Source of the DNA: an uncultured bacterium
GTDB taxonomy: Bacteria > Fermentibacterota > Fermentibacteria > Fermentibacterales > JCC-6
Length of the DNA stretch: 64,000 nucleotides
Direction of reading: 5' to 3'
NCBI GenBank assembly: GCA_964553045.1
Contig: CAZKJG010000008.1
Span: 27,465 to 91,464 of the forward strand
In this document: positions 1 through 64,000 of the stretch, piece after piece
Layout: every line of letters begins with the position of its first letter
Numbering within the stretch: the first letter of the stretch is position 1
Translations under genes and position numbers: made by a program
The notes under the pieces: model-generated
Databases searched by the model: none
What the model saw: the letters and a program-made list of their open reading frames with translations, nothing else
What the model was told of the DNA's origin: nothing

Positions 1-985
1 CGCCAAGTACTACGCGGCCATAGAGGCGGACAGCACCTCCTCCGACGCCTGGGCCTACCTGGGGGAGTCCCTGATCTTCGACGAGCACCTGGACCGGGCC
101 CGACAGACCCTGCAGCGGGCGGTGGACCTGGACCCCCAGTCGGTGTTCGCCATCTGTTACCTGGGCCTGGTGGAGGAGCGCAGCGGCAACCCCGGCAAGG
201 CCCTGGACTACTACCTGCAGGCGCTGCGGATCTCCCCCGGCTACGAGTACGCCGAGAGCAGGATCGCCGTCATCACCGACCCCTCCTACGACGCCGGATG
301 GTGGAGGATGGACGCCAGTCCTGTGAACGCCAGCGTCTGGCTTGACCTGTCCGTGGAGCGGGGCAACGTGGAGGAGAGCGACTACCGCGGAGGAATGGAG
401 GTAAGGCTGAAGCTGGACGGTCAGGGCAGCGCCGTCACCGTGAAGGGCAGCGGCACGCTGGAGGACGAGGATTCCCGGGAGACCCGCAACACCGCCTGGG
501 CCTCCCTGACCGCTTCCTACTTCATCTCCGACGGCATCTACGCCGAGGCCAGCTCCTCCTGGGACCGCCAGCCGCTCACCGTCAGGCCCTGGCAGGTGAG
601 CTCCTACGCCGCTCTGGGCTACAAGAGGTGGATCAGCGACTGGGCGTGGGTGGCCCCGGAGCTGGGCGTGGGCGTGGTGAACAGCCGCTGGAGCTGGGGG
701 GAGGAGCGCACCGACGAGCTGAGCTCCTACGCCTCCCTGGGAATCTGGCTGGAGAGGGAGGCCTCCCTGCTGCCCAGCCTGTGGATCGGCGCGGGCGTGT
801 ACGCCACGCCCGGCCAGCCCGACGACCTGATCTCCGACGGAAACGCCGAGCTCGTCTTCGACGCCTGGCGCCGCATCTCCCTCTCCCTGGGCTGGTCCTA
901 CGACTACACAAAGACCCCCCTCATCTCCGTGTGGGAGAGCATGGACACCGAGACCTACCTCCGGCTCAACATCGACATCTTCTAG
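1..985 (+). CDS. TPR-repeat protein with a C-terminal outer-membrane beta-barrel-like domain (PgaA/BcsC-like exporter porin); 5' end cut by the window edge
   Basis: Frame 2 is open from position 2 to TAG 983-985. TPR-like helical repeats (AWAYLGESL, YYLQALRISPGYEYAESR) are followed by a W/Y/G-rich alternating beta-strand segment ending ...LRLNIDIF; a C-terminal Phe is typical of OMPs. Confidence 0.5.
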   Translation, partial: AKYYAAIEADSTSSDAWAYLGESLIFDEHLDRARQTLQRAVDLDPQSVFAICYLGLVEERSGNPGKALDYYLQALRISPGYEYAESRIAVITDPSYDAGWWRMDASPVNASVWLDLSVERGNVEESDYRGGMEVRLKLDGQGSAVTVKGSGTLEDEDSRETRNTAWASLTASYFISDGIYAEASSSWDRQPLTVRPWQVSSYAALGYKRWISDWAWVAPELGVGVVNSRWSWGEERTDELSSYASLGIWLEREASLLPSLWIGAGVYATPGQPDDLISDGNAELVFDAWRRISLSLGWSYDYTKTPLISVWESMDTETYLRLNIDIF

Positions 986-993
986 CCCCAACC

Positions 994-1220
994 GGGGACG
1001 GAGTTTAAGTTCATCAAGTTCAGCGTCCGTTTAGCCCGGAATGGGACGGAGTTGTTCGCCCCTGAAGGGACGGAGTTTAAGTTCATCAAATCCGTAGCTT
1101 GCGATAGTCCGTAGCGCTTAACGCACTGTATTTGATGAACTTAAACTCCGTCCCGGCCATCGCAAAAGCTCCGTCCCTGAGGTGTCTGCGCTGAACTTGA
1201 TGAACTTAAACTCCGTCCCC
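994..1220. repeat. Nested imperfect palindrome built from four copies of a 24-32 bp motif (GGGACGGAGTTTAAGTTCATCAA): two direct, two inverted
   Basis: Outer pair 994-1025 (GGGGACGGAGTTTAAGTTCATCAAGTTCAGCG) and 1189-1220 (CGCTGAACTTGATGAACTTAAACTCCGTCCCC) are exact reverse complements. Inner pair 1067-1090 and 1131-1154 are exact reverse complements. Partial copies lie at 1043-1053 and 1170-1178. The core is AT-rich in a GC-rich genome. Confidence 0.85.
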
Positions 1221-1247
1221 GTCCGTCCCCGTCCCGGGGGCCGGGGG

Positions 1248-2537
1248 CTACTTGCGGAGAAGGTCCCGGACCGGCTGGCGCAGCATCCGCTCGAAGAAGA
1301 TGTAGGCGATTCCCGTGGATGTGATCAGTACCGCGGACAGTCCCAGCGCCAGCCATCCCACCGGGAAGACGGCCAGGTTGTCCACCGCCGTGCCCAGCGC
1401 CGGGATTATGCTCAGCAGAGCGCGGCTGGCGGCGGCGGCGATGCCGTAGCCCAGTCCGGCGCCTATGATCGTGGTTACCAGCGACATGAAGAAGATCTGA
1501 AAGGCGAACAGCAGGGCCATTCGGCGGTGGTCCGTGCCCAGAGCCACCAGGACGCCGAGCGCGAAGCGCCTGTTGCGGAGGTCGGCCACCAGGGTGTGGA
1601 TGGAGCTGGAGATGGCGGCAGCCAGAACGATGAAGGCCAGGGCCAGCAGGGCAGCGGTTACCGTGTTCACCAGCAGCTCGGCCTTCTGGGCTATGCCCCT
1701 GCGGGTCTCCGCCCGCAGGCCCATGTCCTCCACCCGCCGGACTATCTCCGGAACGTCCTCCGCCCGCTCGGCGGTCACCAGCAGCGAGCTGTATGTCCTG
1801 GGCCTCTCCGGCCGGAACAGCGCATTGACCTGGCCTATGAGCTCCATGGGCGCCGCCAGGGCGAAGAGGGAAAGGTTGCGGGAGGTGGCCACTATGCGGG
1901 CGTTGAGCGTTATCGGTGGCCGTTCCAGTTCCGCTATCGAGCTTCGCCCCAGGGTGAGCCGCACCTCGGTGCCCACCACCCCGTCGGGGGTCAGCCCCAC
2001 CAGATCGTTGGCGTCGGCGAAGCTGGCGTTGTACAGCAGTATCAGGTTCTCGCTGAGCACCAGGGGCAGGTAGGCGCGGGAGGAGTCCTCCAGCGTGTAG
2101 GACCAGTCAACGCTCCGGGCGATGGAGTCGGAGAGGAAGCCCTCGGTGACCCCCTCCAGCGCGATGTCCGTGTAGTAGGGCTCACCGCCCAGCCGGCCGC
2201 GCAGGTAAGCGGGAACGTGGGAGTATATCTGGGGGTCGATCTCGCTCACCCACCGCAGGGCCTCTATCTCCTCCCGCAGCGAGTCCGTGAGCTCCACTCC
2301 GCCGCTCTCCATCCGGAAGAAGCCGGCCCTGCTCCCCTCCGGCGTCACCCGGACCTGCTCTGCGGGCAGGTCGGTTCGAAGGAACCGGTTCAGCACCCGG
2401 TGGACACCCAGGCCCACCGCGATGAAGAACACCAGCAGCAGCGCGGCCGTGAGCTGCATGGCCTGGCTGAATAGGTAATCCCTCCAGTGGCCGCGGTTCC
2501 AGAGGTGCAGCGCCTGGCGGACCTCGCTAAGCTTCAT
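1248..2537 (-). CDS. ABC transporter permease, FtsX/LolC-LolE (MacB-like) family
   Basis: ORF 1248..2609; the likely start is MKLSEV at 2537. Hydrophobic TM segments flank a large periplasmic domain, an architecture typical of LolE/MacB permeases. It overlaps the upstream ATPase gene by 11 nt. Confidence 0.75.
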   Translation of the reverse strand: MKLSEVRQALHLWNRGHWRDYLFSQAMQLTAALLLVFFIAVGLGVHRVLNRFLRTDLPAEQVRVTPEGSRAGFFRMESGGVELTDSLREEIEALRWVSEIDPQIYSHVPAYLRGRLGGEPYYTDIALEGVTEGFLSDSIARSVDWSYTLEDSSRAYLPLVLSENLILLYNASFADANDLVGLTPDGVVGTEVRLTLGRSSIAELERPPITLNARIVATSRNLSLFALAAPMELIGQVNALFRPERPRTYSSLLVTAERAEDVPEIVRRVEDMGLRAETRRGIAQKAELLVNTVTAALLALAFIVLAAAISSSIHTLVADLRNRRFALGVLVALGTDHRRMALLFAFQIFFMSLVTTIIGAGLGYGIAAAASRALLSIIPALGTAVDNLAVFPVGWLALGLSAVLITSTGIAYIFFERMLRQPVRDLLRK

Positions 2538-3204
2538 GGAGCCTGCCGTCCTCCAGGCGGAGCACCCGATCGGCCCGCTGCAGTATGGCCGCAGAGTGGA
2601 CCACCGCAAGAAGCGAGAAGCCCTGCTGGGCGCGCAGGTCGTCCAGCAGATCGAAGAGCCGGCTCTCGCTCTCCTCGTCCAGGCTGGCCGAGGGCTCGTC
2701 GGCCATCAGCACCCGCGGCCTGTTCACCAGACCGCGGGCAACGGCAACCCTCTGCCGCTCTCCGCGGGACAGCAGTGCCGTGGGGGTATCGTCCAGCCTC
2801 AGTGAAAGATGTGTCAGGACCTCCCGGGCCTGCGACTCAGCCGCCTTCAGGTCCGCCCCCGAGAACACCGCCGGGAGGGTGACGTTCTCCAGGGCGGTGA
2901 GGTTGGGAAGCAGATGGAAGTCCTGAAAGACGAAACCGATGACGTTTCGTCTGATCGAGGCCAGTCCCGCCCTGTCCATGTTACCCGCGTCCCGGCCCTC
3001 GATGGTGATCCGGCCCCCATAGGCGGGATCGTGGAGCCCGATTATGCCCAGAAGCGTGCTCTTGCCCACGCCGCTGCGTCCCACGATGGCCATGAACTCC
3101 CCGGGGTGGATGTCCAGGTCGAGGCCGTCCAGCACCACCCGGTCGCCGAAGCGGCGTCCTATGCCCCGGGCCTGCAGGACCGGTTCGTCGGAGGCCTGGC
3201 TCAC
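2527..3204 (-). CDS. ABC transporter ATP-binding protein (LolD/MacB-type)
   Basis: Walker A GRSGVGKST, ABC signature LSRGERQRVAVARGL and Walker B VLMADEPSASLD are present. GTG start at 3204 overlaps the stop of the upstream lipoprotein gene (GTGA). Confidence 0.85.
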   Translation of the reverse strand: MSQASDEPVLQARGIGRRFGDRVVLDGLDLDIHPGEFMAIVGRSGVGKSTLLGIIGLHDPAYGGRITIEGRDAGNMDRAGLASIRRNVIGFVFQDFHLLPNLTALENVTLPAVFSGADLKAAESQAREVLTHLSLRLDDTPTALLSRGERQRVAVARGLVNRPRVLMADEPSASLDEESESRLFDLLDDLRAQQGFSLLAVVHSAAILQRADRVLRLEDGRLHEA

Positions 3205-4019
3205 AGGAGCCCTTCTGCCATGGTCCGGATCACGGACGGAAGGGAGTCGGCCGACAGCCCCGGGTCCTCCAGCTCGAAGCTCAGCCTCGTATGTCGGCCG
3301 CCCTGTCTGACCATCCTGGCCTCCAGGGAGATGAAGGGGTCCGTCGAAAGGTCCATCCGCAGTGCCCGGGGTCGAAGGGAGAGAAAGGAGGTTCGAAGCT
3401 CCGCCAGGCTCGGGTACCAGCGCTGCAGCGGCAGCAGCCCCAGGAAGTTGATCATGTTGCCCGGCAGCAGGAGGGAAATCTGCGCATGGCCGCCTTCGAG
3501 AGCGGCAAGGCCGGTGTCGGCGGCCAGTGAGGCCTCTTCCCCCATCTCCAGCCAGGGGCCGACGACGGCCGTCGGGGCCTTGCCCATGTACAGGCAGGTC
3601 CAGCCGTTCCGGGAGGCCACCGAGCCCAGGATGCCCCCCCGCTCGGTGAGCAGGTCGGTGCGTCCCCGCGACTCCACCGCGCGGCACTCCAGCCGGGAGC
3701 TGGCGATCCGCTCCATTCCGGCCGCATCCACGTCCCGGGTAAGGAACAGCAGCTGCGGCTTCAGGGTGGTGAAGTCGATGGATATCACGGCCGTTCCCAG
3801 GGGACCGGCGGCCAGCAGGTCTTCCAGCAGACCCCCGGGTACGCCGCTGGTCTCCTCCGGGAGCAGGGCGGAGACAAGCCCGAAGGCGTCGGGCGCTATC
3901 CTTATGTAGCAGAGGCTGTTTGCCGGGACCATGGCCAGATCGCCGCTGTCGGGCCCGCCGCCGCAGCAGGATGCGCCCAGTACGCAGGCCAGCAGCGCTG
4001 CGGCAAGTCTTCGGCTCAT
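3201..4019 (-). CDS. Hypothetical lipoprotein co-transcribed with the ABC ATPase and permease
   Basis: ATG at 4019 is preceded by GGAGGGAG. Signal peptide MSRRLAAALLACVLGASCC has a lipobox-like Cys. No recognisable catalytic motif. Confidence 0.55.
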   Translation of the reverse strand: MSRRLAAALLACVLGASCCGGGPDSGDLAMVPANSLCYIRIAPDAFGLVSALLPEETSGVPGGLLEDLLAAGPLGTAVISIDFTTLKPQLLFLTRDVDAAGMERIASSRLECRAVESRGRTDLLTERGGILGSVASRNGWTCLYMGKAPTAVVGPWLEMGEEASLAADTGLAALEGGHAQISLLLPGNMINFLGLLPLQRWYPSLAELRTSFLSLRPRALRMDLSTDPFISLEARMVRQGGRHTRLSFELEDPGLSADSLPSVIRTMAEGLL

Positions 4020-4175
4020 ATTCTTGACAGCTCCCTCCAGCAGGCTTAGCTTTCCCGCCCCGGTAAGAGTACGTCCTTGCCAGAGAGGCGTCAACGACTC
4101 GATTCAGAGCCGCTGGCGCCTTGACGATATGGGGGCCCGGGGATATTGTTGCGACTCGCGTAGAAAGCGGATGCT

Positions 4176-4251
4176 GCTGGCGTAGCTCAATTGGCAGAGC
4201 AGCTGATTTGTAATCAGCAGGTTGCGGGTTCGAGTCCCATCGCCAGCTCCA
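4176..4251 (+). tRNA. thrU: tRNA-Thr (anticodon TGT)
   Basis: Cloverleaf: acceptor GCTGGCG/CGCCAGC, D-arm GCTCAATTGGCAGAGC, anticodon loop TTTGTAA, T-loop TTCGAGT, encoded CCA. One C-A mismatch in the T-stem. Confidence 0.8.
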
Positions 4252-4272
4252 GTTCCGAAGATGACATAGACG

Positions 4273-4358
4273 GGCGAGGTTCCCGAGCGGTCAAAGGGGG
4301 CAGACTGTAAATCTGTTGGCTTAAGCCTTCGGTGGTTCGAATCCACCCCTCGCCACCA
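4273..4358 (+). tRNA. tyrU: tRNA-Tyr (anticodon GTA), class II long variable arm
   Basis: Acceptor GGCGAGG/CCTCGCC, anticodon loop CTGTAAA, long variable arm, T-arm GGTGGTTCGAATCCACC, encoded CCA. Confidence 0.9.
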
Positions 4359-4588
4359 GCTGCAAGTCGCCCGAGGCTAAGGCCTGAAATACGCCAGCGG
4401 TCCTTTCATTGCAACCCGCAAGGCCAACGCCCGGGACGATACCGATGGGCTGCGCAGAGTCCTGACGAAGAGCGAAACGCACCGCGGTGGGCGCAGGCCC
4501 TCCTGCGGTGTGCCGGATGGGCTGCGCGACGACCCGCGCGGTGCGCGGGAGGACTAAGTACGGAACCACGACCGGGGGGAAGAATGCA

Positions 4589-4975
4589 GCTTCCCCGTCC
4601 GGCAAAGTTCAGGAAGGACCCCTGCGCGGGAGAGCGGAGCACGGCGCAGGATTGGAAGTTTGACCGGGGCGGTGAGCGTAGCGTCCCCGCGAAGCGGATG
4701 CAGGTTGTATGGCGCGGGAGAGCGGAGCATTGCCACCAAAGCCAGGAGGCGGGCGGCAAGCGAAGCTTCCCCGTCCGGCATAGTCCAAGGAGGACCCCTG
4801 CGCGGGAGAGCGGAGCACAGCGCAGGATTGGAAGTTTGACCGGGGCGGTGAGCGTAGCGTCCCCGCGAAGCGGGTGAAGGTAGGATGGCGCGGGAAAGCG
4901 TAGCATTGCCACCAAAGCCAGGAGGCGGGCGGCAAGCGAAGCTTCCCCGTCCGGCATAGTCCGGCACGGAGTTCG
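4589..4975. repeat. 176-bp tandem direct repeat, 2 full copies plus a ~35-bp partial third, in the tRNA-Tyr/tRNA-Gly spacer
   Basis: GCTTCCCCGTCCGGCA recurs at 4589, 4765 and 4941 (period 176). Each unit is two related ~88-bp halves, both containing GCGCGGGAGAGCGGAGCA. Confidence 0.85.
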
Positions 4976-4976
4976 G

Positions 4977-5052
4977 GCGGGAATAGCTCAGTTGGCAGAG
5001 CATCAGCCTTCCAAGCTGAGGGTCGCGGGTTCGAATCCCGTTTCCCGCTCCA
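4977..5052 (+). tRNA. glyT: tRNA-Gly (anticodon TCC)
   Basis: Acceptor GCGGGAA/TTCCCGC, anticodon loop CTTCCAA, T-arm GCGGGTTCGAATCCCGT, CCA. Confidence 0.9.
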
Positions 5053-5090
5053 GCTCCGCCGGCAGGCAGAAGGCAGGAGAGTGGCAGCCA

Positions 5091-5166
<76 letters not shown>

Positions 5167-5208
5167 GCTTAGGCCCATTTAGCGAGGTGAAAGTCAGGAG
5201 GAGGAGCT

Positions 5209-6402
<1,194 letters not shown>

Positions 6403-6418
6403 GCCGGCTGTTTTGCGG

Positions 6419-6562
6419 GTGATAATTACGCTGGCCTGCCAGGAGTGCAGGCGAAGGAACTACACTACAACCAAGAACAGGCGTACGACGCCGGACAGGA
6501 TCGAGCTGAAGAAGTACTGCAGGTTCTGCGGCAGGCATACGCTGCACAGGGAGACGAAATAG
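6419..6562 (+). CDS. rpmG: 50S ribosomal protein L33, short zinc-ribbon form
   Basis: Below the ORF-track size cutoff. GTG start; translation [47 protein letters not shown] matches the CxxC...CxxC L33 family. Followed by GC hairpin CCGCCCCGCGCAGGCGGGGCGG at 6569-6592. Confidence 0.85.
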
Positions 6563-6606
6563 CATTGTCCGCCCCGCGCAGGCGGGGCGGGCGCGCCTTC
6601 GGCTGA

Positions 6607-6682
6607 AGGGCCGTAGCACAATTGGCAGTGCACCGGACTCCAAATCCGGCGGTTGGGGGTTCGAGTCCCTCCGGCCCTGCCA
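6607..6682 (+). tRNA. trpT: tRNA-Trp (anticodon CCA)
   Basis: Acceptor AGGGCCG/CGGCCCT, anticodon loop CTCCAAA, T-arm GGGGGTTCGAGTCCCTC, CCA. Confidence 0.9.
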
Positions 6683-6803
6683 GTCGGTGGCGTTTCGCAT
6701 AGGACCAGGTGGCGGCCGGTCCCGGCGGGCAGCCGGGCCGGTGCCTTGTTCGCTTTGCGGAAGGCGGCGGCCACCGGGGGCGCAAGCAGGGGAAGGTAGA
6801 TCG

Positions 6804-7040
6804 ATGGCAAAGAAGAAGGACTCCGGTGGAAACGCGATCGTCCGGGCGGCGAACGGGACCGTTCGGTTCCTCGGCGAGGTCAAGGCCGAGCTGACGAAGG
6901 TCGCGTGGCCCTCCAGGGACGAGGTAATAGCCTCCACCTGGGTGGTGCTGGCCGCCGTGGGAGTCGTGGGAATCTGGATCTTTGCCGCGGACAAGGCATC
7001 CTCTCTGATGATGACCGCCCTTGTCAGCCTGTTCAGCTAG
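6804..7040 (+). CDS. secE: Preprotein translocase subunit SecE
   Basis: 78 aa; MAKKKDSGGNAIVRAANGTVRFLGEVKAELTKVAWPSRDE followed by one TM helix, the canonical one-helix SecE. Confidence 0.85.
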   Translation: MAKKKDSGGNAIVRAANGTVRFLGEVKAELTKVAWPSRDEVIASTWVVLAAVGVVGIWIFAADKASSLMMTALVSLFS

Positions 7041-7062
7041 ACGGGACACAGAAGGGGAGCCA

Positions 7063-7710
7063 ATGCCAGAAGACGAGACTCTGGAGCGAGAAGAGAGCAC
7101 CGGGCAGGAAACGCCGGAAGAGGCGGCCGAAGAGGCTTCCAAAGAGGAGGCCGGGGCCGCGGAGGAAGAGGAGGACGACCGCTACCGCTGGTACGTGGTT
7201 CATTCCTTCTCCGGCTACGAGAAGCGGGTAAAGAAGTTCCTGGAGGGCAACATCGCCAGGATGTACCCCGAACGGGTCTCGGAGGTTCTCATTCCCACCG
7301 AGGAGGTGACCAGCAGGACCCGCAAGGGCCGCAAGGTCACCCGGCAGAAGAAGCTCTACCCCGGGTACGTTTTCGTGAAGCTGGATCTCACCGAGGAGAT
7401 GGTGATGGACATCCGGGCCATGAGCAACGTCAGCGGCTTCCCTCCCATGAACAAGAGCTATCCCAAGCCCCTGACCGAAGGCGAGGTCAAGAGGATCATG
7501 GGGCAGGCCGAGGGCACGGAGAAGCGGAAGGTCGTGCGGATTCCCTTCAGCGTGGGCCAGACCGTCCGTGTCACCGACGGCCCCTTCAAGAACTTCTCCG
7601 GGGTCGTGGAGTCCATAAACCCCGAGAGAGGAATGGCGAGGATCATCTTCACCATCTTCGGCCGCAAGGCACCGGTGGAGATCGATTTCTCCCAGGTAAG
7701 GCCCGTCTGA
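7063..7710 (+). CDS. nusG: Transcription termination/antitermination factor NusG with an acidic N-terminal extension
   Basis: ATG 7063 after GAAGGGGAG. About 45 aa of E/A-rich tail, then RWYVVHSFSGYEKRVKKFLE (NGN domain) and a C-terminal KOW domain (FSVGQTVRVTDGPFKNFSGVVESI). Confidence 0.9.
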   Translation: MPEDETLEREESTGQETPEEAAEEASKEEAGAAEEEEDDRYRWYVVHSFSGYEKRVKKFLEGNIARMYPERVSEVLIPTEEVTSRTRKGRKVTRQKKLYPGYVFVKLDLTEEMVMDIRAMSNVSGFPPMNKSYPKPLTEGEVKRIMGQAEGTEKRKVVRIPFSVGQTVRVTDGPFKNFSGVVESINPERGMARIIFTIFGRKAPVEIDFSQVRPV

Positions 7711-7858
7711 TTGTCTGAGCGGACGGGACCTGTTCGAAAGGCGCGAGAGAGAAAGAGCACGCGGCTGTCGGGGAAGTGATGCACCCCGTCTCCGCAGGTT
7801 GTCCCCACAGGCCGGCCACTAAGGGGAGGCCGCCGGGGGACGCGAGAGAGGAGTAGCC

Positions 7859-8284
7859 ATGGCCAAGAAGGTTATGGGCGTGGTGAAGCTCCAGCTGCAG
7901 GCGGGACAGGCCACACCGGCCCCCCCTGTAGGCCCCGCGCTGGGCCAGTACGGGATAAACATGCAGGCCTTCTGCAAGGACTTCAATGCCCGAACCCAGG
8001 GCAAGGAAGGTCTCATAATCCCTGCTGTTATAACGATCTACAAGGATCGGAGCTTCACTTTCGAGCTCAAGTCGCCGCCGGCGTCCGTCCTCCTGAAGAG
8101 GGCGGCCGGGCTGGCGAAGGGATCTCCCGAGCCCAACCGACAGAAGGTGGGCACCGTCACTGTCGAGCAGTGCAGGGAGATCGCCAAGTTGAAGTGGGTG
8201 GACCTGAACGCCGCCTCCGAGGAGACGGCGATAGAGATGATAAAGGGTACGGCCCGAAGCATGGGGCTGGAGGTGGAAGGCTGA
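7859..8284 (+). CDS. rplK: 50S ribosomal protein L11
   Basis: [44 protein letters not shown] matches the L11 N-terminal domain. Confidence 0.95.
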
Positions 8285-9003
8285 TGGCGCACAAGAGCCA
8301 GAGGTACCTCAAGGCCCGACGGAGTGTGGACCGCAGTGCCAAGTACCAGCTCACCGACTGCGTAAAGCTGGTGAAGGACAACGCCAACGCCAAGTTCGAC
8401 GAGACCGTCGAGGTGGCCCTTCTGCTCGGCGTGAACCCACGTTACCCCGACCAGATAGTGAGGGGAACGTGCATTCTGCCCCACGGCACCGGGCAGGACG
8501 TCCGCGTCCTGGCCTTCGCCCGGGGCGAGAAGGCCGACGAGGCCCGGGAGGCCGGCGCCGACTACGTCGGTGACGAGGACTACGCCCAGAAGATAGAGGA
8601 GGGCTGGCTGGACTTCGACGTGGTCGTGGCCACCCCGGACATGATGAAGGTCATCGGAAAGCTGGGACGCGTGCTGGGCCCCAGGGGCCTCATGCCCAGC
8701 CCCAAGACGGGAACCGTGACCATGGACATCGGGGAGGCCGTGCGGGAGTCCAAGGCCGGCAAGATCAGCTTCCGGGTTGACAAGACCGGCAACCTCCACG
8801 CCCCGGTGGGCAAGGCCAGCTTCGAGGCCGGGCAGCTGGAGGAGAACGCGCTGGCCTTCATCGAGAAGGTGAACCAGCTGCGTCCCAGCGCCTCCAAGGG
8901 ACTCTACATGAGAAAGGGCACGATCTCCTCCACCATGGGTCCCGGGGTGAAGCTGGACCTAAGCGACATACGGTCGCGGCTGCAGTCCAAGGCGGTGAGA
9001 TAG
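8284..9003 (+). CDS. rplA: 50S ribosomal protein L1
   Basis: ATG overlaps the rplK stop (TGATG). [15 protein letters not shown]...[17 protein letters not shown]. Confidence 0.95.
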
Positions 9004-9534
9004 ATGGCTGTAACCAGAAGCAGGAAGAAGGAGATAGTCGAAGCCCTCTCCGAGAACTTCGGTGACGCGAAGAGCTTCGTGCTCACGGACTTCACCGGTA
9101 TCGACGTCGAGGAGATGACCGAGCTGAGGGCGAAGATGCGCGAGGCCGGCGTCGGCTACACTATAGCCAAGAACACTCTGCTCCGGATGATCTTCGACAA
9201 CGTGGGGATTCCGGAGGGCGAGGCGTTCCTGGCGGGCATCGACGGCCCCACGGCAGTGGCCTACGGCGACGACGAGGTGATGCCCGCGAAGGTCATCAGC
9301 GAGTTCGCCGAGGACCATGACGGCAGGCCGTCCATCAAGGCCGGCTTCGTAGCCGGGGAGAGCATGGACATCGAGGGCGTGGAGCGGCTGGCGAAGGTGC
9401 CCGGTCGCGAGGAGCTGCTTTCGCGGCTCGTGGGCTCGGCGCAGTCGCCCATCCAGGGATTCGTCTGCGTGAGCAGCGCCATCATCAGGAAGTTCCTCTA
9501 CGCGGTCAACGCCGTGAGGGAGAGCAGGGAATAG
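9004..9534 (+). CDS. rplJ: 50S ribosomal protein L10
   Basis: Starts one nt after the rplA stop. MAVTRSRKKEIVEALSENF... Confidence 0.93.
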   Translation: MAVTRSRKKEIVEALSENFGDAKSFVLTDFTGIDVEEMTELRAKMREAGVGYTIAKNTLLRMIFDNVGIPEGEAFLAGIDGPTAVAYGDDEVMPAKVISEFAEDHDGRPSIKAGFVAGESMDIEGVERLAKVPGREELLSRLVGSAQSPIQGFVCVSSAIIRKFLYAVNAVRESRE

Positions 9535-9585
9535 CGGAAGCCGGGAGCCGCCTGAGGCTTCCGGGACAATGACGGAGGAAAGAAC

Positions 9586-9963
9586 ATGAGCGAAGACAAG
9601 AAGGCCCAGATCATCGAGGCCATATCCGAGATGACAGTTCTCGAGCTGGCCGAGCTGGTCGAGGAGATGGAGGATAAGTTCGGCGTCTCCGCCTCGGCCC
9701 CGGCCGTGGCAGCCGTCGCGGCTCCGGCCGAGAGCGGCAAGGAGGAGGAGCAGACCGAGTTCGATGTGGTGCTGGAGGACTTCGGCGCCAAGAAGATCCA
9801 GGTCATCAAGGTCGTCCGCGAGATAACGGGTCTGGGCCTCAAGGAGGCCAAGGCTCTGGTGGACGAGGCCCCCTCCAAGGTCAAGGAGGAGCTGGACAAG
9901 TCCGAGGCGGAGGAGATTCAAAAACAGCTCGAAGAGGCTGGCGCTACTGTCACTCTGCAGTAA
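9586..9963 (+). CDS. rplL: 50S ribosomal protein L7/L12
   Basis: [36 protein letters not shown]..., Ala-rich hinge, C-terminal [10 protein letters not shown]...GATVTLQ. Confidence 0.95.
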
Positions 9964-10057
9964 CGCTCCCCACATAAGCCTCTTCGAAGGAGCGCGAGCA
10001 AGCGGGTGGAGGGTTGGAACGGGCCCTCCGTCCGCCGCGCTGTCAAGACGGAATCCC

Positions 10058-10079
10058 GCCGCGGCCCCCGGGCCGCGGA
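10058..10079 (+). terminator. GC-rich hairpin in the rplL-rpoB spacer (putative partial terminator/attenuator)
   Basis: CCGCGGCCC-CCG-GGGCCGCGG perfect 9-bp stem. No clear U-tract follows. Confidence 0.35.
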
Positions 10080-10290
10080 AGGGACGCGGAATAGATGCGG
10101 CCGGAAGAGCAGATGTCCGGCCCGATGAAACAGCGGGCGTGCGGCCCCATCGCCGGCCTGAAGGAAACGGCAAGGCGAAAGGGCGTTTTGTGCCCCTGCC
10201 CGCATCGGAAGGAACCGCAGCTGTCACGGGACCGGCCGGTGGAAGCGATTATCGCCCGGGAGTATTCAAAGCAGGCGTTAGGAGTGCCAG

Positions 10291-13200
10291 GTGAAGAGAG
10301 AAAGACCTGTAAGGAACTACGCGAGGGTCGGCGCAGCCATCGAGATACCGAACCTGCTCAGGATACAGAAGGAATCCTTCAGGGATTTCCTGCAGCTGGA
10401 CGCCGCTCCCGAAGAGCGGCTTCCCCAGGGCCTGCACAAGATCTTCCTGGACACGTTTCCCATCGAGAGCTCCAACGGCGAGTTCTCGCTGGAGTACGTC
10501 AGCTACGACGTGGGAAGGTCCAAATACGACATACAGGAGGCGTTGAACAAGGGCCTCACCTACTCCGCGCCCCTGACCTCCACCCTCAGGCTCGCCTTCA
10601 AGGACGTAGACGAGACCGGCAAGGTCTCCCGGGTGGTGGAGCAGTCGGTCTTCCTGGGCGAGCTGCCACTCATGACCGAGACGGGCTCCTTCGTCATCAA
10701 CGGGGCCGAGCGGGTGATAGTCAACCAGCTTCACCGCAGCCCGGGAGTGTTCTTCGAGGAGAAGACCATGCAGCGGGGGCGGAGGGTGTGCAGCGCCAGG
10801 GTGATCCCACAGCGCGGCTCCTGGCTGGACCTGATGCTGGACAACAACGACATAATCTTCGCCAACATCGACCGCCGACCCAAGAGAATACCGGTGACCA
10901 TGCTGCTGCGCGCCCTGGGCCTTTCCACGGATTCCCACATACTGGCGAGCTTCTACCCGGTCCTCGAGGCGGACATACCAGCCGCTCTGAAGAGCCGCAG
11001 CCGGAAGGTGGAGCTGACCCTGAAGTCGTTCGCGGAGGACGTGGTAGACCCGGAGACCGGCGAGCTGCTTGCCCGGGCCGATGAGCCGGTTGAGAGCGCC
11101 GAGAAGCTGGAGACGCTGGTGGAGCACGGCATCAAGGAGGGCAAGTTCCTCGGCTCCCGCTCCAGAAAAACCGACTTCGACGGCATCCGCAAGACGCTAA
11201 CCAAGGAGGAGAGCAGCCTGGGCGCCGGCGTGGAGAAGTCCGAGGACGAGGCCACGCTGTGGATCTACGAGGCCCTGCGCGGCACCGAGGCGCCGTCGCT
11301 GGACCACGCCCGCAGCTACCTCCGGTCCATGTTCTTCGACTCCAAGCGCTACAGCCTCAGCGAGGTGGGTCGCTACAAGGTCAACGAGCGGCTGAACATC
11401 GACACCCCCATGGACAAGCTGACCCTCACCGTGGAGGACCTGGTGGCCATCGTGGACAACCTGATCAGGCTTCGGGAGGGCAAGATCAGCGCCGACGACA
11501 TCGACCACCTGGGCAACCGCAGGGTGAAGACGGTGGGGGAGCTGATGGGCCAGGAGTTCTCCAAGGGCCTCAGCCGAATGTCCCGCACCATACGGGACCG
11601 CATGGGGCACCAGGACCGCGAGAAGCTCACCCCTCACGACCTGGTCAACTCCCGCACCCTCTCCAGCGTGATAACCACCTTCTTCGGCTCCAGCCAGCTG
11701 TCGCAGTTCATGGAGCAGACCAACCCGCTGGCCGAGCTGACCCACAAGCGGCGCACCAGCGCCCTGGGAGAGGGCGGTCTCACCCGTGAGCGCGCGGGCT
11801 TCGACGTCCGCGACGTTCACCACACCCACTACGGCCGCGTCTGTCCGGTGGAGACCCCGGAGGGCCCCAACATCGGCCTGATCACAACCCTGGCGGTCTT
11901 CGCCACCATAAACCGCTTCGGTTTCCTGGAGACCCCCTACCGCAGGGTGGTGGACGGCAAGATCAGCGACGAGGTGGTCTACCTCTCGGCCGATCGGGAG
12001 GACCGCACCACCATCGCCGAGGCCGACGCCGCGATAGACGAGGGGGGCAACCTCACAGGCGAGTTCGTGCGGGCCAGGCGCGCCGGGACCTTTCCCATGG
12101 TCAGACCCGAAGAGGTGGAGTTCATAGACGTGTCACCGCAGCAGCTGGTGGGCGTGTCCGCGGCCCTGATTCCCTTCCTGGAGCACGATGACGCCAACCG
12201 AGCCCTGATGGGCTCGAACATGATGAGGCAGGCCGTTCCGCTGCTTCACACCGAGTACCCGCTGGTGGGAACGGGGATGGAGGACATGGCGGCCAGGGAC
12301 TCCGGAGCCCTGGTGATGGCCCGAAGGCCTGGTGTGGTCCACCACGTGGACTCGGGCAAGGTCGTGGTTCGCGCCGACACGGACAAGTACGACTTCGAGA
12401 AGTTCGATACCTACCGCCTGAACAAGTTCGTCCGAAGCAACCAGGATACCTGCATCAACCAGAGGCCGCTGGTCAAGGTGGGCGACCGCGTGGATACAGG
12501 ACAGCCCCTGGCCGACGGCATGGCCACCCAGGAAGCCAGGCTGGCCCTGGGAGTGAACGCCCTGGTGGCCTTCACGCCCTGGAACGGCTACAACTTCGAG
12601 GACGCCATAGTGGTCAGCGAGCGGCTTCTGAAGAAGGACATCTTCTCCTCGGTGCACATCGTGGAGATGGACACCGAGTTCCGCGAGACCAAGCTGGGCC
12701 CCGAGGAGCTGACCCGGGAGATCCCCAACGTGGGCGAGAAGGCCAAGGAGAACCTGGACGACGACGGCATCATCAAGATAGGCAGCCGCGTGCGCGAGGA
12801 CGATATCCTGGTGGGCAAGGTTACTCCCAAGGGCGAGCAGGACCTCTCCCCCGAGGAGCGCCTGATTCGGGCCATCTTCGGCCAGAAGGCCGGCGACGTG
12901 AAGGACGCCTCGCTCAAGGCTCCCACCGGCATGGACGGAGTGGTAATCGATGTGAAGGTCTACTCGCGCAAGGACCGGTCGGAGCGCGGCCGGAGGCTGG
13001 CCGAGCAGAAGATCGACAGGATTCGGGCGGAGCGCGAGGACCGGGAGCGCCGGCTGGCCGAGGAGCGCGACACCCTGCTGGCCGAGCTGATCAAGGGCAG
13101 GAAGGCGGTCAGCATCGTGGACACCCTTACCGGCGAGGTTCTGGTGCCCGTCGGAAGGAAGGTGTCCGCCACGGCCCTGAAGAAGATCGACTTCAGCGAC

Positions 13201-14094
13201 GTGGACCCCGACCAGCAGCTGGTGGAGGACCTGGAGGCCGACGACAGGGCCAGGCTGGTGCTCCGGCGGGCGGCGAAGATGCTGCGGAAGATCGCCGAGG
13301 ACGCCGAGGACGCCGAGGACCGGGTGAACCGCGGAGACGACCTCAAGCCCGGAATCATCAAGCTGGTGAAGGTCTACATCGCCCGCCGGCGCAAGCTGCG
13401 GATCGGCGACAAGATGGCCGGACGCCACGGCAACAAGGGAGTGGTGAGCATCGTGGTCCCCGAGGAGGACATGCCCTACCTTCCCGACGGAACCCCGGTG
13501 GACATCTGCCTCAACCCCCTGGGCGTGCCGAGCCGAATGAACGTCGGGCAGATCATGGAGACCAACCTCGGATGGGCGGCGAAGGAGCTGGGTTTCAATG
13601 CCGTCACTCCGGTGTTCAACTCCGCCTCCAACGACGACGTGAGGAGGGCGCTGGACGAGGCCGGCCTTCCCGAGGACGGCAAGAGCGTACTCTACGACGG
13701 CCTGACCGGAGAGCCCGTGGATGAGCGGGTCACGGTGGGTTACATGTACACGCTCAAGCTGGCCCACCAGGTGGAGGACAAGATCCACTCCCGCTCCACG
13801 GGACCGTACGCCATGGTGACCCAGCAGCCCCTGGGCGGAAAGGCCCAGAATGGCGGCCAGAGGCTGGGGGAGATGGAGGTCTGGGCCCTGGAGGCCTACG
13901 GCGCGGCCCATACGCTGCGCGAGATGCTTACCGTGAAATCCGACGATACAGAGGGCAGGTCCCGGGCCTACAGCGCCATGGTCAACGGCGAGAACATCGG
14001 TCTGCCCACCACGCCGGAGTCATTCAACGTCCTGCTCAACGAGATGAGGAGCCTGGCCCTGGACGTGGAGCTCGTTACCGAGGAGGAGAACTAG
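10291..14094 (+). CDS. rpoB: DNA-directed RNA polymerase beta subunit
   Basis: 1267 aa, GTG start. Conserved blocks include NPLAELTHKRRTSALGEGGL and GDKMAGRHGNKGVVS. Confidence 0.97.
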   Translation: MKRERPVRNYARVGAAIEIPNLLRIQKESFRDFLQLDAAPEERLPQGLHKIFLDTFPIESSNGEFSLEYVSYDVGRSKYDIQEALNKGLTYSAPLTSTLRLAFKDVDETGKVSRVVEQSVFLGELPLMTETGSFVINGAERVIVNQLHRSPGVFFEEKTMQRGRRVCSARVIPQRGSWLDLMLDNNDIIFANIDRRPKRIPVTMLLRALGLSTDSHILASFYPVLEADIPAALKSRSRKVELTLKSFAEDVVDPETGELLARADEPVESAEKLETLVEHGIKEGKFLGSRSRKTDFDGIRKTLTKEESSLGAGVEKSEDEATLWIYEALRGTEAPSLDHARSYLRSMFFDSKRYSLSEVGRYKVNERLNIDTPMDKLTLTVEDLVAIVDNLIRLREGKISADDIDHLGNRRVKTVGELMGQEFSKGLSRMSRTIRDRMGHQDREKLTPHDLVNSRTLSSVITTFFGSSQLSQFMEQTNPLAELTHKRRTSALGEGGLTRERAGFDVRDVHHTHYGRVCPVETPEGPNIGLITTLAVFATINRFGFLETPYRRVVDGKISDEVVYLSADREDRTTIAEADAAIDEGGNLTGEFVRARRAGTFPMVRPEEVEFIDVSPQQLVGVSAALIPFLEHDDANRALMGSNMMRQAVPLLHTEYPLVGTGMEDMAARDSGALVMARRPGVVHHVDSGKVVVRADTDKYDFEKFDTYRLNKFVRSNQDTCINQRPLVKVGDRVDTGQPLADGMATQEARLALGVNALVAFTPWNGYNFEDAIVVSERLLKKDIFSSVHIVEMDTEFRETKLGPEELTREIPNVGEKAKENLDDDGIIKIGSRVREDDILVGKVTPKGEQDLSPEERLIRAIFGQKAGDVKDASLKAPTGMDGVVIDVKVYSRKDRSERGRRLAEQKIDRIRAEREDRERRLAEERDTLLAELIKGRKAVSIVDTLTGEVLVPVGRKVSATALKKIDFSDVDPDQQLVEDLEADDRARLVLRRAAKMLRKIAEDAEDAEDRVNRGDDLKPGIIKLVKVYIARRRKLRIGDKMAGRHGNKGVVSIVVPEEDMPYLPDGTPVDICLNPLGVPSRMNVGQIMETNLGWAAKELGFNAVTPVFNSASNDDVRRALDEAGLPEDGKSVLYDGLTGEPVDERVTVGYMYTLKLAHQVEDKIHSRSTGPYAMVTQQPLGGKAQNGGQRLGEMEVWALEAYGAAHTLREMLTVKSDDTEGRSRAYSAMVNGENIGLPTTPESFNVLLNEMRSLALDVELVTEEEN

Positions 14095-18861
<4,767 letters not shown>

Positions 18862-18935
18862 GGTAACAGCCCTCCCGCCCGCAGAACGCTATCTGCTGGC
18901 GCGAGGGGATCTTTTGTGCACCGAAAGGAGATGAT

Positions 18936-19307
18936 TTGCCGACCATAAACCAGCTGGTACGCAAGGGTCGGAAGAAGCAGGTCAAGAAGCGCAAGGCGCC
19001 TGCTCTTCAGAGATGCCCCCAGAAGAAGGGCATCTGCACCCGCGTGTACACCTCCACGCCGAAGAAGCCGAACTCGGCCCTGCGCAAGGTCGCCAGGGTC
19101 CGTCTTCGCAACGGCTTCGAGGTGACGGCCTACATCCCCGGCGAGGGCCATAACCTAAACGAGCACTCGGTCGTGCTCGTGAGGGGCGGAAGGGTGAAGG
19201 ACCTTCCCGGCGTTCGCTACCACATCATTCGGGGAGTGGAGGACACCGCAGGCGTAGATGGCAGGAGTCAGGGCAGGTCTAAGTACGGCACCAAGAAGTC
19301 GGGCTGA
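18936..19307 (+). CDS. rpsL: 30S ribosomal protein S12
   Basis: TTG start 5 nt after [20 protein letters not shown]...[17 protein letters not shown]. Confidence 0.95.
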
Positions 19308-19374
19308 CGCCCGCCGCCGTAAGGCCGCCTCACAGTAATAGGAAGCCTCCCCTTGAGGGAGGCCGGGAGGATCA

Positions 19375-19848
19375 ATGGCAAGGAGATCAAGGCCAAAGAG
19401 GCGCGAGGGGACGCCGGACCGCAAGTTCGGCAACCTTCTGGTCTCGAAGTTGATCAGCAAGGTGATGATCGACGGCAAGAGGGCGAAGGCCGAGGGCATC
19501 GTCTACGACGCCTTTGACCTCATCGCCGAGAAGACCGGCAAGGATCCGGTTACCGTCTTCAACAGGGCCATGAAGAACGTCAGGCCCTCGCTGAAGGTGA
19601 AGTCCAGGAGGGTGGGAGGCTCCACCTACCAGGTACCCATGGAGGTGCGGCCCCGGGAGCGCGACTCCCTGGCCCTCAGATGGATCGTCGGCTTTGCGTC
19701 GGCCCGCAGGGGCAGGTCCCTTTCGGAGAAGCTGGCCGCCGAGCTGACAGACGCTTCCAAGGGAGAAGGCGCCGGAAGCGTGAAGAAGAAGGAAGACACG
19801 CACAGAATGGCCGAGGCCAACAAGGCCTTTGCCCACTACCGCTGGTAG
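19375..19848 (+). CDS. rpsG: 30S ribosomal protein S7
   Basis: [36 protein letters not shown]... Confidence 0.95.
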
Positions 19849-19936
19849 GATAGCCCCCCGGGGCCTGCCCCCGGAGCTCCCAGGCGGCTGCGGCAAAGGC
19901 CTCCGGCCTTACAGACGCTGAAGGAGCTCAACCCGG

Positions 19937-22003
19937 ATGGGTAAGCCCGAGAGAATCCGCAACATTGGCATCATGGCCCACATAGATGCCGGCAAGACCA
20001 CCACCACCGAGCGGATCCTGTACTACACCGGACGCCTTCACAGGATGGGCGACGTGGACCACGGCACGGCCGTGATGGACTGGATGCCCCAGGAGAAGGA
20101 GAGGGGCATAACCATCCAGTCCGCCGCCACCACCTGCAGCTGGCGTGACCACGAGATAAACATCATCGACACCCCCGGGCACGTGGACTTCACCGTGGAG
20201 GTGGAGCGCAGTCTGAGGGTGCTCGACGGAGCGGTGGCCGTGTTCTGCGCCGTGGGCGGCGTGGAGCCCCAGTCGGAGACTGTCTGGCACCAGGCCGACC
20301 GGTACGGGGTTCCCCGGGTGGCCTTCATCAACAAGATGGACCGAAGGGGGGCCGATTTCGAGGGTGCGGTCCAGATGATGCGCGACGTACTGGGAGCCTG
20401 TCCGCTTCCGGTGGCTCTTCCCATCGGCTGCGGCGACTCCTTCGAGGGCGTCATAAGCGTTCTGGACGGCAAGGCCCTCTACTTCGACGAGGAGAGCCTG
20501 GGGGCGCAGTTCGACTACGTGGACATACCCGCCGAGCACATGGAGCGGTACCGGAAGGCACGCGAGGTGGTCTGGGAGAAGGCGGCCGAGCGGGACGTGG
20601 AGGCCATGGAACTCTACTTTGCGGGGGAGCTGAAGGCGGACAGGGTGCGCGAGCTCCTGCGCGGAGCCACCGTGGAGGGCGACCTGGTCCCCGTGCTCTG
20701 CGGCTCGGCGCTGAAGAACGTGGGAGTACAGGGCCTGATGGACGCCATAGTGGACTGGCTGCCGTCGCCCCTGGACTTCACCGAGGTCAGCGGAGAGCTC
20801 CCCGACGGAACCGCGGCCACCCGGCGGCGGAGGGCGGACGAGCCGTTCACGGCCCTGGTCTTCAAGGTGCAGAGCGACCCGCACCTGGGCCGCCTGGCCT
20901 ACCTTCGGGTCTACGCCGGGTGCGCCGACGACGGACAGGCGGTGCTGAACAACCGCATCGGCAAGAGCGAGCGGATGACCCGGCTGGTCAGGATGCACGC
21001 CGAGAAACGCAGCCACCTGGACTCCATACGGGCGGGGGACATAGCGGCGGCCGGCCTGCGGACCGCGGCCACAGGAGACACGCTGACCTCCCAGGACGCC
21101 CCCATGGTGCTGGAGATCATAGACTTCCCAGACCCGGTCATGCAGATGGCCATAGAGCCGGCCAGCACTTCGGACGAGAAGGCCCTGGAGCAGGCTCTGG
21201 GGGAGATGGAGGGGGAGGATCCCTCGCTGAAGGTCGAGTCCGACCCCGACAGCGGCCAGATGCTGATCAGGGGAATGGGAGAGCTGCACCTGGAGATAGT
21301 TGCCGAGCGGCTGCGCCGTGAACGGGGTCTTTCGGTTCGGACCGGAAACCCCCAGGTCTCCTACCGGGAGAGCGTTTCCGGCTCGGCCAGGGCATCGGCG
21401 GAGTTCGCCAGGTCCATCAAGGGCCGGGGCCACTTCGGAAGGGTGCTCCTGCGGGTCTCTCCGGCCGAGTCCGGCGTCGACTTCGTCAGCAGGCTCCCCG
21501 TAGACGGGCTTCCGGACCACTACGTGGAGGCCGTGGAGCGCGGGGTCATGGGCTCGGTGGGAGCCGGGCCGCTGGCCGGGTTCCCCATGGACGGGATGAT
21601 GGTGGAGCTGCTGAAGGCGGAGTTCCACGAGACCGACTCCTCGGAGCTGGGATACAGCGCGGCGGCCGGCGATGCGCTGCGCAAGGCGGTGTCCAGTGCC
21701 GGCCCCGTCCTCCGCGAGCCGGTCATGCAGGTGGATGTCGTGTGCCCTGAACGTTACATGGGTGATGTAATTAGTGACATAAACGCACGCAGGGGCAGGG
21801 TGGAATCGATGGAGCCAAGGGGCGAGTCGCAGGAGGTCCGGGCAAGGGTACCGCTTGCCGGGCTTTTCGGTTATACTAGCGCCCTACGTTCGCTGACACA
21901 GGGGCATGCCGGGTACAACATGCAGTTCCGCGAGTACCGTCAGGTACCCGAGAACGTGGCGGCTGCCCTGCTGGAGAAGATGGGAATAAGGGCCGGCTTC
22001 TGA
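19937..22003 (+). CDS. fusA: Elongation factor G
   Basis: 688 aa; [33 protein letters not shown]. Confidence 0.97.
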
Positions 22004-22049
22004 GCCGGAAGGCCGGAGGCTCCCGAACCCAGGAGAGGGAAAGAGGCAG

Positions 22050-22367
22050 TTGAACGAACAGAAGCTGAGGATCAGGCTCAGGGCTTACGATCACCGGCTC
22101 CTCGACCGGTCCGCCGCGGATATAGCAAGGTCCGTGGCCAAGACCGGAGCCAAGGTGGCCGGACCGATCCCGCTGCCCACCAAGAGGTCGGTGGTCACGG
22201 TGCTCAAGAGCCCACACGTGAACAAGAAGTCCCGGGAGCAGTTCGAGATAAGGGTTCACTCCCGGCTTCTCGAGATCGGCGAACCCAACGAGCAGACCAC
22301 CGAGGCCCTGCGGCAGCAGGACGTTCCCGCGGGGGTCGACGTAGAGGTCAAGACGAAGTCCCAGTAG
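22050..22367 (+). CDS. rpsJ: 30S ribosomal protein S10
   Basis: TTG start after [59 protein letters not shown]. Confidence 0.93.
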
Positions 22368-22462
22368 CACTTCTTTCTTACTGACCCGGCCTGCACCGGG
22401 TTAAGAGAAAGCCGGACTGTCGGGCGAAGGCGGTAAGCCCGGCGGACGGAGCAGAACAGAAA

Positions 22463-22484
22463 CGCTCGTCCCCCCGCCAGGAGG
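22463..22484 (+). promoter_or_regulatory. Hairpin in an atypical 140-nt rpsJ-rplC spacer
   Basis: GTCCCC-CCGCCAGGA-GGGGAC, a 6-bp perfect stem, lies 24 nt upstream of the rplC ATG. These two genes are normally tightly linked. Confidence 0.3.
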
Positions 22485-22507
22485 GGACTTCAGCGACGGG
22501 AGAGACT

Positions 22508-23137
22508 ATGAGCGGCTTGATGGCTCGCAAGGTCGGTATGACCCGTGTATTCAGAGAAGGCGGTAACTCTGTGCCAGTTACTGTTTTAGAGGCCGAGCCG
22601 TGCCCCGTTGTCCAGGTGAGGACATCGGAGCGGGACGGCTACGAGGCGGTGCAGATAGGCTACAGCCCCAAGAGGGAGAGCAGGCTCACCAGGCCCATGG
22701 CCGGGCACCTGGCCCGCGCCGGTGCGAGCGCCGTGGCCCGCCTGAAGGAGGTTCCCGTTCCGGAGGGCGGGGCAGAGGAGGGCGACACCCTCGACGTGAC
22801 CATGTTCGCCGAGGGCGAGCTGGTTGACGTCACCGGCTACTCCAAGGGACGCGGCTTCCAGGGCGTTGTGAAGCGGCACGGATTCTCCAGCGGAGACGAA
22901 TCCCACGGGAACAAGTCCACGAGGATTCCCGGGGCTATCGGACAGTGCGCCACTCCTTCACGGGTCTACAAGAACCGGAGGATGCCGGGCAGGCACGGCG
23001 GCAGGAAGGTCACCGTCAGGAACCTCGAGGTCATAGAGGTCGACCCCGAGAACAACCTGCTGGTGGTCAAGGGAGCCGTTCCGGGCTCCAAGAACGGATA
23101 CCTCCTGGTGCGCAAGAACTCCAGGGGAGGGGCGTGA
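22508..23137 (+). CDS. rplC: 50S ribosomal protein L3
   Basis: MSGLMARKVGMTRVFREGGNSVPVTVLEAEPCPVVQVRT... Confidence 0.95.
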   Translation: MSGLMARKVGMTRVFREGGNSVPVTVLEAEPCPVVQVRTSERDGYEAVQIGYSPKRESRLTRPMAGHLARAGASAVARLKEVPVPEGGAEEGDTLDVTMFAEGELVDVTGYSKGRGFQGVVKRHGFSSGDESHGNKSTRIPGAIGQCATPSRVYKNRRMPGRHGGRKVTVRNLEVIEVDPENNLLVVKGAVPGSKNGYLLVRKNSRGGA

Positions 23138-23766
23138 TGGCAGTGGCAGAGGCAAGGGTATACAGTATGGACGGCAGCGAGGTCGGAACCCTTGACCTCC
23201 CCGAGGAGGCTTTCGGCACCGCCGTCAGCACCCATCTCCTCTGGGAGGTTGTGAGGGCCGAGCAGGCCGGCGCCCGCGCCGGGCTGGCCTCCACCAGGGG
23301 GCGCAGCGAGGTGAGGGCCTCCGGCCGCAAGCCGTGGAGGCAGAAGCACACGGGCAACGCCAGGGCGGGCTCAGTCGCCTCCCCCATCTGGCGCGGAGGC
23401 GGCATTGCCACCGGGCCCAGGCCCCGGCGGTTCCACCTGAAGGTCAACCGCAAGGTCCGTCGGAAGGCGCTGGCCGGGATCCTCTCGGAGAGACTGGGCG
23501 AGGGCAACTTCCGCGTGATCCGCGACCTGTCCACCGAGGGACGGACCAGGAACATGGCCGACCTTCTGCGGGGTCAGGAGTGCGGCGACCGTCTCACGGT
23601 CCTCCTTCTGGATGACGACGACGAGCCGGCCTACAGGGCGGCGCGCAACATCCCCAACCTGGTGGCGGTAAGCGCGGCCCGGGTTCCGGTGGGAACCCTG
23701 GTCAACGCCGAGGTGGTTCTGGTATCCGAGGGGGCTCTCGAGTCCCTCAAGAGGAGGGTGATGTAG
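23137..23766 (+). CDS. rplD: 50S ribosomal protein L4
   Basis: ATG overlaps the rplC stop (GTGATG; GTG at 23134 also possible). MAVAEARVYSMDGSEVGTLDLPEEAFG... Confidence 0.9.
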   Translation: MAVAEARVYSMDGSEVGTLDLPEEAFGTAVSTHLLWEVVRAEQAGARAGLASTRGRSEVRASGRKPWRQKHTGNARAGSVASPIWRGGGIATGPRPRRFHLKVNRKVRRKALAGILSERLGEGNFRVIRDLSTEGRTRNMADLLRGQECGDRLTVLLLDDDDEPAYRAARNIPNLVAVSAARVPVGTLVNAEVVLVSEGALESLKRRVM

Positions 23767-24054
23767 ATGGACTCCAGGCAGATCATCCTTCAGCCGGTGG
23801 TCACAGAGAAGTACACTGTGGTCAGGGAGCTCGAGAACAAGTACTGCTTCCGGGTGGATCCCAGGGCCGGCAAGAGGGAGATAGCGAGAGCGATAGAGGA
23901 GATATTCGACGTTCAAGTGGTGGGCGTCAGAACCATGAACGTGCAGGGCAAGCTGAGGCGAATGGGTCGCAACATCGGCCGCCGGCCTTCCTGGAAGAAG
24001 GCCATCGTGGCTCTGGCCGAGGGCGACAGCATCGACTTCTTCGAAGGGGTGTAG
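23767..24054 (+). CDS. rplW: 50S ribosomal protein L23
   Basis: MDSRQIILQPVVTEKYTVVRELENKYCFRVDPRAGKREIARAIEEIF. Confidence 0.93.
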   Translation: MDSRQIILQPVVTEKYTVVRELENKYCFRVDPRAGKREIARAIEEIFDVQVVGVRTMNVQGKLRRMGRNIGRRPSWKKAIVALAEGDSIDFFEGV

Positions 24055-24057
24055 AGG

Positions 24058-24903
24058 ATGGGCATGAAGAGATCCAAGCCGGTAACCCCCGGCAGCAGGT
24101 TCAGGGTCTCCCCCGACTTCTCCGAGGTGACCAGAGAAAAGCCCGAGAAGTCCCTGCTTCGGCCCCTCAAGAAGAAGGCCGGCAGGAACAACCAGGGAAG
24201 GCTCACCTCCCGGAATCGCGGCGGCGGACACAAGCGCCGCTACCGGGTGATAGACTTCAAGCGCGACAAGCACGGCGTGCCGGGCACGGTGCGCACCGTG
24301 GAGTACGATCCCAACAGGTCCGCCAGGATAGCTCTGGTGGTCTACGCCGACGGGGAGAAGAGGTACATCCTCGCCCCCCACAGGCTGGAGATGGGCCAGG
24401 AGGTCACATCCGGCCCCGACGCTCCCCCCGAGGTGGGAAACCACCTTCCTCTGAGCAGGATTCCACTGGGATCGATGATCCACAACGTGGAGATGAAGCC
24501 GGGCAAGGGCGGCCAGATCGCCCACGCCGCCGGTGCCTCGGTGCAGCTGCTGGCCCGCGAGGGCGGCTACGCAACCCTCAAGATGCCCAGCCGCGAGAAC
24601 CGCCGGATCTCCGTAAAGTGCATGGCCACCATGGGCACCGTGGGCAACGCCGAGCACAGCCTGGCGGATCCGGGAAAGGCCGGCAAGTCGCGCCACATGG
24701 GCCGCAGGCCCCACGTGCGCGGCGTGGTGAAGAACCCCGTCGACCACCCGATGGGCGGCGGCGAGGGGCGCTCCAGCGGCGGCAGACATCCCTGCTCGCC
24801 CTGGGGGCAGCTGGCCAAGGGCCTGAGGACCAGGAAGAGAAGCAAGGAATCCGACCGGTACATAACCCGGCGGAGGCCTACCGGAAAGAAGAGGAGGAGC
24901 TAA
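24058..24903 (+). CDS. rplB: 50S ribosomal protein L2
   Basis: [17 protein letters not shown]..., [15 protein letters not shown]...[25 protein letters not shown]. Confidence 0.95.
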
Positions 24904-25170
24904 GTGACTCGATCTCTGAAGAAGGGGCCGTACGTGGACGGCAAGCTCCTCGAGAAGGTGGAGGAGATCAACGCCTCCGGCAGCAAGAAGGTCATAAGGA
25001 CCTGGGCCAGGCGCTCCACCATTCCGCCGGAGTTCGTCGGGCACACCTTCGCCGTCTACAACGGCAGGAAGTTCATACCGGTGTACGTTGACGAGAACAT
25101 GGTCGGCCACAAGCTGGGGGAGTTCGCTCCCACCCGGACCTTCCGGGGCCACAGAGCGCAGACGATATAG
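24904..25170 (+). CDS. rpsS: 30S ribosomal protein S19
   Basis: GTG start; [19 protein letters not shown]...[19 protein letters not shown]. Confidence 0.94.
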
Positions 25171-25177
25171 GCGGGTG

Positions 25178-25549
25178 ATGCAGATGGACGCTGTTGCGAA
25201 GGCCAGGTTCGTCAGGGTGTCGCCCCGAAAGGCCCGCCAGGTGGCGGACCTGATCCGCGGCAGGTCGGTGAACCAGGCGCTCTCCATTCTGGTGACGGTT
25301 CCCAGAAGGGCCTCGAAGATCATGGAGAAGGCCCTGGACTCCGCCGTGGCCAACGCGGTGGAGCTGGCGGGAGGTTCACCGCTGGACGCCGACGAGCTGA
25401 AGGTATCGAATGTAACCGTCGACCAGGGCCCCACGATGATGAGGTGGAAGCCCCGCGCCAGGGGACGGGCCACCCGCATCAGGCACCGCACCAGTCACAT
25501 CTCGGTGACGGTATCCAGTGAGGCCGCCGAGCTGAAACAGGAGGGATAG
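25178..25549 (+). CDS. rplV: 50S ribosomal protein L22
   Basis: Start ambiguous: ATG at 25178 or 25184. [36 protein letters not shown]. Confidence 0.88.
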
Positions 25550-25553
25550 AGAG

Positions 25554-26219
25554 TTGGGTCAGAAGACAAATCCTGTCGGTTTCAGGCTCGGTGTAAGCCG
25601 GGACTGGGATTCGGCCTGGTTCGCGCGCGGAAAGAACTTTGCGGAGTACCTCCAGGAAGACATGATGATCCGCAACTACATCCGCACAAAGATGGACCGC
25701 GCGCAGATCTCGAGGATACAGATAGAGCGCAAGCGCCAGGAGCTGAACCTGACGGTGAACACCGCCAGGGCCGGACTGGTGATCGGTACCCGCGGGTCCA
25801 CCATCGACAAGCTCACCAAGGAGCTGAAGATCCTCACCGGCGGCAAGTCGGTGCGGATAACGGTGGAGGAGGTCCGCAGGCCCGAGCTGGACGCCATACT
25901 GGTGGCCGAGAACATAGCCAGGCAGATCGAGAAGAGGATCTCCGTGAGGCGCGCCATGAAGAGGGCCATGAGCGATGCGATGCGGGCCGGTGCCGAAGGC
26001 ATCAGGATCTGCTGCGCGGGCAGGCTCGGCGGCGCCGAGATGCGCAGGGTGAACCAGTACGCCGATGGAAAGGTGCCCCTGCACACCCTGCGGGCGGAGA
26101 TAGACTTCGCCAGGCATACGGCCAAGACCACCTACGGGACCATCGGCGTCAAGGTCTGGATCTCCCATGGAGAGCAGCTGGGGGAGCAGGAGGGCGTCTC
26201 CAGAGAGGTTGGCGGGTGA
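25554..26219 (+). CDS. rpsC: 30S ribosomal protein S3
   Basis: TTG start; GQKTNPVGFRLGVSRDWDSAWFA..., KH domain. Confidence 0.95.
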   Translation: MGQKTNPVGFRLGVSRDWDSAWFARGKNFAEYLQEDMMIRNYIRTKMDRAQISRIQIERKRQELNLTVNTARAGLVIGTRGSTIDKLTKELKILTGGKSVRITVEEVRRPELDAILVAENIARQIEKRISVRRAMKRAMSDAMRAGAEGIRICCAGRLGGAEMRRVNQYADGKVPLHTLRAEIDFARHTAKTTYGTIGVKVWISHGEQLGEQEGVSREVGG

Positions 26220-26225
26220 TCGGGC

Positions 26226-26648
26226 ATGTTGCAGCCTAAGAGTACGAAGTACAGGAAGCAGCACCGCGGCCGGATGAGGGGCCGGGCCAAGGGGGGCGAC
26301 ACCGTCGCCTTCGGAGAGTACGGCCTTCAGGCCATGAAGTCCGGCTGGGTGAGCAGCAACCAGATAGAGGCCGCCCGCGTAGCCATCACCAGGAACATCA
26401 AGCGCGGCGGCAAGGTCTGGGTGAGGATCTTCCCGGACAAGCCGGTTACCTCCACCCCCGCCGAGACCCGCATGGGAAAGGGCAAGGGCGCCGTGGAGGA
26501 GTGGGTGGCTCCGGTAAAGCCCGGCCGCGTGATGTTCGAGCTGGAGGGCGTCAGGCCCCAGAAGGCTCGTGAGGCCCTTCGGCTGGCCGGCCACAAGCTC
26601 CCCATCCCCACCCGGATGGTATACAGGGACAGGGAGGCTGTGGAATGA
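26226..26648 (+). CDS. rplP: 50S ribosomal protein L16
   Basis: [24 protein letters not shown]... Confidence 0.95.
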
Positions 26649-26869
26649 AGGCCCACGAGATGAGAACCATGACCCGCGAGGAGCTGGAGGAGCATGTGCG
26701 GGACCTGCGGGAGGAACTTTTCAACCTGCGGTTCCGGAGGGCCACCCAGCATCTGGACAACCCGCTTCGGATGAGAGCGGCCCGAAGGGAGCTGGCCAGG
26801 ACCCTCACGGTTCTGAAGGAGACGGAGCCGGTATCGGAGACGACCGCGGTTCCTGAGGGAAGGGAGTAG
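26645..26869 (+). CDS. rpmC: 50S ribosomal protein L29
   Basis: ATG overlaps the rplP stop (ATGA). [35 protein letters not shown]. Confidence 0.9.
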
Positions 26870-26872
26870 ACG

Positions 26873-27136
26873 ATGGCGGAGACAAGGGCACAGAAGCGTC
26901 AGGTGCTCCGGGGGACCGTAGTCTCCACCGCCATGGACAAGACCGCGGTGGTGGAGGTTACCATCCTCAATGCCCATCCCGTTTACAAGAAGCGTTACCG
27001 GACCACCAAGAGATACTACGCGCACGATGAGAACAACGAGTGCCAGGTCGGGGACATAATCCGCATAGCGGAGAGCCGGCCTCTCTCGAAGAAGAAGCGC
27101 TGGCGTCTGCTGGAAGTGATCGAGAAGGCGCGGTAA
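26873..27136 (+). CDS. rpsQ: 30S ribosomal protein S17
   Basis: [29 protein letters not shown]... Confidence 0.93.
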
Positions 27137-27148
27137 GAGGAGCGAGCG

Positions 27149-27514
27149 ATGATCCAGAAGGAATCCAAGCTTAACGTTGCCGACAATTCCGGCGCCCGCC
27201 TCGTCCAGTGCATCAAGGTGCTAGGCGGAAGCAAGAGGCGCTACGCCAGGATAGGCGATGAGATAGTGGTCACCGTCAAGGAGGCCATTCCCAACGGGAC
27301 GGTGAAGAAGAGCGAGGTCCGCCGCGCCGTAGTGGTGAGGACCCGCAAGGAGCTGCACCGCGGTGACGGCTCCTCGGTGCGGTTCGACGACAATGCGGTG
27401 GTGATACTGGACGATCTCTTCCAGCCGGTGGCGACCAGGATCTTCGGCCCGGTGGGCCGGGAGCTCCGGGATCACTACATGAAGATCATATCACTGGCAC
27501 CGGAGGTGATCTGA
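27149..27514 (+). CDS. rplN: 50S ribosomal protein L14
   Basis: [44 protein letters not shown]. Confidence 0.96.
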
Positions 27515-27831
27515 TGCACATTCGCAAGAACGACATGGTGAAGATCATCACCGGAGAGGACCGGGGCAAGACGGGCAAGGTTCTCAAGGTCTTTCCCAAG
27601 AGACAGAGGGCCATAGTGGAGGGGCTGAACTACATCTACCGCCACACCAGGCCTTCCCAGAAGAACCAGCAGGGGGGCATCATCGAGAAGGAGGCCCCCG
27701 TACATGTCTCCAACCTCAGGGTGGTCTGCCCGTCCTGCGGCGAGGCCGAGGGATATCGGCGGGTCCGCGAGGGCGACGGCAGCCTCAGGCGCGAGTGCAA
27801 GGCCTGCGGCGCGACCATCTCCGCTGGTTAG
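27514..27831 (+). CDS. rplX: 50S ribosomal protein L24 with a C-terminal CxxC...CxxC zinc-ribbon tail
   Basis: [27 protein letters not shown] (KOW), then ...[36 protein letters not shown]. Confidence 0.9.
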
Positions 27832-27845
27832 GAGGGTGCATTAAC

Positions 27846-28409
27846 GTGGCAGAGAACGTACCAAGGCTCAAGGGCATCTACCTCGACGAGGTGAGTGGAA
27901 AGCTGAAGGAGCGATTCGGCTACAGCAACTTCCACGAGGTTCCCAAGGTCGAGAAGGTGGTCGTGAACATGGGTCTCGGGCGCGAGGCGCTCGAGAACGC
28001 CAACAACATAAAGAACGCCGTCGAGCAGCTGGGGGAGATCACGGGCCAGAAGCCGGTGGTCTCCAGGGCCAGGAAGTCGGTGGCCGCTTTCAGGTTGCGC
28101 GAGAACAGCCCGGTGGGCATCTTCGTTACCCTGCGGCAGGCTCGCATGTGGGAGTTCCTCGACAGGCTGGTCGGCTTTTCCCTTCCGCAGGTACGCGACT
28201 TCCGGGGCCTGTCTCCCAAGGGTTTCGACGGCCGCGGCAACTACAACTTCGGCCTGGAAGAGCAGGCGATGTTTCCGGAGATCAACGTTGACCGAATAGA
28301 CAAGTTCAGGGGAATGAACGTGACGATCGTAACGAGCGCGGAGACCGACGAGGAGGGCATGGAGCTGCTCAGCCAGCTCGGCATGCCCTTCAGGCGGCCT
28401 GGGCGCTAG
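27846..28409 (+). CDS. rplE: 50S ribosomal protein L5
   Basis: GTG start 7 nt after [54 protein letters not shown]. Confidence 0.92.
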
Positions 28410-28423
28410 CAGGGGGACGTAGC

Positions 28424-28609
28424 TTGGCTAGAAAGTGTCTGATAGAGAAGCAGAAGAAAGAGCCAAAGTTCAAGGTCCGCAAGTACAATCGCTGTGCTAT
28501 CTGCGGACGTCCCCGCGGATACCTTCGCAAGTTCGGCATATGCCGCATCTGCTTCCGGGATCTGGCCAACAGGGGCCTGATCCCCGGAGTGCGCAAGGCC
28601 AGCTGGTAA
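28424..28609 (+). CDS. rpsZ: 30S ribosomal protein S14 type Z (zinc-binding)
   Basis: 61 aa; [45 protein letters not shown]. Confidence 0.94.
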
Positions 28610-28621
28610 GGGGGCTGAGTA

Positions 28622-29017
28622 ATGTCGATGACGGATCCGATTGCCGACATGCTCACGAGGCTTCGCAACGCCTCCGGGGCCGAGAAGAAGATGGTGGACG
28701 TTCCGGCGTCCAACATCAAGACCGGCATAGCGAAAGCCCTGTACGACAGGGGTTTCATCCGCGGGTTCAGGAAGCTGGAAGACGGGCGCCAGGGGATCCT
28801 CAGGATCTACCTGGCCTATCGCAACGGACAGTCGCTGATAGTGGGGCTGAAAAGGATCTCCAAACCCGGCTGCAGGGTCTACACCGGCGTCAGGGACATA
28901 CCCAGGGTGATGGGCGGCAAGGGCATTGCCCTTCTCACCACACCAAGGGGAGTTCTCACCGACGCCGAGGCCCGCGAGGAGAACGTCGGCGGCGAGGTCC
29001 TGTTCCACATCTGGTAG
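28622..29017 (+). CDS. rpsH: 30S ribosomal protein S8
   Basis: MSMTDPIADMLTRLRNASGAEKKMVDVPASNIK... Confidence 0.95.
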   Translation: MSMTDPIADMLTRLRNASGAEKKMVDVPASNIKTGIAKALYDRGFIRGFRKLEDGRQGILRIYLAYRNGQSLIVGLKRISKPGCRVYTGVRDIPRVMGGKGIALLTTPRGVLTDAEAREENVGGEVLFHIW

Positions 29018-29031
29018 GAGGTTGAGCGGGC

Positions 29032-29580
29032 ATGTCGCGCATAGGCAACCACCCGGTGATTCTCCCGGACAAGGTAACCGTCGATGTAAAGGACGGTGCC
29101 GTCACGGTGAAGGGACCCAGGGGCGAGCTCTGCATAGACCTCCCCGAGGGCATCACCACCGAGGCGGGTGAGGGCACGCTGCTGCTCAACCGGAGGGACG
29201 ACTCACGGGATATGAGGAGATTCCACGGCACGTTCAAGCGGCACGTGGAGAACATGGTGACCGGAGTGAGCGAGGGTCACCGCAAAGAGCTTGTCGCCAG
29301 TGGAAAGGGCTATCAGGCGGAGGTGAAGGGCAAGGTCGTGGAGATGCAGGTCGGCTTCTCGCACAAGGTGCTGGCCGAGATCCCCGAGGGCCTGAGCGTG
29401 GAGGTCGCGCCGGGCCAGAACACCTTTACCCTGAAGATAGAGGGCATCGACAAGCACCTGGTGGGGGCCTTTGCCTCTACGCTGTACGGGATCCGGCCGG
29501 TGGAGCCGTACAACATGATCGGTTTCCGTTACTCCGATCAGCACGTCAAGCGCAAGGCCGCCAAGGTCGCGACCACATAG
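29032..29580 (+). CDS. rplF: 50S ribosomal protein L6
   Basis: [33 protein letters not shown]... Confidence 0.95.
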
Positions 29581-29594
29581 AGAGGAGGAGCCCC

Positions 29595-29957
29595 ATGGCA
29601 GGCAAGGACAGGAAGAGGAGTCTCCTTCGCCGCCACCGGCGGATACGCAAGCGGATAACGGGGACCCCCGAGAGGCCCAGGCTCTTCGTGCGCAGGTCCA
29701 ACAGGAACCTGCAGGCCAGCCTGATAGACGATCTGGCGGGAAGAACTCTTCTCACCCTCACCACCGCCAGTCGGGAGTTCGGGAGCGACGAAGCCGAAGA
29801 CAAGAAGACCCAGGCCGGAAGGCTCGGCGCCCTCATGGCCGAGAAGGCAAGGGAGAAGGGCATCGAGAAGGTCGTCTTCGACAGGGGCGGCCATCCCTAT
29901 CATGGACGGGTCAGGGTCTTCGCCGAGAAGGCGCGCGAAGGCGGATTGAAGTTCTAG
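29595..29957 (+). CDS. rplR: 50S ribosomal protein L18
   Basis: ...[20 protein letters not shown]...[28 protein letters not shown]. Confidence 0.94.
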
Positions 29958-29972
29958 AAGGGCGGTTGGCAG

Positions 29973-30515
29973 TTGGCTAGGGACGACAGAAGGAAGAGGT
30001 CCAAAAGGAAGAGAAGGCCCTCTCCCCTGGAGGAAGAGGGGCTGATGGACCGCCTTATCACCATCAACAGGGTGGCCAAGGTCACCAAGGGCGGCAGGAC
30101 CTTCGGCTTCAACGCCATAGTCGCCGTTGGCGACGGCAAGGGCAAGGTCGGAGTGGGCCTGGGAAAGGCCGGCGAGCTGCCCGAGTCCATCAGGAAGGGC
30201 ACCGAGCAGGCGAAGAAGAACATGATGAGCATCCCGCTTGTTGAGGACAGGACCATATCGCACAAGGTCGTAGGCCGTTTCGGTGCCGGCAAGGTCCTGC
30301 TCCGGCCGGCCAGCCCGGGAACCGGCGTCATCGCCGGGGCACCTGTGCGGGCGGTCATGGAGTGCGCGGGGATAAAGGACGTTCTCACCAAGTCGCAGGG
30401 GAGCAACAACCCGCACAACGTGGTCAAGGCCACGATGGCGGGCCTCCGGGACCTGCTGCTGATAGACCGAGTTCACGGCATCAGGGAGAGAGAGGCCGCC
30501 AGGAGGCAGCAGTGA
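29973..30515 (+). CDS. rpsE: 30S ribosomal protein S5 (basic N-terminal extension; start uncertain)
   Basis: TTG at 29973 taken as start; an internal ATG ([10 protein letters not shown]) is an alternative. [36 protein letters not shown]. Confidence 0.88.
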
Positions 30516-30516
30516 C

Positions 30517-30708
30517 ATGGCGCAGAAGAAGCTGAGGATACGACAGGTCCGGAGCGGCATCAAACGGCACCGGAGCCAGAAGAGGACCCTGGAGGCACTG
30601 GGTCTTCGCGGCATACGGCAGTCCGTGGTGCAGCCGGACAGACCCGAGATACGGGGCATGATAAGCAAGGTGACACACCTGGTAGAGGTAGAGGAGGTGG
30701 AGGCGTGA
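30517..30708 (+). CDS. rpmD: 50S ribosomal protein L30
   Basis: MAQKKLRIRQVRSGIKRHRSQKRTLEALGLRG. Confidence 0.92.
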   Translation: MAQKKLRIRQVRSGIKRHRSQKRTLEALGLRGIRQSVVQPDRPEIRGMISKVTHLVEVEEVEA

Positions 30709-31148
30709 GACGTCTGCAGCACCTCCGGCCGGCCAAGGGCGCCAAGAGGGATAAGACGCGCAAGGGCTGCGGAGGCGGCTCCGGCAGCGGCGGCACCGCC
30801 GGCAGAGGCCACAAGAAACAGAAGCACCGCAGCAAGATAAAGCCCTGGTTCGAGGGCGGACAGATGCCCATACAGAGGCGCCTTACCCACAAGGGCTTCA
30901 ACAACCGCAGGTTCGCCACCGAGTACCAGGTGGTGAACGTGGAGCTCCTCGACCGCTTCGAGGACGGCTCCGAGGTGGACCCCGCCGCCCTGAAGAAGGC
31001 GGGGCTGATCTCCTCGACCAACAGGCCGGTGAAGATCCTGGGACGGGGCGAGATCGAACGGGAGCTCAGCGTGAAGGCCCACAGGTTCAGCGCCAGGGCC
31101 AGGAAACTGATAGAGAAGGCCGGAGGGAATGTAGAGGTGCTCGGCTGA
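30705..31148 (+). CDS. rplO: 50S ribosomal protein L15
   Basis: GTG overlaps the rpmD stop. ...GGGSGSGGTAGRGHKKQKHRS... Confidence 0.93.
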   Translation: MRRLQHLRPAKGAKRDKTRKGCGGGSGSGGTAGRGHKKQKHRSKIKPWFEGGQMPIQRRLTHKGFNNRRFATEYQVVNVELLDRFEDGSEVDPAALKKAGLISSTNRPVKILGRGEIERELSVKAHRFSARARKLIEKAGGNVEVLG

Positions 31149-32455
31149 TGCGAGGCTTCCAGAACGTCATGAAGATCCCCGAGCTTCGCAAGAAGATCTT
31201 CTACACCTTCCTGCTGATCGCCGTCTACCGTGTCGGCGGGCACATAACGGTACCCGGCATCGACACCGCGGCCCTGCAGGACGCCTTCAGCGGATCCGGC
31301 GGGCTGATGGGCATGTACGACCTCTTCGTGGGCGGAGCCCTCAGGAGGGCCAGCATATTCGCGCTGGGCATCATGCCCTACATCTCATCCTCCATCATCA
31401 TCCAGCTGCTCACCTCCGTGGTGCCCTACTTCGAGCGGCTGAAGAAGGAGGGCGAGGCCGGACGCCAGAAGATGACGGAGATAACCCGGTACGGCACCGT
31501 GCTGCTGGCCTTTATCCAGGGCCTGGGCATCTCCCAGTACCTGATCGGGCTGAACAGCCAGGTTCCGGGCAACGTGGTTCCCAGCTCGGGGATCGGCTTC
31601 ACCGCCCAGACGGTGCTTACGCTGATCACGGGAACGATCTTCGTTATGTGGCTGGGTGAGCGTATCACCGAGCGCGGCATCGGCAACGGTATAAGCCTGA
31701 TAATCTTCGCCGGCATAGTGGGACGGCTTCCCGGGGCCATGCAGTCGCTCGTAAGGGACGTCTTCGTCCTGCAGCAGACGTCGCTGATCAACGCCGTCTT
31801 CATGCTGGCGTTCATGTTCGCGGTGGTGGCCTTCGTGGTGCTGATGACGGAGGCGCAAAGGCGCATTCCCGTCACCTACGCCAAGCAGGTCCGCGGCCGC
31901 AAGGTCTACGGCGGCCAGAGCACCCACATACCGCTGCGGCTCAACACCGCCGGCGTGATCCCCGTGATCTTCGCCCAGGCCTTCATGATGTTCCCCAGCA
32001 GCATCGCCATGTTCTTTCCCAACTCGGGGATAGACGAGTGGGTCAGGAGCTTCCTGGCTCCCGGCAGCGCTCTGTACATGTTCATCTACGCCGGGCTGAT
32101 CATCCTGTTCGCATACGTCTACACGGCCATCACCTTCAATCCCCAGGACCTGGCTGACAACATGAAGAAGTACGGCGGGTTCATCCCCGGCCGCAAGCCG
32201 GGCAAGAGCACGGCGCAGTACATAGAGAAGGTGCTGGTCAGGGTCACGCTACCGGGCGCCATATTCCTGGCGGGAATAGCCGTGATGCCCATGATCATCT
32301 CGGCCCAGACCGGCATGAACTTCGCCTTCGGCGGCACCAGCCTGCTGATCGTGGTGGGCGTGGCGCTGGAGACCCTCCGTCAGATCGAGACGCACCTCAT
32401 GATGCGTCACTACGACGGCTTCCTGGCAAAGGGAAGGATACGGGGAAGGCGATGA
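31148..32455 (+). CDS. secY: Preprotein translocase subunit SecY
   Basis: 435 aa, 10 TM segments; ...ALGIMPYISSSIIIQLLT... Confidence 0.96.
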   Translation: MRGFQNVMKIPELRKKIFYTFLLIAVYRVGGHITVPGIDTAALQDAFSGSGGLMGMYDLFVGGALRRASIFALGIMPYISSSIIIQLLTSVVPYFERLKKEGEAGRQKMTEITRYGTVLLAFIQGLGISQYLIGLNSQVPGNVVPSSGIGFTAQTVLTLITGTIFVMWLGERITERGIGNGISLIIFAGIVGRLPGAMQSLVRDVFVLQQTSLINAVFMLAFMFAVVAFVVLMTEAQRRIPVTYAKQVRGRKVYGGQSTHIPLRLNTAGVIPVIFAQAFMMFPSSIAMFFPNSGIDEWVRSFLAPGSALYMFIYAGLIILFAYVYTAITFNPQDLADNMKKYGGFIPGRKPGKSTAQYIEKVLVRVTLPGAIFLAGIAVMPMIISAQTGMNFAFGGTSLLIVVGVALETLRQIETHLMMRHYDGFLAKGRIRGRR

Positions 32456-33093
32456 GGCTGATCTTCCTCGGGCCGCCGGGGTCGGGAAAGGGAACCCAGG
32501 CCGAGCGGCTGTGCCGCCGCATGGACCTGATCCATCTCTCCACCGGTGACATTCTGCGCGAGGAGGTAAGGGGGGACACCGAGCTGGGCCGCAGGGTCCG
32601 CTCCATAATGGAGGCCGGCGACCTGGTGAGCGACGAGATCGTCAACCGGCTGGTCTTCGGCAGGATAGAGAAGCTGGACAGCTTCCTCCTGGACGGCTAC
32701 CCGCGGAACCTGGGTCAGGCTCGAAAGCTGGACGCCTTCACCGCGAAGGTGGGCAAGCCCATGGACGCCGTGGTCCTGCTGGAAGTGCCCGACGACGAGG
32801 TGGTCCGCAGGATATCCAGCCGGGTGACCTGCCCGGAGTGCGGCTGGGTGGGATCGGGTAGCGAGCTCTCGCCGGGCGATCCGTGCCCGGAATGCGGAGC
32901 CCGCCTGGCGCAGCGGGAGGACGACGTGCCGGAGGCGGTGCGGAACCGCCTGGCGAAGTACCACGATCAGACCTCGCCGCTGATCGAACACTACCAGGAA
33001 AGCCTGATCAGGGTGGATGGCGTGGGAACGGTTGAAGATGTGAACCGGCGGATAGAGGGCGCCCTCCGGAAGGACGGGGTGGGGCCCAGATGA
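32452..33093 (+). CDS. adk: Adenylate kinase (zinc-lid type)
   Basis: MRLIFLGPPGSGKGTQA...; lid with CPECG...CPECG. Confidence 0.96.
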   Translation: MRLIFLGPPGSGKGTQAERLCRRMDLIHLSTGDILREEVRGDTELGRRVRSIMEAGDLVSDEIVNRLVFGRIEKLDSFLLDGYPRNLGQARKLDAFTAKVGKPMDAVVLLEVPDDEVVRRISSRVTCPECGWVGSGSELSPGDPCPECGARLAQREDDVPEAVRNRLAKYHDQTSPLIEHYQESLIRVDGVGTVEDVNRRIEGALRKDGVGPR

Positions 33094-33142
33094 GCGCCAC
33101 CGGCGGTCGGGTGTTTCCGACGCCCGGCCCTGAATCGCTGTT

Positions 33143-33180
33143 GTTGACTGTCTGCCATAGATTTCAAATACTAGGCGTTC
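33143..33180 (+). promoter_or_regulatory. Candidate internal sigma70-like promoter for infA
   Basis: AT-rich island in GC-rich DNA: TTGACT-17nt-AATACT, about 30 nt upstream of the infA RBS. Confidence 0.3.
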
Positions 33181-33210
33181 TATTACCGAAGGAAAGTGAG
33201 GGCTGGGCAA

Positions 33211-33435
33211 GTGGCTAAGGAGCAGGGTGTTGTCGTTGATGGAACGGTCGAGGAGACTCTACCCAACAGCATGTGCAGGGTGAAGCTCGACAAGCCCGAA
33301 GGTTGCGTAGCCCTGTGCCACATATCCGGCAAGATGAGGATGAACTACATCCGGATACTGACCGGCGACAGGGTTACGGTGGAGCTCTCTCCATACGACC
33401 TGACCAGGGGCCGGATCATCTACCGGTACAAGTAA
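33211..33435 (+). CDS. infA: Translation initiation factor IF-1
   Basis: GTG start (upstream in-frame GTG at 33196 also possible). [26 protein letters not shown]...[37 protein letters not shown]. Confidence 0.92.
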
Positions 33436-33446
33436 GGAACAGACAG

Positions 33447-33563
33447 ATGAAGGTACGCAGCTCCGTAAAGAAGATCTGTGAGTACTGCCGCATTGTCAGG
33501 CGGGGCGGGAAGGTCTTCGTGATCTGCCCGAGAAACCCCCGCCACAAGCAGCGGCAGGGATAG
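33447..33563 (+). CDS. rpmJ: 50S ribosomal protein L36
   Basis: Below the ORF-track cutoff. [38 protein letters not shown]. Confidence 0.92.
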
Positions 33564-33592
33564 AGAAGCAGCGCGAAGCTCGGAGGTAAGAA

Positions 33593-33958
33593 GTGGCAAG
33601 AATCGCTGGTGTGGACCTTCCCCGGAACAAGGATGTGCTCTACGCGCTGCCCTACATCTACGGCATCGGCCTCACATCCGCCAGGGAGATAATCGAGAAG
33701 ACGGGGATTCCCGCGGACAAGAAGACCGACGACCTGACCGAGAGCGACGTGGCCTCGCTGCGAAAGGTCATCGACGAGGACTACACGGTCGAGGGTGCGC
33801 TCAGGGCGGAGATAAACATGGACCGCAAGCGGCTGATGGACATCGGCTGCTACCGGGGCCTGCGCCATCGGCGCGGACTTCCGGTGCGGGGTCAGCGCAC
33901 GCACACGAACGCCAGGACGAGAAAGGGCCCTAAGGTAGGGCATACGAGAAAAAGGTAA
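33593..33958 (+). CDS. rpsM: 30S ribosomal protein S13
   Basis: GTG start; [32 protein letters not shown]... Confidence 0.95.
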
Positions 33959-33981
33959 TCTGAGGACAGGAGGAGCACGCT

Positions 33982-34392
33982 TTGCCTAAGGGAAAGGCCA
34001 GGGGCCGGTCTGCGGGCCGGGCCAGGAAGAAGAAGAAAAGGGTCTCCGACGCGAACGGCATAGCGCACGTGAAGTCGTCCTTCAACAACACCACCATAAC
34101 CATGACCACGTCCGGTGGTGACGTGATAACCTGGGCCAGCGGCGGCACCACCGGCGTGAAGGGCACCAGGAAGGGCACGGCTTTCGCGTCCAGCCAGGCC
34201 GCGGTACAGGCGGCCGAGAAGGCGATGGAGGCAGGGATCAAGAAGGTGGAGATCTGGGTCCGCGGGCCGGGCTCCGGCCGCGAGGCCGCGGTGCGGGCGC
34301 TGCAGTCCACGAATCTGGAGATCACCGGAATCAAGGACATAACCAAGGTTCCCCACAACGGCTGCAGACCGCCGAAGCGCCGCCGGATGTAG
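33982..34392 (+). CDS. rpsK: 30S ribosomal protein S11
   Basis: Track coordinates used. (M)PKGKARGRSAGRARKKKKRVSDANGIAHVKSSFNNTTITMTT.... Confidence 0.93.
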   Translation: MPKGKARGRSAGRARKKKKRVSDANGIAHVKSSFNNTTITMTTSGGDVITWASGGTTGVKGTRKGTAFASSQAAVQAAEKAMEAGIKKVEIWVRGPGSGREAAVRALQSTNLEITGIKDITKVPHNGCRPPKRRRM

Positions 34393-34464
34393 CGGCCAGG
34401 GAAAGCGAAGCTCTCCTGCAAAGGTAATCGAAAGAGGTTTCAACAAGCCGGTCGGGGGGACCAG

Positions 34465-35433
34465 ATGGAATTCAGAAGGCTGTATCTGCCGGACATCATC
34501 GAGTGGGACGAGGAGCATACCACCGATACCTTCGGCAGGCTGGAGGTAACGCCCCTCGAGAGGGGCTTCGGGCGAACCCTGGGCACCGCTCTCAGGCGGG
34601 TGCTCCTCTCCTCCATAGAGGGTTCGGCCCCGGTGGCCATCAGGATCGAGGGAGTGAAGCACGAGTTCACCGGCCTGGACGGCGTGGTGGAGGACGTCCC
34701 GGAGATCATCCTCAACGTGAAGAGCCTGGGCATAAGGCACCGGGGCGAGGAGCCCGGCATCCTCAGGGCCGACGTGCAGGGCCCCGCCGAGGTGAAGGCC
34801 GGCGACCTGGAGGGTGACGACTTCCTGGAGATCGCGGACGCCGACGACCCGGTGGCGCAGGTCACCGAGGGCGGAAGCCTCAGAATGGAGATAGAGATCC
34901 AGAGGGGCAAGGGCTACGTAACCGCCGACGAGTGGCGGGAGAGCCGGGAGGAGGAGATCGGCAACATCCTGCTGGACTCCTGGTTCGGTCCCGTCCAGAA
35001 GGTGAATTTCGAGGTGGACAGCGCCCGCGTGGGCGACAAGACCGACTACGACAAGCTGACCATGGAGGTCAGGACCGACGGAAGCATCACGCCCAGGGAC
35101 GCGGTCAGAAAAGCCTGCGAGATACTCATCCGCCACATGGAGCTGATCGTCACCGGCCGCTCCCCCGAGGAGGAGGCCGAGGAGGGCGAAGAGGCCGAGG
35201 AGATGCAGGAGGCCGAGGAGGGCCCCGCCGAGGCGGAGGACATCCCCCTCAAGGAGACCAAGCTCTCCCCCAGGCTGGTGAACTGCCTGGCGGCCTCGGA
35301 CGTTACGAGCCTGCCCCAGCTGGTTTCCATGACGGAGAGCGACCTTCTCTCCGTCCGCAACTTCGGGCAGGCCTCGCTGAAGAAGGTCAAGGACATGCTG
35401 GACTCCCGGGGCCTTACGCTGGCCGGGGAGTAA
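34465..35433 (+). CDS. rpoA: DNA-directed RNA polymerase alpha subunit
   Basis: 322 aa; ...LGTALRRVLLSSIEGSAPVAIRIEGVKHEF...; C-terminal CTD with an acidic linker. Confidence 0.96.
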   Translation: MEFRRLYLPDIIEWDEEHTTDTFGRLEVTPLERGFGRTLGTALRRVLLSSIEGSAPVAIRIEGVKHEFTGLDGVVEDVPEIILNVKSLGIRHRGEEPGILRADVQGPAEVKAGDLEGDDFLEIADADDPVAQVTEGGSLRMEIEIQRGKGYVTADEWRESREEEIGNILLDSWFGPVQKVNFEVDSARVGDKTDYDKLTMEVRTDGSITPRDAVRKACEILIRHMELIVTGRSPEEEAEEGEEAEEMQEAEEGPAEAEDIPLKETKLSPRLVNCLAASDVTSLPQLVSMTESDLLSVRNFGQASLKKVKDMLDSRGLTLAGE

Positions 35434-35460
35434 CCACAGGCGAATACACGGGAGAGAGCA

Positions 35461-35829
35461 ATGCGTCACAGGAAGACAACGCCGAAGCTCAGCCGGACCA
35501 GGGCCGAGCGCGAACGGCTGCTGCGGAACATGGTCACCTCGCTGGTCCTCGAGGAGAGGATCAGGACCAGCCTGGCCAAGGCCAAGGCCGCCCGCAGCCG
35601 GGCCGAGAGGGTCATAACCCGGGGCAAGAAGGACACCCTTCACGCCCGCCGGGAGGTGGCCAAGAAGGTCTACGGCAGCGAAGCCGTGCAGAAGATCTTC
35701 AACGAGCTGGGCCCCCGCTACCGCGACAGGCCCGGCGGCTACACCCGCATACTCAAGATGGGCAACCGCCACGGCGACGCCGCCGAGGAGTGCATACTGG
35801 AGCTGGTGGACTCGCCTTCCGGCGAGTAG
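35461..35829 (+). CDS. rplQ: 50S ribosomal protein L17
   Basis: MRHRKTTPKLSRTRAERERLLRNMVTSLVLEERIRTSLAKAKA. Confidence 0.94.
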   Translation: MRHRKTTPKLSRTRAERERLLRNMVTSLVLEERIRTSLAKAKAARSRAERVITRGKKDTLHARREVAKKVYGSEAVQKIFNELGPRYRDRPGGYTRILKMGNRHGDAAEECILELVDSPSGE

Positions 35830-35851
35830 CCGGCGGAGGGAAGAGCACCGG

Positions 35852-36817
35852 ATGAAGAGCATTGCCGTTCTCACCAGCGGCGGCGATTCCCCGGGAATGA
35901 ACGCAGCCATAAGGGCCGCGGTGAGGGGCGGACTCCACCGCGGCCTGACTGTATACGGCGTCCACCGCGGCTACGACGGGCTGATAGACGACCGCATCCG
36001 CCCCATGGCGGCCGACGGCGTCAGCAACATCATCCAGCGGGGAGGCACCATCCTCCACGCCGCCCGCAGCCCCCGCTTCCGCGAGGAGGAGGGCCGCTCC
36101 AGGGCGGCGGAGAATCTCCTCTCCCGCGACATCGAGGGCCTGATAGTCATAGGCGGAGACGGCACCTTCCGGGGTGCCGCCGAGCTCTCCCGGGAGCACA
36201 ACGTGCAGGTGGTTGGCGTCCCCGGCACCATCGACAACGACATCTGGGGAACAGACTTCACCATAGGCTACGACACCGCGGTGAACACCGCCCTGGAGGC
36301 CATCGACAAGGTCCGCGACACCGCCGCCGCCCACGACCGCCTCTTCCTGGTGGAGGTGATGGGCCGCGACGCCGGCTTCATAGCCATGGAGGTGGGCATC
36401 GGCTGCGGCGCAGAGGACGTTCTGATTCCCGAGACCCGCACCGACCTGGAGGGCCTGGCGGAGATGCTGCGCACCCGCCGCCAGCAGGGCCGCACCTCCA
36501 GCCTGGTGGTGGTGGCGGAGGGCGACGAGGAGGGAAACGCCTACCAGATCGCCGAGAAGCTGGAGGACCGCTTCGGCATTCGAAGCCACGTCACCGTGCT
36601 GGGCCACGTGCAGCGCGGCGGATCCCCCACCGCCTCCGACCGCGTTCTGGCCTCCAAGCTGGGCTGGGCCGCGGTGGGCGCCCTCGTGGACGGCGCCGCC
36701 CCCTGCATGGTGGGCGAGGAGGACCACGAGATCGTCCGCCACCCCCTGGCGGACTCCTGGACCCGCAAGAAGGAGATCGACCCCATACTCACCGAGCTGG
36801 CCCGCGTCCTCACCTGA
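35852..36817 (+). CDS. pfkA: ATP-dependent 6-phosphofructokinase
   Basis: IAVLTSGGDSPGMNAAIRAAV, GGDGT, TIDNDI, MGR motifs. Confidence 0.93.
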   Translation: MKSIAVLTSGGDSPGMNAAIRAAVRGGLHRGLTVYGVHRGYDGLIDDRIRPMAADGVSNIIQRGGTILHAARSPRFREEEGRSRAAENLLSRDIEGLIVIGGDGTFRGAAELSREHNVQVVGVPGTIDNDIWGTDFTIGYDTAVNTALEAIDKVRDTAAAHDRLFLVEVMGRDAGFIAMEVGIGCGAEDVLIPETRTDLEGLAEMLRTRRQQGRTSSLVVVAEGDEEGNAYQIAEKLEDRFGIRSHVTVLGHVQRGGSPTASDRVLASKLGWAAVGALVDGAAPCMVGEEDHEIVRHPLADSWTRKKEIDPILTELARVLT

Positions 36818-36830
36818 GAGGTCGGACCCG

Positions 36831-37919
36831 CTACCGCAGCAGCACCAGCCTCTCGGTGGCCGTGAAGCCGCCGGCCCTCATCACGAAGGTGTAGACACCG
36901 GCCGGAAGGCCGGTAACCTGAGCCGTGTGCTCACCGGCGGGCACCGTGCCGTCCAGCGGACGGGCGGAGAGCCTGCCGTCGGCCCCGTAGACGCTCAGGC
37001 TGAGGCTGCCCGGCTCGGGAAGGGTGCAGGTGAGCTGCGCCGCACCCGGGCAGGGGTTGGCGCTGTCCACTGACAGGAGGTAACCCGCGGACGTCTCGCC
37101 CTCGGCGATTCCCGAGCCCTGCCAGCCGGCCAGAACCGCCATCATCCACCACAGCGCCTCTCCCTTCTGCCGGCAGCTCTCGGCGGTGGTGTGGCCGTAC
37201 TCGTCTCCGTAGAACTGGGGGTGCTCGGCGGGTATGTTCTGGCCGTTGTACTCGTAGGTGTGCTGCTCCCACTCCCCGGACGCCGGGTCGTACCACCAGC
37301 AGTCCAGGTCGGCGAAGTCGTACAGCACCTTGTCGTTGCTCTGGCAGTAGTCGCGTATCTGCTGGTTGCGCTGCCAGCGGTTGTAACCGTCGGAGCCGGT
37401 CCCCTGGGCGTTGCCGGTGAAGTAGATGAAGGTGACGTCCGGGTACTCCGATTCGAGTACGCTCATGGAGTCCAGGTAGGCCTGCACCTGCTCCTGGCTG
37501 TAGTAGTCGCACTGCGTGCACCAGCACCACATGGAGGTGTCCAGCTCGGGGTTGTCGTCCAGCACGGCCCGGGTCATGTCCATGCCGCTTCCGGTCTCCC
37601 AGTACATGTCCGGGGTTATGTAGGTGGCCCCCTCCTGGCCGTTGAAGATGCACCAGGCCCCGGCCACCGAGGGCAGGTAGCAGTCGCCTATCTCGTAGTC
37701 GTAGAAGGGATCGTCGTCCTCGATGAACGACAGCCCCCAGGTGAGCTGAGACCCGTGGGACGTGTGGGCGTAGTGGGACTGTATGCCTTCCTGCACGGTC
37801 TCTATCCACTCTTCGGGGACCTGGTCGAGGTCGGCGCAGTTGTGGTCGACGGTGAATCCGGCCGCGGCTGCGGCCAGCGCCAGAATCGGCATGGAAACGG
37901 ACATGATCGTACCATTCAT
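36831..37919 (-). CDS. Secreted Cys/Trp-rich protein with a C-terminal T9SS-type (FlgD-Ig-like) sorting domain
   Basis: Signal peptide MSVSMPILALAAAAAGF. Last ~70 aa GSLSLSVYGADGRLSARPLDGTVPAGEHTAQVTGLPAGVYTFVMRAGGFTATERLVLLR fit the beta-sandwich CTD pattern. N-terminal domain unassigned (HTSHGSQ motif). Confidence 0.6.
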   Translation of the reverse strand: MNGTIMSVSMPILALAAAAAGFTVDHNCADLDQVPEEWIETVQEGIQSHYAHTSHGSQLTWGLSFIEDDDPFYDYEIGDCYLPSVAGAWCIFNGQEGATYITPDMYWETGSGMDMTRAVLDDNPELDTSMWCWCTQCDYYSQEQVQAYLDSMSVLESEYPDVTFIYFTGNAQGTGSDGYNRWQRNQQIRDYCQSNDKVLYDFADLDCWWYDPASGEWEQHTYEYNGQNIPAEHPQFYGDEYGHTTAESCRQKGEALWWMMAVLAGWQGSGIAEGETSAGYLLSVDSANPCPGAAQLTCTLPEPGSLSLSVYGADGRLSARPLDGTVPAGEHTAQVTGLPAGVYTFVMRAGGFTATERLVLLR

Positions 37920-38136
37920 CTTCAAGGCGGGCTCCTCTCGCTGTTAAATGGCGGCTTGAGCGGTCTTACCACAAGACCCTACCGACCGGCCGGGCCCCGG
38001 GCAAGGTGGCATGCATCGGCTGCGCCCGGCGGTAGGGGCTGCGGGCCAGGGGGAGCGTCACGTAGGCGAACACGTCCGACTGGCTCAGCGTCTCGGGAAG
38101 CATCTGCCTCCTCGCCGGATCGGGTTCGCAATCCGC

Positions 38137-39111
38137 CTACTGCTGGGAGGAGTAACGCATAAACTGAACCCGTTCCCAACCGGCGGTCTGCTTGCCGGTG
38201 CCCCGGGCCAGCCTGCCCCGAAAGGCGGAGATGCGGTCGAGGCTCCTGTCCTCCATCCAGGACTCCAGTCCATCCAGGAGGTTGCCCAGCTCGGGGATGC
38301 CCTTCTCGTAGAGTACGGTGCACAGCTGCACCGCCCTGGCCCCGGCCAGGAGATGCTTGGCCACCGCGGCGTGGTCGTGCACGCCGGTGGAGGCGCACAG
38401 GTCCGCCTCTATGTCCCCGGACAGGATGGATATCCAGCGCAGGGGGACCAGGGTCTCGTCGGGATGGCTCTGGTAGGGACCGGGTACGGCCTTCATGGCG
38501 TCTACGTCGATATCCATGCGGTAGAAACGGTTGAATAGCACCAGCCCGTCCGCGCCGGCACGGGCCAGCGCCATCAGGGTCCGGGCCATGGAGGAGAAGA
38601 AGGAGCCGATCTTGAGGCTGACGGGTATGGACACCTCGCTGCGGACCCGGCGCAGGAGGTCGATGTAGACCCGCTCGTACTCCTCGGCCGTGCGCTTGGG
38701 GTTGGTGGGGAGGACGAACATGTTCAGCTCCAGGGCGTGGGCTCCGGCCTCCTGGGCTCTGGCGGCGAACTCCGTCCAGGTGCCCGGCGAGGCGCAGTGG
38801 AGGCTGGCGATGACGGGTATCTCCACCCTCTCCCGGCAGTCGCGGATCAGCTGCAGGTATTCCTCCACCTCCCGTGCGCGGCCGTAGCTCTGTATGTAGT
38901 CGGCGGCCTCTGTGTACCAGGCGTTCTCGGCGGCCATGGAGTCGGTCTCCATCTCGATCTGCTCCTCGAAGATGGACTTCAGCACCACGGCGCCGGCGCC
39001 GGCGGCCTCGCACTCGGCTACCTTATCCGCCGTGGCGGTGAGCCCGCTGCTGCCCACGATGAGGGGATTGCGGAGCCTCAGGCCCATGTACTTGGTGGCA
39101 AGGTCGGCCAT
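38137..39111 (-). CDS. Dihydroorotate dehydrogenase-like (PyrD/DHPD family) flavoprotein
   Basis: MADLATKYMGLRLRNPLIVGSSGLT...AVVLKSIFEEQ; TIM-barrel DHOD-like N-terminus and C-terminal motifs. Confidence 0.6.
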   Translation of the reverse strand: MADLATKYMGLRLRNPLIVGSSGLTATADKVAECEAAGAGAVVLKSIFEEQIEMETDSMAAENAWYTEAADYIQSYGRAREVEEYLQLIRDCRERVEIPVIASLHCASPGTWTEFAARAQEAGAHALELNMFVLPTNPKRTAEEYERVYIDLLRRVRSEVSIPVSLKIGSFFSSMARTLMALARAGADGLVLFNRFYRMDIDVDAMKAVPGPYQSHPDETLVPLRWISILSGDIEADLCASTGVHDHAAVAKHLLAGARAVQLCTVLYEKGIPELGNLLDGLESWMEDRSLDRISAFRGRLARGTGKQTAGWERVQFMRYSSQQ

Positions 39112-39287
39112 CTCGATTCCTCCGATCGGTGTGTCTGAGCCGGTTTCGCAAGCCCTTCCGCGGGGAATATAGCCATCCCGCGGACGGGTGGTCAGGGATC
39201 GGTCGCTCGGCTTTTGGAACAGAGCCCTGCTTTGGTATGTATATACCCTGTAAGGGAGGCCGCAAAACCACGAAGGGTGTGCATCCT

Positions 39288-39662
39288 ATGGAGAGAGTGC
39301 AGAGCGCACGGGCGCCGGCTCCGGTGGGGGCCTACAGCCAGGCGGTTCGCCACGGGGGGCTGGTTTTCGTGTCCGGCCAGCTGGGCATGGAGGGCAATGG
39401 CCAGCTGGCGGAGGGCCCGGAGGCCCAGGCGGAGCTGGCCCTGGACAACCTGGAGGCGGTGCTGGAGGCCGCCGGCCTGGACATGGAAAGCGTGCTCAAG
39501 GTCACGGTCTACCTGGCGGACATGGGGGACTTCGGGAAGGTCAACGAGGTCTATGCCGAACGGTTCGGCCAGCCGTATCCGGCCCGGGCGGCGGTGGAGG
39601 TGTCCGCTCTGCCCAAGGGGGCCCTGGTGGAGATAGAGGCAGTGGCAGCGGAGGACGGCTGA
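39288..39662 (+). CDS. ridA: RidA/YjgF family reactive-intermediate deaminase
   Basis: MERVQSARAPAPVGAYSQAVRHGGLVFVSGQLG...AARAAVEVSALPKGALVEIEAVA. Confidence 0.88.
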   Translation: MERVQSARAPAPVGAYSQAVRHGGLVFVSGQLGMEGNGQLAEGPEAQAELALDNLEAVLEAAGLDMESVLKVTVYLADMGDFGKVNEVYAERFGQPYPARAAVEVSALPKGALVEIEAVAAEDG

Positions 39663-39663
39663 G

Positions 39664-40332
39664 GTGGTCGGCAAGGTAATAGGTGTAGTGGGCCAGGCCG
39701 ACCTGGTCACCCAGCTGATACTGCTGGCCATTCTGCTGCTGTCGGTGGGCTCGTGGGCGGTGGCCGTGACGAAGCTTCGGGAGTTCGGCAAGGTGCTGCG
39801 GTCCTCGAAGATGTTCATGGACTCCCTGCGGACCACGGGAAAGCCCCCCGGGGCGGACTTCTGGAGCCGCAGCTCCGAGATCGGGCCCCTGGCGCGGATG
39901 TACGCCGAGGCCGGGCGGTTCCTGCAGCGGAGGAGCGACCGGGGGGTCACCGGGTCCCTCTCCTCCGAGGAGGTCTCCATGCTGCGGGGGGTCCTGGAGC
40001 GGGAGGCCAGCGAGGATCTGGCCCGGCGCGAGCGCAACATCGGCTTCCTGGGCACGGTGACCAGCGTCTCGCCCCTGCTGGGGCTGCTGGGCACAGTGTG
40101 GGGAGTTCTGACGAGCTTCATAGGAATGCAGGAGACCGGAGTCGCGGACCTGAGCGCGGTGGGGGCCGGAGTGGCAGCCGCCCTGACCACCACGGTGGCC
40201 GGCCTGCTGGCGGCCATTCCCGCCAACGTCTTCCACAACTTCGTGGTGGGCCGCATAGACAGCCTGGCCGGGGACATAGACAGGTTCCTCTCCGAGCTGG
40301 TGGACGTCTGCCGAAGGGGGTCGCTGCAGTGA
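39664..40332 (+). CDS. tolQ: MotA/TolQ/ExbB proton-channel protein
   Basis: GTG start one nt after the ridA stop. Three TM helices; ...GLLGTVWGVLTSFIGM... Confidence 0.85.
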   Translation: MVGKVIGVVGQADLVTQLILLAILLLSVGSWAVAVTKLREFGKVLRSSKMFMDSLRTTGKPPGADFWSRSSEIGPLARMYAEAGRFLQRRSDRGVTGSLSSEEVSMLRGVLEREASEDLARRERNIGFLGTVTSVSPLLGLLGTVWGVLTSFIGMQETGVADLSAVGAGVAAALTTTVAGLLAAIPANVFHNFVVGRIDSLAGDIDRFLSELVDVCRRGSLQ

Positions 40333-40345
40333 TGGGGGAGCGGCG

Positions 40346-40768
40346 GTGATAAGGTCCCGCTACCGCAGGTTCAGCTCCATCAACGTCACCAACCTGGTGG
40401 ACGTGACGCTGGTCCTTCTGGTGATCTTCATGCTCAGCGCGCCGGTGATGCAGCGCAGCGCCGACGTAAACCCCCCGTCCAGCGACCAGGGCAGGATAGT
40501 CTCTGCCCTGGAGCCGGGGGAGACGCTGGTGGTGGAGGTGGACGCCGCCGGCATTATCACGGTGGGCGGCAATCGGGTGGCCATGGACGACCTGTCCGGC
40601 CTGGCCGGGGCAGCCAGGGCGTCCGGCCGGGACGAGGCCTACGTCCGGGCCGACCGGGACGTCCGCTACGAGGTGGTTGCCGGCACCCTCACCGAGCTGA
40701 GGCGGGGCGGCTATCCCCAGGTGGGCCTGCTGCAGGAGTCCAGGGAGGAGGCCGGCGGTGCGGATTAG
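40346..40768 (+). CDS. tolR: ExbD/TolR biopolymer transport protein
   Basis: GTG start; INVTNLVDVTLVLLVIFMLSAPVM... Confidence 0.85.
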   Translation: MIRSRYRRFSSINVTNLVDVTLVLLVIFMLSAPVMQRSADVNPPSSDQGRIVSALEPGETLVVEVDAAGIITVGGNRVAMDDLSGLAGAARASGRDEAYVRADRDVRYEVVAGTLTELRRGGYPQVGLLQESREEAGGAD

Positions 40769-41453
40769 GATTCTCAACCTCCGCTCCCTGGCCCTGTCGA
40801 CGGCGGTGCACGCGGCGGTGATCGCGGCGGCGGCGCTCCTCTCCGGCAGCGCGGCGCAACGGCCGGTACCCGGCGGCGGCGACGCCATCACGGTGGAGAT
40901 GGTGACCCTGCAGAACCCGGCGGAGCAGAGCGAGCCGCAGGAGGATGTCCCCGAGGAGGTTCCCGAGCAAGTGCCCGAGGAGGTCCCCGAGCAAGTGCCC
41001 GAGGAGGTCCCCGAGCAAGTGCCCGAGGAGGTCCCCGAGCAAGTGCCCGAGGAGCAGCCGGAGCAAGTGCCCGAAGAGGCCCCCGAGCAGCAGCCCGAGG
41101 AAGTGCCGGAGGAGCAGCCCGAGCAACAGCCGCAGCAGGAGTACAGCGGTGTTGGGGCCTCCGGGGAGGCCACGGGGCAGGTCCCGGGGCCGGCCACCTA
41201 CGAGTCCCGGGTGTTCGGGGCCATCCGCCGGAACTTCCGGACCTCCATACGGCCGCAGCAGTCCTACAGGATAGTGTTCACGGTGAACCCGGACGGTACC
41301 ACCCGGTGGGAGGCGGTGAGGACCAGCGGGACGCCGGCCTTCGACAGGGCGGTGGAGCACGCGCTGGCCATGGCCAACGTTCCCCCTCCCCCCCCGGGCA
41401 GGACCGAACCCACAGAGGTGAGGATAGAGTTCCTTGGTCCCGAAAGCGACTAG
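40758..41453 (+). CDS. tolA: TolA/TonB-like protein with an (EVPEQVP)n repeat linker
   Basis: N-terminal TM helix, EVPEQVPEEVPEQVP repeats, C-terminal TonB/TolA-type domain (...VFTVNPDGTTRWEAVRTSGTPAFDRAVEHAL). Confidence 0.75.
   Translation: MRIRILNLRSLALSTAVHAAVIAAAALLSGSAAQRPVPGGGDAITVEMVTLQNPAEQSEPQEDVPEEVPEQVPEEVPEQVPEEVPEQVPEEVPEQVPEEQPEQVPEEAPEQQPEEVPEEQPEQQPQQEYSGVGASGEATGQVPGPATYESRVFGAIRRNFRTSIRPQQSYRIVFTVNPDGTTRWEAVRTSGTPAFDRAVEHALAMANVPPPPPGRTEPTEVRIEFLGPESD
40945..41140 (+). repeat. 24-bp tandem DNA repeat (GAGGAGGTCCCCGAGCAAGTGCCC)n inside tolA
   Basis: Six or more near-identical units encode the EEVPEQVP repeats. Confidence 0.85.
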
Positions 41454-42669
41454 ACTGATTCTGTGCGCCGCCCTCCTGGCGGCGGGGGGCGCGGCGGAGG
41501 ACTTCCTGCCCATGACCCCCATGGAGACCGACAGGGTGCCGGTCCGACTCACTGTGGAGGGCCGGGGCGAGACCGCCCGCCGGGCCCGGGAGCAGCTGGA
41601 GATGGACGTCTTCCTCTCCGGCCTTCTGCGGAAGGCCGGAGAGGAAGAGGAGTACGCCTCCGCGGAGGTGATGGTGTCCCGCATGGCGGGCGCGGTGAGC
41701 CTGGACGCGGAGGTGCGGGCCGGCGGCGAGCTGCTGCTGGACCGCCGCTACAGCGGAAGCTCCGTCTACCCCCTGGTGCACGCCCTCACCGACGACATGG
41801 TCTACGTGCTCACCGGCGAGAGGGGCATAGCCTCCACCAGGATCGCCTACGTCTGCAGGTCCGGAGTGAGCTACTCGCTGGCGGTGAAGAGCCTGGACCC
41901 CAGGGAGGGCCAGCGGGTGCTCTCCGACAGCGACGTGATCACCACCCCGGCCTGGGGGCCGGACGGGACCAGGATCGCCCTCACCTCCTACCGCTCCGAG
42001 AGCGCCGACCTCTACCTCTACGACCTGGCGGCTGGGAGGGCCATACAGCTTATGGCCGGCGGCGGCCTCTACACCTCGCCGGCCTGGAGCCCCGACGGCT
42101 CGGCCATAGCCTTCACCCGGTCCCGGGAGTCCAACTCCGACATCTACCTGCTGGAGATGGATGGGGGGGAGGCCCGCAGGCTGACGGCCAGACCCTCCAT
42201 AGAGACGGCGGCGGACTTCTCGCCCAACGGCCAGCAGATGATCTTCACCTCCGACCGGCTGGGATTTCCCCAGCTCTACACCATGGACAGCGCCGGAGGG
42301 GGCGCGGTGCGCCTCACCGGCGTGCACCGCTACATGGACAGCCCGGCCTGGTCCCCCTCCGGGGACCGGATCGCCTACACCGCCCGCGTGGGCGGGGACT
42401 TTCACATATTCGTAATGGACGCGGACGGCACCAACGTCCGCCAGGTGACATTCGAGGGATCCCTCAACGAGAACCCGGTCTGGTCGCCCACCGGACGCCA
42501 TCTGGCGTTCAGCAGCGACCGCGGCGGCGAACGGGCGGTATACGTCCTGGAGCTGTCCGGGCTTACGGTGATCAGGCTCAGCGGGGCGGGGGAATGCTAC
42601 CTGCCCACCTGGTCGCCGCTTCCTCCCCTGGGGGACGAGAGGCACGCTGAAAGGACGGTGCGCCGATGA
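41434..42669 (+). CDS. tolB: Tol-Pal system beta-propeller protein TolB
   Basis: TTG start with signal peptide; repeated AWSPDG / SPAWSP propeller blades. Confidence 0.9.
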
Positions 42670-43211
42670 GAAGGGTTGCTCTTTCCATCGCGGCGGCTCT
42701 GGCGCTGGTTCTGATCACCGCCACCACGGGCTGCCGCCCGGACGATACCAGGCCGGACACAGACACCACCACCGTGTTCGACACGGACACACTGGTGAGC
42801 GACACGCTGGACACCGGGGTCTGGGACACGGACACGGTTATGACGTCCACCGACACGCTGCAGATGCACCAGGACATGCTCCGCGACGTCTTCTACGAGT
42901 TCGACAGCAGCGAGCTGTCCGCGGCGGCCATGGACAGCCTGATGCACGACGCCTCCTACATCATGGCCAACCGGGGCTTCCGGGTTCTGCTGGAGGGCCA
43001 CTGCGACGAGCGGGGGACCATCGAGTACAACCTGGCCCTGGGCGAGAGGCGGGCGCAGGCGGCCTACGACTACCTCGTGGAGTACGGGGTGTCCCCCTCG
43101 CGGCTGCAGACCGTGAGCTACGGCAAGGAGAGGCCGTTCGTAGAGGGTCATGACGAGGCGGCCTGGGCGAAGAACCGCCGGGTCCACCTCAGAGTCCTTC
43201 CGGGCATCTAG
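42666..43211 (+). CDS. pal: Peptidoglycan-associated lipoprotein (OmpA-family)
   Basis: Lipobox ITATTGC; OmpA-like domain FEFDSSEL...[30 protein letters not shown]. Confidence 0.9.
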
Positions 43212-43212
43212 C

Positions 43213-43890
43213 GTGGCCAGGGCCGCGGCACTGGCGGGACTGGCCCTGACCCTGGCCCTCACCGGCTGCTGGGGCAGCAGGTGGGCGGCCGCCCCGGGCA
43301 GAATCGAGGAGATGGAGACAAGGCAGAAGCAGATGCAGGCCCGGCTGGACTCCCTGCAGGGGGAGATAGAGGAGAACGAGGGCCTGCTGCGCGGCCTGCA
43401 GGCCAGCACGGGCACCAGGACCGAGGGGCTGGTGGAGACCCTGTCCAACCTCACCGCCGAGATGGAGGACCTGTTGGGCCGCATGCAGTCCTCCTCGTTC
43501 CGCGCCGCCGGAGACAGCGGGTCCGCCGCTGCCGGGGTGATCTTCAACGAGGCCTTCCTGCAGTATCAGCAGGGCAGCTACGGAACCGCCGCCGAGGGCT
43601 TCGCCGAGGTGGTGGCCCGCTTCCCCGAGAGCGCCCGTGCCGGTGACGCCCTCTACTACATGGGCCTCTGCCACGAGGCCACCGGAGAGCACCACCGGGC
43701 CATAGAGGAGCTGATGGCCCTCTACATCACCAGGCCCTACTCACCCCGGGCCCCCGCCGCCCTGTCACGGGCGGCCACCATCTACGCCGAGCACGGGGCC
43801 GACGGCGACGCCGACCGGGTGAGAAGCATCCTGACAGACCACTATCCGGACAGCGAGGAGGCGGTGCTCCTGCAGGACGGGGGGCTTTGA
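43213..43890 (+). CDS. cpoB: Tol-Pal system protein CpoB/YbgF (coiled-coil plus TPR lipoprotein)
   Basis: GTG start; signal LALTLALTGC; coiled-coil QARLDSLQGEIEENE; C-terminal TPR (YQQGSYGTAAEGFAEVV). Confidence 0.8.
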   Translation: MARAAALAGLALTLALTGCWGSRWAAAPGRIEEMETRQKQMQARLDSLQGEIEENEGLLRGLQASTGTRTEGLVETLSNLTAEMEDLLGRMQSSSFRAAGDSGSAAAGVIFNEAFLQYQQGSYGTAAEGFAEVVARFPESARAGDALYYMGLCHEATGEHHRAIEELMALYITRPYSPRAPAALSRAATIYAEHGADGDADRVRSILTDHYPDSEEAVLLQDGGL

Positions 43891-44007
43891 CCCAAGAGCC
43901 CATATATACGATATTTCACCGCTTGTAGAGGGCATTTGCGCGACGAAGCCGCGGCCGGCCCCGCTCCGGTGGGGCCCGCGTTTGCTTACTCGAATAAGAG
44001 AGAGGCT

Positions 44008-45282
44008 ATGGCATACGAGATCATCAAGGAGGAGCAGGGCAGTCGCACCGTGCGGTTCGATAGCCCGGCGTCGGAGGTGGACCGGGCGTTCAAGAGGGTC
44101 CGCAGGGAGATAGCCAAGGACCTGGACATGCCGGGATTCAGACCCGGCAAGGTGCCCGAGTCCATAATAGACAAGCGGTTCGGAAACGTGATAACCTCCG
44201 AGGTGGCCGAGCGCATCAGCGCCGACCTGACCGAGATTGTGCTCCGCGAGGAGGACTGGATCCTGGGCGACGGCCAGCCCAGCGCCGACGGCTCCCTTCC
44301 CGCCGAGGGCGAGGACTATACCTTCACCGTCACCTACGAGGTCTTCGAGACCCCCGAGCCCACCGGATATCGGGACCTTGAGCTGGTGGAGCCGGCGTTC
44401 GACATCGCCCGCGAGGTGGAGAAGAGCCTCGAATCGCTCCGCCAGCGCATGGTGGGCTACGAGCCGGTTGAGCGGAAGGCCCGCCCCGATGACCTGGTGG
44501 TCCTGCGCGCAGACGACCACGAGCCCACCGAGGACGGGGACGGCGACATCAGCATAAGGCTGGGCATGAACCAGGCCGGACCGGGCTTCGACGAGATGGT
44601 CGAGGGAATGTCCGCCGGCGACAGGGTAACCGCCCGAATGGTTCCCACGGATCCCGAGGCCGACTGGCAGGGCGACGCCCACTCCTTCGAGGTGATAGCG
44701 GTGCGGGAACCGGTGCTTCCCGAGCTGGACGACGAGCTGGCCGAGAAGCTGGGGGCGGAGGACCTGGAGGACCTGACCGGCCGCATCCGGTCGGACCTGG
44801 AGGAGCGAATCGAGGAGGACCGCCGCCGCTTCCTGGAGCAGCAGGCCGTGAGCGCGGCGCTGGAGGCCAACGAGTTCGAGCCGCCTCGCTACATGGTGGA
44901 GAACCTCACCCGGGACTTCCTGGGGAGGCTGCAGGAGGCCGAGCCCGACGAGAAGACGGTGGAGAGCGCCCGCAAGGTGGCCTCCGACAAGGTGCGGGAG
45001 TTCCTGCTGCTCCGCGCGGTGGCCGAGGCCGAGGGCATAGAGGTCACCGAGGAGGAGCTGTCCGAAGAGACCAGCGAGGAGGAGGAAGCCTCCTCGGTCC
45101 GTGACAGGCTCCGCAATCGCAAGGCTCTGGAACTGATTATCGAAAATGCGACTATAAAGACTAGGGAGCCGGAGGAGCAGCCTGCCGGGGAGGAGCCGGA
45201 GGAAGGTGTACCCGAAGGCGGGCAGCCCTGGGCCTGGAAGGCAGTGGAGCCCGGGGAGGCGGACGAAGGAGAGGGTGAGTAG
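44008..45282 (+). CDS. tig: Trigger factor, with an acidic C-terminal tail
   Basis: MAYEIIKEEQGSRTVRFDSPASEVDRAFKRV...GFRPGKVPESIIDKRFG. Confidence 0.92.
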   Translation: MAYEIIKEEQGSRTVRFDSPASEVDRAFKRVRREIAKDLDMPGFRPGKVPESIIDKRFGNVITSEVAERISADLTEIVLREEDWILGDGQPSADGSLPAEGEDYTFTVTYEVFETPEPTGYRDLELVEPAFDIAREVEKSLESLRQRMVGYEPVERKARPDDLVVLRADDHEPTEDGDGDISIRLGMNQAGPGFDEMVEGMSAGDRVTARMVPTDPEADWQGDAHSFEVIAVREPVLPELDDELAEKLGAEDLEDLTGRIRSDLEERIEEDRRRFLEQQAVSAALEANEFEPPRYMVENLTRDFLGRLQEAEPDEKTVESARKVASDKVREFLLLRAVAEAEGIEVTEEELSEETSEEEEASSVRDRLRNRKALELIIENATIKTREPEEQPAGEEPEEGVPEGGQPWAWKAVEPGEADEGEGE

Positions 45283-45285
45283 ACG

Positions 45286-45903
45286 ATGCCAGTGATTCCT
45301 TTCGTGGTGGAGAGAAGCGGCAACACCGAGCGCTCCTACGACATCTACTCCCGCCTGCTGAAGGAGAGGATCGTCTTCGTGGGCGACGTGCTCACCAACC
45401 AGACCGCGGGCCTTATCGTGGCCCAGCTGCTCTTCCTGGAGGGCGAGGACCCCGAGCGGGACGTGAGCATGTACATAAGCAGCCCCGGCGGGTCGGTGTC
45501 CGCGGGACTTGCCGTATACGACACGATGCGCTTCATACGACCCAGCGTGGCAACCTACTGCATGGGCTCGGCGGCCAGCATGGCGGCCGTGCTCCTGGCC
45601 GGCGGGGCCCAGGGCAAGCGGAACTGTCTGCCCCACGCCAGGGTTATGCTCCATCAGCCCATGGGCGGAGTGCAGGGCCAGGCCAGCGACATCGAGATCG
45701 AGGCCCGGGAGATAATCAAGCTTCGAAGCGAGCTCAACCACATCCTCTCCAGGCACACGGGACAGCCCATGGAGAGGCTGGAGGTGGACACCGACCGGAA
45801 CTTCTGGATGACCGCCGAGGAGGCCTGCGACTACGGCGTGGTGGACAACATCCTCACCAGCAGGCACGGCGGCGAGAAAGACGAAGGCGGGGTGGAGCCC
45901 TAG
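45286..45903 (+). CDS. clpP: ATP-dependent Clp protease proteolytic subunit
   Basis: ...[14 protein letters not shown] (catalytic Ser), MLHQPMGG. Confidence 0.96.
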
Positions 45904-47157
45904 ATGACGAAGATCACCAAGTGCTCCTTCTGCAACCGGCCCGCCAGCGAGGTGGGTCGCCTGATACAGGGTCCCGGGGTAAGCATCTGCGACGACTGTG
46001 TAAGGTACTGCTTCGACCTTATCCGCGAGGAGGAGCTGGATGAGCAGGGGGAAGCTTCGAAGTTCTTCCGCAGCAAGCTCCTGCCTCCGGTCGAGATCAA
46101 GAGCAGGCTGGACGAGTACGTAGTGGGCCAGGAGCAGGCCAAGCGCGTGCTCTCCGTGGCGGTGTACAACCACTACAAGAGGCTGCGGTCGCAGACCGAG
46201 CCCGACCGGGACGTGGAGCTGGAGAAGAGCAACATCCTTCTGGTTGGCCCCACCGGCGTGGGGAAGACGCTGCTGGCGAGAACCATGGCCGAGATACTGG
46301 AGGTGCCCTTCGCCATAGCCGACGCCACCACGCTCACCGAGGCGGGCTACGTGGGCGAGGACGTGGAGAACATCCTCCTGCGGCTTCTGCAGGTCACCGA
46401 CATGGACATAGAGACGGCGCAGAAGGGCATCATCTACATAGACGAGATCGACAAGATCGCCCGCAGGTCCGAGAACCCGTCCATCACCAGGGACGTCTCG
46501 GGCGAGGGCGTACAGCAGGCGCTCCTGAAGATCATCGAGGGCACCATGGCCAGCGTTCCGCCCCAGGGAGGACGGAAGCACCCCTACCAGGAGAACATCC
46601 AGGTGGACACCTCCAACATCCTGTTCATCTGCGGCGGCGCCTTTCATGGCCTGGAGGACATAATCGAGCGCCGTATGAACCAGGGCGACCTGGGTTTCGC
46701 GGCCGCCATCAACGATCGCGTGGAGCCCGACTCCGCCAGCGTCTTCCGCCACTGCCGGCCCCAGGACCTGGTCCACTACGGCCTCATTCCCGAGCTGGTG
46801 GGAAGGCTGCCGGTGATAGTCTCCCTGGAAGACCTGGACGAGGAGGACCTGGTAAAGGTACTCACCGAGCCGCGCAACGCTCTGGTCAAGCAGTTCGAGT
46901 ACTTCTTCCGCCTGGAGGGCCTGGATCTCGTCTTCGAGCCGGGAGCCCTGGAGGCGGTGGGCCGCGAGGCCAGGAAGGCCAAGAGCGGAGCCCGCGGCCT
47001 GCGCTCCATGCTGGAGCGAATACTGCTGGAGCCCATGTACAGCCTGCCGTCCCGCAAGCTGAAGCCCGGAAGCCTCCTGGTGTCGCCCGACTGCGTGGAG
47101 GGTGACGCGGAGGTCCGCTACGTTCCCGACGAGGAGGTGGAGGAGGGGGTCGGATAG
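45904..47157 (+). CDS. clpX: ATP-dependent Clp protease ATP-binding subunit ClpX
   Basis: Zn-finger [11 protein letters not shown]...CDDC; Walker A GPTGVGKT. Confidence 0.96.
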
Positions 47158-47205
47158 GCGCAGCCGCGCCTCCGGCACCTCGCGCCGCCGGACCCCGAGA
47201 CCGCT

Positions 47206-47775
47206 ATGAAGAAGCTCAGGCTGGACTTCGTGATGTCCTGCCAGGGACCGGGCGACGTACCCGACCACGGCAGGCCCGAGGTGGCCTTCGCCGGACGGTC
47301 CAATGTGGGGAAGTCCTCGCTGCTCAACGCCATATCCGCCTCCGGAAGGCCGGCCAGGACCGGCTCCACCCCCGGCTGTACGCAGTCGCTCAACCTCTAT
47401 AGGGTAAACGGGGGCGGCTTCTACCTGGTCGACCTTCCCGGCTACGGCTACGCCAAGGCGCCGAAGAAGATCAGGAACAGGTGGGTGGGCTGGATCGGCG
47501 ACTACCTGCTGGACCGCGAAGTCCTTCGGGGGGTGGTCCTCCTGGTGGACGCCCGCCATCCCGGCCTGGGGCCGGACAGGGAGATGGCCGAGCTGCTGAT
47601 GGAGATCGGAAGGCCCTACCTGCTGGCCCTGACCAAGTCGGACAAGCTGAAGCGCGGCAGGCTGAAGAGGGCTTGCGCCGAAGCCGGGCGGATGGGTCCG
47701 GTAGAGGCGGTCTCGGCGAAGACCGGGGCCGGACTGGGACAGCTTCTGGACTGGATAAGAAGCGCCGCCGGCTGA
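47206..47775 (+). CDS. engB: Ribosome biogenesis GTPase EngB/YihA
   Basis: GRSNVGKSSLLNAI; DLPGYGYA; LTKSDK. Confidence 0.88.
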   Translation: MKKLRLDFVMSCQGPGDVPDHGRPEVAFAGRSNVGKSSLLNAISASGRPARTGSTPGCTQSLNLYRVNGGGFYLVDLPGYGYAKAPKKIRNRWVGWIGDYLLDREVLRGVVLLVDARHPGLGPDREMAELLMEIGRPYLLALTKSDKLKRGRLKRACAEAGRMGPVEAVSAKTGAGLGQLLDWIRSAAG

Positions 47776-47798
47776 CGGCGGCGCCGGGAGGGGAACAG

Positions 47799-49079
47799 AT
47801 GCCATTTACCATTCTGACCGGCCTCCAGTGGGGGGACGAGGGCAAGGGCAAGATGATAGACGTCCTGGCCGCCGACGCCGACGCCGTGGCCCGGTTCTCC
47901 GGCGGGGCCAACGCCGGTCACACCGTTACGATCGGCGGCAGCAGCTTCGTTCTGCACCAGCTTCCCACCGGCCTGCTCCGCGAGGGGGTGGCCGGAATGA
48001 TCGGCTCATCCTGTGTGGTGGACCCGGTTGCGCTGATGCGGGAGCTGGGCGAGCTGGAGGGCATGGGCATGCCGGTGGGCGAACGGCTGCGCATATCCGG
48101 CAAGGTCCACCTGGTCCATCCCGCCTACAGGCTGCTGGAGAGCCGCGAGGAGGCGGCGCGGGGCGATGCCGCCATAGGCACCACCGGAAGGGCCATTGGC
48201 CCCACCTACGCGGCCAAGTTCGGCCGCCGGGGACTCAGGCTGGAGGATGCCGCGCACGTGTCCGGCTTCGAGGAGATGGCCTTTGGGTCCGCCCGCGGCA
48301 CCGCGGACCGGTTGGACCTCGACGATGAGCGCCGCTGTCGGCTGATGGATGACACCGGGGAGTTCGTCTCGCTTTCGTCCGACCTGGTCAGCCTCTCCGG
48401 TGACGTCTCGCTGGCGGCGAACGGAATACTCGACCGCGACGGGATGCTGTTCGGCGAGGGGGCCCAGGGGAGCATGCTGGACCCCGATCACGGCACCTAT
48501 CCCTACGTCACCTGCGGGTCCTGCGTCTCCGGTGCGGCCTGTCTCAGCCTGGGAGTGGGGCCCGGCCGAGTGGACGAGGTGGTGGGAGTGGCCAAGGCCT
48601 ACTCCACCAGGGTCGGCTCCGGGCCGTTTCCCACCGAGCTCGAGGGCCAGACCGGCGACAGCATAAGGGAGCGGGGCCACGAGTACGGGGCCACCACGGG
48701 CCGGCCCAGGCGATGCGGCTGGCTGGACGGGGTCCTTCTGCGGTACACGACCCGGCTCAACGGCTGCAGCTGGATCGCGCTTACCCTGCTGGACGTGCTC
48801 TCGGGCATGGAGGATCTGAAGGTTTGCAGGCGGTACGAGCTGGACCCGGAGGTGGAGGCCCCCATCTTCGAGACCGGCCGCAGGCTGGACTGCCACACCC
48901 CGGTCTACGAGACACTGCCCGGGTGGAGCGAAGACATCTCCGGGGAGACCGAGTGGAGCCGTCTGCCTCCCGAGGCCCGGGGCTACGTGGAGTACGTGGA
49001 GAAGCTGGTTGGCGTTCCGGTCCGGGCGGTTTCCACCGGCCCAGGCCGCGGCCAGATCATCTGGCGGGATGTCGGCTGA
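47799..49079 (+). CDS. purA: Adenylosuccinate synthetase
   Basis: MPFTILTGLQWGDEGKGKMIDVLA...GANAGHTV...GTTGRAIGPTY. Confidence 0.95.
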   Translation: MPFTILTGLQWGDEGKGKMIDVLAADADAVARFSGGANAGHTVTIGGSSFVLHQLPTGLLREGVAGMIGSSCVVDPVALMRELGELEGMGMPVGERLRISGKVHLVHPAYRLLESREEAARGDAAIGTTGRAIGPTYAAKFGRRGLRLEDAAHVSGFEEMAFGSARGTADRLDLDDERRCRLMDDTGEFVSLSSDLVSLSGDVSLAANGILDRDGMLFGEGAQGSMLDPDHGTYPYVTCGSCVSGAACLSLGVGPGRVDEVVGVAKAYSTRVGSGPFPTELEGQTGDSIRERGHEYGATTGRPRRCGWLDGVLLRYTTRLNGCSWIALTLLDVLSGMEDLKVCRRYELDPEVEAPIFETGRRLDCHTPVYETLPGWSEDISGETEWSRLPPEARGYVEYVEKLVGVPVRAVSTGPGRGQIIWRDVG

Positions 49080-50457
49080 CTTGAGCGGCGGCTCCGTGGT
49101 GCCCGTATTCGATACCCACTGTCATCTCGAATACCCCGACCTTGCCGAACGCGCCGGGGAGGTGGTCCTGCGCGCCGGCGAGGCCGGCGTGAAAGGCATG
49201 CTCACGCTGGGCAGCACGGTCGAGAGCAGCCGGGCGGCCCTGAAGCTGGCGGGAAGGTTCGGCCCTGTGTACGCGGCCGCCGGCGTCCATCCCAACCAGA
49301 CCGGGGACCTCGACCCTGCCGCCGAGCTGCCCTCCATCTACAGGATGCTGCTGGAGCCCGGCGTAATCGCTGTGGGGGAGACGGGCCTGGACCTGCACCA
49401 TCGGCGGGTGCCCCTCGAGGTGCAGGCCGAATGGCTGGCCGGGCACGCCGAGATGGCCTATGCGCTGAACCTTCCGCTGGTGGTTCACTCCCGGTCGGCC
49501 GAACGCCAGTGCCTGGAAGTGCTTCCCGAGTCGCCCCGCTTCCCGGTGGTGATGCACTGCTACACCGGGCCTGACCGGGTGGCCCTGGAGGGAGCGGAGC
49601 GGGGGTACTGGACAGGCTTCGCCGGGCCGGTGACCTTCAAGTCCAACCGCCGGCTGCGAGAGCTGGCCCGCCGCCTTCCCCCGAAGAGCCTGGTGGTGGA
49701 GACCGACTCCCCCTTCCTGGCCCCCAGTCCCCACCGGGGAGAGCGAAACGAGCCCGCCCTGGTGGTCCATACCGCGCGGGCGGCGGCGGAGGCCATGGAC
49801 ATGCCGGCGAAGAGGGCGCTGGGGGCGTTGTGGGACAACTCGCTGCGCCTTCTGGGGCTGGATGAGCACGCCAGGACCGATCCGCTGTACATACTGGGGG
49901 AGAACATCTACGTGAACGTAACCGGCCGCTGCGACAACGACTGCAGGTTCTGCGTCCGCAGGCAGACCCCCGGGCTGGGGGGATACCATCTGAGGCACCA
50001 CGGCGAGTTCGAGGACGCCCGGCTGGAGAGGGCGGTGAAGCTGCTGGACCCCACCGGCTTCCGGGATGTGGTGTTCTGCGGATACGGCGAGCCCACCCTT
50101 CGTCCCGGGCTGGTGCGCCGCCTGGCGGAGACGGTGCGCCGCCGCGGCGGGCGGACCCGTCTGAACACCAACGGGCTCTCCTCCGGCAGGATGCCCCGGG
50201 AGGGCATACTGCGCATGCTCTCGGCCTTCGACACGGTCAGCGTGAGCCTGAACGCCGCCGACCGGGAGACCTACCGGCGCATATGCAGACCCCGGGACCC
50301 GCGGGCCTGGGAGCACCTCATGGGCTTCCTGGAGATCGCGCGGGAGTCCGCGGCGGAGGTTCGCCTGACGGCGGTGGCCGGCTCCGGGGCGGACATGGGC
50401 GACTGCGCCGCAGTGGCGGAGAGGCTGGGCTTTCCCTTCCGGAAGAGGGGAGGCTGA
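49069..50457 (+). CDS. Fusion: TatD-family metal-dependent hydrolase (N) plus small radical-SAM domain (C)
   Basis: ATG overlaps purA 3' end by 11 nt. N-term: VFDTHCHL...GETGLDLHH...VVHSR...ETDSPFLAP (TatD motifs). C-term: NVTGRCDNDCRFCVRRQ (CxxxCxxC) ...FCGYGEPTL. Confidence 0.8.
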   Translation: MSADLSGGSVVPVFDTHCHLEYPDLAERAGEVVLRAGEAGVKGMLTLGSTVESSRAALKLAGRFGPVYAAAGVHPNQTGDLDPAAELPSIYRMLLEPGVIAVGETGLDLHHRRVPLEVQAEWLAGHAEMAYALNLPLVVHSRSAERQCLEVLPESPRFPVVMHCYTGPDRVALEGAERGYWTGFAGPVTFKSNRRLRELARRLPPKSLVVETDSPFLAPSPHRGERNEPALVVHTARAAAEAMDMPAKRALGALWDNSLRLLGLDEHARTDPLYILGENIYVNVTGRCDNDCRFCVRRQTPGLGGYHLRHHGEFEDARLERAVKLLDPTGFRDVVFCGYGEPTLRPGLVRRLAETVRRRGGRTRLNTNGLSSGRMPREGILRMLSAFDTVSVSLNAADRETYRRICRPRDPRAWEHLMGFLEIARESAAEVRLTAVAGSGADMGDCAAVAERLGFPFRKRGG

Positions 50458-51272
50458 TGCGGGGCGCCGAGGTGAGAAAGACCCTGAGGGAGCTGGGGCT
50501 GCGCCCCAGCCGACGCTACGGGCAGAGCTTCCTTCTTCGGGAGAACCTTGCCCGCAGGATAGCCGACGAGGCCGGCCCGGGAAGCGTCCTGGAGGTAGGC
50601 CCGGGCCTGGGTGCGCTCACGAAGCACCTCTCCAGAAGGGCCGGGAGCCTCTGCTGTGTGGAGGTCTCGCCGGTTCTGGCCGACTACCTCCGGGAACGGG
50701 AGGACCTGGAAGACGTCGAGGTGGTCACCGGGGACTTCCTGAAGACGGCCCCGTCGAACCTGCCGGGGTACCCCTTCGACGCGCTGGCGGCCAACCTCCC
50801 CTACTCCATCTCCAGCCCGGCTCTGCTTAGGCTGAACGAGCCCTGCCTGGCTGGGGTCGGCAGGGCGGTGGTGATGCTGCAGCGGGAGGTGGCCAGGCGG
50901 GTGACCGCCGGCCCCGGATGCGGCGACTACGGCAGGCTCGCGCTGGCCCTCTGGCCCCTTTTCGAGGCGGAGAGCCTCCTGGACGCGGAGCCCGGTGACT
51001 TTTATCCTCAGCCCGCTGTGCGGTCCCGCGTGCTTGTCCTCAGGCGGAGGGAAGTCCCGAGGGTGAATCCGGAGACGATGGAACGGTTCTCCTGGCTGGT
51101 TCGGGTGGGCTTCTCATCCCGCCGCAAGACCCTCCTCAACAACCTCTCCGCGGCCATGGACCGCGAAGCTGCCGCCGCCCTCCTGGAGGACATGGGCCTG
51201 CCCCGCATGGCCCGGGCGGAGGAGCTGCCACCCGAGGTGCTGGCGGCGATGGCCGAGAGGCTGAATACGTGA
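50457..51272 (+). CDS. rsmA: 16S rRNA (adenine1518/1519-N6)-dimethyltransferase RsmA/KsgA
   Basis: ATG overlaps the upstream stop (TGATG). ...RYGQSFLLRENLARRIADEA...VLEVGPGLGALT. Confidence 0.9.
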   Translation: MRGAEVRKTLRELGLRPSRRYGQSFLLRENLARRIADEAGPGSVLEVGPGLGALTKHLSRRAGSLCCVEVSPVLADYLREREDLEDVEVVTGDFLKTAPSNLPGYPFDALAANLPYSISSPALLRLNEPCLAGVGRAVVMLQREVARRVTAGPGCGDYGRLALALWPLFEAESLLDAEPGDFYPQPAVRSRVLVLRRREVPRVNPETMERFSWLVRVGFSSRRKTLLNNLSAAMDREAAAALLEDMGLPRMARAEELPPEVLAAMAERLNT

Positions 51273-53071
51273 TCCGGCGGCTGGCCATGCTCCTGCTCGT
51301 CTCGTCGGCGGCCCTGGCCGTGGACGTCAGCTACAACAACAACTACGACCAGTTCAAGCAGGAGAGCCGTCTGGACAACTCCTTCAGCTTCACCCAGAGG
51401 ATATCCCGGAAGCTCCGTTTCACGGCCACCGCCGGCTTCAACGCCCGCAGGAACGACGACCTCGAGAAGTTCGATGACGGCAGGAGCGGCGAGGCCAGCA
51501 TCAGCTATACCCCCGTTCCCGGCCTGGAGCTGAGCAGCATGATGGAGCAGTCCATGCTCAAGAACCAGCGGTACGGCGAGACCACCAGCGACGAGGACGC
51601 CGGCTCCGCCTCCGGCCAGATACGGTACTCCCCAGGCAGCTGGGTCAACATGACCGTGGAGCTGGGAAGCTACCGTCACGAGACCTGGGAGTCCAGCAGC
51701 GGCAGGACGACGCTCAACGAGGGCGCCCTGCGCAACGGGTCGGTGTCCGTGACCCGCAGACTGTTCGACCTTGTGAGCACCAACCTCAGCTACAGCAACA
51801 ACCGGTCGCTGGGCTCGGAGCGCGACAACGGGACCGACCGCATAAGCGCCAGGATCAACTACGACCTGCCCCGGAGCTTCCGGGGGGCCAGCCTGGCCTT
51901 CAGAGCCGGAGGTGCCAGCAACTACGTGGACTGGGACGACTCCTCCGCCACCGACCAGACCGGAGACTACAACTACTCCTCCACGCTGACGCTTCCCGCC
52001 CTCATGCCCTCGCTCTCGCTGAGCCTGGGCACCACCTGGCGGAACGACTTCCGCCGGCTGGAGGTGGCCGGCCATCCCGACAGCCAGAGCGTGAACGACC
52101 GCGAGGGATGGGACCGCTCGGTGAACGGCTCCCTCCGCTGGAAGGCGGCCGAAGACCTGGAGCTCACCGCCGACATTTCGCGCAACATCGGCCGTGACGA
52201 CCGGCTGCGCCAGGGCCCCGGGACCTTGCAGCTCTACGACATATGGAACGAGTCCGAGAAGAGACGGGTGAGATTCGTGCTCACCTACACGCCGGGAAAC
52301 GCCAAGGTAGAGTTCCAGCGCAACGTGGACCTGTACAGCTGGGACACCTTCGGAAAATGGTACAGCAACCTGGGCACCGAGTTCGAGGACAACAGCGACA
52401 AGGACGACCTCACGGAGGTGATCTCCCTCTATTCCGAGGTGGAGCTGAACGAGGGCCTTGAGCTCAGGGCAACGGTGCAGGGCCAGCAGAGCGAGGTGGT
52501 CTTCCTCAAGGCCGAGCAGTCTGCGAACAGCTACACATCTTCCATCTACAGCTTCGAGCCCGGGTACACGGCTGCCCTGGGGTCCGGGTGGGAGATGGAC
52601 CACGACGTGAAGCTCACCGCCGACTACACCACCTACCTCTTCCCCGAATTCTCCCAGGACGACATACTCTTCCGAAGGCTCAACTCCGATTTCAGCCTGC
52701 AGACGGTGGGAACCGACTCCACCGTTCTGGGCATCTCCCACCGGTTGAACTTCCAGGACCAGGGGAACTACGTCGGAGGTGTGTTCTACCGAAGCGAGGA
52801 GAGCGTGGAGAACAGGATAACCTTCAACACCGGCTTCCATCTCAGCAGGGGGGTGGGCGTGACTCCCAGCTACGGCTGGCAGTACAACTACCGCAACTAC
52901 CCCGGCGGAACCATAGAGAGCACCTCCGAGCACCAGCACCACGTCGGCCTGCGGACCAGCCTCGACCTGAGGGGCGGCCGCCTCTCGCTGGCCCTCACCC
53001 GCACCTTCTACACCGAGGAGGATCGGGTGAGCGACTGGCGGGCCAACGTGAGCTTCAACTACATTCTGTGA
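51269..53071 (+). CDS. Large (600 aa) predicted outer-membrane beta-barrel protein, function unknown
   Basis: GTG start overlaps the rsmA stop (GTGA). Signal peptide MIRRLAMLLLVSSAALA; highly S/T/N/Y-rich amphipathic strands; ends ...VSFNYIL. Confidence 0.6.
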   Translation: MIRRLAMLLLVSSAALAVDVSYNNNYDQFKQESRLDNSFSFTQRISRKLRFTATAGFNARRNDDLEKFDDGRSGEASISYTPVPGLELSSMMEQSMLKNQRYGETTSDEDAGSASGQIRYSPGSWVNMTVELGSYRHETWESSSGRTTLNEGALRNGSVSVTRRLFDLVSTNLSYSNNRSLGSERDNGTDRISARINYDLPRSFRGASLAFRAGGASNYVDWDDSSATDQTGDYNYSSTLTLPALMPSLSLSLGTTWRNDFRRLEVAGHPDSQSVNDREGWDRSVNGSLRWKAAEDLELTADISRNIGRDDRLRQGPGTLQLYDIWNESEKRRVRFVLTYTPGNAKVEFQRNVDLYSWDTFGKWYSNLGTEFEDNSDKDDLTEVISLYSEVELNEGLELRATVQGQQSEVVFLKAEQSANSYTSSIYSFEPGYTAALGSGWEMDHDVKLTADYTTYLFPEFSQDDILFRRLNSDFSLQTVGTDSTVLGISHRLNFQDQGNYVGGVFYRSEESVENRITFNTGFHLSRGVGVTPSYGWQYNYRNYPGGTIESTSEHQHHVGLRTSLDLRGGRLSLALTRTFYTEEDRVSDWRANVSFNYIL

Positions 53072-53082
53072 GGGGGCAGGCG

Positions 53083-53697
53083 ATGAGCGGAAGAAAGGCG
53101 GCCGCAGCACTGGCGGCCCTCGTCCTGGCGGCGGGTTGCTCCATATTCGAGCCCCGGGACCCGGAGGATCCGGACCCCTCGACCGGCTGGCAGCAGCCCT
53201 ACACCTACACCACCGTGATCGTCAACCTGGAGAACGTGCTGGAGGATCTCTCCGCCGACTACTACATGCTCTGCTTCGACACCTCCTTCGTCTTCGTGGC
53301 CGACGAGCAGGATACCTCCCAGTACAGCTGGAACTTCCAGGGCTGGGACTACATCCAGGAGCAGAATGCCATCAGCCTGATCATCGGCGAGGCCCAGGCC
53401 GATACCACCATGCCGCCGGAGAGCATCGCCAGCGTCAGCCTCTTCGAGCCTCCCGACCTTCCCGATCCCGTCGACTACGAGGACAGCATAGAGATCTACC
53501 GGCAGTACGAGATAGCCTTCGAGTCCAGCTCGCTTCCCCCGGCCCGGGGCCTGGCCTACCTGAACCTGGGCAAGCCCGCGGGCACCTCCGGCCTGTGGTC
53601 TATCTACAGGTGGGAGGACAACCGGCTGGAGGACCACGGCCCCGACGACAATACCTGGGGCGTATTCAAGGGCTTCTACCTCTTCACCAAGCGTTGA
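53083..53697 (+). CDS. Hypothetical lipoprotein immediately downstream of the large OMP
   Basis: RBS GAGGGGGCAGG; lipobox LVLAAGC; 204 aa. Confidence 0.6.
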   Translation: MSGRKAAAALAALVLAAGCSIFEPRDPEDPDPSTGWQQPYTYTTVIVNLENVLEDLSADYYMLCFDTSFVFVADEQDTSQYSWNFQGWDYIQEQNAISLIIGEAQADTTMPPESIASVSLFEPPDLPDPVDYEDSIEIYRQYEIAFESSSLPPARGLAYLNLGKPAGTSGLWSIYRWEDNRLEDHGPDDNTWGVFKGFYLFTKR

Positions 53698-54395
53698 CGA
53701 ACCCCGCCGGCACCGAGAGAGCGGTCCTGCCCGGCGGCGCGGAGGTCCTGCACGATCCCGGCGCGAGGGTCACCACGGATACGCTGCTTCTAGGCCTGTG
53801 GGCGGATCCGCCGGAGGGGGCCGTCGTATGCGAGCTGGGTTGCGGCAGCGCCGCATCGTCGGTGGTGGCCGCGCTCCGCGCCCCGGGCCGGTTCTGGCTG
53901 GGTGTGGACGTGGATTCCTCCCGGCTGCGGCTGGCGCGGCGCAACCTGGCGGGCCCGGAGGGGGCCCGGGCCGCCCTGCTGTGCTGCGACGTCCTGCGTC
54001 TTCCCTCGGTCCTTCATCGGGAATGCGCCGACATGGTCATGATGAACCCGCCCTACCACGAAGCCGGACGGGGCAGATCCAGCCCCTGCCCCTCCAGGGA
54101 GCTGGCCCGGCGGTCGGGGACGCTGGCGCTGCCGGCCTTCGTGAGGGCCGCCGCGCACCTCCTGCGGCCCGGCGGAAGGCTGGTGTGCGTCTGCGGCGCC
54201 CGGGCCCTCACCAGGCTGTTGCTGGCCTGCCGGGCCCACGGCCTGTGGCCGGGAAGGCTCCAGCCGGTGGGCCCCGCGGGGAAGCCGGCCTCGCTGGTGC
54301 TGATGGAGGCCTTCCCGGAAAGCCGCGACCCGGCGCTGCTTCCCCAGGCCGCCGGGAGGGAGCTGGTCAGTCTTCTTCTGAAGCGGGGGAGCTGA
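53694..54395 (+). CDS. Class I SAM-dependent methyltransferase with NPPY motif (TrmN6/YfiC-like)
   Basis: TTG start overlaps the lipoprotein stop (TTGA). ...VLHDPGARVTTDTLLLGLWA...CELGCGSAASS...MVMMNPPYH. Confidence 0.65.
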   Translation: MTNPAGTERAVLPGGAEVLHDPGARVTTDTLLLGLWADPPEGAVVCELGCGSAASSVVAALRAPGRFWLGVDVDSSRLRLARRNLAGPEGARAALLCCDVLRLPSVLHRECADMVMMNPPYHEAGRGRSSPCPSRELARRSGTLALPAFVRAAAHLLRPGGRLVCVCGARALTRLLLACRAHGLWPGRLQPVGPAGKPASLVLMEAFPESRDPALLPQAAGRELVSLLLKRGS

Positions 54396-54822
54396 TCCTG
54401 GGCCGGTGAAAGAGGGCGGCGGCGTATCCGGCCGAGTCGGCTTCATCGGCCTGATGAAGGGTCATCAGCAGGTGGTAGTCGCCCGCCTCGCCGGGGTAGA
54501 TGCTCAGGGTCGCGTGATCGCCCTCCGCCATCTCGGCCATCTCTCCGGTGGGGTCCTTCACCCAGAACTCCACCAGGTTGAACAGCGAGTTGGTCCAGAT
54601 GTACATGTGGTAGGAGTAGGCGGTGTCCAGGGTTACGGTCACCCCCACCGTGTCGCCGGGGCCCATGGTCCCGGAGACGGTCTCACCCACCATCTCCTCC
54701 CCCATGGCCACCAGCCTGTCCGTGGTGATGCCCAGTCTCTTGAGCGCACTCTCCTCCAGGCCGGATGCCGGCGCGACGGCGAACAGACACCAGGCAAGCA
54801 CGGCCGCTGTGCGCATATACAC
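54367..54822 (-). CDS. Small secreted hypothetical protein
   Basis: Signal peptide MRTAAVLAWCLFAVAPASG. 3' end overlaps the convergent methyltransferase gene by 29 nt. Confidence 0.45.
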   Translation of the reverse strand: MYMRTAAVLAWCLFAVAPASGLEESALKRLGITTDRLVAMGEEMVGETVSGTMGPGDTVGVTVTLDTAYSYHMYIWTNSLFNLVEFWVKDPTGEMAEMAEGDHATLSIYPGEAGDYHLLMTLHQADEADSAGYAAALFHRPRISSPASEED

Positions 54823-55036
54823 CTCCCACGGTTTCTACGCCTGCCCAGCGCCGCGGTTCCTGCCCCTCCGGGCCGGACCACCCTGTAAACTGCAACATCG
54901 TCCTCCGCCGCGCCACCGGGCCCTGTCCGGCCGGGTGCGAAATCGGGAGGCCATCCCTTATAGTAAAGGCCGAAGAAGGCTTGATTGCTCCCGAGCAGCG
55001 GCCCGCCCGGCCCCTGCTGGCTGAACGGTGGTCGAT

Positions 55037-55840
55037 ATGTCCGGCAGGGTACTGGTTACCGGAGGCGACGGTACCCTCGGCAGAGCCCTGGGAGACCTCC
55101 TTGGAGACAGGGCGGTCCTGCTGGACCTGCCCGAGCTGGACATCACCGACCCCCCCGGGGTGAGAAGGGTGGTTGGCGCGCTGGCCCCGGAGACCATCGT
55201 CAACTGCGCCGCCCTGACCGATGTTGACCTGTGCCAGCGGCGGCCCGATCTGGCCATGAGCGTCCACCGTGATGGGGTGGCCAATCTGGCGGCCACGGGT
55301 GTCAGGCTGCTCACCATCTCCTCGGACCACGTCTTCGGCGGTACGGGCCCCGAGGCCTACGTAGAGTCCTCGTCCCCGGACCCGGTGAACGAGTACGGCC
55401 GCTCGAAGCTGGCGGGAGAGGGGGTGGCCCTGGACGCTGGAGGAACGGTAGTGAGAACCTCGTGGCTCTTCGGGGGCGCAAGCGGACTGGTTCCGTTCTT
55501 CCACAGGCGGCTGCGGACGGGCAGGGAAGTAGGTGCCGTATCGGACCAGCGGGCCTGCGCCACCTGGGCCGCGGACCTCGCACGGGGAATAGTGGAACTC
55601 CTGAAAGAAGGGGTCGGCGGCGTGGTGCACATGGCCAACAGCGGTCCGGTCACTCCTCTGGAGATGGCGCGGCTTCTGAAGGCGCTATGCGGGCGGGGAA
55701 GAGTCCGCGAGGTGCGCTGGGCCGACCTGGAGCTGGACGCCCCCCGGCCCAGGTGGTCGGTTCTGGACTCCGAGCGGGGACGGATGCTCCGGCCCCTGGA
55801 GGAGGCGATAAGGGGATGGAGGACGATGGATGGACGCTGA
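55037..55840 (+). CDS. dTDP-4-dehydrorhamnose reductase-like NAD(P)-dependent reductase (RfbD family)
   Basis: MSGRVLVTGGDGTLGRAL..., NCAALTDVD, YGRSKLAGE. Confidence 0.75.
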   Translation: MSGRVLVTGGDGTLGRALGDLLGDRAVLLDLPELDITDPPGVRRVVGALAPETIVNCAALTDVDLCQRRPDLAMSVHRDGVANLAATGVRLLTISSDHVFGGTGPEAYVESSSPDPVNEYGRSKLAGEGVALDAGGTVVRTSWLFGGASGLVPFFHRRLRTGREVGAVSDQRACATWAADLARGIVELLKEGVGGVVHMANSGPVTPLEMARLLKALCGRGRVREVRWADLELDAPRPRWSVLDSERGRMLRPLEEAIRGWRTMDGR

Positions 55841-56411
55841 AGAGATCGGCAGTACGGCCAGGGCTTACGTGGAGGCGGCCGGGGCCGCATTTCAGGGTAT
55901 CGATACGGAGGACCTGGAGAGGGCCGTGGAGGTCTGCTGGAGATCCCTGGCCTCCGGGGGCAGGCTCCTGGTCTGCGGAAACGGCGGAAGCGCAGCCGAT
56001 TCGCAGCACCTGGCTGCGGAGCTGGTCGGCCGCTTCAGGCTGGAGAGGCGGGGCATGCCGGCCGTATCCCTGTCCGCCGACACCGCGGTGCTTACGGCCC
56101 TGGCCAACGACTACGGCTACGAGAGGGTCTTCGCCCGCCAGGTGGAGGCGCTGGGAAGGCCGGGGGACGTACTGCTGGCCATCTCCACCAGCGGCAGATC
56201 GGACAACGTTATCGGGGCCGCCGAATGTGCTTCCAGGACGGGTATGGAGGTTGTGGGCCTGACCGGATCCGACCCCGGACCCCTGGGGGCCCGCTGCGAC
56301 GTCGTGGTCCGGGCGCCTTCCCCGGTCACCAGCCACGCGCAGGAGTGCATGCTGGTGCTCGAGCACGCGTTGTGCCACTGCCTGGAGTCCAGGCTGGAGG
56401 CGCATGGCTAG
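55830..56411 (+). CDS. gmhA: Phosphoheptose (sedoheptulose-7-phosphate) isomerase, SIS domain
   Basis: ...LLVCGNGGSAADSQHLAAELVGRF...LLAISTSGRSDNV. Confidence 0.85.
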   Translation: MDAEEIGSTARAYVEAAGAAFQGIDTEDLERAVEVCWRSLASGGRLLVCGNGGSAADSQHLAAELVGRFRLERRGMPAVSLSADTAVLTALANDYGYERVFARQVEALGRPGDVLLAISTSGRSDNVIGAAECASRTGMEVVGLTGSDPGPLGARCDVVVRAPSPVTSHAQECMLVLEHALCHCLESRLEAHG

Positions 56412-57444
56412 AAGGGGAGGAACCGGGCTGGTCCTCAGGGCGGTCCTGGGTCTGGCCATCGCCGGGGCCACGCTCTGGCTGACCTACCGCCGGACGGACC
56501 TCGACGCCCTCGGCGGGGCGCTGGCGCAGTCGGACTGGCCCTGGCTGGCCGCCGTGCTTCCCCTCCTGGCCCTGAGCTACGTTCTGCGCATAGTGCGCTG
56601 GCGCATACTGCTCACCCCGGTGGGGAGGGTCAGCTTTCGGGCGGCCATCGCCCCGCTCCTCAGCGGGTTCATGATCAACTCCATACTGCCCGGACGGGTG
56701 GGCGAGGTGGCCAGGGCCCTGCTCCTCTCACGGAAGACGGGCGTCCCCCGGGCCTCCTCCATGGCCACCGTGGTGCTGGCCCGCCTGTTCGACGGGCTCA
56801 CCCTGACGGCCTTCACGCTGCTGGTGCTCCTCTGCAGGTGGGACTCCTTCTCCCCCGGGGTGCGAATGGGCCTGGCCGGGGCCGGGTTCATGTACCTGGC
56901 AGTGCTGGCGGTGCTGGTGGCTCTTCGAGTGTGGCACGAGCGGGCGGCCGCGGCAGTGGCCCGTCCCTTCCGCCTCCTCTCCTCCGGCCTGGCGGGCAGG
57001 GTGGAGTCCGTGCTGGTCTCTTTCTCCGAGGGGCTTGCGGTGCTGCGCAGCGGCCGGGAGGTCGTGCAGGTATCGCTCATCTCGGCCGGCGTCTGGCTGT
57101 CCCTGGCGGTGTCCACCGTTCCCGCGCTGCTCGCCCTGAGGATGGAGGTCGACCCGCTGCTCCCCTTCCTCATACTGGTCCTGGCCGCCTTTGGAATGCT
57201 CATACCCACACCGGCGGGAACCGGTACGATCCACTACGCCCTGGGCGTTCTGCTGCCCGCCATAGCCGCCGTACCGGAAACCAGGGCGAAGCTCCTTGCC
57301 ATCGTATTCCACGCCAGTCAGTTCCTTCCGATCATCGTGGCAGGGCTGGCGGCCGCCGCCGCCGAGGGCCTGGGCGCCGGCGAGATCGGAAGGTACGCCG
57401 GGGAGACCGGGGACGACGTGACGTTGACGGATCCCTCGAATTAG
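56404..57444 (+). CDS. Flippase-like / lysylphosphatidylglycerol-synthase TM-region family membrane protein (YbhN/UPF0104)
   Basis: 8 predicted TM helices; ...VLRIVRWRILL...INSILPGRVGEVAR.... Confidence 0.6.
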   Translation: MARRGGTGLVLRAVLGLAIAGATLWLTYRRTDLDALGGALAQSDWPWLAAVLPLLALSYVLRIVRWRILLTPVGRVSFRAAIAPLLSGFMINSILPGRVGEVARALLLSRKTGVPRASSMATVVLARLFDGLTLTAFTLLVLLCRWDSFSPGVRMGLAGAGFMYLAVLAVLVALRVWHERAAAAVARPFRLLSSGLAGRVESVLVSFSEGLAVLRSGREVVQVSLISAGVWLSLAVSTVPALLALRMEVDPLLPFLILVLAAFGMLIPTPAGTGTIHYALGVLLPAIAAVPETRAKLLAIVFHASQFLPIIVAGLAAAAAEGLGAGEIGRYAGETGDDVTLTDPSN

Positions 57445-57458
57445 TTATACCTAACTAA
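57441..57458. promoter_or_regulatory. AT-rich perfect inverted repeat TTAGTTA-N4-TAACTAA (candidate operator)
   Basis: A 7-bp perfect IR in an AT island at the 3' end of the YbhN-like gene, upstream of the ferredoxin/MinD cluster. Confidence 0.35.
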
Positions 57459-57526
57459 GCCATTGTGGCCCGGAACCCTCCCGGCCCGCGTGCGTTTCCG
57501 TACGCAAGACGCCGGTTTCCAATGGA

Positions 57527-57835
57527 ATGGAAGGCTCGCTCATTCGGGCATCTTTCTTGCATGCGATACTGGAGGGTGTGCGGCGTCTCTTCGGAAGCGG
57601 CGCCGGGAGGGCGGAGGGCTACCCCGGCAGAGGTCTGCTGGGAAGGCCTACGCCCCTGCGAAGGGCGGTGGTTGATGTCGACAGCTGCCGCGGCTGCGGA
57701 ACCTGCGCCTCCATCTGCTACTACCGCAGGATTCGGCTGAAGCGGGGGACCGCACGGGTCCTCAGGGGCTGCCAGGGATGCGGCGCCTGCGCCCGTGAGT
57801 GCCCCGAAGACGCGATAGCAATGGTGAATACGTGA
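57527..57835 (+). CDS. Small 2x[4Fe-4S] ferredoxin-like protein (start uncertain)
   Basis: CRGCGTCASIC and CQGCGACARECP motifs. The functional start may be the internal GTG near 57670. Confidence 0.55.
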   Translation: MEGSLIRASFLHAILEGVRRLFGSGAGRAEGYPGRGLLGRPTPLRRAVVDVDSCRGCGTCASICYYRRIRLKRGTARVLRGCQGCGACARECPEDAIAMVNT

Positions 57836-57851
57836 TCCGGCAGACCGAAGG

Positions 57852-58748
57852 GTGGAACGGGACTTGACCATCAAGCTGGCCCTGGCCAGCGGCAAGGGCG
57901 GTACCGGAAAGACCACACTGGCCACCGGGCTGGCCGCGGCGGCGGCCATGCGCGGCATGGACGCGGTGTACGTGGACTGCGACGTGGAGGAGCCCAACGG
58001 TCATCTCTTCCTGCATCCGCGGATGGACCGGTCCAGGGAGGTGCGGGTGCCGGTGCCCAGGGTGAACGGGGAGACCTGTACTCTCTGCGGGCGTTGCGGA
58101 GAGGTCTGCCAGTACGGGGCGATCACGGCGCTGCCCAATACGGTGGCCACCTTCCCCGAGCTGTGCCACGGCTGCGGCGGTTGCACCATGGCGTGCCCGG
58201 AGGGGGCAATCAGGGAGGTGGGGCGGGCCGTGGGAAGGATCGAACTGGGGGAGGCGGCCGTTCCCGGCGGAAACCTGTCCTTCGTACACGGGGTGCTGAA
58301 CGTGGGAGAGGCCATGGCGCCTCCGGTCATAGACGCCGTGCTGAGGGACGCGCCCTCCTCCCGGCTGATGGTGGTGGACAGCCCTCCGGGAACCGCCTGC
58401 CCCATGATAGCCGCCCTGCGCGGAAGCGATTACGTGGTGCTGGTCACCGAGCCAACTCCCTTCGGGCTCAGCGACCTGAAGCTGGCGGCGAAGACCGTGG
58501 ACCGGATGCGCATACCCTTCGGCACCGTCATCAACCGGGTGGGAACGGGAGACGACTCGGTGGACAGATGGTGCGAAGGGAAGGGCATAGAGGTGCTGGC
58601 CCGAATACCCTTCCGGAGGGAGCTGGCCGAGGCCTACTCCCGGGGGGAGCTTCTTCCGGCGGCCTCGCCGGAGATGCGTGGCTGGATGGACGACATGCTG
58701 GACGGGATCCTGGCCCGCCGGGAGGGAGCGGTCCGATTAGGGAGCTGA
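57852..58748 (+). CDS. MinD/ParA/Mrp-family P-loop ATPase with an inserted 4Fe-4S ferredoxin domain (paralog 1)
   Basis: GTG start; deviant Walker A ASGKGGTGKTT; inserted CTLCGRCGEVC...CHGCGGCTMACP. Confidence 0.8.
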   Translation: MERDLTIKLALASGKGGTGKTTLATGLAAAAAMRGMDAVYVDCDVEEPNGHLFLHPRMDRSREVRVPVPRVNGETCTLCGRCGEVCQYGAITALPNTVATFPELCHGCGGCTMACPEGAIREVGRAVGRIELGEAAVPGGNLSFVHGVLNVGEAMAPPVIDAVLRDAPSSRLMVVDSPPGTACPMIAALRGSDYVVLVTEPTPFGLSDLKLAAKTVDRMRIPFGTVINRVGTGDDSVDRWCEGKGIEVLARIPFRRELAEAYSRGELLPAASPEMRGWMDDMLDGILARREGAVRLGS

Positions 58749-58750
58749 CC

Positions 58751-59617
58751 GTGGTGAGCGGCAAGGGCGGGACGGGCAAGACCTCCCTGGCGGCCTCCAT
58801 ATCCGTTCTGGCGCCGGACAGCGTGCTGGCCGACTGCGACGTGGACGCCGCGGACCTCTACCTGGTCTTCGACCCCCGGCGGCTGGACAGCGAGGAGTTC
58901 TCCGGGGGCAGCAAGGCCTCGGTGATCACCGACCTCTGCACCGGCTGCGGACGCTGCGTGGAGGTCTGCCGCTTCGACGCATTCACCCGCGAGGGGAGCG
59001 AGCCCCCCGTGGTGGACCGGACTTTCTGCGAGGGCTGCGGAGTATGCCGGCTGGCCTGCCCCGCCGATGCCGTAGACTTCTCGCCCTCCCGCGACGGGTG
59101 GGTCTACCGGTCGGGCACCAGGCGCGGCCCCATGGTGCACGCCGAGCTGGCCCCGGGCCGCGAGAACTCCGGCAAGCTGGTGAGCCTGGTTCGGAAGAGG
59201 GCTGCGCAGTGGGCTGGCAGAAAAGGACTTGACCTGGTAGTAATAGATGGTTCGCCCGGCATCGGGTGTCCGGTGATCGCCTCGCTCACCGGGGTGGACC
59301 TGGCGCTGATGCTGGTCGAGCCCTCGGTCTCCGGCGCCCACGACCTGCAGAGGCTGCTGTCTCTGTCCTCGCGGCTGGGCGTGGAGTCGGCGGTGGCCGT
59401 GAACAGATGGGACATAAGCCCGGAGATGACCGGGAGGATAGAGGGCATGGCGCGAAAGGCGGGAGCGGAGGTCCTGGGCCGCATTCGCTACGATGACCGC
59501 GTCACGGAAGCCATAGTCGCCCGAAAGGCCCCGGTGGAGCACTTCGGGGAGGGGGCGGCGGAGGACATGAGGCAGGTCTGGCGCAGAGCGGAGAGCCTTC
59601 TGCGCCGGCAGGGATAG
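58751..59617 (+). CDS. MinD/ParA/Mrp-family P-loop ATPase with an inserted 4Fe-4S ferredoxin domain (paralog 2; start uncertain)
   Basis: VSGKGGTGKTS, CTGCGRCVEVC...CEGCGVCRLACP. The start may lie a few codons upstream (in-frame ATT 58736 / CTG 58745) to include IRELTVV. Confidence 0.7.
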   Translation: MVSGKGGTGKTSLAASISVLAPDSVLADCDVDAADLYLVFDPRRLDSEEFSGGSKASVITDLCTGCGRCVEVCRFDAFTREGSEPPVVDRTFCEGCGVCRLACPADAVDFSPSRDGWVYRSGTRRGPMVHAELAPGRENSGKLVSLVRKRAAQWAGRKGLDLVVIDGSPGIGCPVIASLTGVDLALMLVEPSVSGAHDLQRLLSLSSRLGVESAVAVNRWDISPEMTGRIEGMARKAGAEVLGRIRYDDRVTEAIVARKAPVEHFGEGAAEDMRQVWRRAESLLRRQG

Positions 59618-59625
59618 GAGAGACC

Positions 59626-59877
59626 ATGCCCACCTACGACTACGAGTGCAGGGCCTGTGGAAACAGGTTCGAGAGGTTCCAGAAGATCACCGACGATCCC
59701 CTGGAGGAGTGCCCCGAGTGCGGGGGTAGCGTGGAGCGCCTCATCGGAGGCGGCGCCGGGCTTATCTTCAAGGGTCCGGGATTCCACGCCACCGACTACC
59801 GCAGCGGAGGGCCTTCCGAAAACGGCGAATCGTGCTGCCCCAACGGCAGCTGCTGCAGCGACGGTTCCTGCGACTGA
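59626..59877 (+). CDS. FmdB-family zinc-ribbon protein with a Cys-rich tail
   Basis: MPTYDYECRACGNRFERFQ...CPECGG; tail CCPNGSCCSDGSCD. Confidence 0.8.
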   Translation: MPTYDYECRACGNRFERFQKITDDPLEECPECGGSVERLIGGGAGLIFKGPGFHATDYRSGGPSENGESCCPNGSCCSDGSCD

Positions 59878-59959
59878 CCGTTGCTGGGCACGGGGACGGG
59901 GCGTTCGTATAATACCCGGGACATCCCGGCAGTGAGCACACCCAATCCGGAGAAGCACT

Positions 59960-61282
59960 ATGGCAACGGCCAGTTGGCGCACGATCCCGGCTGCGGTTGC
60001 CCTCGTCCTGGTCGTTGCGGCCTGCGGGGGGGACGGTGCGGAGGACGGCGCGGCCACCGTAATCTTCTGGCACGCCATGGGAGGGCCGCTGGGCGAGATG
60101 CTGGAGGACACCCTGATCGCCGAGTTCAACGCCTCCCACCCCGGCATAGAGGTGCTGCCCGTCTCCATGGGCAACTACCGGGCCCTGAGCCAGAAGATCA
60201 TGGCCAGCGTAATGGCCGGAAGTCCCCCGGTGGTGGCCCAGGCCTACGAGACCTGGACCGCGCAGCTTATAGACGGCGGCGTCCTGGTGAGCTTCGACAG
60301 CCTGATGGCCTCCGATGCCTCCTTCACCGAAGAGCAGTGGGAGGACTTCTTCGAGGTCTTCCGGCGCAACAACAGCTTCGACGGCACCGTGTACAGCTTT
60401 CCCTTCAACAAGAGCGTCCCCGCCATCTACTACAACACCACCCTCTTCGACAGCCTGGGGCTGGAGCCCGCCGATACCTGGGAGGAGCAGCGGCGGCTGC
60501 TGCGCAGGCTCACCATCGACGGCAACGCCGACGGCGATTTGCGAGACGAGTCCGACGTATGGGGAACCGCCTTCTCCGTGAGCACATGGATGTTCGAGAA
60601 CCTGCTGGTGCAGGCCGGAGGGGACCTGATGGCGCCGGACTCGCAGAGCACGGCCTTTGCCGGACGCCGGGGAGTGGAGGCCCTGGAGTTCCTCTCCTCG
60701 CTGATACACGAGGACAGCGTGGCCTACCTGTCCACCGGCTACGAGCACCAGAAGGAGTTCGCCGATGGCAGGGTGGGGCTGGTGCAGGGCTCGGTGACCT
60801 CGCTGGCCTTCATGGAGAGCGACATGGCGCGGCGGGCGGAGAACGGGCTGTCGACGTTCAGGATAGGAATAGCCCCCCTGCCCGCCGGACGCAGGCGGGG
60901 AGTTATCATATCCGGCACCAACGTGGTGATATTCAGCGGCCACCCCGTGGCCCGAATAGACGCCGCCTGGGAGTTCGTGAAGTGGTTCACCGCGCCACAG
61001 CAGCAGGCCCGATGGTTCGCGGCCACCGGTTACCTGCCCGCCAGGATCAGCTCCCTTGAGGAACCCGCCGCCCGGGCCAGGATCGAGGAGTACCCGGGGC
61101 TGCGGGGGGTTCTGGGGCAGCTGGAGTACGCCACATTCGAGCCCCAGCTGAAAGCTTGGTTCGACGGCCGGGAGTTCCTCTCCGAGGCCGTCGAGATAGC
61201 GATATACGGACAGATGACACCGGAGGAGGCCCTCGGGCGGGCGGCGGAGCTCGCCGACGAGGAGATCTCCACGACGGACTGA
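59960..61282 (+). CDS. ABC transporter extracellular solute-binding lipoprotein (family-1, sugar/oligosaccharide type)
   Basis: Lipobox VVAACGG. Type-2 periplasmic-binding-fold hallmarks (...IFWHAMGG..., SFPFNKSVPAIYYN). Confidence 0.7.
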   Translation: MATASWRTIPAAVALVLVVAACGGDGAEDGAATVIFWHAMGGPLGEMLEDTLIAEFNASHPGIEVLPVSMGNYRALSQKIMASVMAGSPPVVAQAYETWTAQLIDGGVLVSFDSLMASDASFTEEQWEDFFEVFRRNNSFDGTVYSFPFNKSVPAIYYNTTLFDSLGLEPADTWEEQRRLLRRLTIDGNADGDLRDESDVWGTAFSVSTWMFENLLVQAGGDLMAPDSQSTAFAGRRGVEALEFLSSLIHEDSVAYLSTGYEHQKEFADGRVGLVQGSVTSLAFMESDMARRAENGLSTFRIGIAPLPAGRRRGVIISGTNVVIFSGHPVARIDAAWEFVKWFTAPQQQARWFAATGYLPARISSLEEPAARARIEEYPGLRGVLGQLEYATFEPQLKAWFDGREFLSEAVEIAIYGQMTPEEALGRAAELADEEISTTD

Positions 61283-61307
61283 GAACAGCACAGAGAAAGG
61301 GGACCGG

Positions 61308-62330
61308 ATGAGAGCAACCAGGCTGGCGCTCATTGCGCTCTGCTGCGCGGTGCCCGCCATGGCCCAGCCGCTGCTGACGGTGGCCGAGGCCCGCCAGGAT
61401 GCCGACGGAGACGGCGTCCCGGATTACTCCGGGGAGGTCGTCACCATAGAGGCCACGGCTACCTGCGAGGGAACGCTGTTCAGCACCGGCTCGGGGCTCA
61501 GCTTCTACGTACAGGACCCCACCGCCGGCATCAACGTGTACGGCCCGGGCCTGACCCCGGACCAGCCCATCGAGGCCGGAGACAGCCTGCGCATCACCGG
61601 CGAGATAACCCAGTACAACGGCCTCGTGGAGATAAAGCCCGACACGGAGAGCGACATCGAGTACCTGGGATCCCCCGGTGTGCCCGACCCCCTGCAGCTG
61701 GTTCTAAACCAGGGGGTCTCCGAGAGCGTGGAGGGCATGCTGCTGAACCTGGGAGACCAGTCCGGGCAGCAGTGGGTGACGGTGGCCGACAACCCCAGCT
61801 TCGCCGGAGGCGGCTACAACTTCACGGTTTGGAACGGTGAGACTGCCGTTGCCATAAGGGTGAACGAGAGCACCGGGATATCCGTCTCGGGCCTGGAGCC
61901 CGGGGTCAGACTTTTCCTCACCGGCATCGGGGGCCAGTACGACTCCGAGCCCCCATACGACAGCGGCTACCAGCTGCTGCCCCGCTACCCCTCGGACCTG
62001 ACCGTCTTCCAGCCCTCCATCGGCGAGGGCTTCCACCTCGACCTGTGGGACAACCCCTTCTCCCCCGCCCTCGGCGAGCAGTGCCACATGGAGTACGGCG
62101 GCCCCGACGACATGAGGTTCACCCTCATCGTTTACGACCGCTCCGGCAGGGAGGTGGCCAGACTGGCCGACTCCCGCTACGGCGGAGATATCCTGATGTA
62201 CGACGGAAGAGACGACAGCGAGGTCAAGCTGCCCGTGGGCCAGTACATACTGCTCCTGGAGGGAGTCGGCCCCGACGGCAGCAGGTACACCACCACCGAG
62301 ACGCTGGTGGTGGCAGAGCGGTTGAATTGA
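61308..62330 (+). CDS. Secreted protein with a C-terminal T9SS-type (FlgD-Ig-like) sorting domain
   Basis: Signal peptide; C-term ...FHLDLWDNPFSPALGEQCHMEYGG...FTLIVYDRSGREVARL...LPVGQYILLLEGVG...TLVVAERLN. Confidence 0.6.
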   Translation: MRATRLALIALCCAVPAMAQPLLTVAEARQDADGDGVPDYSGEVVTIEATATCEGTLFSTGSGLSFYVQDPTAGINVYGPGLTPDQPIEAGDSLRITGEITQYNGLVEIKPDTESDIEYLGSPGVPDPLQLVLNQGVSESVEGMLLNLGDQSGQQWVTVADNPSFAGGGYNFTVWNGETAVAIRVNESTGISVSGLEPGVRLFLTGIGGQYDSEPPYDSGYQLLPRYPSDLTVFQPSIGEGFHLDLWDNPFSPALGEQCHMEYGGPDDMRFTLIVYDRSGREVARLADSRYGGDILMYDGRDDSEVKLPVGQYILLLEGVGPDGSRYTTTETLVVAERLN

Positions 62331-62331
62331 G

Positions 62332-63159
62332 GTGACCATGAGGATCAAGTCAACGGCAGCCGCTCTGGCGCTGGCCCTCGCAATCGCCATGCCGTCATGG
62401 GCGGCCTTCGAGGAGCTGGAGGTGGGAGTACCGCTTCAGGCCATGGGCGGAACCGGCGTGGTGGGCACCGGGCTGTCGGCCGTGCTCTACAACCCCGCCG
62501 GACTGGCATGGCAGAAGGGCCCTTCAGTGGTGGCCGGGTCCCGGCTGCCCTTCACGAACATGGACTTCGCCACCCACGGACTCGACGGAGCGCTGCCCCT
62601 CTACGGAATGACGACCGCTGCGTCGCTGCGCTACTTCGGCAGCGACCTCTACAGCGAGCAGGTTCTGTTCCTTACCGCCGCCACGCTGCTTACCGATCAG
62701 ATGGCCTTCGGCCTGCAGCCCAGCATAGCAAGGACGGACATCTCCGACGGCGTGAGCTCCTACGGAAGCGCTACGGCCGTATCCTGGAACATGGGATTCC
62801 AGGTGAGGGTCTACCCCAGATGGATGCTGGCCGCGTCGGTCCGCAACCCGTTCCAGGCGAGACTGGGCGAGAGCGGCGACTACCTTCAGCGCCGGCTGGA
62901 CGGCGGGATCAGGTACGAGCCCGCCGAGGGCCTCGCCTCCCGGTTCGCCGTTTCCCAGGACTTCCGGGGTACCCGAGTAATGGTGGGACAGTCCCTTCCC
63001 CTGGGATCGGTGGTCCTTCGGGCCGGCGCCGTAAGCGACCCGGCCAGCCTGACCGCCGGAATGACCGTAGGCCTGGCCGGCATGGAGTTCGACTACGGGG
63101 TGCAGACCCATCCGGAGCTGGACCCCTCGCACCAGGCAGGGGTGAGGTATGCTTTCTAG
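62332..63159 (+). CDS. Small outer-membrane beta-barrel protein (FadL/PorV-like?), C-terminal ...VRYAF
   Basis: Signal peptide ALALALAIAMPSWA; NPAGLA motif; alternating strands; terminal aromatic Phe. Confidence 0.5.
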   Translation: MTMRIKSTAAALALALAIAMPSWAAFEELEVGVPLQAMGGTGVVGTGLSAVLYNPAGLAWQKGPSVVAGSRLPFTNMDFATHGLDGALPLYGMTTAASLRYFGSDLYSEQVLFLTAATLLTDQMAFGLQPSIARTDISDGVSSYGSATAVSWNMGFQVRVYPRWMLAASVRNPFQARLGESGDYLQRRLDGGIRYEPAEGLASRFAVSQDFRGTRVMVGQSLPLGSVVLRAGAVSDPASLTAGMTVGLAGMEFDYGVQTHPELDPSHQAGVRYAF

Positions 63160-64000
63160 CCTGCTGCTGGCACTTGCGGTAGCGGTCTCACCGGCGCAGA
63201 AGCCCGATCTGAACAGCGCCACCGTCGGGGAGATCTCCTCCCTGGCCGGACTGGAGCCGGCGGCGGCGGAGTCCTTGCAGGCCTACATCTTTCGGGCAGG
63301 CGGGCTGCGGGAGCTCTACCAGGCCCTGGAATGCGGGGCTGTGTCTCCCGGGGACCTGCGCCCGCTGGGGCGGGCTTTCAGAATAGCACCTCCGGGAGAG
63401 GGCGACCTCTCCCCGGAGGTCATGGACGTCATGGAGCGGCTGGCGGCCGAGGACGGCCCCGGTGACGCGGCCGTCGACGCCTGGGAGAACCTGCTGGTCC
63501 GCCCGCTCCCGGTGAACACGGCCAAGTCCTGGGACCTGCGCTCCCTGGACAGGGTCAGCCTGGTTGATGCCGCCGCCGTCGAGAGACGGCTGCACAACAT
63601 AGGCCCGGTTTCCAGCGTGCGATCGCTGCGCGACGTTCAGTACCTGAGCTACTACGGCTACCGCAACATGGAGGACTTCATCTCCACACGGGAGCTCGAC
63701 CTCTCCTCGATGGAGCTGTTCGGCTCCTACCGCATGGTGGTGGAGGGACTGTCGGGCCGGGAGGACTACGAGGAGGGCCTGGGGTACCAGCTGGACAACC
63801 TGGAGTCGGCCATGTACGACATGGAGACCGGCGGCCGCGACTACACGGGAAGTCCCGTGGACAGCGCCGAGGTCTACCAGAGGCTCGAATCCTCGCTGCA
63901 GCAGCTGGAGGGTGCCCGGGACGTGACGGGATTCCAGCACCGGGTGATGGTGGGGCTGGGCGATCGGATGCGCGGCGGACTCAGGCTGGCCCGGGAGGCG
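63149..64000 (+). CDS. ComEA-like helix-hairpin-helix DNA-binding protein, 3' end cut by the window edge
   Basis: Not in the ORF track (no stop in window). ATG 63149 overlaps the upstream gene by 11 nt. Signal peptide, then DLNSATVGEISSLAGLEPAAAESLQAYI (HhH). GC3-rich codon usage on the + strand. Confidence 0.55.
   Translation, partial: MLSSLLLALAVAVSPAQKPDLNSATVGEISSLAGLEPAAAESLQAYIFRAGGLRELYQALECGAVSPGDLRPLGRAFRIAPPGEGDLSPEVMDVMERLAAEDGPGDAAVDAWENLLVRPLPVNTAKSWDLRSLDRVSLVDAAAVERRLHNIGPVSSVRSLRDVQYLSYYGYRNMEDFISTRELDLSSMELFGSYRMVVEGLSGREDYEEGLGYQLDNLESAMYDMETGGRDYTGSPVDSAEVYQRLESSLQQLEGARDVTGFQHRVMVGLGDRMRGGLRLAREA

Follow-up and report, generated by a model that had tools for sequence, protein, structure and literature searches.

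What is the nested palindrome of about 230 bp that occupies the gap between two convergent genes at positions 993-1221 of the window, by which we mean the whole 64-kb stretch of DNA analyzed here? A sequence-only reading had offered two answers, a MITE-like mobile element and a bidirectional terminator/cruciform. Its description of the structure was largely accurate. The 23-mer GGGACGGAGTTTAAGTTCATCAA is present in four exact copies, at 995 and 1067 on the plus strand and at 1132 and 1197 on the minus strand; beyond these four there is none in the 64 kb, and the number expected in shuffled sequences is 0.00. The copies form an outer and an inner perfect inverted pair, each one base wider than had been noted (33 and 25 nt, respectively). 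Two half copies, which correspond to the first 11 nt of the 23-mer, make up a middle tier. The left one had been placed correctly, and the right one, noted at 1170-1178, had to be moved to 1167-1177. The duplication of CCGTAGC in the center (1092-1098 and 1110-1116), the position between a DUF481/TPR gene and an FtsX-type permease gene that converge on each other, and the foreign composition (GC content of 0.47-0.55 in the element vs. 0.64-0.73 in the flanks) were all found as described. The best database identity of the window permease is 91%, and its named relatives are Fermentibacteraceae, Aegiribacteria, and Sabulitectum, which places the window in a Fermentibacteria lineage. The features are listed in Table 1.

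Table 1. Positions of the element, its parts, and the adjacent genes in the window
Feature	Position	Strand	Description
Whole element, three-tier nested palindrome	993..1221	-	Terminal-repeat motif in four full copies and two half copies, clustered
Outer left arm (terminal inverted repeat)	993..1025	+	CGGGGACGGAGTTTAAGTTCATCAAGTTCAGCG; 33 nt
Outer right arm	1189..1221	-	100% complementary to 993-1025
Inner left arm (88-nt hairpin unit)	1067..1091	+	25 nt; 100% paired with 1130-1154
Inner right arm (88-nt hairpin unit)	1130..1154	-	25 nt
Spacer with family-conserved motif	1026..1042	-	Minus-strand reading ATTCCGGGCTAAACGGA; matches ATTC..GCTAAACGGA in L003, L004, and L010
Half copy, middle tier left	1043..1053	+	GGGACGGAGTT; exact; within a 23-nt stretch missing from L010 and L011
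Half copy, middle tier right	1167..1177	-	GGGACGGAGCT; one mismatch; within a 22-nt stretch missing from L010 and L011
Inner-hairpin loop	1092..1129	-	Minus strand starts CAGTGCGTTAA (window 1118-1128) and ends ..TCGCAAGC
Boundary stutter	1212..1238	.	TCCGTCCCCG twice, then TCCCGGGG; tandem re-duplication of the outermost terminal-repeat bases
DUF481/TPR protein ORF	122..985	+	Stop codon TAG 7 nt ahead of the outer arm (993)
FtsX/MacB-type ABC permease ORF	1248..2609	-	Stop codon 26 nt from the element

Folding of the RNA, suggested earlier as a check, gave a single long three-tier hairpin on either strand (about -154 kcal/mol, z score of -14 to -15), and the fold of the element as single-stranded DNA (ssDNA) reached -84.5 kcal/mol (z score of -15.5). 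Every pairing runs from arm to arm, and no inverted repeat was found inside a single arm.

The motif is dispersed. When one genome per species was scanned for the exact 21-mer, four loci were detected (L001 to L004), all in the Ca. Fermentibacteraceae MAG JAWLEP01. Scanning of metagenome contigs added 15 loci (L005 to L019), 13 of them from a single sample. The exact 21- to 23-mer is therefore not unique to this locus, the test that had been suggested for a mobile element, and is found at at least 19 loci in related genomes. Because the search was by exact match, copy numbers are lower bounds; this holds for the four loci in the MAG, while the 64-kb window has a single one. All family copies are intergenic and occur as single motifs, as simple hairpin dimers (e.g., L007), or as nested clusters. 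Single copies, which are unable to make a hairpin, are common. The exact 21-mer had zero matches in viral contigs, and blastn in distant mode detected no similarity in plasmid and phage collections.

A composite of about 175 nt recurs at six independent loci, including unrelated sites. It is composed of an outer repeat pair, spacers with the conserved ATTC..GCTAAACGGA, and an inner 88-nt hairpin with its own repeat pair. The loop of the inner hairpin is homologous among loci (CAGTGCG...YGCAAGCYCTG); the window loop is homologous to those of L002, L003, L004, L005, L010, and L015. Since the same composite is present at six independent loci, the composite, and not merely the 23-mer, is the unit that has spread. 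The composite has an orientation, and the window copy is assigned to the minus strand, as judged from the conserved loop and spacer motifs in comparison with L003 and L004. The CCGTAGC duplication has no conserved counterpart in the orthologous copies L010 and L011 and is confined to the window copy.

The basic motif is a terminal repeat of about 28-33 nt, (GTCAAC)CGGGGACGGAGTTTAAGTTCATCAAGTT, and every copy begins (C)GGGGACGGAG. None of the repeat copies bears a GTAG tag. CG almost always precedes the outer copies, and RAC(C)G was found at 17 of 30 termini, typically as GTCAAC-CG or as a stop codon plus C (TAA-C-G); in dimers, this flank is usually present at one end only. The recurring GTCAAC...GTTGAC flanks are inverted, not direct, and neither a target-site duplication nor a direct flank repeat was detected at any of about 20 loci. 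In the window, CCCAAC precedes the outer left arm.

A link to a transposase was found at L013, where a 325-amino-acid ORF has its stop codon 14 nt away from a motif copy. The encoded protein matches Pfam Y1_Tnp (IS200-like transposase; E value of 2.7e-12) and, weakly, Bac_DnaA_C. Close homologs number nine (58-96% identity) and are found on one or two contigs each; the next matches are at 43%. The homologs with 58-96% identity in L020, L021, L023, L024, and L025 share the syntenic slot of L013, with the order rpsF-ssb-rpsR-rplI, a divergent DUF1846 gene, the transposase gene, and a convergent C25 peptidase gene. One gene each in a shared slot indicates vertical single-copy inheritance, which is not the behavior of an IS. 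In six lineages, two inverted motif copies about 2.66 kb apart bracket the DUF1846 and transposase genes, one of them 13-14 nt past the transposase stop codon and the other beyond the DUF1846 gene. In L025, the most divergent of these loci (58%), both bracketing copies bear the variant GGGACGGAGTACAACTTGTACAA (also given as TACAACTTGTACAA), and the repeat on the DUF1846 side has the same type of flank as the outer left arm in the window. The same variant in both copies shows that the motif and the transposase lineage covary. Since two genes, and not only that of the transposase, lie between the repeats, the one on the DUF1846 side may be no more than a further dispersed copy that happens to have been conserved.

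The protein resembles REP-associated transposases. Its sole NCBIfam match is the RayT model REP_Tyr_transpos (NF047646; E value of 7e-17), with a score of 61.6 bits, below the cutoff of 80. The HUH histidines H60 and H62 and the tyrosine Y119 are invariant in 28 homologs. In the AlphaFold model (P0002, pLDDT of 85), the best fold match in the PDB is 4er8, a complex of the E. coli REP-associated tyrosine transposase with its REP hairpin (TM score of 0.70); ISDra2, IS200, and IS608 TnpA come next. The domain at the C terminus resembles the DNA-binding domain of DnaA (3pvp and 1j1v, TM scores of 0.71-0.72), and the family profile matches DnaA domain IV (E value of 3e-5). These relationships are visible only with a family profile and a fold search; single-sequence phmmer against the PDB returned nothing at an E value of ≤1. 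No obvious DnaA-box-like sequence is present in the repeat, in line with a remark in PMC6006769. At an E value of ≤0.001, there are 2,543 homologs of the transposase. Two distant ones were inspected: a proteobacterial homolog (L031, 38% identical) has, directly on both sides, 25-nt inverted repeats with GGGGACG at the start and AT-rich sequence after it, the downstream one 10 nt after the stop codon, and the other (L032) has no flanking GGGG-type repeats. The 64-kb window contains no Y1 transposase gene or homolog; a weak tblastn match at 23962-24534 (E value of 0.41) lies in the ribosomal protein L4/L2 region and was rejected as a false positive. The transposase partner of the window element is thus inferred from its relatives.

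This link bears on the proposal that the element is a classical MITE, i.e., a deletion derivative of an IS with a DDE transposase, mobilized in trans via its terminal inverted repeats. Perfect 33-nt terminal inverted repeats, small size, AT richness, intergenic location, and multiple copies would all fit. However, direct target-site duplications are lacking at about 20 loci, and no IS with a DDE transposase and these repeats was found in about 370 kb, in which the only gene-bearing unit bracketed by them encodes the Y1/HUH protein. The bracketed gene is also un-IS-like in being single copy and syntenic, and the family shows no similarity to plasmid, phage, or viral-contig sequences. We therefore regard a classical MITE as highly improbable.

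Comparison of loci with the same neighbors showed how the site was occupied. The window locus has orthologs in L010 and L011/L026, with the same two genes and flanks that are 87-92% identical. All close relatives (flanks ≥85% identical) keep an element at the orthologous site, and no recent insertion polymorphism was seen among all loci compared. In L027, where the flanks are about 70% identical, only 10 nt separate the same convergent genes, and there is no element between them. In L029, the gap measures 67 nt and the motif is likewise missing; a GGGACGGAGGGTTTT pair in L029 might represent a related family or chance. From these two sites without the element, we conclude that it was gained within the lineage, with the reservation that L027 is the only empty site and that its flanks are too diverged for a clean insertion to show. 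Of the MITE-like label, the mobile repeat has thus survived (the family is dispersed, and the site in L027 is empty), but the classical MITE has not (no target-site duplication, and ends linked to a Y1/HUH and not to a DDE enzyme).

The location at gene ends raises the question of whether the element is primarily a host-function hairpin, a bidirectional terminator or an mRNA-stabilizing 3' structure, the repeats having spread or persisted through that role. It sits between convergent genes in a gap that has no other terminator, and its fold is extremely stable on both strands. Co-oriented long ORFs end ≤60 nt upstream of 27 of 42 outer termini, in six cases exactly 2 nt before the motif, and in L006 (possibly also L007) the ORF reads into the repeat and terminates at its internal TAA. 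The composite copies are located between convergent genes at three or four of the six independent loci and between tandem genes at two, never between divergent genes, and action of this kind is known for REPs (PMC3733652). Lying in the 3' regions of convergent genes, the element is probably carried in the transcripts of both as a very stable hairpin. However, there is no T-run after either hairpin end and no terminator-like site in 700-1500, and relatives manage with a gap of 10 or 67 nt and no element. Moreover, single copies incapable of forming a hairpin are common, and termination leaves the conserved loop and spacer motifs and the transposase link unexplained. A primary host function is accordingly unlikely. 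The missing T-run, the conservation of the sequence between the stems across loci, and the absence from more distant relatives also speak against the terminator that the sequence-only reading had considered; if termination or mRNA stability is affected at all, this would be a secondary effect, and a role as a 3'-end hairpin is at most that. No sigma-70-like promoter was found at the element. At gathering scores, Rfam detected only five tRNAs in the whole window, and with permissive E values in 700-1500 it returned only sub-threshold microRNA-like hairpins (28 bits vs. 60-95).

When the window is compared with L010, identity is 100% in the 23-mer arms, 87-89% in the coding flanks, and 63-79% in the spacers and loop; thus, the arms were either conserved or homogenized. 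Compared to L010 and L011, the window copy has a symmetric addition of 23 nt in the left and 22 nt in the right arm, which constitutes the additional middle tier. The outer stem is altered on both arms together (GTTCAGCG/CGCTGAAC vs. GTTTT/AAAAC). In ten inner hairpins, 97.9% of the stem cells are paired and four positions are changed on both sides; a one-base bulge was found on either arm. Furthermore, the loop is inverted between the orthologs L012 and L019 (41/41 positions match when inverted vs. 28/41 when collinear) and between the orthologs L002 and L005 (33/41 vs. 26/41). At the site shared by L003, L012, and L019, the interiors contain different numbers of arms, with replacement of the loop. 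Tandem stutters comprising the first 5-10 bases of the repeat and a few flank bases are present at six loci: the right end of the window element (1212-1238), L002, L007, L011, L012, and L015. Together, the arm changes, loop inversions, and stutters show repeated breakage, copying, or recombination at the arms, and they single out no enzyme. Maintenance of symmetry and flipping of loops could come from template switching during replication or from recombination between arms, without a transposase.

These data are also relevant to the idea of an immobile, domesticated array, in which a co-opted transposase homolog uses the clusters as binding or processing sites, e.g., in replication, recombination, or nucleoid organization. 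Domestication has been argued for RAYTs (Bertels 2017, PMC5581495), and several of our observations agree with it: the gene is vertical, single copy, and syntenic down to 58% protein identity; its product has a DnaA-domain-IV-like domain predicted to bind duplex DNA; the motif is 100% conserved next to coding DNA that diverged by 11-13%; and the orthologous site is occupied in every close relative. In contrast, the architectures of orthologous copies (two vs. three tiers, extra arms, flipped loops, and different loops at one site), the presence of the same composite at several unrelated loci, and the empty site indicate turnover and not fixed sites. We consider a purely immobile array improbable, and the idea of a domesticated array is itself compatible with mobility.

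The reading that we favor, with a probability of roughly 75%, is that the element is a nonautonomous repeat cluster of a TIRYT system, i.e., of TnpA_REP subclass 2.1, a sister of REPIN-RAYT. It is supported by the dispersal of the family, the identity of the element's ends with the transposase-flanking repeats, the covariation of motif and transposase lineage, the lack of target-site duplications, the empty site, and the symmetry maintained on the two arms. Against it count the score below the RayT cutoff, the agreement with the published GGGGWSAS at seven of eight positions only, the second gene between the repeats, the occupied orthologous sites in all close relatives, and L032 with its lack of flanking repeats.

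We propose the following mechanism for such a TIRYT system, with catalysis, cut site, and present mobility as parts of the proposal. The inverted repeats would pair into a duplex stem in single-stranded DNA or upon cruciform extrusion. The transposase would bind the duplex motif through its C-terminal domain, which is similar to DnaA domain IV, and recognition of a duplex by this domain would explain why the unit does not need a hairpin of its own. The Y1/HUH domain may cut and rejoin ssDNA at the GGGG-proximal boundary. In this manner, the element could be moved or copied with no target duplication. RAC(C)G flanks, which often are a TAA stop codon plus C, would be preferred. A more specific version, in which loop inversions, concerted arm changes, and boundary stutters are all footprints of one in-place process of HUH nicking and recopying (flip/flop hairpin transfer), is doubtful. 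If it were true, the TIRYT and its repeats would form a system that maintains itself and is passed on vertically, and no cut-and-paste transposon, and nested palindromes would have grown tier by tier at gene ends.

TIRYTs, the Y1/HUH homologs with a DnaA-like DNA-binding tail, are widespread yet little studied. The locus and its relatives provide a clean natural example from an uncultured phylum, with a single-copy syntenic gene, a repeat family that shares its motif, and covariation of the two. The orthologous copies additionally record how a palindrome changes over time, by gain of tiers on both arms, flipping of loops, and boundary stutters. For the class, we predict that the HTH domain should bind the duplex motif, and cleavage is expected near CG|GGGACG. 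On the practical side, the recurrent repeat confounds assembly and annotation of Fermentibacteria MAGs, and the hairpin between the DUF481/TPR and permease genes is not a lineage-wide regulatory feature.

Among known repeats, the bacterial MITEs Correia/NEMIS, ERIC, and RUP are similar to the family in size, terminal inverted repeats, hairpin potential, and location next to gene ends. In contrast to the family described here, they stem from DDE IS elements and make target duplications. The inverted loops recall parvovirus ITRs, the flip/flop terminal hairpins of which are resolved by an HUH Rep nickase: in both cases, a hairpin loop occurs in both orientations in association with an HUH endonuclease. 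However, the element is chromosomal and internal and not the end of a linear genome, and hairpin transfer is an analogy only.

With IS200/IS605 elements and PATEs, the family shares the Y1/HUH catalytic domain and the absence of both classical DDE-type chemistry at terminal inverted repeats and target-site duplication. The polar flank RAC(C)G (often GTCAAC or TAAC) recalls the left flank TTAC of IS608. In contrast, the ends of IS200/IS605 elements are short subterminal hairpins and not 28- to 33-nt inverted repeats, and their transposases are multicopy and have no HTH domain.

The similarity to REPIN-RAYT systems (Bertels and Rainey 2011, PMC3116915; Bertels 2017, PMC5581495) is closer. It includes inverted doublets that form long hairpins, the lack of target duplication, the intergenic location mostly downstream of genes, the best structural match of the protein (TnpA_REP 4er8), and a single-copy Y1 transposase partner that is flanked by the repeat and vertically inherited, as described for RAYTs (PMC5581495). 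Nevertheless, a canonical REP/REPIN was rejected. The repeat unit is not itself palindromic and has no GTAG (or CGTC) tag, its abundance is low (tens of copies at most vs. roughly 50 to hundreds per genome), and the protein, at twice the length and with an additional DNA-binding domain, misses the NCBIfam RayT cutoff.

The best agreement is with TIRtrons. In the study of Di Nocera et al. (2013; PMC3733652), genes similar to those of RAYTs were found to have long terminal inverted repeats (TIRs) at their flanks in place of REP hairpins; the units were named TIRtrons and the encoded proteins TIRYTs. GGGGWSAS recurs in some of these TIRs, and there are genomes in which TIR families of moderate abundance occur as singles, dimers, and groups. 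Quentin et al. (2018; PMC6006769) assigned 20 of 26 TIRYTs to TnpA_REP subclass 2.1, which is defined by a C-terminal Bac_DnaA_C/HTH domain (HTH_23/HTH_28 types), and detected no REP-like sequences adjoining these genes. TIRYTs were rarely mentioned in the literature searched, and the class was unreported there from Fermentibacteria. Also undescribed for the class in this literature are the synteny, the covariation of motif and lineage, and the loop inversions. Two features differ from TIRtrons: the repeats bracket two genes (DUF1846 and transposase), and what is dispersed is a composite of two nested tiers whose loop is conserved. The terminus GGGGACGG agrees with GGGGWSAS, a motif that holds for some TIRs only, at seven of eight positions (G for A at position 7). 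On the other hand, the Y1/HUH transposase homolog has the C-terminal DnaA_C-type HTH domain, long inverted repeats of a non-hairpin type with GGGG at the start lie on either side of its gene, and the downstream repeat lies about 10-13 nt past the stop codon, as in the proteobacterial L031. Moderate numbers of repeat copies are also scattered as singles, dimers, and clusters. The system is an additional member of a described class, the TIRYTs, in a phylum new to this class, Fermentibacteria.

Tandem micro-duplications, here called stutters, copy 5-10 bases from the start of the terminal repeat plus a few bases of its flank. In each of the six listed cases, the stutter lies at the outer boundary of an element; their positions are compiled in the table, along with two gene groups of the window.

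Positions of boundary stutters and of gene groups in the window
Feature	Locus	Position
Stutter	L012	9880-9926
Stutter	L015	7055-7085
Stutter	L011	48-75
Stutter	L002	1913-1950
Stutter	L007	12322-12340
Stutter	window	1212-1238
Five tRNA genes (Thr, Tyr, Gly, Thr, Trp)	window	4176-6682
Ribosomal protein genes (L4/L2 region)	window	~22900-25500

The orthologous element of L026, which belongs to a lineage with a 91%-identical permease, is interrupted in its outer arm by a 2169-bp segment (L026 2276-4444), and the same junction is present in the orthologous locus L011 (216-260). This segment has imperfect inverted ends of 31 nt (GGTTCTTCTTCGGAAAAGTGAGTTGATTGGA), is accompanied by a direct duplication of 8 bp (AGTTCATC), and carries a Pyr_redox-family gene. 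No recognizable transposase was found on it. It looks like a separate DDE-style mobile unit for which the repeat of the element served as target.

At two loci of the repeat family, L006 (855-885) and L007 (12150-12185), a long upstream ORF seems to enter the terminal repeat and to stop at an internal TAA (GGAGTTTAAG). In some insertions, the terminal repeat may provide the stop codon of the neighboring gene; this reading is tentative because long spurious ORFs are frequent in such GC-rich DNA.

An inverted pair of GGGACGGAGGGTTTT brackets an Endonuclease_1 gene in L029, a locus of a more distant Fermentibacteraceae MAG (8103-8117, plus strand; 9255-9269, minus strand). The pair shares a 9-nt core with the repeat family of the window element, and may reflect either a diverged repeat family or chance. 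The tuf-secE-nusG-rplK region of L029 and of a second relative, L028, shows the same gene order as beside the permease operon in the window. Besides the element, the window contains a sole long local palindrome (41609-41648; TCTTCCTCTCCGGCCTTC GAAG GAAGGCCGGAGAGGAAGA), an inverted repeat whose 18-bp arms match perfectly across a loop of 4 nt; its sequence is unrelated to that of the element.

The repeat-bracketed transposase unit always includes a DUF1846 (UPF0371) gene, divergent to the transposase gene (L013 4912-6420; equivalents in L020, L021, L023, L024, and L025); DUF1846 may be either a passenger of the unit or a partner in its function. The Fermentibacteria loci hold DUF1846 and transposase between the repeats; in L031, the locus of a distant homolog, the repeats enclose only the transposase gene.

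Follow-up and report, generated by a model that had tools for sequence, protein, structure and literature searches.

What fills the 618 nucleotides (nts) that separate tRNA-Tyr from tRNA-Gly (4359–4976, between the ARAGORN tRNA calls) in a 64,000-nt stretch of uncultured bacterial DNA, hereafter the window? An earlier note described this spacer as a 176-bp tandem repeat built from alternating ~88-nt halves. It drew a parallel to the 178-bp repeats of the Escherichia coli tyrT operon, and proposed a repeated structured RNA or a recombination hotspot as its possible identity. The answer that emerges from the present analysis is a genuine array of hairpin modules, probably derived from tRNA-Gly, that is specific to its lineage, reshuffles rapidly, and sits behind a conserved, structured leader. 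Judged by its sequence, the host is a Candidatus Fermentibacteraceae lineage bacterium; the best match of its NusG protein, at 96% identity, lies in a Fermentibacteraceae metagenome-assembled genome (MAG) termed L001.

Operon layout

The gene order previously assigned to this locus, thrU-tyrU-glyT-thrT-tuf, is correct according to the ARAGORN tRNA calls and the open reading frames (ORFs), which are compiled in Table 1 together with the elements of the spacer. On the 3′ side of tuf, the ORF list continues with rpmG, secE, and nusG. The promoter-like sequence at 4121–4149, the likely operon promoter, is identical in L001 and L038 and takes the form TTGACG-17-TATTTT in the more divergent L039. 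The plus strand carries no terminator-like site up to the end of tuf. The presence of one promoter-like site 5′ of the first tRNA, together with this lack of plus-strand terminator-like sites, argues for a single transcription unit.

Table 1. Elements of the tRNA–tuf operon and of the tRNA-Tyr/tRNA-Gly spacer, in window coordinates
Feature	Position	Strand	Basis and remarks
Promoter-like site, TTGACG-17-TATTGT	4121–4149	+	5′ of first tRNA; sole sigma-70-like match in 3900–7100
tRNA-Thr(UGU)	4176–4251	+	ARAGORN; Rfam tRNA 66.9 bits
tRNA-Tyr(GUA)	4273–4358	+	ARAGORN; Rfam tRNA 55.5 bits
Structured leader domain, conserved	4364–4532	+	RNAalifold, 6 relatives
Degenerate module 0, 81 nts	4545–4625	+	GCGGGA anchor at 4545; R1 weak, 26.1 bits, E 1e-4
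Module A1, 88 nts (hairpin 4626–4690, then linker)	4626–4713	+	R1 72.6 bits; hairpin z −0.9
Module B1, 88 nts (hairpin 4714–4774, then linker)	4714–4801	+	R1 66.6 bits; hairpin z −3.3
Module A2, 88 nts, recent A1 copy	4802–4889	+	TRF period 176, 94%; R1 73.1 bits
Module B2, 87 nts, recent B1 copy, adjoins tRNA-Gly	4890–4976	+	R1 75.6 bits; hairpin z −3.5
tRNA-Gly(UCC), occupies next-module position; apparent source of module ends	4977–5052	+	ARAGORN; register; end-anchored test
tRNA-Thr(GGU)	5091–5166	+	ARAGORN
tuf (EF-Tu), same operon, downstream	5209–6402	+	ORF; homologues named elongation factor Tu, 95–97% identity
tRNA-Trp	6607–6682		ARAGORN

The repeat unit and its register

The 176-bp repeat of alternating ~88-nt halves is real. 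TRF reports a period of 176 with 2.1 copies, 94% matches, and 0 indels at 4588–4962, and also a period of 88 with 3.2 copies and 63% matches at 4624–4905. The marker AGCTTCCCCGTCCGGCA... recurs at 4588, 4764, and 4940; its spacing of 176 is as originally described, while the positions first given for it (4589, 4765, and 4941) are one base off. The halves of each unit do share sequence, in that the 18-mer GCGCGGGAGAGCGGAGCA recurs at ~88-nt steps, exact at 4624, 4712, and 4800 and with two mismatches at 4888. It has no other site in the 64 kb, against a chance expectation of 0.53, and four matches were obtained in 0 of 100 shuffles. A short repeat within the leader, formerly reported as a 13-mer, is exact as the 12-mer GATGGGCTGCGC at 4444 and 4516, the longer version bearing one mismatch in its second copy.

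The basic unit of the array is nonetheless not the 176-bp repeat but a module of ~88 nts (87–94 nts), repeated head to tail, which becomes apparent when every spacer is cut at the motif GCGGGA. In the window, these anchors fall at 4545, 4626, 4714, 4802, and 4890, and then at 4977, which is base 1 of tRNA-Gly; the intervals measure 81–88 nts, and the last, of 87 nts, stops precisely on that base. Because the last anchor coincides with the first base of the tRNA, the array is in register with tRNA-Gly. The same register obtains in L001, L030, L031, L032, L033, L035, and L038, with periods of 87–94 nts. Three module types recur, distinguished by their tip helices: CACGGCGC../..GGGGCGGUG in type A, UUGCC/GGCAA in type B, and CACUGC/GCAGUG in type C. 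The 176-bp super-period, found only in the window, is evidently a single recent duplication of an A+B pair.

Distribution and copy-number variation

The long spacer occurs only in assemblies in which EF-Tu shares at least 95% identity with that of the window; the exact EF-Tu protein of the window itself had no database entry. It measures 817 nts in L001 (including a 100-N gap inside the array), 512 nts in L031, 449 nts in L038, 420 nts in L035, 418 nts in each of L032 and L033, and 343 nts in L030. Its modules are ordered 0-A-B-A-B in the window, 0-A-C-(gap)-C-B-A in L001, 0-B-A in L038, 0-B in L030, C-C-C in L031, and C-C in L032, L033, and L035. The seven related assemblies therefore span from 1 to at least 6 modules, differing in type and order, and the assembled copy number does vary among close relatives. 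These differences in number and order also fit a recombination-prone array, lending credence to the proposed recombination hotspot. L031 and L032 encode identical EF-Tu, yet carry three versus two modules (one 94-nt module apart), a difference that could be real or could reflect short-read collapse. More generally, assembly collapse could account for part of the copy-number differences, and the copy number within any single short-read assembly is uncertain, as several contigs stop in or at the array. Contigs L034, L036, and L037 of the window's clade stop at or within it, and those of the more distant relatives L002 and L040 stop inside tRNA-Gly.

Elsewhere in the phylum, the spacer is short. 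Among distant Fermentibacteria, 16 of 18 loci have a Tyr–Gly spacer of 35–85 nts; L014 carries an unrelated, AT-rich spacer of 164 nts without modules, and L039, with an EF-Tu 88% identical to that of the window, has a 130-nt spacer without the repeat. A covariance model built from the module, R1, matches only the Tyr–Gly spacers of the window's clade and detected no modules elsewhere in the 64-kb window nor in 18 other Fermentibacteria loci; a match at 60826–60907 (E 0.1) looks like chance. A metagenome pattern scan returned one further locus, again a Tyr–Gly spacer, and the module pattern had 0 matches in viral contigs. An 18-mer of the leader did match viral contigs eight times, all within a single phage coding gene, but the likeness ends at the 18-mer and was dismissed as chance. 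By all these searches, the element is restricted to one genus-level clade of uncultured Fermentibacteria, represented by a few closely related MAGs.

This distribution bears on a group of mundane accounts, which would make the region a product of faulty assembly, a protein-coding gene, an array akin to CRISPR, or a mobile repeat such as REP or MITE elements. Some observations speak for them: both strands have long ORFs running across the region, a conserved 18-mer stands at fixed spacing, and some contigs break at the array. The artefact that the earlier note had kept in view is contradicted by the copies themselves, which differ at 6% of positions between the 176-bp units, and by the recurrence of this family at the locus in JGI, ENA, and NCBI assemblies that are independent of one another. 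As for coding, the ORFs have no Pfam matches and overlap tRNA genes, the module lengths (87–94 nts) do not keep to multiples of 3, and L035_C2 and L031_C3 differ by a 1-nt indel that breaks the frame. A CRISPR array was rejected because the intervals separating the 18-mers are repeats too (94% between the 176-bp copies, with three module types across genomes), such that homology spans whole modules and extends beyond the 18-mer. A REP/MITE-like repeat was likewise rejected: within the 64-kb window the 18-mer, a 23-mer, and R1 match the spacer alone, and among the loci of relatives they match only its counterpart, the single metagenome match being the same locus; copies are absent from the rest of the 64 kb, from the other loci searched, and from the viral contigs. 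Taken as a group, these accounts are very improbable.

Likeness to tRNA-Gly

The array had been associated with tRNA-Tyr; its register, and the tRNA whose ends it carries, assign it to tRNA-Gly instead. The first 16 nts of the module, GCGGGAG-AGC-G-GAGCA, correspond to tRNA-Gly positions 1–7, 9–11, and 22–26, so that the segment GCGGGAG-AGC is equivalent to tRNA-Gly 1–11 minus U8. On the 3′ side of the hairpin, CGUC-CCCGCUC corresponds to positions 63–74 minus U67. The two module ends pair in the manner of an acceptor stem, and one variable hairpin replaces everything between them. The significance of these matches was gauged by end-anchored alignment, with 1000 dinucleotide shuffles as the background. 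The A modules, the C modules, and the window's B modules match the relatives' GCGGGAG-type tRNA-Gly with z of 4.3–6.2, and at most 1 of 1000 shuffles reaches the score. The remaining B modules fit this tRNA type more poorly (z 2.6–3.2; 5–6 of 1000 shuffles), and the L001 B-type module matches the clade's own GCGGGAA-type tRNA-Gly with z of 4.7 (0 of 1000 shuffles). End-anchored scores against the other four tRNAs are mostly lower.

Over the whole length, the likeness is weak. Alignment of entire modules to tRNA-Gly yields z of ~0–3 and nothing for the A type; global alignment to the five tRNAs is similarly weak, with C-type modules faring slightly better with tRNA-Thr(UGU) by virtue of a shared AGCTGAT. 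The idea that the modules are themselves cloverleaf tRNAs was rejected, since neither ARAGORN, even when relaxed, nor the Rfam tRNA model sees any: ARAGORN in its default, -ps, -ps80, and -ps70 modes gave no consistent tRNA call on any module, only inconsistent noise, and RF00005 had no match in the spacer at E ≤ 10. A derivation of the module linker from the tRNA-Gly 3′ trailer was also rejected for lack of similarity, despite one 65% ungapped repeat match.

From these correspondences, it was concluded that tRNA-Gly is the probable source of the module ends. Tandem duplication of its gene, followed by remodeling of the tRNA body, would be the simplest origin. Because tRNA finders do not recognize the modules and their whole-length likeness is weak, descent from a complete tRNA-Gly copy is inferred only from the ends and the register.

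Module fold and constraint

Folded singly, 16 of the 17 modules are predicted to adopt the same rod, with L001_C2 having the P1 stem alone in common. The predicted module is thus an irregular, rod-like hairpin of ~64 nts trailed by a linker of 22–30 nts, not a cloverleaf. From base to tip, the rod comprises P1 (GCGGG/CCCGC), an unpaired A, P1b, a G•A / Watson–Crick / A•G block, a GC/GC segment, and the variable tip helix. P1b differs between modules: some have GAGC/GC(G)UC, the others AACC/GGUU or AAGC/GCUU. In the MAFFT alignment of the modules, 90.9% of cells are paired, compared to 26–59% when the partners are slid. Five pairs show changes on both sides: pair 12–61 switches between GC and CG; pair 15–58 appears as AU in six modules, GU in five, and GC and UA in one each; pairs 20–53 and 23–50 alternate between CG and UA; and pair 11–62 includes one C-G. 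Pair-count measures of covariation do not exceed shuffles (139–238/500), in a set of ~15 distinct sequences related by both duplication and descent.

Thermodynamic comparisons are mixed. The B and C hairpins are stabler than shuffles (z −2.0 to −3.6), and the A-type hairpins show no extra stability over theirs (z −0.9). The minus-strand hairpins fold about equally well, and for this reason the assignment to the plus strand rests on operon context and G•U pairs. Folding the entire 618-nt spacer proved uninformative, with z of −0.5 on the plus strand and −1.9 on the minus strand. At the sequence level, L031 and L035 share 94% identity across their orthologous modules, as against 83% at tuf third positions, 85% in the leader, and 84% in the Gly–Thr spacer; this conservation above neighboring sequences suggests constraint, albeit from small numbers. 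Given these pair-count results, and the kinship of the sequences through duplication and descent, support for the module fold is moderate and falls short of decisive. The repeated RNA structure initially proposed holds to this extent, that the repeat is predicted to be able to form one, with some compensatory changes.

Could the array be neutral junk, that is, unconstrained and decaying tandem duplications whose structure is simply inherited from the parent acceptor stem and from recent ancestry? Its narrow distribution, its fast turnover, and the degenerate copies on its Tyr-proximal side are what such decay would leave behind, and the unremarkable stability of the A-type hairpins and the pair-count results point the same way. 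Other features are harder to reconcile with it: the three types have unrelated tips, each of which still yields a helix in the corresponding place (TTGCC/GGCAA, CACUGC/GCAGUG, and the A-type equivalent), pair 12–61 flips its orientation and pair 15–58 exists as four pair types, and orthologous modules are conserved above tuf third positions and neighboring spacers. On balance, neutral decay is rather unlikely.

The leader domain

Upstream of the modules lies a leader of ~170 nts, alignable across the clade and predicted to fold into a closed multi-helix domain. Its closing helix is AAGUCGC/GCGAC, its hairpins include GGGCU/AGUCC and CGCACCGC/GCGGUGUG, and it carries the invariant motif GAAAUACGCCAGCGGUCC. 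RNAalifold predicts 34 leader pairs from six relatives, 93.6% of which are paired in the alignment, compared to 30–55% with slid partners; seven pairs have changed on both sides, a number matched by 3 of 500 shuffles. The invariant leader motif UACGCCAGCG also occurs in the 130-nt spacer of L039, which has no array, and this implies that part of the leader is older than the array. The notion that the leader represents older, decayed modules was considered but gained no support; its only token is a 13–19-nt match, GCGCAGCGTCCC, with an nhmmer E of 0.09 in a tiny search space. Rfam holds no match to the leader, and a search of the window spacer and that of L031 with all 4227 families at E ≤ 10 returned only the flanking tRNAs and noise.

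Origin and possible function of the spacer RNA

Probably, the leader and the tRNA-Gly-derived array are a lineage-specific insertion that is co-transcribed with its operon, excised during tRNA processing, and kept foldable. The promoter 5′ of tRNA-Thr(UGU) would drive a common transcript of the tRNAs, the whole spacer, and tuf, from which the spacer RNA would be cut out during tRNA maturation, by analogy with E. coli tyrT and its RtT repeats. The array would grow, shrink, and reshuffle through slippage or unequal recombination among its modules. Because every module contains both strands of the tRNA-Gly acceptor stem, self-folding may itself be under selection, which may keep modules folded on themselves and avoid mispairing with neighboring modules or with pre-tRNA-Gly. 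Selection for self-folding would explain conserved stems without invoking a trans-acting function. The array and leader are thus most likely a co-transcribed spacer RNA kept foldable, and it is possible that this foldability stops the acceptor-strand copies from mispairing with pre-tRNA-Gly.

A more elaborate proposal is that leader and modules form a functional, trans-acting, modular noncoding RNA (ncRNA) that, once freed from the precursor, titrates a factor and thereby tunes tRNA and EF-Tu output. The bait could be the hairpins mimicking an acceptor stem or the purine-rich GGA loops and linkers, and candidate targets comprise RNase P, GlyRS, EF-Tu, or a CsrA-like protein. The pattern of conservation is suggestive of such a role: compensatory changes preserve the stems, tips and linkers are variable, and the leader is conserved with seven compensatory pairs. 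The plus strand is also purine-rich (GC skew +0.25, AT skew +0.3), and GGA is enriched in the arrays of the window, L031, and L035, with 24 observed in the window versus 13.6 expected, counts that are non-independent as the units are repeated. The arrays of L001, L038, and L030 show no such enrichment, however, and repeated units inflate the counts. Moreover, copies range from 1 to at least 6 in no conserved order, the rest of the phylum lacks the element, and the stem is not followed by a conserved CCA-like 3′ end. Set beside what is established for this locus (its anatomy, register, tRNA-end likeness, fold potential with some compensatory change, clade restriction, and assembled module differences), a trans-acting role is an unlikely explanation. 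Its most specific version, in which the leader and acceptor-mimic hairpins would constitute a new modular ncRNA family that persists after tRNA-processing enzymes release it and titrates RNase P, GlyRS, the CCA-adding enzyme, or EF-Tu (the product of the gene just downstream), is quite unlikely. Were titration true, module copy number would be an evolvable dial on tRNA and EF-Tu expression.

If the preferred reading of an excised, foldable spacer RNA holds, this would be the second independent tRNA operon to grow a tandem array from its own tRNA gene, the first being E. coli tyrT with its RtT repeats. The array retains both tRNA ends as a stem, and the tRNA body has apparently become a simple hairpin, in which compensatory change is still seen. 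It thus offers a natural experiment in the decay or new use of a tRNA gene, and in how well a precursor tolerates internal copies of acceptor-stem strands. Leader and modules together are a candidate new structured RNA for an uncultured phylum. On the practical side, the array explains why assemblies of this clade break at the locus, and it renders MAG copy number unreliable here. The general importance of the element is limited, as few closely related MAGs carry it and any function is putative.

Comparison with known systems

Three classes of known elements invite comparison. The modules resemble tRNA pseudogenes in that their ends match tRNA-Gly 1–11 and 63–74 and pair as in an acceptor stem. 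Unlike such pseudogenes, they have no cloverleaf, D loop, anticodon arm, or T arm, and their middle is a single hairpin, type-specific in sequence yet with its pairing kept. With the CsrB/RsmZ sponge RNAs they share tandem hairpins, purine richness, and GGA in some loops and linkers. In contrast to those RNAs, GGA enrichment is inconsistent among relatives, and the element resides within a tRNA operon instead of being a stand-alone gene with a terminator.

The closest parallel is the E. coli tyrT operon, whose RtT repeats are presumably excised as spacer RNA during tRNA maturation. The MG1655 tyrT-tyrV locus contains a 178-bp repeat in 3.1 copies (95%), overlapping 19 nts of the tyrV 3′ end; four matches to RtT (RF00391) score 133–138 bits, and rttR and tpr are annotated there. 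According to a 2024 preprint (10.1101/2024.07.17.603846), the rtT RNA takes part in processing of the tyrT transcript and possibly in the stringent response, by a mode of action that is unknown. The literature searched on tandem repeats or pseudo-tRNAs in tRNA operons yielded only the general remark that periodic repeats include tRNA operons.

Is the array, then, a homologue of the RtT RNA and of the tyrT 178-bp repeat family? A neighboring tRNA-Tyr, periods of 176 versus 178, and a repeat running into the end of a tRNA gene make the idea attractive at first sight. RF00391, which has four matches in E. coli and a gathering score of 45 bits, finds none at E ≤ 10 in window positions 3800–7500 or L031 positions 3200–3760, and R1 returns nothing significant on the E. 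coli loci; the unit here is 88 nts and tied to tRNA-Gly. Common descent is, on these grounds, exceedingly improbable. The near-identity of the periods, which had seemed striking, is a coincidence, as the true unit is 87–94 nts and the 176-bp period is seen only in the window. The likeness in location is loose: the array does adjoin tRNA-Tyr, but the E. coli repeats follow tyrT-tyrV, and the 116-nt tyrU-glyT spacer of E. coli is without an RtT match.

The differences between the two systems are accordingly numerous. No homology of sequence or structure is detectable in either direction, and the unit is 88 nts here as opposed to 178 in E. coli. The array described here lies upstream of its tRNA and in register with the 5′ end, while the E. 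coli array is on the downstream side. Its apparent parent here is tRNA-Gly instead of tRNA-Tyr, and its modules retain the two tRNA ends, paired as a stem. A small conserved ORF like tpr is missing, and the array is limited to one genus-level clade of uncultured Fermentibacteria. What the two share is their setting and, presumably, their mode of origin: each is a tandem repeat in a tRNA operon that runs into the end of a tRNA gene (the 5′ end of tRNA-Gly here, the 3′ end of tyrV in E. coli), which makes the arrangements analogous and not identical, and both presumably arose by unequal recombination of tRNA-plus-spacer duplicates and are released in tRNA processing. By sequence comparison, the Fermentibacteria array and the E. 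coli RtT repeats are analogous, not homologous.

Expansion and composition of the Tyr–Gly interval

In L014, the locus of a different Aegiribacteria metagenome-assembled genome, the Tyr–Gly spacer (positions 3732–3895 of that locus) is 164 nt long, AT-rich and unrelated to that of the window. The phylum has therefore seen at least two independent expansions of the Tyr–Gly interval.

In the tRNA-Gly(UCC) bordering the module array, pair 7:66 (window 4983/5042) is A7-U66 in the module-bearing clade to which the window belongs and in L039, a locus whose spacer is free of modules, and is G7-C66 in every other Fermentibacteria locus examined (L004–L024). Within the array, position 7 is a G in modules of types A and C, and an A in B modules of the L001, L030 and L038 type as well as in B2, the window module that abuts tRNA-Gly.

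The leader, the structured domain that precedes the modules, carries a motif, TGAAATACGCCAGC (window 4385–4398), that is complementary at 12 of 14 positions to nucleotides 1–14 of tRNA-Thr(UGU) (4176–4189) or, put equivalently, similar to CGCCAGC, the 3′ acceptor strand of that tRNA. Its core, TACGCCAGCG, is invariant across the clade and recurs in the 130-nt spacer of L039. The motif could be what is left of the 3′ end of a tRNA-Thr, or it could be a site of pairing.

Independent assemblies end at or inside the array, or within tRNA-Gly, and because they break or are gapped there (table), module copy numbers derived from metagenome-assembled genomes are unreliable at this locus. Elsewhere in the window, R1, the covariance model built from the modules, gave a single weak match at 60826–60907 on the plus strand (15.9 bits, E about 0.1), probably by chance.

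Assembly breaks at or inside the array or inside tRNA-Gly, and neighboring open reading frames
Feature	Position	Strand	Remarks
Contig ends	L002 1–10; L040 1–20; starts of L034, L036 and L037		
100-N gap inside array	L001 3544–3643		
297-aa ORF upstream of operon	window 3201–4094	−	ORF call; no Pfam match
nusG, longest ORF	window 7021–7710	+	229 aa, initiated at TTG; N-terminus acidic; overlap with secE

Other spacers and neighboring genes

The Gly–Thr spacer spans 38 nt in the window (5053–5090) and 52–61 nt in close relatives, to whose spacers it is only 51–65% identical, as against 82–98% for Thr–tuf. A hairpin common to the relatives' Gly–Thr spacers, CTCCGCCGG-NNNN-CCGGCGG, is missing from the window. 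Upstream of the operon, relatives preserve the neighborhood of the window ORF, with a 272–281-aa product, for which no Pfam family was found, encoded beside ABC_tran and FtsX genes. Downstream, the true nusG start probably lies beyond window position 7021, since in relatives the gene is called at 210–215 aa, shorter than the window's longest ORF.

Follow-up and report, generated by a model that had tools for sequence, protein, structure and literature searches.

What do two neighboring ATPases, each with a ferredoxin domain inserted into it, do between a small ferredoxin and an FmdB-family zinc ribbon? The question is raised by four same-strand genes at 57527-59877 (+) of the window, i.e., the whole stretch of 64,000 nucleotides that was analyzed, which belongs to a Candidatus Fermentibacteraceae genome of an uncultured anaerobe. 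The genes encode, in this order, a 102-aa 2x[4Fe-4S] ferredoxin, ATPase 1, ATPase 2 and FmdB with a Cys-rich tail. That they form one operon is well supported, and so is our reading of this operon as a reduced, stand-alone ATPase module of the orange-protein (ORP) system. The original prediction, made from the sequence alone, named a ferredoxin, two ATPases with a ferredoxin insert and an FmdB zinc ribbon, and the Pfam and NCBIfam scores show that these domain calls and their coordinates were right. It also expected the gene neighborhood to be conserved. This is true of the sub-order ATPase1-ATPase2-FmdB, which is found again in other phyla, whereas the complete four-gene order is seen only in Fermentibacteraceae (four lineages, 74-89% identity).

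An Orp3/Orp4-type ATPase pair

ATPase 1, the "first" paralog of the Orp3/Orp4 type, lies on the plus strand and runs from 57852 (GTG) or 57864 (TTG) to 58748, with CbiA at 64.2 bits and two Fer4 stretches; the database copy (P0001, 294 aa) begins at 57864. Its motifs are a deviant Walker A (SGKGGTGKT), switch I (DCDVEEPN) and Walker B (DSPPGTAC-P), and in the predicted structure the 2x[4Fe-4S] ferredoxin domain is inserted at residues ~53-145. ATPase 2, the "second" paralog (58736-59617, +; CbiA 38.7 bits, Fer4 49.2 bits), has the same architecture with ADCDVDAADL and DGSPGIGCP, together with a block of its own, TRxGPMVHA...ENSGKLV. In the alignments of the paralogs (A1 and A4), SGKGGTGKT, DCDVEEPN or DCDVDAAD, and DSPPG or DGSPG are invariant. 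So are all eight Cys of the two Fer4 stretches, which in both ATPases fall within the CbiA match.

Outside the ferredoxin domain, two further Cys are invariant in each paralog family (Cys39 and Cys179 in ATPase 1, Cys34 and Cys178 in ATPase 2), one in switch I (D-C-D) and the other seven residues past the Walker B aspartate. Cys179 opens helix 179-185, just past strand 168-172, in a predicted model of high confidence, and its distance from Walker B is what we take to be the spacing of the NifH cluster ligand Cys132. The model also predicts a helix at the C-terminus (269-293), the last residues having low confidence; in ATPase 2, the terminal helix is basic and contains an invariant Trp. In fold comparisons, MinD, Mrp/ApbC, BchL and NifH are equally near.

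The two ATPases had been described as translationally coupled, with ATPase 2 starting at ~58751. The tight coupling is confirmed, but the start is one of three candidates (ATT 58736, CTG 58745 and GTG 58751). In three relatives the GTG start of ATPase 2 shares bases with the stop of ATPase 1 (GTGA), where the window has ATTA, and the junction alignment shows a GGAGG conserved 7 nt upstream of this start. The ATPase 2 homologs in alignment A4 all begin MKELVVISGKGG, with the window having Ile (ATT) at the aligned Met, and in P0133, which is 94% identical to ATPase 2, the NCBI annotation starts at MKELT. That the pair might be a single frameshifted gene can be set aside: it is encoded as two ORFs in 85/87 loci, and two natural fusions are joined by a ~40-aa linker. 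The first paralog is upstream of the second in every one of the 87 loci, which come from many phyla (70 adjacent, 2 fused, 15 separated), and each paralog is closest to the one in the corresponding position at other loci.

The family, which corresponds to COG1149 (MinD-superfamily ATPases with an inserted ferredoxin domain), is as widespread as had been supposed, with at least 8000 matches in each of two homolog searches. It had also been called functionally uncharacterized, which does not hold, as homologs are found in ORP clusters and work on their Desulfovibrio vulgaris counterparts has been published. The clusters in which homologs of 50-57% identity reside also hold MrpORP, Nitro_FeMo-Co, DUF5320 and a sigma54 activator, and MrpORP was verified with the NCBIfam model (503-535 bits, cut-off 450). 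Because the clusters of these homologous pairs hold a verified MrpORP, Nitro_FeMo-Co and a sigma54 activator, they are of the Desulfovibrio ORP type. Orp3 and Orp4 of D. vulgaris are paired ATPases with two [4Fe-4S] ferredoxin motifs, Orp3, Orp4 and Orp8 co-purify, the two ATPases being recovered together as well as with the orange protein, and in vitro Orp3/Orp4 accept Fe-S delivered by MrpORP (PMC6345978). D. vulgaris is the sole case in which a physical complex of the ATPases with partner proteins is known. Cluster context and this published description together give good support to ATPase 1 and ATPase 2 being ancient paralogs that correspond to Desulfovibrio Orp3/Orp4.

A new observation is that the Fermentibacteraceae pair has no Nitro_FeMo-Co neighbor. 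Such a gene stands beside the ATPase pair in 55/55 well-flanked loci of other lineages; HMM searches found none in the whole 64-kb window, and there is none within +/-8 kb in three Fermentibacteraceae relatives. DUF5320, MrpORP and the sigma54 activator are likewise missing from the 64-kb window and from the Fermentibacteraceae loci, and the sole Mrp and sigma54-activator signals in the window are weak cross-hits to the two ATPases. Fermentibacteraceae genomes may encode Nitro_FeMo-Co beyond the 64-kb window and the +/-8 kb of the relatives.

Genes and conserved DNA around the pair

The ferredoxin ORF (102 aa, 57527-57835, +) matches Fer4 (36.4 bits, cut-off 21.1) as well as related Pfam families and has two CxxCxxCxxxC motifs. 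Its C-terminal part is predicted to hold 2x[4Fe-4S] through eight Cys, all of which are kept in four lineages. The 45-aa N-terminal extension is also conserved (FLHAL...AEGYPGRG...), and DUF5320 was not detectable in it. Additionally, the four lineages share the ATG and the length of 102 codons, and dN/dS is 0.22-0.36 across lineages with the N-terminal 45 codons included. Among the five related loci that were fetched, where L090 duplicates L089, gene callers missed the ferredoxin ORF in L001, L002 and L089 and called it in L003.

Alignment of the Fermentibacteraceae loci revealed a non-coding block kept among relatives at 57424-57469 (+), which extends over the final codons and TAG stop of the preceding gene. 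It reads CGTTGACG, 12 variable nt, AATTAGTTATACCTAACT(A/G)AG(C/T)CATTGTGGCC. Across the window, L089, L001 and L002 the block of ~45 nt is invariant, whereas identity falls to ~50% in its flanks; a 16-mer from it is present in single copy at every Fermentibacteraceae locus and absent from the other 85 loci. A search against Rfam gave no match to the block. It contains TTGACG at 57424-57429 and, 16 nt further downstream, TATACC at 57446-57451. The promoter scan did not report the block because the second hexamer lacks T at position 6; if taken as the -10 hexamer, TATACC fits the consensus poorly, which counts against our main explanation below.

The block also contains the inverted repeat that the original prediction regarded as operator-like. 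The repeat TTAGTTA-TACC-TAACTAA is an exact match at 57441-57458, where it overlaps the stop codon (TAG) of LPG_synthase_TM, the gene upstream. Although it is unique in the window, this AT-rich repeat is not significant alone (1 observed vs 0.33 expected); perfect 7-nt inverted repeats in the window number 118, against 80 +/- 11 expected. Conservation, and not repeat statistics, is what makes it noteworthy, and even so the symmetry is perfect in the window only, as the right arm is TAACTGA in three relatives. We read the invariant block as the probable promoter or operator of the operon, and expression would then probably start from a sigma70-type promoter within it and not be under sigma54/OrpR control as in Desulfovibrio.

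The last gene encodes an FmdB-family zinc ribbon of 83 aa (59626-59877, +; Zn_ribbon_8 68.3 bits, cut-off 34.4; TIGR02605 72.7, cut-off 31.3). It starts 8 nt past the ATPase 2 stop, and synteny is kept at all Fermentibacteraceae loci, where the gap to ATPase 2 is 8-9 nt. The N-terminal ribbon of ~41 aa has CxxC-x17-CxxC and the conserved segment GAGLIFKGPGF, and the C-terminal tail reads CCPNGSCCSDGSC in the window. Its SCCPNGSCCSDGSCD is a variant of the CC-x5-C-x4-C tail and aligns Cys-for-Cys with the CCGRDTRCDRPPC tails of ORP-cluster proteins. The link between FmdB and ORP clusters is new here and specific to the CC-tail type. FmdB was found in an ORP cluster at 12/15 metagenome loci with the CC-x5-C-x4-C tail (two CCGR tails without the last Cys included) and at 0/65 with other tails, and a blind regex count gave 10/13 vs 2/67 (Fisher p = 1e-8). 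FmdB-like ORFs on the same strand were detected at 15/80 genome ATPase loci from at least 8 phyla, and all 10 that were tested passed the Pfam cut-off. The closest FmdB outside Fermentibacteraceae with full-length coverage (P0261) is located directly 3' of ATPase1-ATPase2 in an ORP cluster; a Ser/Lys-tailed FmdB control has an unrelated neighborhood. As FmdB is present in ~20-30% of ORP clusters, it is not an obligatory ORP partner. The searchable literature offers no explanation for its co-occurrence with the ATPase pair, in agreement with what had been suspected.

Possible function of the module

Our main explanation, which we hold at roughly even odds (about 0.5), is an ORP-type, ATP-switched heterodimer that handles a metal-sulfur center, is fed by the ferredoxin and has the FmdB tail as its partner. 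The mechanism that we infer is as follows. ATPase 1 and ATPase 2 would work as a heterodimer in which each subunit is a MinD/Mrp/NifH-class ATPase, and the dimer would close upon ATP binding. This closure is predicted to gather the four switch-region Cys around a labile iron-sulfur or other metal-sulfur center at the interface, and electrons would reach this center from the upstream ferredoxin by way of the inserted ferredoxin domains. Upon ATP hydrolysis the center (or the electrons) would be released or handed on to a small partner. Proteins with the Nitro_FeMo-Co fold, e.g., the orange protein, would be such partners in classical ORP clusters, while here the FmdB zinc ribbon is the sole candidate encoded nearby, and its CC-x5-C-x4-C tail might be acceptor, scaffold or carrier. 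We thereby keep, as a hypothesis, the Fe-S carrier or insertase role that was originally suggested for the ATPases.

The Desulfovibrio literature has proposed a role in cell division and not in cofactor handling, which counts against our main explanation. A MinD-like spatial regulator would bind the membrane through the C-terminal amphipathic helices of the pair and position the septum or another structure, with the Fe-S clusters as redox sensor and the ferredoxin and FmdB as accessories. We consider this quite unlikely, as the MinD models score far under their cut-offs (TIGR01969 52.9 and 38.6 bits vs 201.75; TIGR01968 28.7 vs 212.9) and neither MinC, MinE, FtsZ nor any other division gene is a neighbor of the pair here or at most related loci. 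Moreover, the 55/55 well-flanked loci elsewhere adjoin Nitro_FeMo-Co genes, which are metal-cluster-binding, and the invariant switch-region Cys have no counterpart in MinD function. An ATP-driven low-potential reductase like NifH, BchL and CfbC is unlikely, even though the fold is as near to BchL and NifH as to MinD and the switch II Cys presumably has the NifH spacing. Such an enzyme would pass ferredoxin electrons to a catalytic partner encoded elsewhere, and FmdB would be a rubredoxin-like carrier and not a cluster acceptor. The built-in two-cluster wire and the dedicated ferredoxin gene do suggest electron flow, and the FmdB knuckles weakly match rubrerythrin-like and desulfoferrodoxin Fe(Cys)4 domains. 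However, no locus surveyed has a NifD/BchN-like partner, and Fer4_NifH (PF00142) reaches 20.5 bits, below its cut-off of 25. The reductase differs from our main explanation solely in the thing delivered.

Other readings center on FmdB. The family is named "putative regulatory protein FmdB", the conserved upstream block has dyad symmetry, and OrpR, the sigma54 activator of other ORP clusters, is missing here; FmdB could therefore be a small transcription regulator that binds the block, autoregulates the operon and perhaps senses metal or redox state via its Cys tail. This is very unlikely given that FmdB has no recognizable DNA-binding domain besides the 40-aa zinc ribbon, that the block is missing from all loci outside Fermentibacteraceae with a CC-tail FmdB, and that three of four relatives lack perfect symmetry. 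The family description of TIGR02605 likens the low-complexity tails to some bacteriocin precursors, and the Cys-rich tail could on this basis be a ribosomal peptide precursor, with the ATPases acting in its maturation or export. No cyclodehydratase, radical SAM enzyme, protease or transporter adjoins the genes, and the tail keeps a four-Cys pattern typical of metal binding, which makes a precursor peptide scarcely credible.

Returning to the ATP-switched heterodimer, a more far-reaching version can be put forward tentatively, although we doubt it: the ferredoxin, the Orp3/Orp4-like heterodimer and the CC-tail FmdB might constitute a self-sufficient minimal machine, with the CC-tail FmdB as a widespread, previously unrecognized client or carrier. 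If true, the orange protein is dispensable for the ORP ATPases, and part of the FmdB family shares a testable function with the long-unexplained ORP system.

Comparison with known systems

The window ATPases differ from MinD and ParA by the ~90-residue ferredoxin domain after switch I and by the invariant switch-region Cys, and they have no MinC or MinE partners. Compared with NifH, BchL and CfbC, the pair would be a heterodimer of paralogs with its extra clusters in the inserted ferredoxin domain, and it has no NifDK-like or BchNB-like partner. With Mrp/NBP35/ApbC, including MrpORP, the pair has in common the ATPase class and the proposal of a cluster held by cysteines between the two subunits. 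However, the window proteins have no CxxC past switch II, and a single Cys each in switch I and switch II. An identity as Mrp/NBP35/ApbC carriers was rejected, as there is no CxxC outside the ferredoxin insert and the MrpORP model gives 43.7 (cut-off 450); PF10609 matches ATPase 1 at 48.7 bits over the N-terminal 45 residues only. Unlike Mrp-type carriers, Orp3/Orp4 are not the donors in vitro but take up Fe-S from MrpORP (PMC6345978).

The window FmdB shares with its family (TIGR02605 / PF09723) the CxxC-x17-CxxC ribbon and the LIFKGxGFY segment. Its sub-group has the CC-x5-C-x4-C tail where others are Ser/Lys-rich, and the ORP link is limited to this CC-tail sub-group, which none of the curated models compared sets apart. 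The closest known system is that of D. vulgaris Hildenborough, where Orp3 (DVU2103) and Orp4 (DVU2104) are likewise paired paralogs of ~30 kDa with two [4Fe-4S] ferredoxin motifs and a C-terminal helix. In contrast to the D. vulgaris ORP cluster, the window has no apparent sigma54 promoter and no gene nearby for the orange protein, Orp5 (Nitro_FeMo-Co), DUF5320, MrpORP or OrpR, and in their place are a dedicated ferredoxin and a CC-tail FmdB.

The operon and its leader

The operon lies on the plus strand behind an LPG_synthase_TM membrane protein gene (56404-57444, +). It starts with a 102-codon ferredoxin ORF (57527-57835) carrying two CxxCxxCxxxC motifs (Fer4, 36.4 bits), followed by ATPase 1 (57852 or 57864 to 58748; CbiA, 64.2 bits), which encloses two Fer4 stretches, and by ATPase 2, which has the same architecture and its stop at 59617. 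The last gene encodes an 83-aa FmdB zinc ribbon protein (59626-59877; Zn_ribbon_8, 68.3 bits; TIGR02605, 72.7 bits), whose ORF begins 8 nt past the ATPase 2 stop and whose C-terminal end is SCCPNGSCCSDGSCD. This gene set and the 8-nt gap are present as originally described, with matches to Pfam and TIGR02605. The operon probably ends at FmdB, since a sigma70-like site (TGGGCA-17-TATAAT, 10/12 matches; 59885-59913, +) precedes the solute-binding protein gene that follows. The solute-binding protein groups with NCBI proteins from Candidatus Fermentibacteraceae, and an ATPase 2 homolog with 94% identity is annotated from the same taxon; both results place the source genome in Candidatus Fermentibacteraceae. 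Long antisense ORFs in 57300-60200 overlap real genes, as is typical for DNA of 66% GC. The minus-strand ORFs at 58634-59542 (302 aa) and 59768-61360 (530 aa) were treated as GC-rich artefacts; the plus-strand genes match families strongly.

Gene callers skipped the ferredoxin ORF in three Fermentibacteraceae relatives (L001, L002 and L089). Despite these missed calls, the gene is real on sequence grounds, because four lineages share the identical ATG and 102-codon length, and dN/dS is 0.22-0.36 with the 45-codon N-terminal extension included. The extension keeps the pattern FLHAL...AEGYPGRG...RP.P.R.AVVD and matched no family in domain profile searches. No DUF5320 domain is detectable in it, though DUF5320-ferredoxin fusions occur in L033 and L073. 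In these two loci (5636-6073 and 3964-4347, respectively), the gene upstream of ATPase 1 encodes a ferredoxin with a DUF5320-like coiled-coil segment at its N-terminus, which scores 16 bits to a custom DUF5320 profile.

The perfect inverted repeat described as operator-like upstream of the operon is present. The AT-rich repeat is unique in the window but not significant (1 observed vs 0.33 expected); perfect 7-nt inverted repeats in general number 118, against 80 ± 11 expected. What is conserved is a block consisting of CGTTGACG, 12 variable bases of fixed length, and AATTAGTTATACCTAACT(A/G)AG(C/T)CATTGTGGCC, which is invariant in the four Fermentibacteraceae lineages (the window, L089, L001 and L002), with flanks down to about 50% identity. 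It occurs once per Fermentibacteraceae locus and is absent from all other loci searched. In the three relatives, the right arm of the repeat has one changed base; therefore, the sequence is conserved rather than the symmetry. TTGACG and TATACC, separated by a 16-nt spacer, probably form a weak sigma70-like promoter, and an operator overlapping this putative promoter is possible. The leader region had no match in Rfam, and the alignment, inspected by eye, contained no conserved sigma54 -24/-12 element after the TGGCC of the upstream block.

Two ATPase genes and their junction

In 87/87 non-redundant loci the two ATPase types share a strand, and the ATPase 1 type comes first. The two genes are directly adjacent in 70 of these, separated by 0.2-3.7 kb in 15, and fused into a single ORF in two (L004 and L029). 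A single gene broken by a frameshift was rejected by the junction alignment and by the conservation of two ORFs in 85 of the 87 loci, so the prediction of two paralogous genes holds. The L029 fusion is intact (611 aa), and the fused ORF of L004 (5839-9775) is broken by an IS66-family transposase, with a leftover ATPase 2 fragment downstream. In several Planctomycetota loci (L010, L023, L034, L046, L067, L082 and L084), the ATPases are set apart by 1-3.7 kb of other genes.

The junction alignment shows that the ATPase 2 start overlaps the ATPase 1 stop as GTGA in the relatives, with GGAGG conserved 7 nt upstream. The GTGA overlap is the ancestral state. The window has ATTA in its place, with three substitutions within 5 nt compared to an 89%-identical relative (58736-58754). 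Therefore, ATPase 1 is three codons longer, with its stop TGA at 58746-58748, and the candidate starts of ATPase 2 are ATT 58736, CTG 58745 and GTG 58751, of which CTG 58745 makes a new CTGA overlap. All aligned ATPase 2 homologs begin MKELVVISGKGG. Judging from the ATPase 1 model, these residues would make up the first beta strand, most of which would be lost with a start at 58751. Thus, the stop at 58748 and the tight coupling of the original prediction stand, while its start near 58751 is one of three candidates.

Relationship to ORP clusters and the FmdB tail

Homolog searches with ATPase 1 and ATPase 2 gave at least 8000 matches each, mostly unnamed or annotated as "MinD superfamily P-loop ATPase". 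Relatives at 74-89% identity have the entire neighbourhood in common with the window. At 50-57% identity, the relatives come from Planctomycetota, Desulfobacterota, Bacillota, Chloroflexota, Acidobacteriota, Zixibacteria, Omnitrophota and archaea, and their neighbours are Nitro_FeMo-Co, DUF5320, Mrp-type ATPase and sigma54-activator genes. The Mrp neighbours score 503-535 bits on the NCBIfam MrpORP equivalog model (cut-off 450). Gene context identifies this neighbourhood as the Desulfovibrio vulgaris orange-protein (ORP) cluster. To our knowledge, the orange-protein complex, reportedly described in 2011, has been without a defined function since then.

The ORP complex includes Orp3 (DVU2103), Orp4 (DVU2104), Orp5, the orange protein Orp8 and MrpORP, where Orp3 and Orp4 are paralogs with two [4Fe-4S] ferredoxin motifs each and a MinD-like C-terminal helix (PMC6345978, PMC8359166, PMC3897727). 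Orp3, Orp4 and Orp8 co-purify, and MrpORP loads Fe-S onto them in vitro; the genes are controlled by sigma54/OrpR, and cell division is the suggested role (PMC6345978, PMC8359166, PMC3897727). The ATPase family, originally called functionally uncharacterised, is thus partly characterised through ORP-type clusters with MrpORP and the published Orp3/Orp4 work. Judged by gene order, ATPase 1 may correspond to Orp4. A PDB sequence search returned no solved structure from the family, and literature searches for COG1149 or for MinD with an "inserted ferredoxin domain" found nothing under those terms. The genome scan contained no locus of the window's own lineage (best match 55% identical), and the Fermentibacteraceae relatives were drawn from metagenome look-ups.

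FmdB-like ORFs lie inside the cluster, on the same strand, in 15/80 genome loci from at least eight phyla, and all ten ORFs tested passed the Pfam cut-off. Two types of tail occur among them, CCGR-x3-C-x4-C and SCPTGTCP, and the tail of the window FmdB aligns Cys-for-Cys with the former as CC-x5-C-x4-C. From the FmdB side, we sampled the 80 closest loci of a metagenome scan with a narrow FmdB alignment. ORP genes were found at the same locus for 12/15 CCGR-type tails, the three exceptions being short contigs or contig edges, and for 0/65 Ser/Lys-rich or other tails. A blind regular expression on the tails gave ORP linkage in 10/13 vs 2/67 (Fisher p = 1e-8). The closest non-Fermentibacteraceae FmdB with full-length coverage (P0261) is encoded directly after ATPase 1 and ATPase 2 in an ORP cluster, and a Ser/Lys-tailed control (P0264) has an unrelated neighbourhood. 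Across these metagenome loci (L091-L170) the tails form distinct classes, with CCGR-x3-C-x4-C tied to ORP, and neither three-Cys tails (CP-x5-7-GC-x2-C) nor Ser/Lys-rich tails ORP-linked. Another short type of FmdB (MPIFEYKC..., tail SCPTGTCP), mainly from Planctomycetota and Chloroflexota, occurs in ORP clusters L010, L042, L046, L059, L063, L064 and L072, and both types are found together in L010 and L072.

The co-occurrence with FmdB was noted as unexplained, and we likewise found no paper tying FmdB to ORP genes, nor any curated model or searchable paper that sets the CC-tail sub-group apart. We know of no function ever assigned to the FmdB family. The association between CC-tail FmdB and ORP clusters is specific and apparently unreported, which makes FmdB with the CC-x5-C-x4-C tail a candidate added component of ORP clusters in many phyla.

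Possible mechanism and a reduced ORP-type locus

The alignments show the complete set of ATPase motifs and eight ferredoxin cysteines in each paralog. Two more cysteines are invariant in each, one in switch I (DCD) and the other seven residues past the Walker B Asp (GTxCP / GIGCP). The latter begins the helix after the Walker B strand in the ATPase 1 model (pLDDT 91.9), and its spacing is presumably that of NifH Asp125-Cys132. Natural fusions and the published Orp3/Orp4 co-purification argue for ATPase 1 and ATPase 2 working as a heterodimer. ATP-dependent dimer closure may then build an interfacial metal-sulfur site with cysteine ligands, and the inserted ferredoxin domains would act as a wire between this site and the upstream ferredoxin. 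Hydrolysis would pass a cluster or electrons to a small partner, which may be the Nitro_FeMo-Co protein elsewhere and the FmdB tail in the window operon. This reading competes mainly with MinD-like positioning, the role suggested in the ORP literature, and with a pure ATP-driven reductase. Should a nucleotide-switched cluster turn out to sit at the interface of the pair, the NifH/Mrp/CooC logic would gain a further branch in anaerobes. Overall, the original observation is confirmed, and its interpretation was right in part.

The usual partners were compared in other lineages, across 55 loci where the pair is flanked by at least 2.5 kb on each side. A Nitro_FeMo-Co gene is present in 55/55, DUF5320 in 35, Mrp in 29 and a sigma54 activator in 21. 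None of these four was found within ±8 kb in the Fermentibacteraceae loci, or by profile searches of the 64-kb window. Among the sampled lineages, only Fermentibacteraceae has the pair separated from these usual partners, and there the pair retains a ferredoxin and FmdB instead. The most similar gene order in another lineage is FmdB-ferredoxin-ATPase1-ATPase2 in Zixibacteria (L033), within a full ORP cluster. The window operon is a four-gene version without the usual Nitro_FeMo-Co, DUF5320, Mrp and sigma54 components, which makes it a small system to reconstitute. It represents a new and reduced form of the known ORP-type system.
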